DNA from: Dehalococcoidia bacterium
GTDB lineage: Bacteria > Chloroflexota > Dehalococcoidia > Lucifugimonadales > UBA3495
Direction: 5' to 3'
Assembly (NCBI GenBank): GCA_030740155.1
Contig: JASLXV010000048.1
Location: 1-30,067 of the forward strand
DNA: 30,067 bases
The notes beneath the pieces are model-generated. The model did not search any database. It worked only from the letters and a program-made list of their open reading frames with translations, and was not told the origin of the DNA. Positions 1 to 30,067 of this stretch are shown one piece after another. A program made the position numbers and the translations under genes. Numbering within the stretch: the stretch's first letter is position 1; the number at the start of each line of letters is the position of its first letter.

Positions 1-34
1 ACGATGGGTTGTGCTTCCTTCGTCCTTGTGTCAC
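1..34 (-). CDS. IS3-family transposase OrfA, N-terminal 11 codons (partial)
   Basis: GTG ACA CAA GGA CGA AGG AAG CAC AAC CCA TCG after AGGAGG; not in the ORF track because the window edge truncates it. Confidence 0.75.
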   Translation of the reverse strand, partial: MTQGRRKHNPS

Positions 35-118
35 GTCCTGCTCCTCCTATACTGGTGATCCAATTCTAGGAGCAGGACTCTCGCTTAGCTACCTGTCCGA
101 ATTTCCGGGTCCACCTCA
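1..118 (-). mobile_element. IS3-family insertion sequence, left end (IRL plus start of orfA); the rest lies outside the window
   Basis: The minus strand starts TGAGGTGGACCCGGAAATTCGGACAG (5'-TG terminus, IS3-like IR). An AGGAGG RBS and GTG start at 34 follow, giving MTQGRRKHNPS, which matches the typical IS3 OrfA N-terminus (RRKHsxxFKaxv). Confidence 0.8.
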
Positions 119-311
119 GCTCGACGCCGTGTACATCGACATGCCGACGAAGCAGGTAGTCGGGTTGAAGCCCAAAGCCGCCTTCTTACCGTTGTTCAAC
201 TTGGGCGAACCCGTCAAAGCCGGAGAGTTCGTCCTTGCCACGGATTTAACTGCTGCCGGGCTTGACTCTAGTGGAACTCCCCGTCCAGAAGCTAATTGTA
301 TAGGGATTTAA
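119..311 (+). pseudogene. C-terminal remnant of a probable large serine recombinase (DsiB-like), interrupted by the IS
   Basis: LDAVYIDMPTKQVVGLKPKAAFLPLFNL resembles the mLDAVYvD...ivaikPKpaFxPlF C-terminus I recall from Dehalococcoidia island recombinases. It begins exactly at the IS boundary. Confidence 0.55.
274..291 (-). other. Putative att-site fragment resembling the tmRNA (ssrA) 3' tRNA-like domain
   Basis: The minus strand reads CTTCTGGACGGGGAGTTC (tmRNA-like GAC plus the 5' side of the T-arm up to TTC) at the 3' end of the recombinase remnant. Confidence 0.35.
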
Positions 312-367
312 CACTTGCCAGGCAAACGGAGAACTAAAGGTGTTTGCAAATAGTGAACACCCGACCC

Positions 368-745
368 TGCCTGGTCAACGGCGCGGGGCTGGCGATGGCG
401 ACCCTTGACGCCGCGCGAAACGCCGGGGCGATGCCGGCCAACTTTCTGGACGTGGGCGGCGGTGCCAGCGCCGAGCAGGTGGCCAGCGCAGTGGGGATCA
501 TTCTGTCTGACCCAAAGGTGAAGAAGGTTCTGGTCAATACCTTCGGCGGCATTCTCCGGTGTGACCTTGCCGCCGAGGGTATTGTCCAGGCCTATCGGCA
601 GAGGGAGGCCACCTTGCCGCTGGTGGTCAGGATGCTGGGCACCAACGTTGATGAGGGCAAGGCTGTCCTTCGTGAATCGGGCTTGCCGGTCGTTTTCGCC
701 GAAACTCTGGCCGAGGCGGCCCAAGCCATTTGCCGGGTGGAGTGA
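368..745 (+). pseudogene. sucC: Succinyl-CoA ligase beta subunit, 5'-truncated (C-terminal ligase domain only)
   Basis: [14 protein letters not shown]...[11 protein letters not shown]...[10 protein letters not shown]...VVRMLGTN are present. Homology starts abruptly at 368 and the ATP-grasp domain is missing. It lies directly upstream of sucD. Confidence 0.85.
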
Positions 746-800
746 ATGCATCTCCAGCCGGCGGGCAGGCTGCGAAACACCCTGAGGAACGGGCGGTGAT

Positions 801-1694
801 ATGGGAATTCTGGTAGATGAGAATACCCGGGTCCTGGTACAGGGTATGACCGGCCGGGAGGGGAGTTTCCACACCCGAGGCTGTATCGCTTACGGCACCA
901 ACGTGGTGGCGGGGGTCACTCCGGGCAAGGGCGGCCAACTCTTCGACGACAAAGTCCCGGTTTTCGACTCGGTGGAACAGGCGGTGCGCGAGACCGAGGC
1001 CAACCTGTCCCTGATCTTCGTCCCGCCGGCCTTCGCCGCCGATGCCATCGTAGAATCGGCGGATTCCGGCGTGCCTTTGATCGTATGCATCACTGAGGGC
1101 ATCCCGGAGCTGGACATGGTGCGGGTCGCCCGTTACCTGGAGAGCAAGCCGGTACGGCTCATCGGCGCCAACTGCCCCGGGCTGATAACTCCGGCGGCCC
1201 GGTGCAAAGTGGGGATAATGCCCGGAAACATCCACCTGCCTGGGCGTACGGGCGTGGTCTCTCGGAGCGGCACCCTCACCTACGAAGCGGTGGCCCAGTT
1301 GACCGAATACGGTATCGGCCAGTCTAGCTGCGTCGGTATCGGCGGCGACCGGATAATCGGCACCAGTTTCATGGATGTGCTTCGCCTTTTCAACGACGAC
1401 CCGGAGACGGACAGTGTGGTCCTGATCGGCGAGATCGGGGGCACCATGGAGCAACGGGCGGCGGCCTACATCAAAGAGGAGTTCACCAAGCCGGTCTGTG
1501 CTCTGGTGGTGGGTGCGGGAGTGCCTCCCGGCAAGCGAATGGGGCATGCCGGCGCCATCATCACGGGGGCGAGCGGCCTCGCCGAGACCAAGATGGAGGC
1601 ATTGAGGGCAGCCGGCGCCAACATTATTCCCAATCCCCAAGACATTGGCGCCTGCGCTCTGCAGGCACTCCGGGATGCCGGGCTTTCCCCTTAA
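801..1694 (+). CDS. sucD: Succinyl-CoA ligase alpha subunit
   Basis: [38 protein letters not shown] and GKRMGHAGA (phospho-His). Confidence 0.97.
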
Positions 1695-1722
1695 TACTCA
1701 GTCCAACTGGTTCTTACATGAC

Positions 1723-1755
1723 GTCATTCCCAGGTGCGGAGCGACGACGAATCTC
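1723..1755 (+). repeat. REP-like element (GTCATTC...GAATCT type)
   Basis: GTCATTCCCAGGTGCGGAGCGACGACGAATCTC, a degenerate copy of a GTCATTCYGAG...GCGACGAAGAATCT-type intergenic repeat. Confidence 0.55.
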
Positions 1756-1880
1756 AGCGTTGCAATGAAATTTGTCGCAGAGTTTACGCTGACTCGGGCC
1801 GAAGGGACCTGAACGGAAAATTTCAGCACTAGGTTGACCGCGTACCGGACTGGAGTCTCGTAAGTGGCCCGGTACCCGGA

Positions 1881-1948
1881 CCGTGATCCCGGCGAAGGCC
1901 GGGATCCGGCCGGCGCTTCTCTGGGTTCCGGCCCCGATGCAATCGGGG
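1881..1948. repeat. REP-like palindrome pair
   Basis: Perfect hairpin GATCCCGGC-GAAG-GCCGGGATC (1885-1906) and CCCCGAT-GCA-ATCGGGG (1932-1948). Confidence 0.6.
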
Positions 1949-2131
1949 ACGATCTCGGGAAGGACTCTCACCCAGATTCGCCGGCATAATGCCGTTTGCA
2001 ATACAGTGCACCAGGCGCCTGACCGGGCGCCTCTCGAATAGCTCGACGGTGCGTTGGCGAAGGGCCAGGACCCGGGTTCTCCGGGGCCAGGTGGATCGGT
2101 TCCAGGCCTTCGCACCGGTTTTCAAATCTGG

Positions 2132-2157
2132 AAGCGGCCGGGCGGCGGGCCGCTTTT
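2132..2157 (+). terminator. Probable intrinsic terminator
   Basis: AAGCGGCC-N8-GGCCGCTT stem running into TTTT, just upstream of the gatB promoter. Confidence 0.5.
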
Positions 2158-2159
2158 CG

Positions 2160-2188
2160 TTGTTACCATCGGGGCTGCCTGGTATACT
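2160..2188 (+). promoter_or_regulatory. Sigma70-type promoter for gatB
   Basis: TTGTTA-N17-TATACT with an extended -10 TG. Confidence 0.55.
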
Positions 2189-2250
2189 GAAGTGCGCGAA
2201 TTGACTTCGCCTTTGGTGTGCGATAGGCCCCGCCAACCCGGCCAGGAAGC

Positions 2251-3891
2251 ATGGAATACGAAACGGTTATCGGCTTGGAAGTCCACGTCCAGCTCCAGAC
2301 CCAGAGCAAGATGTTCTGCGCCTGCCGGGCCGACTACCAGACCGCTCCGGTAAACAGCCGGGTGTGCCCGGTGTGCCTGGGCCTGCCCGGTACCCTGCCG
2401 GTCATCAATAGCAAGGCCGTGGAGTACACCATAATGACCGGCCTGGCCCTCGGTTGCCGCATTCCGGAGGGCTCCAAGTTCGACCGGAAAAACTACCCCT
2501 ACCCGGATTTGATGAAGGGCTATCAGATATCCCAGTATGACCTGCCATTGGCCGTGGAAGGTCACCTTGAGATCGAGGTGGAAGACCAGTTGCGGCATAT
2601 CGCTATCGAGCGGGTCCACTTGGAGGAGGACGTCGCCAAGCTCCAGCACTTTCCGTCCGCCACGGGGGATTCCTATAGCCTGGTGGATGTCAACCGCTCG
2701 GGCGTGCCCCTGATGGAGGTGGTCAGCTGCCCGGACCTGCGGTCTCCCGAGGAGGCCCGCAGCTATTTGATGGCGCTGCACTCCATCCTTCAATACCTGG
2801 AGGTCTCGACGGCCAACATGCAGGACGGAAGCTTCCGGTGCGACGCCAACATCAGCATCCGTCCCGTTGGGGCGACCGAATACAGCACCCGGACCGAAGT
2901 GAAGAATATGAACAGCTTTCGCTCGGTGTACCTGGCGCTGCAATATGAGGCGGAACGTCAACGCCGGGTGGTTGAAGAAGGCGGACGGGTAACCCAGGAA
3001 ACCCGGGGCTGGATCGAGGAGCGAAACGTTACAGTCTCTCAGAGAAGCAAGGAGTACGCCCACGACTACCGCTACTTCCCCGAGCCAGACCTGCCCCCGC
3101 TGGCCGTCGATGAGGCGTGGGTCGAGGAGATCCGGGCCCGGTTGCCGGAGCTTGCCAGGCAGCGCCGGGCGCGCTTGGTTGAGCGTTTCGGGATTCCCGA
3201 GTACGATGCGAGGCTGCTCACCGGCTCCAAGGCCACGGCCGATTACTTCGAGGCGGCGTTGGGGCAAAAGCAGCTCTCGAGGGCGGCCCTGGAGAAATTT
3301 GCCAAATCCGTCAGTAACTGGATTCTGGGAGACCTGAGGCGGCTGATAAACCTGAAGAATAAGGGACTTGCCAAAGCCGTCAGCAACTTGGATAGGGACA
3401 GCCGGGATGTAGCGAGCCTGCTGACCAACCTGGAGAACATCGACATCACCGGCGTTAAGGTGACCTCGAAACACCTGGCAGACCTCGTTGGCTTGGTCGA
3501 TGCCGGGTCGATCAGCGTCACCATGGCCAAGACCGTGCTGGAGGAAGCCTTCACCACCGGTGACGCCCCGGCCCAAATTGTCGAGGCAAAAGGCTACACC
3601 CAGATAAACGATTCTTCGGCGGTACAGACGGCAGTGGCCGATGCTATAGCGGCCAACCCCAAAGCGGTGACCGACTACCTGGGTGGCAAGGATACCGCGA
3701 CCCGCTTCCTGGTGGGCCAGGTGATGAAAATCACCCGAGGCCAGGCCAACCCGGAGCTGGTCAACCAACTGGTCCGGAAAGGACTGGAAGCGCTCAAGAC
3801 CGACACTTCTCCATCGCCGGGAGACGCGGGGGAAACCCTCTCTGCTACCTCTTCCCAGAGCGAGGAGAACCTAGAGTTTACACCGAGGTAA
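2251..3891 (+). CDS. gatB: Asp/Glu-tRNA amidotransferase subunit B
   Basis: VIGLEVHVQL, CPVCLGLPGTLP, FDRKNYPYPDL, HLEED, RCDANIS, EVKNMNS, DYRYFPEPDLPP and a YqeY-like tail (FLVGQVMK). Confidence 0.98.
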   Translation: MEYETVIGLEVHVQLQTQSKMFCACRADYQTAPVNSRVCPVCLGLPGTLPVINSKAVEYTIMTGLALGCRIPEGSKFDRKNYPYPDLMKGYQISQYDLPLAVEGHLEIEVEDQLRHIAIERVHLEEDVAKLQHFPSATGDSYSLVDVNRSGVPLMEVVSCPDLRSPEEARSYLMALHSILQYLEVSTANMQDGSFRCDANISIRPVGATEYSTRTEVKNMNSFRSVYLALQYEAERQRRVVEEGGRVTQETRGWIEERNVTVSQRSKEYAHDYRYFPEPDLPPLAVDEAWVEEIRARLPELARQRRARLVERFGIPEYDARLLTGSKATADYFEAALGQKQLSRAALEKFAKSVSNWILGDLRRLINLKNKGLAKAVSNLDRDSRDVASLLTNLENIDITGVKVTSKHLADLVGLVDAGSISVTMAKTVLEEAFTTGDAPAQIVEAKGYTQINDSSAVQTAVADAIAANPKAVTDYLGGKDTATRFLVGQVMKITRGQANPELVNQLVRKGLEALKTDTSPSPGDAGETLSATSSQSEENLEFTPR

Positions 3892-3896
3892 TCCCC

Positions 3897-4112
3897 TTGG
3901 ATTCATACCTGAACGTCGCCCAAATTCTAATCTCCTTTTGCATCGTGCTGGTTATCCTGGCCCAGGTGAAAGAAGGTGGCGGTGGACTCTTCGGGTCTGC
4001 CCAGTCCTCCGGCCGCACGCGGCGCGGGCTGGAGAAGACCCTGTTCCAGTTCACGATCATCCTGACGGGCCTCTTCCTGGTCATTTCCATCGTCAGCGTG
4101 CGGTTGGCCTAG
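3897..4112 (+). CDS. secG: Preprotein translocase subunit SecG
   Basis: 71 aa with two hydrophobic segments around Q-x-K-EGGGGLFG...RTRRGLEKTL. Confidence 0.9.
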   Translation: MDSYLNVAQILISFCIVLVILAQVKEGGGGLFGSAQSSGRTRRGLEKTLFQFTIILTGLFLVISIVSVRLA

Positions 4113-4164
4113 GGCGGCTCGCCGCTCTGGTCCAAGCCTGGGGAATGCCGTTCCCAGGCGCGCG

Positions 4165-5055
4165 TTGCCCGATGCCGTGACGTGCCGAGATGAGCATATA
4201 ACCCCCCGTGAACAACCGGGAACCGGCCGCCCGATAGTCCTGACCACCGACTTCGGCCTTGCCGACGCCTACGCCGGGGTGATGAGAGGCGTGGTCCTGG
4301 GAATCAACCCTGGGGCAACGGTGATCGACCTTACCCATCTGATTCAACCTCAGAACGTCCGCCAGGCCGCCTTTGTCCTCGGCGCCAACTATCGCTTCTT
4401 TCCCGACGGGTCCATACACGTGGCCGTCGTGGATCCGGGCGTGGGCACGAAACGGCGGGCTTTACTGCTGGTCACCCCACTCGCCAGCTTTGTCGCCCCG
4501 GACAACGGCATCCTCAGCTACGTCGTCGGCGATTACCTGGACGAGGTCCCGGCGGGAGGAGGAACGGCGGCCCTGCCTTCTTCATTGGCCGCCTACAGTC
4601 TGGAAAACCCCCAGTACTGGCTCCAACCGGTGAGCAGGACCTTCCACGGGCGGGATGTTTTCGCCCCCGCAGCGGCGCACCTCACCCTGGGAGTGGCGCC
4701 CGAGGATTTTGGCCCGCCGGTGAATGAGATGGTGTGGCTGGCCGCTTCCCAGCCGGAGACCCGGGACACCGGGATACATGGTGAAGTGGTTTATGCCGAC
4801 CACTTTGGCAACCTGGTGACTAACATACCGGCCGGGGCGCTGGAGCATGCGGGCGGCATCCAGGTGGAAATCAAGGGCCGCCGGATTGCCGGCCTGGCCG
4901 GTACCTTCGGCGAGGGTGATCCAGAGGCGGACGGCGGCCTCATCGCCCTGGTGGGTAGCCACGGCTACCTGGAGGTGGCGGTGCGAAACGGCAGTGCCGC
5001 GCTCACCTTGGGCGCCGGCGTAGGCGAGCCGGTTCGGGTCACGGCGGCGGGGTGA
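4165..5055 (+). CDS. SAM hydroxide adenosyltransferase (DUF62 SAM hydrolase family); start uncertain
   Basis: LTTDFG, VVDPGVGTKRR, PDNG, SRTFHGRDVFAP, DHFGNLVTNI and GYLEVAVRNGSA. Confidence 0.9.
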   Translation: MPDAVTCRDEHITPREQPGTGRPIVLTTDFGLADAYAGVMRGVVLGINPGATVIDLTHLIQPQNVRQAAFVLGANYRFFPDGSIHVAVVDPGVGTKRRALLLVTPLASFVAPDNGILSYVVGDYLDEVPAGGGTAALPSSLAAYSLENPQYWLQPVSRTFHGRDVFAPAAAHLTLGVAPEDFGPPVNEMVWLAASQPETRDTGIHGEVVYADHFGNLVTNIPAGALEHAGGIQVEIKGRRIAGLAGTFGEGDPEADGGLIALVGSHGYLEVAVRNGSAALTLGAGVGEPVRVTAAG

Positions 5056-5146
5056 GGGGCCGGGCCTTCCTATTTCACTTCGGCACATGCTAGTATTGGG
5101 CTATTCGGCTACCCCGGCAGCTACGGGCTAGATTAGGGGGAATACC

Positions 5147-6154
5147 TTGGAGATGGACCGCGACACGTTGCTAGGCTTGTACAAGACCATGGTGACCATC
5201 CGCAGGTTTGAAGAGCGGGGGATTCCCGAGACCGGGCAACGGGGAATGTCGGCTTCGGTCCACTCGTCGGCGGGTCAGGAAGCGGTGCCCACCGGGGTCT
5301 GTGCCCACCTCAGCAACGAGGACTATATCGGCAGCACCCACCGGGGCCACGGCCACTGCATCGCCAAAGGGGTGGACCCCAAGCGGATGATGGCCGAGCT
5401 GTTCGGCCGGAGCACCGGGCCCAACAAGGGCAAAGGCGGCTCCATGCACATCTCCGATATGAGCAAGGGGATGCTGGGAACCAATGGTATTGTGGCGGCC
5501 AGCGTGCCCTTGGCGGTCGGAGCGGGGCTCACGTCCAAGGTCAAGAAGCTGGGCCGGGTGGCGGTGGCCTTCTTCGGGGACGGCGCGGCCAACCAGGGGG
5601 TGGTGCACGAGTCGATGAACCTGGCCGCCGTGTGGAAACTGCCAGTGATCTTCTGCTGCGAGAACAACGGGTATGCCATGTCCACCCCGGCCGAGTACAG
5701 CCTGTCGGTGCCTCACGTGGCCGACCGGGCCGCCAGTTACGGCATGCCAGGGGTCATCGTGGACGGGATGGATGTCTTTGCCGTCTACGATGCGGCCGGA
5801 GAGGCGGTGGCTCGGGCCAGGGCGGGGGAAGGCCCCTCATTGCTGGAATGCATGACCTACCGTTTTTACGGTCACACGGTTTTCGATAGCCCGCTCAACT
5901 ACCGAACCAAAGAGGAGGAGGACCACTGGCGGGCCAGGGACCCGATCAAACAGTTCCGTGATACGGTGCTTCCCCAGGGGGATGTTACCGCCGAGGAACT
6001 GGACCAGATCGACCAGGAAGCCGGGGACCTCATGGACGAAGCCATCAAGTATGCAGACGACAGCCCGTTGCCCGAAGCCTCCGAGCTTTACGACGACGTA
6101 TACGTCAGCTACCCCATGGCAGAGCTGAAACGCGGCGTCAACATGGAGATCTGA
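5147..6154 (+). CDS. ThDP-dependent dehydrogenase E1 alpha (acetoin/pyruvate dehydrogenase-like)
   Basis: STHRGHGH, GKGGSMH, GDGAANQG...ENN ThDP motif and TYRFYGH. Confidence 0.93.
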   Translation: MEMDRDTLLGLYKTMVTIRRFEERGIPETGQRGMSASVHSSAGQEAVPTGVCAHLSNEDYIGSTHRGHGHCIAKGVDPKRMMAELFGRSTGPNKGKGGSMHISDMSKGMLGTNGIVAASVPLAVGAGLTSKVKKLGRVAVAFFGDGAANQGVVHESMNLAAVWKLPVIFCCENNGYAMSTPAEYSLSVPHVADRAASYGMPGVIVDGMDVFAVYDAAGEAVARARAGEGPSLLECMTYRFYGHTVFDSPLNYRTKEEEDHWRARDPIKQFRDTVLPQGDVTAEELDQIDQEAGDLMDEAIKYADDSPLPEASELYDDVYVSYPMAELKRGVNMEI

Positions 6155-6289
6155 GGCTCAGTCAGCCGCAGAGACCCCGAGGCCAGGCCCTCGGCCCGGC
6201 CCGGTTTTCTCGAGCACCGGGATGGGAACGCCGGCGGGTAGCCCACGCGCTTCCCCTCGTATTACCCCTCATATTACAAGGAGATAAGG

Positions 6290-7333
6290 ATGGCCACCAC
6301 TTTCGCCAACATGATTACCGACTCTACCCGGGAGATCCTGTATCGCGATGCCGTCAACGAGGCCCTGCGGCAGGAGATGGCGCGGGATGAGACGATAGTC
6401 ATCATGGGCGAGGAGATCTCCGGCGCGGCGGGCCGGGACCAATTCGTGGGCGCCTGGGGCGGACCATTCCGCACGACAGGCGGTTTGTATAAAGAGTTCG
6501 GCAAAGAGAGGGTGCTGGATACTCCTATCTCGGAGGCCGCCTTTATGGGGGCCGCCGTCGGCGCCGCTTCCACCGGGCTGCGGACCATCGCGGAGTTGAT
6601 GTTCGTGGACTTCGTCGGCGTGTGCTTGGACCAGCTAACCAACAACGCCGCCAAGATGCGCTATATGTTCGGCGGCCAGGTAAGGGTCCCGCTTACCGTG
6701 ATGACCCGTATCGGCGCCGGCTTCGGCAGCGCCGCCCAGCACTCCGAGTCCTACTACTCCATCCTCAGCCACATACCGGGCCTGAAAGGAGTGGCGCCCT
6801 CGGACGCATACACCGCCAAGGGGTTGCTGACCGCCGCCATCCGGGACGATGACCCGGTTATCTACTTCGAGCACAAGGGCCTCTACGGCAACATGGGCCT
6901 GGTGCCCGAGGAGCCGTACGTGCTGCCCCTGGGCAAAGCCCGCACGGTGCGTAAGGGCAGCGATGTCACCCTGGTGGGCATCTCCCGCATGACCTTGGTG
7001 TGCGTAGAGGCGGCTGGCGAGCTGGCTGCTTCGGGGATCGACGCCGAGGTGATTGACCTGCTCAGCGTTTCGCCCATCGACTACGACCACGTCATCGACT
7101 CGGTGCGGCGCACCCATCGGCTGGTGGTGGTGGACGAAGACACGCCCATCTGCAGCATCGCGTCAGACATCTGCGCCCGGGTGGCGGAAGAGGCCTTCGA
7201 CTACCTGGACGCCCCTCCCTCCCGGGTGACCGCGCCCCATACCCCGGTACCCTACAGCCGGACCCTGGAGAACATCTACATCCCCAATGAGGCCCGGGTC
7301 ATCAATACAGTGCGGAACCTGCTGGCCCGTTAG
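6290..7333 (+). CDS. ThDP-dependent dehydrogenase E1 beta (AcoB/PdhB-like)
   Basis: DTPISEAAFMG, ELMFVDF, AAKMRYMFGG, AAQHS and DPVIYFEHK; AGGAG RBS. Confidence 0.93.
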   Translation: MATTFANMITDSTREILYRDAVNEALRQEMARDETIVIMGEEISGAAGRDQFVGAWGGPFRTTGGLYKEFGKERVLDTPISEAAFMGAAVGAASTGLRTIAELMFVDFVGVCLDQLTNNAAKMRYMFGGQVRVPLTVMTRIGAGFGSAAQHSESYYSILSHIPGLKGVAPSDAYTAKGLLTAAIRDDDPVIYFEHKGLYGNMGLVPEEPYVLPLGKARTVRKGSDVTLVGISRMTLVCVEAAGELAASGIDAEVIDLLSVSPIDYDHVIDSVRRTHRLVVVDEDTPICSIASDICARVAEEAFDYLDAPPSRVTAPHTPVPYSRTLENIYIPNEARVINTVRNLLAR

Positions 7334-7430
7334 GTACGCGGTCGGGACCGGATTGACGAGGGTCATCACCCTGATGGTGGCGCTCACCGGTGGCCTTGCT
7401 ACTCCCCGCGAGATTGAAATCAAGCCGTAA

Positions 7431-7460
7431 CGCCCCACCGAAGATGGGGCGGTTCAGTTT
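7431..7460 (+). terminator. Possible terminator hairpin
   Basis: CGCCCCA-N7-TGGGGCG followed by a weak tail GTTCAGTTT. Confidence 0.35.
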
Positions 7461-7677
7461 GCCACCTTTCGTTGTCTCCGTTACTCTCGGTGGCGGCCCG
7501 GATACTAGAACACGTGTGACAGAATTCCCGGTGCGCCGGTCACGATGATCTTAGCAATCCTCAGTCACTGCCAGAAGCGGCCTATCGGAACGCCCTCCGG
7601 GATGGGCGGGCGGGGACGCGAAGATCAGCTAAGGAACGAAGCACTTGGGACGGGAAATGGAGCAAGTTACCATGACC

Positions 7678-7707
7678 TTGACCTGTCCCGGAACTAAGGT
7701 ATAGAGT
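7678..7707 (+). promoter_or_regulatory. Possible sigma70 promoter for the molybdoenzyme operon
   Basis: TTGACC-N18-TAGAGT, about 65 nt upstream of the ATG at 7772. Confidence 0.4.
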
Positions 7708-7771
7708 GAGCAGCCAAGACAGTGGAGCCAATTATCGGCTTGGATTTGGCCTCGGAGCATAGTGAGGCGAT

Positions 7772-10336
7772 ATGAAATTAGCAGAAGTAGCACCGCAACC
7801 TGGGCAACCGGAAGAGGACGTATGGGTGCCCTCCGCCTGCGGCATGTGCTATTCCCAATGCGGGATCAAAGTCCACAGGGTCAACGGGGTGGTAGTCAAG
7901 ATCGAAGGCAATCCTGACTTTCCCCACAACTGGGGCCGGTTGTGTGCCAAGGGCCATGCCGCAATCATGAGCCTCTACGACCCCAGCCGGGTCCGGACTC
8001 CTTTGAAGCGGACCAACCCGGAGAAAGGCATAGGGGTCGACCCCAAGTGGGTGGAGATAGGCTGGGATGAGGCCATCGACCTTGTCGCCGACAAGCTGAG
8101 GAAGACCAGGGCGGATAATCCCGACAAGCTGGCCATGGCCACTTTTGATATCCAGGGCTTGCGCTTCGCTGGTTGCTGGATGGGGGCCTTCGGCAGCACC
8201 AACGAGAATTGGATCTCCGCCAACTACTTCTGTGGCGCGGGACTCCACCTGGCCACGTATCTCACCAACGCTTCCTTTCACATGTCCGTGGACCTCTCTC
8301 ATTGTAACTACTGCCTCCTCATCGGGAGCCAGCACGGGTTCGGAGTGGGTCACTCGCCCAACTTGACCACCCAGAAGATGGCCGACGCCAGGATCCGAGG
8401 GATGCGGGTGGTGTCGGTTGATCCCGTGTGCTCTAACGCGGCCAGTAAGGCCGATGAATGGGTCCCCATCAGGCCGGGCACCGACGGGGCCCTGGCTCTG
8501 TCAATTCTGAATGTAATGCTGAATGAACTGGGCATCTATGATGCGGAGTTCATCAAGAACAAAACCAACGGCCCCTACCTGGTTGGCCCTGATGGGCTCT
8601 ACATTCGGGACGAGGAGAGCCGGCGCCCCCTGGTCTGGGACTCTTCCGCCGGGACCGCTAGGCCCTATGATTCGGCTGACGTGCCCGACATGGCGATTGA
8701 AGGGGTCTACACGGTCCAGGGCAAAACATGCCATCCTGCCTTCCAGCGATTGAAGGAACACGTCAAGGGCTATAGCCCGGAAACGGTCTCCGAGATAACC
8801 ACGGTCCCCGCCGAAACGATTCGGCGGATAGCTAAAGAGTATGGCGAGGCCGCTAAGATCGGCTCCACCATCATGATAGGCGGAGAGGAGCTTCCCTACC
8901 GGCCGGCGGCGGTCCACATGTACCGGGGCGCTTACAGCCATAAGCATTCGGCTGCTCACTCCATGGCGATTCAGCTTCTGAACATCGTGGTGGGGAATAT
9001 CTACGCACCCGGGGGGCACGGCGGTCCGAATCCCGTTGGGCCCTGGTGGGAGCCGGGGGAAGGAGTGGATGGGCTGCTGGTCGCCTCCCCTAAGACGCAG
9101 GTGGGAGTGCCGCCATATGAATTTCTGGCCACCATTCCCGAGCCTCCGAAGGCCCCCCACCTCGGGTCCCTTTTCCCCCTGGCCTACGCGAGAGGGGACG
9201 TCGCCCTCCAGCTAGGCACCACCGACCACGAGAAATATGGCGTCCCGGCGCCGGATGTCCTGATCCATTGCCGCACCAACATGATGATGACCACCGTGGC
9301 GCCGGAGCGGATGGCCCAGGCGTTGAAAAATATTGCCTTCCAGGTTTCCTTTGCCCGGGAGATCGACGAGACGGTCCAATTTGCCGATGTAGTTCTGCCC
9401 GATCTTCACTTCCTGGAAAAGCTGGACCCGGTCCCCAACGACATCGTCGCCCGGCAGAGCCCCGGCAGCGGCTATTGGTATCTCGGAATACGCCAACCGG
9501 TGGTGAAGCCGCCATTCACCGGATTCCACTGGCTGGATGTGCTTGCGGAGCTTGCGGAGCGGGCGGGGTTCCTGGAAGACTATAACTTCATGCTGATGGC
9601 CGCCCTCTCCTCTCGGACCCCCACAAAGCTGGAACCCCTACGGAAATACAGTCTCGAAGAGTTGAGCGACATCTGGCTCAAGGCGCTGTCCGGAGATGAG
9701 AACAAGGGGCTGCCCTGGTTCCAAGAGAACGCGATGCTTACCACCAAGCGGACGGTGCGGGAGGTCTATCCGCAGACTGCTTTCAAGTACCGGATACCCC
9801 TCTACTACGAGCACTTTCTCAAGGCAAGAGACTACGTGGAAGAGGTGGCCCGACAGATGGGGCTTGACTGGGATACCTCCGACTATCAGGTCCTGCCCGA
9901 GTGGAAGCCCTGCCTCGCTTTCGAGCCCACCGAACAGCATGACCTGCTGGTGGTCAGCTATACTATCCCGTTCCACCAGTACTCTATCAGCGCGCAAAAC
10001 CCGTGGCTGAATGAGATCAGTGAGCACCATCCCTATGCCTACAACATCATGGTGAACACCGAGACCGCCCGCCGGCGGGGGATCAAGGATGGGGCCAACA
10101 TCACTGTGGAGACGATGGCGGGGCGCAAGGTGACCGGCAAGGTCAAGGTGACTCAATGTGTTCATCCTGAGGTGGTGGCGATCGGCGGTATCTTTGGGGC
10201 GTGGGCCGACGGTAAGCCGATCGCCAAGGGCAAGGGAGTTCATTTCAATAGCCTGCTCCCCTTTGATCTGGAACACATCGACATGATTTCCACCTCAGCG
10301 GATGCCTGCGAGCGGGTGAGAATCTACCCCGCATAG
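7772..10336 (+). CDS. Molybdopterin oxidoreductase catalytic subunit (DMSO reductase superfamily, PadB-like), no Tat leader
   Basis: N-terminal FS0 motif CGMCYSQC...IEGNP...GRLCAKG, PLKRTNPEKG, ADEWVPIRPGTDGA, ADVVLPD and a C-terminal MGD-binding domain. Confidence 0.92.
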   Translation: MKLAEVAPQPGQPEEDVWVPSACGMCYSQCGIKVHRVNGVVVKIEGNPDFPHNWGRLCAKGHAAIMSLYDPSRVRTPLKRTNPEKGIGVDPKWVEIGWDEAIDLVADKLRKTRADNPDKLAMATFDIQGLRFAGCWMGAFGSTNENWISANYFCGAGLHLATYLTNASFHMSVDLSHCNYCLLIGSQHGFGVGHSPNLTTQKMADARIRGMRVVSVDPVCSNAASKADEWVPIRPGTDGALALSILNVMLNELGIYDAEFIKNKTNGPYLVGPDGLYIRDEESRRPLVWDSSAGTARPYDSADVPDMAIEGVYTVQGKTCHPAFQRLKEHVKGYSPETVSEITTVPAETIRRIAKEYGEAAKIGSTIMIGGEELPYRPAAVHMYRGAYSHKHSAAHSMAIQLLNIVVGNIYAPGGHGGPNPVGPWWEPGEGVDGLLVASPKTQVGVPPYEFLATIPEPPKAPHLGSLFPLAYARGDVALQLGTTDHEKYGVPAPDVLIHCRTNMMMTTVAPERMAQALKNIAFQVSFAREIDETVQFADVVLPDLHFLEKLDPVPNDIVARQSPGSGYWYLGIRQPVVKPPFTGFHWLDVLAELAERAGFLEDYNFMLMAALSSRTPTKLEPLRKYSLEELSDIWLKALSGDENKGLPWFQENAMLTTKRTVREVYPQTAFKYRIPLYYEHFLKARDYVEEVARQMGLDWDTSDYQVLPEWKPCLAFEPTEQHDLLVVSYTIPFHQYSISAQNPWLNEISEHHPYAYNIMVNTETARRRGIKDGANITVETMAGRKVTGKVKVTQCVHPEVVAIGGIFGAWADGKPIAKGKGVHFNSLLPFDLEHIDMISTSADACERVRIYPA

Positions 10337-10420
10337 CCCTTGAATGCCGGACCATCTCCGGTGGAAACCCGTGGCCGCTGCCTGGGCCATGCCTTGGCAA
10401 GAAGACAGAAGGAGTTAGAC

Positions 10421-11023
10421 ATGGTGCGTTGGGCCATGGCCGTGGACCTGAAACGGTGCATCGGGTGCAACGCCTGCGCGGTTGCCTGCAAGTCGGAGAA
10501 CGGCACCCCGCCGGGGGTGTTCTGGAAGCGGGTGCTCGATACCGAGGTTGGGACCTACCCCTTTGCCCAACGAGAGTTCGTGCCGCTCGGCTGCAATCAC
10601 TGCGGAAACCCGCCATGCGAGACCATCTGCCCCACCGGCGCCACTTACAAACGGCCGGACGGGATAGTGATGGTGGACTACGACAGATGCATCGGCTGCG
10701 GGGCCTGCATCATCGCCTGCCCCTACCAGGTGCGCTTCGTCTGGGAAACAAAGGGGGGCTACTTCGGGGAAGAACTCACCCCCTTCGAAGAGGTGAAATA
10801 CGCCGAGTTCCGGCGCGGCACCGTCCAGAAGTGCAACTTTTGCTACACCCGCCTGGAGCGGGGACTGGCGCCGGCTTGTGTGGAGAGTTGCATCGCCCGT
10901 GCCCTAAATTACGGAGACCTGGACGACCCGGAGAGCCCTCTACATCGGGTTCTCCGGGAACGCAACTCTTACCGGCCCCGGGAGGAACTGGGTACCGAAC
11001 CGGGCCTTTACTACCTCACATAA
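10421..11023 (+). CDS. 4Fe-4S dicluster electron-transfer subunit (DmsB/NrfC/PadC-like)
   Basis: DLKRCIGCNACAVAC, CNHCGNPPCETICP, CIGCGACIIACPY and KCNFC...PACVESC. ATG at 10421 follows AGGAG. Confidence 0.95.
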   Translation: MVRWAMAVDLKRCIGCNACAVACKSENGTPPGVFWKRVLDTEVGTYPFAQREFVPLGCNHCGNPPCETICPTGATYKRPDGIVMVDYDRCIGCGACIIACPYQVRFVWETKGGYFGEELTPFEEVKYAEFRRGTVQKCNFCYTRLERGLAPACVESCIARALNYGDLDDPESPLHRVLRERNSYRPREELGTEPGLYYLT

Positions 11024-11036
11024 CCCAGGGGGGGCT

Positions 11037-11954
11037 TTGGCACAATCAACAGAGCTATTTGTCCGGGATTTGCGGCCCCAACGGGCATGGGGTGCGTCGG
11101 TGGCTTTGGACCTCTTCCTGGAAGGGGCGGGGGCCGGACTCTTCTTTTTGGCGGTGATGTTGCACCGCTACGGGTTCATTGCTGACACGCCGGCCGACGT
11201 GGGAGCATGGGCAGGGCTGGTGGCGGCCGGGGCGGGCACCCTTTTCCTCTTCGCTCACCTGGGCGTTCGCCGGCGCTTTCTGAACGTGTTTCGCCGGCCT
11301 CGGACCAGTTGGATGAGCCGAGGGGCGTACATTGTGACGGTGTTCGGTATTTTCGGCTTCGTCGCTTTACTGCCTTCGATTCCGGGGCTTGAAGGGCTAC
11401 CTTGGGAAGAAGGAACGGCGGCGGGCACCATCCTCCGATCGTTGGCCCTGGTTTTTGCGATGTTGTTGATGGCCTACACTGGGCTTGTCCTTTCGTCGTG
11501 GCCGTCGATACCCTTCTGGAACACACCCCTTCTGCCTCTGTTGTTTATCGCCAACTCCTTGCTGGCGGGAGGCGCCGTGCTTCTCATGCTGGGGGCAATA
11601 GTAGAGGCTGACGAGATTACTTCCAGGTTAAAGGTGTTAACGCTGGCCTTATCGGTGGGGAATGGCTTCGGGCTTCTGTTCTACCTGATGGTCATGGCTT
11701 CGGCCACGGCGCCGGCGAGGGAGTCGGTGCGCCGGTTGCTGCGGGGAGAACAGCGGTGGGCCTTCCTGCTGGGCTTAGTAGGGATCGGGATCCTCCTTCC
11801 CGTGCTGTTCCTCGCTCTGGAGACGGGCGGCCTGCTCGGGTCGGGCACAGCGGAGATAGTGATCCTAGTGCTAGGTGGATTGGCTGTCCTGACCGGGGGA
11901 GTCGTCCTCCGGGATGTCTTCTTGCGGGTGGGGGTGTATGGATACCCAGTCTAG
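11037..11954 (+). CDS. NrfD/PsrC/PadD-like membrane anchor subunit
   Basis: About 8 hydrophobic segments; HLG...R, SWMSRG, YTG.VL and IPFWNTPLLP motifs. Confidence 0.9.
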   Translation: MAQSTELFVRDLRPQRAWGASVALDLFLEGAGAGLFFLAVMLHRYGFIADTPADVGAWAGLVAAGAGTLFLFAHLGVRRRFLNVFRRPRTSWMSRGAYIVTVFGIFGFVALLPSIPGLEGLPWEEGTAAGTILRSLALVFAMLLMAYTGLVLSSWPSIPFWNTPLLPLLFIANSLLAGGAVLLMLGAIVEADEITSRLKVLTLALSVGNGFGLLFYLMVMASATAPARESVRRLLRGEQRWAFLLGLVGIGILLPVLFLALETGGLLGSGTAEIVILVLGGLAVLTGGVVLRDVFLRVGVYGYPV

Positions 11955-12000
11955 AAACGCCGCCGCGCCCCGGCCGGGCAGCGGAGGGGAGCCCGAGCCG

Positions 12001-12294
12001 GTGGTGGCCGTGAAGGCAGTGATGATGGGTGAACTCCGGCAGATTACCGGCAAGCGGGAGTGGGAAGTGGAGCTTCCCCAAGGGAGCACCGTGCAGACGC
12101 TGTTGGAGAAGCTCTCGGTCCTGTGCGGGGAAGGCTTCGCGCGGCGGGTGCTGACCCGGGATGGAATGCCCCCCCAGCACATGGCGATGTTTGTGGATGG
12201 CGTGCATATACAGACCCTCGCGGGCACCGAAACGGTCCTTCCCGGCGGGCAGGTCGAGCTGCTCATCTTGCACGTGTTCGACGGAGGGGCCTAG
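12001..12294 (+). CDS. MoaD/ThiS/SAMP-family ubiquitin-like protein (ends DGGA)
   Basis: Beta-grasp pattern (ELRQITGKREWEV, FVDGVHI..L.G.ET.L..G.VELLIL..FDGG). The start is probably the GTG at 12001 or 12010 after GGAGGGG. Confidence 0.85.
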   Translation: MVAVKAVMMGELRQITGKREWEVELPQGSTVQTLLEKLSVLCGEGFARRVLTRDGMPPQHMAMFVDGVHIQTLAGTETVLPGGQVELLILHVFDGGA

Positions 12295-12461
12295 GCCCAG
12301 TCTTGCTTCACCTCCACCCCGGCGCCGGCCGCGACGCCCAGGCCAGCTCCCCTGGCGATGCCCGTCGCACCTGAAGCCCCGGCATCCACCCGTACCACTG
12401 CCCCCATGCTTCTTTATGGTTATCCGGTAGAGCTGATTTCCTCCGGCGGTACGGGTTTTCC

Positions 12462-12483
12462 CCGTTCGTGGTGGGCTCGTCGA
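12462..12483 (+). repeat. REP-like half element (CCGTTCGTGGTGAGC type)
   Basis: CCGTTCGTGGTGGGCTCGTCGA is similar to the reverse complement of the 3' arm at 19227-19253. Confidence 0.5.
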
Positions 12484-12512
12484 GTTACGGCAGCTGAAGA
12501 TCGGATAGGCTC

Positions 12513-13364
12513 CTAGTGAAACAACACCCCTCCGTTGACGTTGTAGGCTTGGCCGGTGATGAAAGAGGCTTCCTCTCCGGCCAGGAAAGCCACCACGTTG
12601 GCCACGTCCTCCGCCTCGGCGATCCGGCCCAGAGGCGTCGCGTTGCCCGCTTTCTCCACCACCTGCGCCCGGAACTCCTCCAGGGTGACCCCTTGCTGTT
12701 CCGCCCGGTCCCGTTCATCGTAGCTGAGCCGGTCGGTGTTGATCGGTCCGGGGCACACCGAATTCACCGTAATGCGGTGGGGGGCCAGGTCCAGGGCGGA
12801 GGCCTGGGTAAGTCCGATGACGGCGAACTTGGACGATGAGTAGGCGGCCCCCAGGGCACTGGCCGTTTTGGCGGCGCGGGAAGCGATGTTGATGATCCGG
12901 CCGCCGGTGCCCTGGCGCACCATCTGCCGGCCCGCCAGCTTGGTGCAGAGGAAGACCGCCGTGGTGTTGACGGCCAGGAAGTGGTCCCAGACCTCCTGGG
13001 ATAGCTCAGTAACCGGGACCCGGTCCCGCCCGATTATCGCCCGGGCGTTGTTGATCAGGATATCCAGGTGGCCGAAGTGGTCCACCGCCTGGCCGACCAT
13101 CGCCTCGATCTGGGAGGCGATCTTCAAATCACAGTACACCGGCAGGCACCGCCGGCCGAGGGCCGCTACTTCATGAGCCACGGTGTCGATGCCGCGCCAT
13201 CCCGCCGTCACTTCTCCCGGTGGCAGGTCCTCGGTCTCCCGGTGCACGTCGGTCAATGCGACGTCGGCGCCCAGGCTGGCCAGCTTCAGCGCCGTGGCGC
13301 GTCCGACCCCCCTCATACCCCCGGCCCCAGTAACCAGGGCAACTTTACCCTCCAGTCCCGGCAT
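12513..13364 (-). CDS. Short-chain dehydrogenase/reductase
   Basis: TGAGGMRGVG, LINNA, YSSSK catalytic motif and FITGQAYNVNGG. ATG at 13364 follows AGGAGG. Confidence 0.95.
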   Translation of the reverse strand: MPGLEGKVALVTGAGGMRGVGRATALKLASLGADVALTDVHRETEDLPPGEVTAGWRGIDTVAHEVAALGRRCLPVYCDLKIASQIEAMVGQAVDHFGHLDILINNARAIIGRDRVPVTELSQEVWDHFLAVNTTAVFLCTKLAGRQMVRQGTGGRIINIASRAAKTASALGAAYSSSKFAVIGLTQASALDLAPHRITVNSVCPGPINTDRLSYDERDRAEQQGVTLEEFRAQVVEKAGNATPLGRIAEAEDVANVVAFLAGEEASFITGQAYNVNGGVLFH

Positions 13365-13509
13365 CAGATACCTCCTCGTTGTCGGCGGCGGTCTCCCGTT
13401 GTGGCGTCGTGGCGTGACCGGCCGCCAGGTGTTCGGGAGCCGGTTTTCATGTGATAGTATTTTCCCTGTAGACAACCACTGGAATCAAGTGGAGGGAGGT
13501 AATTGACCC

Positions 13510-14388
13510 ATGACGACGGTAGGCACCGGGAAATACTCGTACCGGCTCATCAAGGACTGGGCCAAGCTGCCCGCGGGGCAGACCTTCGGCCAGACCAGCG
13601 CCATTGCCACTGACTCTCAGGATCGGGTCTACCTCTTCCAGCGCAAGGACCCGCCGGTGGTGATTTTCGACCGGGAGGGCAACTTCATCGGCTCCTGGGG
13701 TGACGGCAACTTCGTCAGCCCCCATGGTTTCAACATCACCGACGATGTGGTCTACCTCACCGACCGGGAAGGCTCGGTGGCGATGAAGTACACCCTGGAC
13801 GGCAAGCCGCTTCAGATACTCGGCACCCATGGCTTCTACTCGGACACCGGCTGCGAGGTCGCCGGCGAGGTGGCGCCCCGGGCCGCCGGGCCCTTTAATT
13901 TTCCGACCGAGGTTGTCCCAGCCGCTTCGGGGGACCTCTACGTCTCCGATGGCTACCGCAACGCCCGGGTGCACCGCTTCTCCGGCGACGGCAGCCTCAT
14001 CTCTTCCTGGGGCGAGCCCGGCAAAGGAGGCCCCAACCAGTTCCACCTGCCGCACAGCCTGGTGGTAGGCCGGGACGGCCGGGTCTACCTGTGCGACCGG
14101 GAGAACAGCCGCGTTCAGGTCTTCTCCGCCGACGGCCAGTACATCACGATGTGGACCGATATGCAACGCCCCCTGGACATCTCTCAGGATAAAGAGGGCA
14201 TGTTCTACATCAGCGAGCGCCCCGAAGACGGCAAGCCGGCCCAGATAAGCGTGCTGGACGGCGAGGGAAGGGTGCTGGCTCGCTGGCCCTCCCGTTCGGC
14301 CCATGGCTCGTGGGTGGACGCTCACGGAGACATCTACCTGGCCCTGGGCTCGGAGAAGAGCGTAGACAAGTACGTGCGGGTGGGTTAG
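13510..14388 (+). CDS. NHL-repeat beta-propeller protein (peptidyl-alpha-hydroxyglycine lyase-like)
   Basis: Repeated SWG...F..PH, GDLYVSDGYRNARVHRF and VYLCDRENSRVQVF; GGAGG RBS. Confidence 0.9.
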   Translation: MTTVGTGKYSYRLIKDWAKLPAGQTFGQTSAIATDSQDRVYLFQRKDPPVVIFDREGNFIGSWGDGNFVSPHGFNITDDVVYLTDREGSVAMKYTLDGKPLQILGTHGFYSDTGCEVAGEVAPRAAGPFNFPTEVVPAASGDLYVSDGYRNARVHRFSGDGSLISSWGEPGKGGPNQFHLPHSLVVGRDGRVYLCDRENSRVQVFSADGQYITMWTDMQRPLDISQDKEGMFYISERPEDGKPAQISVLDGEGRVLARWPSRSAHGSWVDAHGDIYLALGSEKSVDKYVRVG

Positions 14389-14402
14389 GCTAGGCCAGCC
14401 CC

Positions 14403-14684
14403 TTGATCGTTGCTTCGGTCAGTTCTGACAACATGTCGGACCCCCTGACCTGGCAATCGGGGGATGACCAACGGCTCGTGTCGACCACCGCGACAACCGG
14501 GTGGGAGCAGCTGGCCCCGGACCTGTTGCGCTTCCAGTCGCACCAGGGAGTCAAGTTTCACAACGGCGAGGCGTGGAATGCTTTGGCGGCCCTGCCGGAA
14601 CTCTATGCGGTCAATCCCAAGCTGGTACGGGAGCCCCGTTTCGATCGCCGGGTCCGGATCAACGACATGTTCTCCAGACAGTAG
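14403..14684 (+). pseudogene. Relic of an ABC family-5 (peptide/nickel) substrate-binding protein with a large internal deletion
   Basis: The SBP5 N-terminal motif (WEQLAPD..RF..HQGVKFHNGEAWNA) is fused directly to what looks like the extreme C-terminus (YAVNPKL..EPRFDRRVRINDM). Confidence 0.7.
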
Positions 14685-14841
14685 CTCTCATTCTACCTGC
14701 CTAATGACGACACGCCCCGGCCCAGGTGACCCTTCGGTACGTCTTCCCCAACCGTCCCGCCACAAACCATACTGGAACGGCAGCAGTTTGCTCATTACCA
14801 TGACACTGCGAATTCTGCGCCGGATACGTCCCGCTGCGCGA

Positions 14842-14870
14842 TTGACGGCGTGAAAACAAACTACTACAAT
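14842..14870 (+). promoter_or_regulatory. Near-consensus sigma70 promoter for the cohesin-dockerin operon
   Basis: TTGACG-N17-TACAAT. Confidence 0.7.
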
Positions 14871-15018
14871 ATCTGGTGGTGCGAATGAGGCTGACTACCT
14901 GTAAAGGTAGGTCGTTGTTCGATCCATGAATTTAGCTGGGCCCCGGGACTACCGGGGGAGTTCTTACCGTCTGTAACGGCCATGCCTGAGGCCGGTGGCG
15001 ATGGAGGGGAAGGCGGAG

Positions 15019-17886
15019 ATGCGCAGCCTGGCGTTGCTGGTGGGTCTGGCGTCGGTGGTGCTGTTCTCCGCCGTGGCCGCGGATTTGCTTGGTGGTTCCC
15101 GCATCGCCTGGGCCGATGACGATCATGGGGACTACCGGACCCAAGCCACACCCCTGGAAGTTGGCGCCGGCCTGGTCACCGGCGAAATCAGTTCCACCGA
15201 AATCCTCTTCGATGTCGACTATTTCTCCTTCACTGCCCTGCGGGGGACGCGCTACACCCTCGTGTTGGACCTGGTCACCATCGAGAACGCCAACATGCAG
15301 GTGGTTAATTCCGTGGACCGGGGGGCGGGAAGCTCACCGGGCCAGGTCTTTACGACCTTGGCCAGCGGGAAGAGCGTAGAGTGGATAGCGCGTACCCCCG
15401 ACACCTATTTTGTCGAAGTCTCCGGCACCATGGACGCTGTGACTGGATTGGACATCCTGGGCGGCTACACGCTGGAAGTGACCGCCGACGCTTCCTTGGA
15501 AGACCGGCACAGCGAGATCCTGGTTGGAGCAACCCCCATTGAAACCGACAACATCTATCAGGGCGCCATCAGTCCCTGGACCAACCAGCCCGGCCTGGCC
15601 GGGGGTAATCAGGGCGGTGATGACCACGATTACTTCTCCTTCCCGGCCTCCAGAGGCGTGAAGTACACCGTCAGCGTCGAGCTTGGCACCGCGGAAGGGG
15701 TGGAAATCTCCGTGGTCACGCCAACCGGCGCCACCGAGGTTTCGACCGGAGGTATCGGCACCAGCCTCGAGTGGATTTCCCCGGCGTCGGCCACCTATTT
15801 TATAGACGTATCCGGCTCCAGCCGGTTCAGGGATTCCATAGGCACCTACCTGGTCCAACTCAGCGCTGATACCGTTTTCGAGGATCGGCACAGCGATGCC
15901 CATTCCGGAGCGACACCCGTTAACTTCGGCAACGCGCATGAGGGAGCAATCAGTCCGGGGGACGACCAGGACATCTTCTCTTTCCAGGCGGTTAGAGGCG
16001 CGAGATACGCCGTCGCCGCCGATTTGGGCACGGTGCAAGGCATCGGCCTTTCGTTTGAAGGACCCACGGGAAACACCGTGGCCTCCAACGGCGGCATTGG
16101 CACTCAGGTCGAATGGCTGGCCACGGCCACCGGCACTTACTATGTGGTCGCCTCCAGTTCATCCCAGGTCAGAGACCCCGTGGGCACCTATTCCCTCATT
16201 GTCGATGGGGATACCACCCTCAAGGACCGGCATGGGGATTCGAGGAGCGAATCCACTGTCACCAACTTTGGCAACGAACACCAGAGTGCGATCAGCCCGG
16301 CCAACGACCGCGACTACTTCTCATTTCAGGCCAGGCGTGGGGTCACCTATTCCATCGACGTGGTGCTGGGTACCGCCGAGGGTGTGGAGATAGAGGTGGC
16401 GAAGCCCGGCGCCGGAACGGAGGTCTCGAACGGGGGAGTGGGCACTAATATCGAATGGACCGCGCCTGTTAGCGACGTCTACTACGTCGTCATTGCCGCC
16501 GCGGCCCAGGTTGACGACCCCATCGGCACCTACACTCTCAGAGTCGAAGCGACGATCGCGCTGGAGGACCGCCACGGCGAGACCCGGGAAACTGCTACCC
16601 CGGCCACCATCGGAAGCACTTACCAGGCAGCTATCAGCCCCCGGGGAGATTACGACTACTTCTCCTTCCGGGCCAGCAGGGGAGTGAAATATATCTTCGA
16701 GCTGATGTATGGCACGGCCTCTGCCGTATCTCTCACGGTGGACAAGATTGGCGGTGGCTCCGATACCGGCGCCAGAAACTATGGAGAAGGCACCGACGTA
16801 GTCTGGACCGCCCCCGACAGCGATGACTATTTCATCGAGGTCTCCGGGTCGCCCAGGGTTGAAGACCCCACCGGCACCTACCGGCTGAAGATCACCGCGG
16901 ATGCATCTCTGGAGGACCGGCATGGCGGAGTACCCGCCAACGCTACTCGGATCATCGTTGGCAACGCCATGGCCGGCGCCATAAGCCCCCCCGACGACCT
17001 CGACTACTTCTACCTCGACGCGGAGCAAGGCGACGAATATACTGTCCAGGTGGATTTGGGCTCGGCTGAAAACGTCGAATTCACGGTCAGCCACGCGCTG
17101 TTGGGGTTCACCGCTTCCAACTACGGTAGCGGCACCACCCTCTCCTGGCAGGCGCCGATAACCGGCCGGTACGTTCTGGTGGTTTCGAGGTCAAACGAGG
17201 CAATCGATCCCGCCGGGACCTACCAGGTCACCATCCTATCCGGGATCGGCGTGCCCGTTCCGACCCCCACACCCACGCCCACACCCACGCCGACGCCCGC
17301 CGGTCCGACTCCGACTCCGCCGGGGCCGGCGCTGATAGTTGAGTCCCGGATGGGGTCTTCGGGCGCGACTGTCCGCGTCCCGGTGGTGCTGGAAGGGGCG
17401 CAGGAGCTGAGCAGCCTGGGCTTCACCCTTGGCTACGACCCGGCGGTGCTGGAGGTGGTCAGGGTCCTGCGGGGCTCCCGTCTGTCTGGCGCCACCTTTA
17501 GCTACAACGCGGACGTTCCCGGCGTTATCCGCCTGGGATTCTCTTCCACCAGCGGAGTGAGTAGCGGTGGCTCGGCCGTGATAGTAGAGTTCAGAATCCT
17601 TGGAGAGGAGGGCGCCAGTAGCCCGCTGATCCTCTCGGAGGACCTGGCCAGCGACTTCGCCAGCAAGCTCTTGCCGCTCCGCCTCGTCGATGGCGAGGTG
17701 ACCGTCGGAGAGCGGATTGGCGGAGATGGCAACGGGGACGGAAGAATCACTGTGCTGGACGCTCTCATCGCCCTTAGGATCTCCGGAGAACTAAGCCCGG
17801 CGGACTCGGTGATGGACGTAAACCGGGACGGGCAAGTCACGGCGGAAGACGCCCTGCAAATCATGGCATGGGCGAGGCCCGGGTAG
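15019..17886 (+). CDS. Secreted multidomain protein: signal peptide, 6 PPC-like repeats, Pro/Thr linker, cohesin, C-terminal dockerin
   Basis: Signal MRSLALLVGLASVVLFSAVA...AWA; six D-[DR]-H...ISx..D.DyFsF.A..G..Y...W.a..sg.Y repeats; a PT run; cohesin VPV.L...F.L.YDPAVLEV; dockerin GDGNGDGRITVLDA / DVNRDGQVTAEDA. The start could also be 14995 or 15001. Confidence 0.88.
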   Translation: MRSLALLVGLASVVLFSAVAADLLGGSRIAWADDDHGDYRTQATPLEVGAGLVTGEISSTEILFDVDYFSFTALRGTRYTLVLDLVTIENANMQVVNSVDRGAGSSPGQVFTTLASGKSVEWIARTPDTYFVEVSGTMDAVTGLDILGGYTLEVTADASLEDRHSEILVGATPIETDNIYQGAISPWTNQPGLAGGNQGGDDHDYFSFPASRGVKYTVSVELGTAEGVEISVVTPTGATEVSTGGIGTSLEWISPASATYFIDVSGSSRFRDSIGTYLVQLSADTVFEDRHSDAHSGATPVNFGNAHEGAISPGDDQDIFSFQAVRGARYAVAADLGTVQGIGLSFEGPTGNTVASNGGIGTQVEWLATATGTYYVVASSSSQVRDPVGTYSLIVDGDTTLKDRHGDSRSESTVTNFGNEHQSAISPANDRDYFSFQARRGVTYSIDVVLGTAEGVEIEVAKPGAGTEVSNGGVGTNIEWTAPVSDVYYVVIAAAAQVDDPIGTYTLRVEATIALEDRHGETRETATPATIGSTYQAAISPRGDYDYFSFRASRGVKYIFELMYGTASAVSLTVDKIGGGSDTGARNYGEGTDVVWTAPDSDDYFIEVSGSPRVEDPTGTYRLKITADASLEDRHGGVPANATRIIVGNAMAGAISPPDDLDYFYLDAEQGDEYTVQVDLGSAENVEFTVSHALLGFTASNYGSGTTLSWQAPITGRYVLVVSRSNEAIDPAGTYQVTILSGIGVPVPTPTPTPTPTPTPAGPTPTPPGPALIVESRMGSSGATVRVPVVLEGAQELSSLGFTLGYDPAVLEVVRVLRGSRLSGATFSYNADVPGVIRLGFSSTSGVSSGGSAVIVEFRILGEEGASSPLILSEDLASDFASKLLPLRLVDGEVTVGERIGGDGNGDGRITVLDALIALRISGELSPADSVMDVNRDGQVTAEDALQIMAWARPG
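15115..17238 (+). repeat. Six tandem about 115-128 aa PPC-like domain repeats
   Basis: Units begin DDHGD (about 15118), EDRHS (15499), EDRHS (15880), KDRHG (16222), EDRHG (16564) and EDRHG (16912). Confidence 0.9.
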
Positions 17887-17896
17887 AGGAGCCGGC

Positions 17897-18613
17897 ATGA
17901 AGTGGTTCCTGGACATATCGTTTCTGGCCTTGAGCGCCAGCAAATATTGGGTGCTGGGCGGGCTTGCGGCCGTGGTGATTCTCGTGGGGGCGCTATTTGT
18001 ATTCGGCGTCTTCGGCGGCGACGATGAAGTGACGCCCGATCCCACGCCGACTCCGGCCCCAACACTTGCTCCAACTAAGAAACCCGCACCTACAGCTTTA
18101 CCCACGGCGGCGCCTACGGCTACGCCGGCTCCCACGGCTCCCCCGGCCACGCCGCTGCCCACGGCGACACCACTGATTGTCGCCACCCCGGTTGCCACTC
18201 TCGAGCCAACCCCTGCTCCTCCTACCGACATCGTGGCGCCTATCTACCTGGAACAGGCCAACAACGTGGGAAGCTTGGAATTCGTCTTGCTGTACGAGCC
18301 GGCGGTCCTGCGGGTGGCCAAAATCGAGCCGGGCGCTCTGGCGGGCAGTGCGCTGATCGAGACCAGCGATGGGTCCCCGGGCCAAGTTTGGGCGGGAATG
18401 ATCGACGTTAACGGTATGAACGGAGATGGCCCCGTGGCCGTAATCACCTTCGAGATAGTTGGGGCCAGCGGGTCGACCAGCCCGCTGACCTTGCAGGATG
18501 TGGCCGCTCACGATGCCACCACCTTGCTGGACATCCTCACCGAGGTTTCAGCGGGCAGCTTCGCGGTCGACGACCAAGCCCTCACCGCTCCAACCCTGGC
18601 CTTTCTTCCCTAG
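17897..18613 (+). CDS. Membrane-anchored cohesin-domain protein with a Pro/Thr/Ala stalk
   Basis: N-terminal TM segment (YWVLGGLAAVVILVGALFVFGVF), about 65 aa PT-rich linker and a cohesin that aligns without gaps to the upstream one (SLEFVLLYEPAVLRV...PGQV...SPLTL). GAGGAG RBS; start 10 nt after the upstream stop. Confidence 0.85.
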   Translation: MKWFLDISFLALSASKYWVLGGLAAVVILVGALFVFGVFGGDDEVTPDPTPTPAPTLAPTKKPAPTALPTAAPTATPAPTAPPATPLPTATPLIVATPVATLEPTPAPPTDIVAPIYLEQANNVGSLEFVLLYEPAVLRVAKIEPGALAGSALIETSDGSPGQVWAGMIDVNGMNGDGPVAVITFEIVGASGSTSPLTLQDVAAHDATTLLDILTEVSAGSFAVDDQALTAPTLAFLP

Positions 18614-18630
18614 CCTGCCCGCAGTCCCCG

Positions 18631-18654
18631 GCCCGCCGGGCCCGGGCGGGCTTT
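18631..18654 (+). terminator. Hairpin closing the cohesin operon
   Basis: GCCCGCC-N7-GGCGGGC followed by TTT. Confidence 0.5.
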
Positions 18655-18741
18655 CCCCCGCGCTGTATTCAAGGCACCGATTCCCGCCTACCCGGTTTTC
18701 GACTACAATGTAGGCCTCCAACTTTCCGAGGAGGGAGCAAT

Positions 18742-19158
18742 ATGGCATCGATCACACTCGCGGAAGCGGAAAAGGCGCTGGCGGCGGCCAAAGCTAAGGT
18801 CTTGGCAATGGGCGCCAAGATGAGCGTTTCGGTGGTTGATCCCAGGGGCGACCTGATCGCCATGTTCCGGACCGACGGCGCCTCGTGGCGGACACCAGCA
18901 ATATCCCGGGGCAAAGCGTTGGCCGCGGCCTGTTTCGGCCGGTCCAGCGCCGATATGGCGGACAACGCCCAGTCGCCGGTCCTGCGGGGTCTCATGGCCA
19001 TGGAGGGAGGACACATGATCCCCGGCCAGGGCGCGCTGCCCGCGTTTCGTGACGGCGAGATTGTCGGCGCCATCGGCGGTAGTGGCGGCACCGGCCAGCA
19101 GGACGAGGATGCCGCGAGGGCGGGAATCGAGGCTGCGGGGCTTTCAACCAAAGGCTAG
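18742..19158 (+). CDS. GlcG/HbpS-family heme-binding protein
   Basis: SVSVVDPRG.L..M.R.DGA, S.GKA and GAIGGSGGTGQQDE..A.AG. Confidence 0.9.
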   Translation: MASITLAEAEKALAAAKAKVLAMGAKMSVSVVDPRGDLIAMFRTDGASWRTPAISRGKALAAACFGRSSADMADNAQSPVLRGLMAMEGGHMIPGQGALPAFRDGEIVGAIGGSGGTGQQDEDAARAGIEAAGLSTKG

Positions 19159-19190
19159 TACCTGGTATCGGGAGTAACCGCTCGGATCAT

Positions 19191-19253
19191 CCGCTCGCCC
19201 TGAGCTTGTTGAGGGGCCTGGGGCCGGTGGTTCGACAAGCTTACCACGAACGG
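19191..19253. repeat. REP-like inverted pair
   Basis: CCGCTCGCCCTGAGCTTGTTGAGGG ... GTGGTTCGACAAGCTTACCACGAACGG, an imperfect inverted repeat. Confidence 0.7.
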
Positions 19254-19309
19254 GGAAAATCCCTACGAACTGTGTTGGTGACGCCCTTTTTCGAGAGGAA
19301 GTACCAGTA

Positions 19310-19836
19310 ATGCTCGAGAGGATAGCCGTCGTACAGGGTGACCTTACCCTGCTACAGGCCGACGGCATCGTTAACGCCGCCAACCGCTCCCTTCTGGGCG
19401 GCGGCGGTGTCGACGGAGCGATCCATCGTGCCGCCGGGCCGCGGTTGCTCGAAGAGTGCCGGAGCCTGGGAGGCTGCGAGACGGGCGACGCCAAGATCAC
19501 CGGGGGCTATGGCCTGGCCGCGCTCTGGGTGATTCACACCGTTGGACCGGTGTGGTGGGGGGGGGCGGACACGCCGAGGATGAGCTGTTGGCCCGGTGCT
19601 ACCGGAGTTGTTTCGCCCTCGCGGAGCGGCACGCCATGCGCTCCATCGGGTTCCCGGCCATCAGCACCGGAGCCTACCGCTTTCCCCTGGAACGGGCCAC
19701 CTTGATCGCGCTCACCGAGACCAGGGACTTTCTGCGGACGAGTGAGTCGGTCAAACATGTGAGCTTCGTCTGCTTTACGCCACTTGCCTACCAGTGCTAC
19801 TTGACCACCATGGAAGCATTAACCGGACCGGAATAA
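19310..19836 (+). pseudogene. ymdB: Macrodomain O-acetyl-ADP-ribose deacetylase (YmdB-like), frameshifted at a G9 tract
   Basis: Frame 1 carries [31 protein letters not shown]...VIHTVGPVW. Frame 2 carries EDELLARCY...[12 protein letters not shown]. The switch falls at G9 19557-19565. Confidence 0.88.
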
Positions 19837-20067
19837 TGCGTCACCCGGCGCTCGGCCGGCCGGCCGCTGTGATCTCTTGCGAGCCATTTCCTTCCTCCCG
19901 TGAAGGGTGACATGTTTCAGAGTGCTTTTGACCCAAGGCCATTCTGCATGGAATTTGCCGAACGGGGCTCCAGATCTTGGATCCGGCCGGAGTGACACGG
20001 CGGAATGCCACTTAGCGCCACCTCGTGATACCATCGAAAGGGCGACTAAGTTAGAACGAGGTGTACT

Positions 20068-21513
20068 TTGGACTCTATCCCGCTGGCACTGACCTTTGAT
20101 GATGTGCTGCTGAGGCCACGGTTTTCGTCTGTCATCAGCCGACGAGACGTGGACTGCAGCGCCCGGTTCACCAAGCAAATTATTCTCAAAGCCCCGTTCG
20201 TTAGTTCCAACATGGATACGGTCACTGGGGCGAGGATGGCCATCGCCGTGGCGGAATTTGGCGGGATCGGTGTCACTCACCGGTTCCTACCCATAGACGC
20301 CCAGGTGAAGCAGGTGGTCAAGGTGAAGCGCTACCAGAGCCGGGTCATCGAAGACCCCTACACAGTTTCGCCAAACGCCACGGTCGGCGAAGCGCGGCAG
20401 TTCATGCAACAGCTGAACATTCACGGGCTGCCGGTGCTTGGAGAGGATCGGACCCTCCTCGGCATCTTGACCTGGCGTGACGTTGAATTGACCGAGGAGG
20501 GTACCTCGGTCGCGGAGCGCATGACGCCGTTGGAGCGCCTGTTGAGTGCTCCTTCCGGGGTTTCGATGGAGTGGGCCCGTCAAGCGCTGTCCGAGCGGCG
20601 TCTGGAAAAGCTGCCCTTGGTGGACGGACAAGGCCGGCTGGTGGGCCTGATCACCGCCAAGGACCTGGCCCGTGACTTGGCCCTGACCATGGCGACCCGC
20701 GACGAGAAAGGGCGCCTGCGGGTGGCGGCGGCGGTAGGTGTGGTGGGCGATTTCCTGGAACGCGCCCGTGATCTGGTGGAGGCGGGGGCCGACGCCCTGG
20801 TGGTGGATATCGCCCACGGCGACTCGGCCCAGATGCTATCCGCCGTTCGCCAGCTCCGGGAGTGTTTTGGGGCCATTCCTCTGGTGGCCGGAAACGTGGC
20901 TACCGCCGAGGGTACTGAACGTGTAATCGAGTCTGGGGTTGACGCCGTCAAGGTTGGAGTGGGTCCAGGGTCCATGTGCATCACCCGGCAGATGGCGGGG
21001 GTTGGCGTGCCTCAGTTTACTGCGTTGCTGGAGGCCGCCGAGGTGGCTCACAAGCACGATGTGCCCGTAATCGCCGACGGAGGCGTCCGAAACCCGGGCG
21101 ATGTCGCCAAGGCCATCGGCGCCGGGGCCTCCACGATAATGCTGGGCTCCCTGCTGGCGGGAACCGACGAGAGCCCCGGGTTTGTCATAGTGCGCAAGGG
21201 CAGGAAGATGAAAGTGGCCCGGGGGATGGCGTCCACCGAGGCGGCCATGGACCGGGCTATCCGGGACGATCCGACGGTGGGGTGGGGCGGCGGGTCATCG
21301 TCCGGATTGGAGGTGACGGCGGAGGGCGTCCAGGCGCCGGTGCCCCACCGGGGATCTGCCAAGGAGGTCATGCAGCACTTGCTGGCGGGCCTGCGGTCCG
21401 GAATGAGCTACTGTGACGCCAAGAACATCGAGCAGATGTGGCAGAAAGCGAGGTTCGTGCGTCAGACGGAGAGCGGGATACGGGAGGCCGGGACTCAGGA
21501 AGTGGACTGGTAG
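20068..21513 (+). CDS. IMPDH/GMP-reductase family protein with a CBS pair
   Basis: [17 protein letters not shown], two CBS domains, [17 protein letters not shown] (catalytic Cys), IADGG and GLRSGMSY. Confidence 0.93.
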
Positions 21514-21550
21514 GGGATTTCCCAAAGAGTCCAAGGCAGGCCGCCTTCGG

Positions 21551-21576
21551 TCCTTCAACAATCTCAGGACGAACGG
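21551..21576 (+). repeat. REP-like half element
   Basis: TCCTTCAACAATCTCAGGACGAACGG, the same family as the 3' arm at 19227-19253. Confidence 0.55.
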
Positions 21577-21727
21577 ATAGTTCCCGCTAGTGGTGACGCC
21601 CATTGAAGCGCGGCCGCCGGCTATTGTATAGGCCCTACGAGGACTATCCCAGGAGACTGGGGTCCCCGGAGAACCCCTCCGGAAAGGACTCGGGTGGGGA
21701 GCCCACCGCGGAATTCCGCCATTGCTT

Positions 21728-23323
21728 CTAGGAGTTCTGGGTCTGGGACGGGCTCCGGCGGGCGAAGCGAAGCCGACGGAGCGGCATTTTGCGGCGCCGG
21801 GAGACGTCGGCAACGAACTTGGCCGCGGTACCGGTCCAGTGATGGCCGGGCAGCACGCGCATGGAGCCGGTGTATTTGGGGTGTTTTACGGCGTAGTCTC
21901 GCACCTGCTCGATGGTGACCTCGTTGGCCGCCAGGACCTCGGCCATTTCCTCCCTGGCCCTGACTTTGGCCTCGAACAGCTTCATCTGGACGCGGCTCTT
22001 GACGTTAACCTCGCCGTCGCCCGAGGTTTCGATGGGGATGTAGATGGCGCTCTTGTAGTCCGCAACCACCTTGCTCTGCACTCCGTCACTCATCGTGGAG
22101 GGCATGCAGCCGAACGGTTTGAGGGAGATCACCATATGGGCGTGCCGTTCCTTGGCGACCATGACGTTCTTCCCCACCTCCAGGTGTCCCTCTCCCCCCC
22201 GTAGATGGGTGTTGTAGTAGGCGTGGGCGTACTCGGCCAGTTTTTTCTGATTGGGCAGAGCCTCGGGCTTGAACCCCAGGGACCATCGGTACAAGTTATA
22301 CCACCAACGGATACCGATCTGGAACAGCTTTATTTTTCGAATCAACTTCTTCTTGGATTTGTCGATTAGCAGCTTCTCTTCTGCGTTCTGCCTGGCAATG
22401 TGGATCAAGTATTCGATCCACGTTCCGAGGGGCTCCACCGCCACCTCAGCCCCTTCAGACTCCAACCAACGGAAAAGCTTGTAGTTGCCGTCGCCTTCGG
22501 TGGTCTGAGCCCAGAACTCGCCGATGATCTTCACCTTGGGCTTGACCCGGGTGTAGTCGACCTGGATGGCGGCGAATCGCTTTCTGAACCGGCGGAGGAC
22601 CCGCCAGGCCGCGCGCCCCTCCCTCAGGGCTTCACCCACGGCGGCCTTGGCTTCTTCGATGACCTGGTCGGTCTCCCCCGAGTTAACCTCGTACGGGCGG
22701 ATCTGATACCCCAGGTCGTTGATCACGTCGCCCAGCATGAAGCTTTGAAGCAAGGCCCTCGCAAACCCGGCGTTGATCTGAAGGGCGGCGTCTTCCGCGC
22801 TCTGGCCCAGCCCGCCGCTCTGCTGGAACAGCAATACCCGGAATCTTCCGAAGCCCGCGTCGCGAAGCGCCTTGCGGTACTCAGCTTCGTACATACCAAA
22901 ACGGCAGGGTCCGCAGCCGCCGGCCGTGACGAACACGTAGCGGTCCTCGATGTCCTGCTCGCCCTGGGCCCGAAGTAGCTTGAGGTGTTTGAGCAGGTTG
23001 CCCACGGTGTAGTAATTGGGATTGCATTGGCCGCGGCTACCCAGTTCCTTGCCCAGTGCCAGGGCCTCGTTGTCCGGGGTAGGAAGATGACGTATGTTGT
23101 AGCCCAGCCGCCGCATCGACTCCGAGAGCAGGTGTTCGTGGGCTACGGATAGGCCTCCCCACAAGATGGTTGTGGTCTTTTTCTGGGAGTTGGTGAAAGG
23201 GCGCTCGACCGGCCTTTGGAAGTGCCGGACCTCCCTTGATTCCAGGCCCATCTCCTTGCGAAGGCGGCCTTCGTATTCCAGGGCCCTATCTTCGATCTCC
23301 CGCTCGTGCAGTAGCTTGGCCAT
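21728..23323 (-). CDS. 2-hydroxyacyl-CoA dehydratase-like Fe-S protein (PlsR-like partner of the activase)
   Basis: GQCNP, AGGCGPCRFGMY, KVKIIGEFW, GGEG and LKPFGCMP. The ATG overlaps the upstream TAA (TAATG). Confidence 0.8.
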   Translation of the reverse strand: MAKLLHEREIEDRALEYEGRLRKEMGLESREVRHFQRPVERPFTNSQKKTTTILWGGLSVAHEHLLSESMRRLGYNIRHLPTPDNEALALGKELGSRGQCNPNYYTVGNLLKHLKLLRAQGEQDIEDRYVFVTAGGCGPCRFGMYEAEYRKALRDAGFGRFRVLLFQQSGGLGQSAEDAALQINAGFARALLQSFMLGDVINDLGYQIRPYEVNSGETDQVIEEAKAAVGEALREGRAAWRVLRRFRKRFAAIQVDYTRVKPKVKIIGEFWAQTTEGDGNYKLFRWLESEGAEVAVEPLGTWIEYLIHIARQNAEEKLLIDKSKKKLIRKIKLFQIGIRWWYNLYRWSLGFKPEALPNQKKLAEYAHAYYNTHLRGGEGHLEVGKNVMVAKERHAHMVISLKPFGCMPSTMSDGVQSKVVADYKSAIYIPIETSGDGEVNVKSRVQMKLFEAKVRAREEMAEVLAANEVTIEQVRDYAVKHPKYTGSMRVLPGHHWTGTAAKFVADVSRRRKMPLRRLRFARRSPSQTQNS

Positions 23324-26300
23324 TATGCGCCCTCTCGGCGGTTGACCGGATTGGCGGCGCGACTTGATTTGGCCTGCGGAACCGGTGGCAGTTTGAGGTT
23401 GACCAGATTCGCTATTGGGCCGCAGTTCGCCGATGCGTTGGGGATGTCAACCGGCGGCGGGTCGCCGGCGGTGTTTTGGGCCCGAATCCGGTCGTAGGTG
23501 TCTACGTCCTGGCCGGCGTCGGCGTGATTTCCATTACCGTTATGGCCATTGTGGCCAATAGACCCTGAGACCGGCCGAGCGTGATGACCGTTGCCATTGT
23601 GCCCCGGAGCGCCGTTGGAGTTCCCTACCGGCAGCTTCCGGTGACCGTTGCCGTTTCCGTTGCTCTCCGGTGCCCAACCCGCACCGCCGGGATGGGGTAT
23701 GGTCCCATTGACCGGGAGTGGCGCGTCGTGGTCATTGTGGCCGGAGCCGTTGGTAGCGGCCCCGGCGTAGGCCAGTCTTAAGCCAGATTTATAGGCCGCC
23801 ACCAGACGTTGCAGTTCGTTTTCGGCGCTACTATGCTGTTGCAGCTCCTCTTGATAGCGCTGCAGGAAGTAGTCGATGGTCTCAACCCGGATCTTGATGG
23901 AGCCCGCGGGTTTGTTCTCGTCGATGTCATGGAACGTGAAGAAGGGAGTGCCCGAGGCCTCGATGATTCCCTCCACCACGCTGTAGACGGGTGCGTCGTG
24001 GCCACACTTGAAGTTGGAAAGGTCGATTGCGACCAGGTTGGGGTGGCGGGCCACGTACTTAGCGGCCCACACTTTTCGGTTGGTGTTCTGGCTAAACGAG
24101 TTCTTCCACACGTCGTCAATGTCCATCGGGTCACGGATGATCCCCGCCCGCACTTCATCTCCGAAGAGCCGCTCCAGAACGTCCTCATCCCTGGGCAGCG
24201 AGTCTATGGTGAATACCGTATAGCCCTTGCTCTGAATTTCGGCCATGATCTCGTGGCTCAGGCCGGGATCGCTGTGATAGGGCCGGCCGAGCATCACTAC
24301 CCCGACTCTCCCCTCCTGTTCCAGCCGCTCCATCAATTCCCTTGCCTCTTGGCGCAGCGAGTCAACAGAGCCCTGCCAGGCCTGGAAGGCGATGTCTATT
24401 GCCTCGCTATTCTCTTTAGCCGTGATCTTCAGGAGCGGAGCGAAGCAGTCATACATCTGCATCCGGAAGAGCGCCGGGTCTCCCATGTCCAGGCCGGGTG
24501 TGATGTACTGGATGCCGTGCTCCGCGAAGACGTCCCCTTCCTTGGTATAGGCCGCTCTCACCACGTCCGGCGTGATCGAAACGGAGGGGCAGGGAGCGTT
24601 GTCCACCGCGTTGGGAATGTCGGCGGGCAGCTTGCGCAGGATGGGGAGGAAGATGATGTTCGGCCGTTTCCTCTCCCTCTGGTCGAACATGAGGTTGTGC
24701 ACGTGGGCGATGACCGACTTGCTGGGGAAGCACTGGTCGATGGAGCCTCGCCGGGACCCTTTGAACCACATGGCGGGGCTGGTGTGGGAGGAAAAAATAA
24801 TGTTCTGGGAGCCGACCCCCAAGGCCTCGAAATATGACCGGAAGAAGGGCGCCAGGCTGTACATGTTCAGCACCCGCGGTATTCCGATCTTGATGTCCCG
24901 TCGCAGTTTCTTGATCTCCCCGAAGTCCGGAGTCTGCTCACGAGAGTCCCGTTTAAGGAGGCGGGCCCATAGCTTGTTGGGCCTTCGGGCGGCGTCTTGG
25001 CCGTCGTCCCTTCGTATCGTACTCACTTTGGGAGGATTGAGGCTTCGGAAAGGCTCTTCCGACGCCCGCTCCACGAAGTTGGGGTAGTTCTTTTTGACCT
25101 CGTCCAGCCGCGCTTTGACCACCCGCATGTCCTCCACCTTCTCCACGGCGCCCTTTTCGCAGGTGGCGATGATGAAGCGGCGGTTATCTCCTCCGGGCAC
25201 CCGGGTATCCACGAAAGTCCGCAGGCAGGTATTCTTGCAATAGTTGCACCGGGTAGACTCGTCCCTGGTGGTGGTGAATTCCAGGGTCTCGGCCGCGGCC
25301 AGGCCGATGAACGTGGAATCCCGGCCGCCTGCCGCCCGAATCGCCTCCAGGGCAGCGCCGATGGCGCCGCTCTCCCCGGTGAACCGGTGGACGCGGATGT
25401 TGACTCCGGGCACTCTCGATTTGATGAAATCGTACTGGGCTTTGACGGCGGCCAGGTTGTGCTGGGTGCCGCCCTGCAGGACGAAGTTGGCGCCGAACTT
25501 GCCCAGGTTGGGCTCCGCCACGACGTATAGCCAGATGTTCTTGGGCAGGACTTGGGCCAAGCCGGCCATGATCTCTTTCTTTTCCCACCCCATCTGCTGG
25601 AAGTTGACGATGTCCGTCTCCATGAAGACGGCACAGCCGAAGTTGAATACCGGTAGCCGCTCGGCGGAGAACGCCACGTCGGCGAATTCCTCCACGGAGT
25701 AACCGAACCTTTCGGCGGTGTTCTGAAGGAAATAGCCATTGCCGGCGGAGCACTGGGTATTCAGCTTGAAGTCTTTGACCTTGCCGTTGCTGAGGATGAT
25801 GACCTTGATGTCTTGGCCGCCCACATCGACGATCACGTCCACGTCGTCATAGTAGTGCAGGGCGGACTTGGTGTGGGCCACCGTCTCCACGATGGCCACA
25901 TCGGCCGCCAGGGCCTCTTTCAGCATGTCCTTGGCGTAGCCGGTGGTCCCAAGCCCCAGCACCGAGAGGATGGCCCCCTGGCTTTCGACGTGCTCACGAA
26001 GGCTCTTCAAGATGTCCTGGCTATCCGCCAGAGGGTTGCCCTTGGATAGCTGGTAGGCGGTGGCCAGCACGATGCCGTCCGGGTCCATCAGGACGCCCTT
26101 AGTCGAGGTGGAGCCGCCGTCGATGCCAATGAAGGCCTCGACCTCCTGACCGGGGGAAAAGGAGGCCGGGCTCCACGGTTCCCTGGCGAAGATCCGCTTG
26201 AACTCCGCCAGTTCCTCGTCGGTCCGCCAGAGCCCCACGTCTCCCGACGCCTCCCGCAACCGGGTGCGGCCCACGTCGATGAAGTCCTCCAGTTCCGCGG

Positions 26301-27234
26301 TGCCCTGGTACGTTCCAACGGGAGCATCTTCGCTCTTGCCAAACAGCACCGCGCCGATGGCGGCGAAGTACTCGGCGTTTTCCGGGACCACGATCAGGTC
26401 TTGCGGGTCCACTCCCTCGGGCAGCGGGGTGTTCCGCTCCTCCCATATCTTGGGGATGTTGTGCTTCCAACAGTCGCGAATGGCCGGAATGAAGGTGTTG
26501 GGACCACCCAGGAGGAGCACCTTGGGCTGGAGAGTGCTGCCCCGGGTGAGGACGCTGAGGTTTTGCTGGACGAGGGCCTCGAAAAGGGACGCCATCAGCT
26601 GTTCGGCCGGCACCCCCTGCTTCTGAAGCCCGATTATGTCGGTCTCGGCGAAGACCCCGCACTTGCCGGCGACGGGGTGAAGCTTGACGTCGAAATACGG
26701 CAAGGTCTGTAGGTCGCCGTTGCTGAGCTGAAGCTTGGCGTTGATCTTGTCGATGACGGCGCCGGTACCCCCGGCGCACTTGTCGTTCATGCTGGGCACT
26801 TTGCGTTTGGCGCCGGTCTCTTCATCGGTGAACCAAATGATGATCTTGGCGTCCTGCCCTCCCAGCTCGATCACCGACCCGGTGTCCGGTTCTAGTTGTT
26901 CCACCGCCAGAGAGACCGCGTTGACCTCTTGGACGAACTTGGCCCCAAGGAATTTCGCCATGATGCGGGAGCCGCTGCCGGTGATGAAGATACGCGTCGC
27001 ACCCTGGATCAAGGTGAAGGCTTCCTCGATTTGGCGAAGGAACTCGAGGACTTTTTCCGGCTGTTTGGATTGGTGCCGCCCGTAGGCTTTCCAGAGGATC
27101 TCGTCGGTGTCGGGGTCCATGACGACTACCTTCACCGCGGTCGAACCCACATCCAGGCCGATCATCAGGCTGGCAGAAGGAACTCCGCGCTCCGGGCCGG
27201 GGCCATGAAGGCCGGTGTCAAGCACTATGCTCAA
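23323..27234 (-). CDS. Double BcrA/BcrD-type ATPase activase plus DUF2229 domain (PlsA/Ger-like), with a low-complexity C-terminal tail
   Basis: Two ASKHA activase units (GLDVGSTAVK/ELGGQDAK/MNDKCAGGTG/KCGVFAETD and GIDGGSTSTK/DVGGQDIK/NTQCSAGNG/GCAVFMETD), CNYCKNTC, IGIPRVLNMY...CFPSK...FKCGHDA and DENKPAGSIKIRVET. Confidence 0.9.
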   Translation of the reverse strand: MSIVLDTGLHGPGPERGVPSASLMIGLDVGSTAVKVVVMDPDTDEILWKAYGRHQSKQPEKVLEFLRQIEEAFTLIQGATRIFITGSGSRIMAKFLGAKFVQEVNAVSLAVEQLEPDTGSVIELGGQDAKIIIWFTDEETGAKRKVPSMNDKCAGGTGAVIDKINAKLQLSNGDLQTLPYFDVKLHPVAGKCGVFAETDIIGLQKQGVPAEQLMASLFEALVQQNLSVLTRGSTLQPKVLLLGGPNTFIPAIRDCWKHNIPKIWEERNTPLPEGVDPQDLIVVPENAEYFAAIGAVLFGKSEDAPVGTYQGTAELEDFIDVGRTRLREASGDVGLWRTDEELAEFKRIFAREPWSPASFSPGQEVEAFIGIDGGSTSTKGVLMDPDGIVLATAYQLSKGNPLADSQDILKSLREHVESQGAILSVLGLGTTGYAKDMLKEALAADVAIVETVAHTKSALHYYDDVDVIVDVGGQDIKVIILSNGKVKDFKLNTQCSAGNGYFLQNTAERFGYSVEEFADVAFSAERLPVFNFGCAVFMETDIVNFQQMGWEKKEIMAGLAQVLPKNIWLYVVAEPNLGKFGANFVLQGGTQHNLAAVKAQYDFIKSRVPGVNIRVHRFTGESGAIGAALEAIRAAGGRDSTFIGLAAAETLEFTTTRDESTRCNYCKNTCLRTFVDTRVPGGDNRRFIIATCEKGAVEKVEDMRVVKARLDEVKKNYPNFVERASEEPFRSLNPPKVSTIRRDDGQDAARRPNKLWARLLKRDSREQTPDFGEIKKLRRDIKIGIPRVLNMYSLAPFFRSYFEALGVGSQNIIFSSHTSPAMWFKGSRRGSIDQCFPSKSVIAHVHNLMFDQRERKRPNIIFLPILRKLPADIPNAVDNAPCPSVSITPDVVRAAYTKEGDVFAEHGIQYITPGLDMGDPALFRMQMYDCFAPLLKITAKENSEAIDIAFQAWQGSVDSLRQEARELMERLEQEGRVGVVMLGRPYHSDPGLSHEIMAEIQSKGYTVFTIDSLPRDEDVLERLFGDEVRAGIIRDPMDIDDVWKNSFSQNTNRKVWAAKYVARHPNLVAIDLSNFKCGHDAPVYSVVEGIIEASGTPFFTFHDIDENKPAGSIKIRVETIDYFLQRYQEELQQHSSAENELQRLVAAYKSGLRLAYAGAATNGSGHNDHDAPLPVNGTIPHPGGAGWAPESNGNGNGHRKLPVGNSNGAPGHNGNGHHARPVSGSIGHNGHNGNGNHADAGQDVDTYDRIRAQNTAGDPPPVDIPNASANCGPIANLVNLKLPPVPQAKSSRAANPVNRREGA

Positions 27235-27329
27235 GGCGTCAAACCTCTTATCAAATTTCGTCTATCGGCCACCGGCGAACGTGCCGGAGGCCGGGCGCCG
27301 GCCAGCACCCTTCGGTCACATCCGGCGGG

Positions 27330-28004
27330 TCATTGTCTGGCCCTGGCCGGGTCTGGCGCCAGAGCCGGATCCCGGACCTGGCGGGCCGTGGCCATTATCG
27401 AGTTGCGGGACTGGACCAGAATTCCGCCCATTCCGAATTCCAACAGTTCCCGAACCAAGTCTTTTATCGCGGGCTGTGGTTCCTCCGAGGATGTGAGCTG
27501 GAAGATCACCTCCTTCACCGCCCCTACGATGGAGAAAGACGTGAGGCGCGTGTCACAACGCCGGACCAGATTCATGGCAACGCCCAAATCCAGGGAGCGC
27601 TGTATCATCCCGGCGGCTTCGCTGTATAAATCCTCCAGCTTGCGCACCACCGTGCGGTCCAGGGTGTTGGTTTGGTGCAGGACTATGCGGGTGAGGTCCC
27701 TTTCCCCCAAAACCAGGTTGAGGACCCGCGTCAGGTTATCCTGGATCTGGGCCAGGGGCGTCGGCGCCGCCGGGGCCAGGGATATGGGCCGAATGGACTC
27801 GCGCAGGTCCTGTAGGAAGGTGTCCAGGATGCTCTGAAATAGATGCAGTTTGCTGTCGAAGTATAGGTAGAAAGTACTCCTGGCGATGCCTGCTTCCCGG
27901 ACAACCTGAGAGATGCTGGTGGCGCGATAACCCCTGCCGGCGAAGGCCTCTTTGGCGCAACGAACCAATCTTGCTCTTCTCGGGTCTTGTGATCCGCTAT
28001 TCAT
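27330..28004 (-). CDS. TetR/AcrR-family transcriptional regulator
   Basis: F..RGYRATSISQVVREAGIARSTFYLYFDSK HTH. Confidence 0.95.
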   Translation of the reverse strand: MNSGSQDPRRARLVRCAKEAFAGRGYRATSISQVVREAGIARSTFYLYFDSKLHLFQSILDTFLQDLRESIRPISLAPAAPTPLAQIQDNLTRVLNLVLGERDLTRIVLHQTNTLDRTVVRKLEDLYSEAAGMIQRSLDLGVAMNLVRRCDTRLTSFSIVGAVKEVIFQLTSSEEPQPAIKDLVRELLEFGMGGILVQSRNSIMATARQVRDPALAPDPARARQ

Positions 28005-28067
28005 GTGTCCGTGATCGGCGAAACATTATCAAAAAACTACCCTGTACTCTCCGATGGCTGCGCCCAC

Positions 28068-28081
28068 TATGTCAAGACATA
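28068..28081. promoter_or_regulatory. Candidate TetR operator overlapping a TTGACA hexamer
   Basis: TATGTC-AA-GACATA palindrome 64 nt upstream of tetR; it contains TTGACA on the minus strand. Confidence 0.45.
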
Positions 28082-28155
28082 TTCCAGAGAAATGACCGAT
28101 TATTACCAATAACCAGGGAAGCGCGGGCGGCCCCGGGCCGCATTACAGGTACGTT

Positions 28156-28194
28156 CAGGACGAACCGGCAGGACGAACCGGCAGGACGAACCGG
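28156..28194 (+). repeat. Perfect tandem repeat 3 x 13 bp (CAGGACGAACCGG)
   Basis: Units at 28156, 28169 and 28182. Confidence 0.95.
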
Positions 28195-28281
28195 GAGGTT
28201 CCCGCGTGCAGGGGCGATTGGCCAATCGCTCTCAGGTATCAGGGCAGGTCTGCCTAACCAAGGCGCCAGGATTCGGATTGG

Positions 28282-28848
28282 CTACCGGCGCCGCCTTGCC
28301 GGTTCCCTCTTGGAGTCCAGCCGTGGGGAGATGGACAACACCAACGGATCGCATCCCAATTCCTGTATTGTTTCTCGCACCGCACTGACCAGGGGCGGCA
28401 TCTCCTCGCTGTGAAACAGGTGCCCGCGGCAGCGGCAATCGGAGGAGCCGAAGCGCCGAAAAACCTCGAACTGCCGGCCCAGAGAGATGGCTAGCTGGCA
28501 TTCCAGCGGCCGCGAGGTGTGACCGGCTATGATTGCCGCGGGCTTGCCGCGAGGGAGGAGGTAGTCGAGATGCCAACGGGGACGGGGGTGTGGGCTCAGG
28601 TGGTGCCGGATGCGATTCCCTATCCCGGCCATGGCCGAGCCAATATAGATGTAGCATCCGACCGGAAAGGCGAGGCGCCCGAGACGGCCAACGGTTACCG
28701 TAGTCTCGCGGGAGAGAACGAACAGCAAGGCGTAAATTCCGGGCCGCCGCTTGTCCTCTTCTTCCCAGGGGCCGGCCTGCAGCCCGGCCTGTGCCGGGTG
28801 AGTTCGGCGTCCGGTGGTGGTGCCCCTTCTCCTGACCTTATCGTTCAC
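28282..28848 (-). CDS. GIY-YIG/Uri-superfamily endonuclease (DUF123-like); start uncertain
   Basis: GIYALL...VGRLG...GCYIYIGSA...R..HH...RWHLDYL...EC...FGSSDCRCRGHLF. Confidence 0.85.
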   Translation of the reverse strand: MNDKVRRRGTTTGRRTHPAQAGLQAGPWEEEDKRRPGIYALLFVLSRETTVTVGRLGRLAFPVGCYIYIGSAMAGIGNRIRHHLSPHPRPRWHLDYLLPRGKPAAIIAGHTSRPLECQLAISLGRQFEVFRRFGSSDCRCRGHLFHSEEMPPLVSAVRETIQELGCDPLVLSISPRLDSKREPARRRR

Positions 28849-28927
28849 TCAACCATCCGGGCTACTTGAACCGTCTCCACCGCCAGAACTTCGGCAAGCA
28901 CACCATTTTGGCAAGCCGGTAGCGGCC

Positions 28928-29545
28928 CTAGTTCACCAGGTATAGTGTAGGGTAGATGAACACCCAGGCCACGTCCACGAAGTGCCAGTACTTGACGGTC
29001 CCCTCGACGCCCCAGTAGTTCTCATGGGTGAACCGGCCGTCCCTCCCCAATCTGTAGACGATGGTCAGGGCGATCAGGCCGGTTAGAACGTGGAAGGCGT
29101 GAATTCCGGTCATGGTGAAAAAGAGGGTCCCGAACCCCCCACGGGGCGGAAAGTGCTCGAACGCCTCTTTCCACTCCCACCCCACCCCGGCCATGAAGAG
29201 GGCCCCCAGACCAAGGGTTGCCAGGAGGTTTCTTCGAAAGCCCACCGTATTACCGTGGGCGGCGAAAATCTCTGCCCGGTAAGCGGTCAGGCTGCTCCCG
29301 ATCAGGATTATGGTGATGAGCAGGCCCAGCATCTGATTGAGGTCCTCCGGCCGGGCCAGTCCTTGGAGGAAATAGCGGGAAGTGATGAGTGCGCCGAAAA
29401 GGAAGCTTTCAGAAAGGATGAACAGCCACAGCCCGAGCCGGTTGATGGTCAAGCGACTGGGGTGATGCGCGCCGGCGGAGGTTGAATGGGCCGGGTCACG
29501 GCCACTTGATTGGGGTTGGACCCGGGCAGTAGGATCGGCTGACAT
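28928..29545 (-). CDS. ctaE: Heme-copper (cytochrome c) oxidase subunit III
   Basis: GLWLFILSESFLF, TGIHAFHV and YWHFVDVAWVFIYPTLY. Confidence 0.93.
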   Translation of the reverse strand: MSADPTARVQPQSSGRDPAHSTSAGAHHPSRLTINRLGLWLFILSESFLFGALITSRYFLQGLARPEDLNQMLGLLITIILIGSSLTAYRAEIFAAHGNTVGFRRNLLATLGLGALFMAGVGWEWKEAFEHFPPRGGFGTLFFTMTGIHAFHVLTGLIALTIVYRLGRDGRFTHENYWGVEGTVKYWHFVDVAWVFIYPTLYLVN

Positions 29546-29752
29546 CTATTCCTCCGGGTGCCACAGCTGGCGCACGTGCATAAAGAAATACAGGATGAGC
29601 GCCGCGTCCACGATATTCATGAGAATCATGTAAACCAGGTTGCCCGAATCCACAGCCAGCCCCAGAACGTACTCACCCGCAGCCAGGACCACCAGGACGA
29701 TGAAGACCAGCAGCCCCACCCGCATCGGCGACTTCAGGTCGGAGTCTTTCAC
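29546..29752 (-). CDS. Cytochrome c oxidase subunit IV (prokaryotic)
   Basis: Small hydrophobic protein with L.VL...EY and A.LILYFFMHV, between subunits I and III; AGGAGG RBS. Confidence 0.8.
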   Translation of the reverse strand: MKDSDLKSPMRVGLLVFIVLVVLAAGEYVLGLAVDSGNLVYMILMNIVDAALILYFFMHVRQLWHPEE

Positions 29753-29793
29753 GGGTTACCTCCTTCCGGAAATTGGGGTAGCGAAGGCGGGCC

Positions 29794-30067
29794 TCATATC
29801 GATTCCTCTCGGCTCGCTTTTGTAGAGGGCAGTTCCGGCGCGTCGGATGCTCCGGCTACACCGACTATGGCGTGGACCGAGCCGGGGACGCCGTAATCAT
29901 AGGGGTCACCAACCACCCTCGGCGGGTAGAGGAAATTCTCCAGCGGAGGAGGCGAGGAGGTCTGCCACTCCAGGGTCCTGGCCTGCCACGGGTTGGAGGA
30001 GGCAGCCCTGCCCCGTACCCAGGAGTAGGCCAGGTTGACGGTGAACAACACCATGCTGGCGCCCAGG
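29794..30067 (-). CDS. ctaD: Cytochrome c oxidase subunit I, C-terminal part (partial)
   Basis: NPWQARTLEWQTSSPPPLENF...PYDYG; the frame stays open to the window edge. Confidence 0.9.
   Translation of the reverse strand, partial: LGASMVLFTVNLAYSWVRGRAASSNPWQARTLEWQTSSPPPLENFLYPPRVVGDPYDYGVPGSVHAIVGVAGASDAPELPSTKASREESI

Follow-up and report, generated by a model that had tools for sequence, protein, structure and literature searches.

What is gained by a protein that ends in both a cohesin and a dockerin and is encoded next to a second, single-cohesin protein? To our knowledge, the role of cohesin-dockerin pairs of this kind, the Archaeoglobus fulgidus type, has gone unexplained since their description. 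The question is raised by a two-gene locus of a Dehalococcoidia bacterium (assembly GCA_030740155.1, contig JASLXV010000048.1), which lies within a window of 30,067 nucleotides, the whole stretch of DNA that was analysed. The original prediction, made from the sequence of this DNA, held that the gene-2 product anchors the gene-1 product at the membrane, and that the latter could polymerise or serve as an adaptor for other dockerin-tagged cargo.

Organization of the locus

Open reading frames, Pfam profiles, hydropathy and structure models confirm that the two-gene unit, with the domains ascribed to it, is real (Table 1). Gene 1 probably starts at the ATG at 15019, which is the point where its homologues begin, and 10 bp separate it from gene 2. 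The promoter that had been proposed upstream corresponds to a candidate site that is identical in two close relatives (L047 and L048) and that retains both hexamers in a third (L109). (The record of L048 is titled as that of an archaeon; a reading as gene transfer was not adopted.) The proposed closing hairpin stands as a stem but is weak as a terminator, having a tail of only three T and not being called by a terminator scan of the locus; a strong hairpin lies directly 3' of gene 2 in three of the eight other loci checked. Metatranscriptome contigs from four runs of two studies contain short pieces, mostly at least 99% alike, in both genes, and such contigs cannot show transcription; the upstream 14.8 kb is similarly sparsely covered in three of these four runs, and no contig bridges gene 1 and gene 2 with sufficient overlap. 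In two further runs the shares were small.

Table 1. Features of the two-gene locus, numbered from the first nucleotide of the window.
Feature	Position	Strand	Description
Sigma-70-like promoter candidate	14842-14870	+	TTGACG-N17-TACAAT; 10/12 consensus match
Gene 1	14995-17886	+	963 aa; predicted exported repeat protein with C-terminal cohesin-dockerin pair
Predicted Sec signal peptide	15019-15114	+	By hydropathy; probable cleavage after A-W-A (aa 40)
Six PPC/collagenase-CBD-like beta-sandwich repeats	15118-17250	+	Starts at 15118, 15502, 15883, 16225, 16567, 16915
Pro/Thr linker	17251-17322	+	From sequence; pLDDT <50 in model
CohA	17323-17709	+	Complete nine-strand cohesin, tightly fused to dockerin
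Dockerin	17722-17874	+	Duplicated Ca-loop/helix unit; copies differ at positions 10, 11, 14, 18
Gene 2	17897-18613	+	238 aa; predicted membrane-anchored single-cohesin protein
Predicted N-terminal TM anchor	17948-18010	+	Hydropathy 2.6; aa 18-41 the only hydrophobic stretch; no lipobox
Pro/Thr/Ala stalk	18029-18223	+	65 residues: 22 P, 16 T, 14 A
CohB	18224-18610	+	Anchor cohesin starting at strand 2; conserved extra C-terminal strand
G+C hairpin, weak terminator candidate	18631-18654	+	7-pair stem at 18631-18651, then only three T

The repeat array of gene 1

The signal peptide predicted for gene 1 is consistent with the protein's single hydrophobic stretch (aa 10-33) and by an A-x-A motif, which stands ahead of DDHG in the gene-1 homologues. 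The six repeats that follow, 112-128 aa each and 36-49% identical to repeat 3, each form a separate beta-sandwich in the structure model. Their PPC-like character, as anticipated, is seen in a PPC profile score just over the cut-off (PF04151, 26.2 bits against 25.9, summed over gene 1 with no single stretch significant) and in matches to the tandem CBD of ColG (5iku) in sequence (E 7e-6) and in fold (E 2.3e-8). In addition, gene-1 homologues reach up to 69.6 bits with PF04151, and the Atlas matches of the repeats are PPC clusters. Full-length homologues carry 6-8 repeats, with 5 in one. (Whole-protein Foldseek matches to cubilin, neuropilin and others were rejected; their rmsd exceeds 20 A and they reflect strings of beta-sandwiches.) The predicted Pro/Thr linker is likewise present.

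No peptidase domain was found in gene 1 by Pfam, NCBIfam or the model, and neither protein matches a glycoside hydrolase or CBM family in Pfam or NCBIfam (all NCBIfam matches fall far below cut-off), in agreement with the claim that none is recognisable. The six repeats resemble the PPC/collagenase CBD of clostridia (ColG s3a-s3b) in sequence and fold, but gene 1 has no attached protease domain. The PPC domains of a marine protease are reported to bind proteins (PMC3327674); the likeness here is one of sequence and fold, and binding of collagen or protein by the gene-1 repeats is not claimed.

CohA and the dockerin

The positions originally assigned to the gene-1 cohesin (CohA) and dockerin were correct, and the Cohesin, Dockerin_1 and PPC profiles, whose use had been suggested as a check, all score above their cut-offs. 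CohA matches PF00963 over aa 781-904 with 50.6 bits (cut-off 24.1). By its model (pLDDT 90.7) and structure comparison it has the nine-strand jelly-roll fold of cohesins, and over 136 residues aligned with 2xdh it reaches a Z of 21.1 at an rmsd of 1.8 A, a match that type I cohesins equal. The dockerin matches Dockerin_1 (PF00404) over aa 910-956 with 28.5 bits (cut-off 22.9), and its model has two helices, in keeping with a duplicated Ca-loop and helix; D911, D922, D941 and D952 are invariant across 263 cohesin-dockerin dyads. The junction between the two domains measures 11 aa in 112 of 116 homologues. R785 of CohA is 83-91% conserved, while R954, a family-wide dockerin residue (98%), is Leu in this genome. 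The dockerin would be expected to bind a cohesin with high affinity and in a Ca-dependent manner, and modelling points to CohB as the partner.

A probable anchor cohesin without strand 1

The TM anchor, PT stalk and cohesin attributed to gene 2 were all found, by hydropathy, composition and Pfam. Of its 113 matches, 111 are cohesin-length homologues; in short relatives a lipobox-like Cys takes the place of the TM segment, so that the anchors are of either TM or lipobox type. CohB matches PF00963 with 32.5 bits (cut-off 24.1), but the match spans model positions 15-137 only, and strand 1 is missing from its canonical position. In the short relatives of lipoprotein type, only 5-10 residues lie between the lipobox-like Cys and strand 2, which leaves no space for strand 1. 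CohB also has an extra C-terminal strand (about 18581-18604) with the motif P-x-L-x-F, in which P232 is 100% and F236 is 96% conserved, and this strand may fill the place of strand 1. Neither a comparison of its hydrophobicity with that of CohA strand 1 (reversed r 0.49) nor covariation among 258 CohB sequences (effective size 41) fixed its orientation. A quick cohesin tree separates 31 anchor-type sequences from most dyad cohesins (support 78), a split that is partly circular because the labels leaned on the CohB profile. What is new here is a CohB that lacks cohesin strand 1 and has a conserved extra C-terminal strand. Such a strand-replaced CohB would give a much-studied domain a new topology, and designer scaffolds might gain an orthogonal pair from it.

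Predicted docking of the dockerin on CohB

It had been suggested that the dockerin be modelled with each cohesin. In one three-chain model in which both cohesins were offered, the dockerin was placed on the conserved face of CohB with a score of 0.87 (116 of 157 solved complexes attain this mark, as do 2 of 215 mismatched pairs; the run used custom alignments and carried Ca, unlike its calibration, and the pass may stem from likeness to cohesin-dockerin complexes already solved). The best of three controls scored 0.46, and a control in which CohA and the dockerin were kept but CohB was replaced scored 0.02, a value that speaks neither for nor against binding by CohA. Contact agreement between runs was at least 75%, partner pLDDT was at least 91, and all 25 of the lowest-error contacts are between the dockerin and CohB. 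CohA touches the dockerin only through residues 781-788, 798 and 898-905, a cis pose that leaves the CohA socket free and that may come from same-chain alignment rows.

The homologue set, whose effective size is 22-24, comes largely from a single marine clade. In it, docking-face positions of CohB, mapped beforehand from alignments with 2vn5 and 1g1k, have a mean entropy of 1.12 bits versus 2.51 for the back face; the values for the equivalent CohA positions are 1.79 versus 2.25. The 21 modelled CohB interface residues average 1.36 versus 1.57 for random domain positions including the core, a difference that is not significant (13% of draws as low).

Occurrence of the cassette and its cargo

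The gene pair is shared by many uncultured Dehalococcoidia; it recurs in 8 of 24 family genomes and in 72 of 80 metagenome loci. In the latter, 9-61 bp lie between the end of a dockerin gene and the CohB gene that follows it, and the eight exceptions have at most 133 bp of upstream DNA or a truncated gene; synteny in relatives, another proposed check, is thus strict. In this genome (93.7% complete), the gene-1 dockerin, CohA and CohB are the only dockerin and cohesins detected, and no second dockerin was found by Pfam, the family profile or a pattern. Exactly two cohesins occur in all eight cassette-bearing family genomes and exactly one dockerin in seven; the extra dockerin of the eighth (G764) did not match the profile of this family. 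Cassette-bearing genomes of other families (G061, G259, G370, G334, G414) hold 4-7 dockerins, and in G370 a single anchor is preceded by two dyad proteins. Other families retain the CohA-dockerin tail and exchange the cargo. The tail is present in more than 100 clusters at 50% identity, and among 75 dyad proteins scanned for cargo, 30 have a recognised family, always binding or structural and never a glycoside hydrolase or peptidase, and 45 have no Pfam family.

Taken together, the many tail clusters, the clearly membrane-bound anchors and the non-catalytic cargo point to a tag of general use in surface display. What had been a lone oddity in A. fulgidus becomes, with this family, a large set for comparison, and its sequences allow residue-level tests on three small domains expressible in E. 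coli. FtsW/RodA, a transpeptidase and SLH were not found in this genome, in line with what is reported for SAR202 isolates (PMC10444878). The genome does encode one sortase, so other anchoring routes exist. A literature search found no paper joining Dehalococcoidia, cohesin and dockerin; the 19 papers naming Chloroflex, cohesin and dockerin had titles on biomass metagenomes and the like.

Anchored surface display and its alternatives

The reading that we favour, with modest confidence, is that the CohB anchor captures the gene-1 dockerin and holds the six repeats outside the membrane, with one cargo per anchor. It builds on what is observed: the domains, a gene order that is conserved, one dockerin per genome and cargo that can be swapped. 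The anchoring step by itself, in which the dockerin is held by CohB as originally proposed, is highly likely, given the conserved docking face, the complex model and the strict gene adjacency. After presumed export by Sec, helix 1 of the dockerin (V920, L921, L924, L927, R928) would dock, probably in a Ca-dependent manner, on the CohB face formed by S126, I169, D170, H205, A207 and L210. CohA is predicted to pack, much like an X-module, on the dockerin of the same chain by way of strands 1 and 9, which would make the two one rigid unit and leave the CohA socket free. The six repeats would be non-catalytic, probably an adhesin or a surface ligand-binder, with a role in adhesion or capture, and the default stoichiometry would be one cargo per anchor. 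The use of a membrane anchor may reflect an apparent lack of peptidoglycan on which the cell could hang proteins.

The free CohA socket could instead extend the assembly. CohB would bind the first subunit and each CohA socket the next dockerin, possibly flipped with its second helix (A950, E951, L954) leading, while a repeat array projects from every link by its Pro/Thr linker, as in a bottle-brush. Such an anchored chain is the lesser but a serious possibility. The sole dockerin available to the socket is its own, and the central strand of the socket is conserved over 263 dyads (effective size 88; R846 77%, G848 81%, A850 83%, N838 80%; back-face mean entropy 2.93). There are also precedents: cohesin 2375 and dockerin 2375 of A. 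fulgidus, one polypeptide, appear as a binding pair in PMC3520109, and the cohesin of Ruminococcus bromii Amy4 is reported to bind its own dockerin (PMC4611034). Against this, the passing model gave the dockerin to CohB, and CohA has lost peripheral docking residues that CohB keeps (D170, aromatic 205, A207, L210, D212). Covariation gives a weak hint that CohA may meet the second dockerin helix. The top CohA-dockerin pairs, chosen after the data had been seen, are 809-950 and 807-950, in second and ninth place among all pairs; on the tree, in a test that reuses the same data, they take ranks 4 and 18 of 5412 and 851-954 takes rank 45, whereas their helix-1 counterparts come far lower, 807-920 at 4679 and 809-920 at 1926. 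By symmetry with the modelled S126-V920 and D170-L924, the covarying pairs would be contacts of a flipped dockerin. However, tests on independent pairs were underpowered (median p 0.25-1, with unrelated pairs reaching the same z), and the face-by-helix-3 pairs as a set were not enriched (p 0.43). If chains do form, they would be a minimal self-extending surface fibre in peptidoglycan-less marine bacteria, whose envelope is barely understood. The fullest version, an enzyme-free two-gene fibre of wall-less marine Dehalococcoidia in which a strand-replaced CohB seeds the bottle-brush, dockerin helix 1 goes to the anchor and a flipped helix 3 to the next CohA, and the tail is a portable tag for many adhesin-like cargoes, is in our view less likely than not.

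An adaptor, in which the CohA socket receives a different dockerin, supplied by a divergent protein of the cell itself or by other organisms, seems improbable. The free and partly conserved socket would suit it, as would the several dockerins of the other-family genomes and the paired dyad proteins of G370, and scavenging has been suggested for Paenibacillus guangzhouensis (PMC11557425); but the census found no client dockerins in this lineage, the extra one in G764 lying outside the family profile, and this part of the original prediction is not supported. It is still more improbable that no pairing takes place in the cell, the gene-1 protein being released or self-associating and the cohesins acting as plain beta-sandwich spacers. 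Non-cellulosomal functions are described as largely unknown (PMC5244752, PMC9012536), and the pairing here is a model prediction; nevertheless, the strict adjacency, the invariant Ca-loop aspartates, the conserved CohB face and the complex model all speak for a dockerin held by CohB.

Relation to known cohesin-dockerin systems

Anchored display by CohB would resemble what is seen with the anchoring scaffoldins of cellulosomes (C. thermocellum OlpA/SdbA with CipA XDoc; R. flavefaciens ScaE), where a single-cohesin surface anchor takes a dockerin-tailed protein. In XDoc units a beta-domain, the X-module, packs on the dockerin in cis, and similar packing is predicted for CohA. However, the domain that precedes the gene-1 dockerin is a true cohesin by profile and fold (type I-like, Z 19-21, rmsd <2 A) rather than an X-module. 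A cellulosome as such was rejected: here and in all eight family genomes there are two single-cohesin proteins only and no scaffoldin with at least two cohesins, and dockerin-fused glycoside hydrolases were not found in this 93.7% complete genome, whose only dockerin is on gene 1. In contrast to cellulosome systems, no GH5, GH9 or SLH was found in the genome either. (A GH48 search gave no match anywhere, had no positive control and was thus uninformative.)

Other systems share parts of the arrangement. In the amylosome of R. bromii, Amy4 has both a cohesin and a dockerin and occurs beside a surface-anchored cohesin, Sca2, that binds this dockerin (PMC4611034), as is predicted here; self-multimerisation of Amy4 was proposed there after binding tests, and the idea of a protein multimerising through its own cohesin and dockerin is accordingly not new. 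Amy4, however, is an enzyme (GH13) whose genome encodes many dockerins, whereas the present system has no enzyme and a single dockerin. Cohesin-dockerin pairs without a classical cellulosome, including adaptors with one cohesin and one dockerin, are reported from ANME archaea, the 'planctosome' of Planctomycetes, P. guangzhouensis and Cellulosilyticum ClcC/ClcD (PMC9012536, PMC6461901, PMC11557425, PMC13487519). Those systems have many partners or carry enzymes; the present one is self-contained, with two genes and a cargo that is not catalytic.

The kinship to the A. fulgidus pair noted in the original prediction holds. Among solved structures, both cohesin profiles find their best sequence match in 2xdh (E 2e-19 and 3e-19; the runners-up reach 2.5e-9 and 8.7e-11), which is also the top fold match for CohA, although the Asp and Tyr of 2xdh are missing from CohA at matching face positions of the alignment. 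In A. fulgidus, as in gene 1, a cohesin stands directly before the C-terminal dockerin in one protein: by the primers in PMC3520109, cohesin 2375 ends in IVSQEE and dockerin 2375 starts with EEANK, so that the two abut. Both cassettes also have an adjoining single-cohesin gene. The cohesin-only ORF2376 is numbered next to ORF2375 in PMC9705933, which reports that Coh76 binds Doc75, and the cohesin of gene 2 is its only recognised module. (A word-based search found archaeal anchors such as ORF2376 absent from 58 short CohB homologues, which is no evidence of absence.) The present cassette differs in its bacterial host, in a cargo that is a PPC array here and is swappable across families, in gene-2 anchors with a TM helix or lipobox, and possibly in a CohB without strand 1. 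With these differences, it is a variant of the A. fulgidus 2375/2376 type.

Organization of the cassette

The two-gene cohesin/dockerin unit of the original prediction is borne out by two ORFs lying 10 bp apart on the same strand and by the Pfam matches within them. Gene 1 encodes, in order, one N-terminal hydrophobic stretch, six repeats (112-128 aa), a Pro/Thr linker, a cohesin termed CohA (PF00963, 50.6 bits), and a dockerin (PF00404, 28.5 bits); the Met start in its homologues corresponds to ATG 15019, and the mature protein is acidic (D+E 120 vs K+R 52). The product of gene 2 combines a single hydrophobic stretch with a 65-residue Pro/Thr/Ala stalk and a second cohesin, CohB (32.5 bits), which is ~34% identical to CohA. 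The accompanying claim, that the unit has its own promoter and closing hairpin, holds in part: a promoter-like site is kept in three relatives and the hairpin after gene 2 is present in the sequence, but its tail consists of three T and a terminator scan made no call there. The leader of ~150 bases, which contains a small hairpin, is well conserved in the related loci L047 and L048.

Positions of the cassette and of neighboring features in the window
Feature	Position	Strand	Remark
Molybdopterin oxidoreductase/NrfD cluster, SDR, NHL-propeller gene	7772-14388		between dehydrogenase E1 genes and cassette
Promoter-like site	14842-14870	+	
Leader	14871-15018	+	promoter-like site to probable start
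Small hairpin	14895-14910		
Gene 1 ORF	14995-17886	+	963 aa
Dockerin positions 912, 925	17728, 17767		
Dockerin L954, M957	17854-17865		
Gene 2 ORF	17897-18613	+	238 aa
HbpS-like gene	18742-19158	+	PF03928
Macro-domain gene	19310-19836	+	split over two frames
Run of at least nine G	~19554-19564		

Structure of the cohesins, dockerin, and repeats

The model of the CohA-dockerin tail (the dyad) has a pLDDT of 90.7 and a pTM of 0.81. The best Foldseek match of the modeled CohA is the Archaeoglobus fulgidus cohesin 2xdh (Z 21.1, rmsd 1.8 A), which by Z is tied with type I cohesins; both cohesin profiles rank 2xdh first, with the next entry eight to ten orders of magnitude behind. In the model of the whole gene-1 protein (pLDDT 84, pTM 0.50), the repeats are six similar beta-sandwiches with short linkers between them; they resemble PPC clusters as well as the tandem binding domain of collagenase ColG. 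Their conserved D-x-H and D-x-D motifs occupy what we take to be the Ca-binding positions of the clostridial domains, which suggests that the repeats could serve as Ca-stiffened rods. Within the dockerin, positions 912 and 925 form the dyad's strongest covarying pair, and 13 of 92 sequences have Cys at both, suggesting that a disulfide may link them in some lineages. The host carries L954 and M957 at positions that in the close family are Arg (98%) and Leu (94%); neither cohesin face was seen to carry a matching change.

In CohB, the match to the cohesin profile begins only at position 15. In short relatives, strand 2 follows within about 5-10 residues of a lipobox-like Cys or TM helix, and there is thus no room for strand 1. 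All have an extra C-terminal segment (P232, 100%; L234; F236, 96%). We infer that this additional strand fills the strand-1 slot, and the short turn suggests a possible antiparallel hairpin. A search of the literature on circular permutation with cohesin and dockerin found no paper title describing such a cohesin.

Predicted anchoring and free CohA socket

The pairing of the dockerin with each cohesin, for which multimer modeling had been proposed, was examined using CohA, CohB, and the dockerin as separate chains with two Ca. The complex model supports binding, with a score of 0.87 vs 0.46 for the best control; 116 of 157 solved pairs and 2 of 215 mismatched pairs attain that mark, although this pass may be due to likeness to solved complexes; runs share at least 75% of contacts, with partner pLDDT of at least 91. 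Dockerin helix 1 is placed on the canonical face of CohB, while CohA contacts the dockerin through its first and last strands, like a cis neighbor. The CohA-dockerin junction keeps one length in 112 of 116 sequences and is by our reading too short for the dockerin to reach CohA's own socket. At face positions mapped before the model was made, CohB shows 1.12 bits vs 2.51 on its back face; the corresponding values for CohA are 1.79 and 2.25, so that its face is less conserved than that of CohB. Conservation of the 21 modeled CohB interface residues is not significant relative to random positions that include the core (13% of draws). Because the complex model and the conservation of the CohB face favor it, anchoring is the best-supported step, and the proposed role of gene 2 as the anchor is supported by the predicted complex. 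The cassette is real and conserved, and it likely functions as a surface tether.

A free CohA socket might also take the dockerin of the next subunit, giving chains. CohA residues R846, G848, A850, and N838 are kept at 77-83% across 263 dyads, but the peripheral face residues retained in CohB have been lost from CohA. The top CohA-dockerin covariation connects face residues 807 and 809 with position 950, which corresponds in helix 3 to V920; V920 contacts CohB S126 in the model. On a tree of 92 sequences, pairs 807-950 and 809-950 take places 18 and 4 among 5412, and their helix-1 counterparts are far from the top. Independent-pair tests were unable to reach significance, noise pairs have the same z, and the CohA face overall is not enriched; the covariation is a hint. 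The estimate for chains also draws on precedent: A. fulgidus cohesin 2375 and dockerin 2375 are reported to be paired with each other in designer cellulosomes, with primers that place the two directly abutting, as in CohA-dockerin (PMC3520109); the ORF2376 cohesin, Coh76, is reported to bind dockerin 2375 too (PMC9705933), and Ruminococcus bromii Amy4 to bind itself (PMC4611034). We regard chain formation as doubtful, yet a serious possibility.

Host and envelope

The host genome is 3.6 Mb, with 93.7% completeness and 7.7% contamination. A locus at 78% identity is titled uncultured Dehalococcoidia, gene-1 homologue clusters bear Dehalococcoidia, Chloroflexota, and marine-metagenome names, and we infer that the host family belongs to the SAR202 group. 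SAR202 isolates are described as being without peptidoglycan synthesis and having an S-layer-like coat (PMC10444878). In the host genome, no FtsW/RodA, transpeptidase, or SLH families were found, and there is one sortase.

Distribution of the cassette

Searches by Pfam, by profiles built from the family, and by pattern place a single dockerin and a pair of cohesins in the host genome, all within the cassette, so that the genome-wide census suggested earlier yields a single dockerin, that of gene 1; GH5 and GH9 were not found in this genome. Among 40 relatives, the cassette is carried by 8 of 24 in the same family and by none of the 16 from elsewhere in the order. All eight carriers have exactly two cohesins and seven have exactly one dockerin (the extra dockerin of the eighth, G764, is of a different type); the unit is therefore closed in the host family. 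The proposed check of synteny gave agreement: in the best 80 of 93 metagenome loci found with a gene-2 alignment, a dockerin gene ends 9-61 bp upstream of gene 2 in 72. In the remaining eight, upstream DNA amounts to 1-133 bp (six loci) or the gene is truncated at the contig start (two loci).

In overlapping class-wide samples of 301 and 401 genomes, the same adjacent pair occurs in six genomes of other families (G061, G115, G259, G070, G370, G334), with TSP3, LamG, CarboxypepD_reg, or unnamed cargo and TM or lipobox-type anchors; G295 and G331 have a CohB-like gene with no dyad beside it in the stretch retrieved. Sampling at phylum level gave a match at E 1e-20 in 2 of 400. Of 1.84 billion representatives searched with a profile, 551 matched at E 1e-30; among the 148 new proteins in the best 150, 108 have the full dyad, C-terminal in 94. 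Cargo was scanned in the 75 of these 108 that are 330-1000 aa long, and a family was assigned in 30 (LamG 8, PA14 4, PPC 4, propeller types 4; the rest TSP3, PKD, CarboxypepD_reg, FecR, CBM35, and TIG) and none in 45. No glycoside hydrolase or peptidase cargo was found among the 75; a weak HExxH-family match in one long relative lies far below cut-off.

In L078 (G370:C53:2843-10268), a single CohB anchor lies behind two different dyad proteins (one with LamG, one with unnamed cargo) and a further two exported proteins, making it a natural test case for sharing vs chaining. L080 (5417-5965) and L081 (6542-7006) have CohB-type lipoprotein anchors without an adjoining dyad gene in the stretch fetched, and their docking faces look more diverged. 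L165 (G414:C142:1185-4745, minus strand) comes from a genome in a different class of Chloroflexota. Behind its dyad gene lies a cohesin whose strand 1 is complete and which continues into a C-terminal TM helix, then a Pro-rich region, and finally a tail judged FHA-like by eye; this anchor possibly has a cytoplasmic signaling end. L048, titled Methanobacteriota archaeon, has a cassette ~80% identical to that of the window and a similar large gene after it, and is probably a mis-binned or mislabeled contig.

Neighboring genes

The HbpS-like gene, closely preceded by a TACAAT hexamer and lacking a signal peptide as judged by eye, directly follows the cassette in at least 11 related loci as well (L093, L096, L097, L121, L123, L134, L152, L171-L174), probably as inherited synteny. 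The Macro-domain gene changes frame near a G run; the same 540 bases are identical in the near-identical assembly L085, and the split reflects either slipped-strand variation or a shared assembly error. In L047 the cassette lies ~850 bases after the E1 beta gene, and most of the oxidoreductase block therefore looks like an insertion or loss.

Comparison with known systems

A cellulosome is ruled out, there being no multi-cohesin scaffoldin and no dockerin-bearing hydrolase. No paper combining Dehalococcoidia, cohesin, and dockerin was found. Non-cellulosomal cohesin-dockerin proteins are described as widespread and mostly unexplained (PMC5244752, PMC9012536, PMC11557425, PMC6461901, PMC8542988, PMC13487519, PMC12484212, PMC3327674). 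At the sequence level, the cassette has the features of the A. fulgidus 2375/2376 cassette, and its likely mode of action resembles that of a single-cohesin anchor whose cargo ends in an XDoc-like tail.
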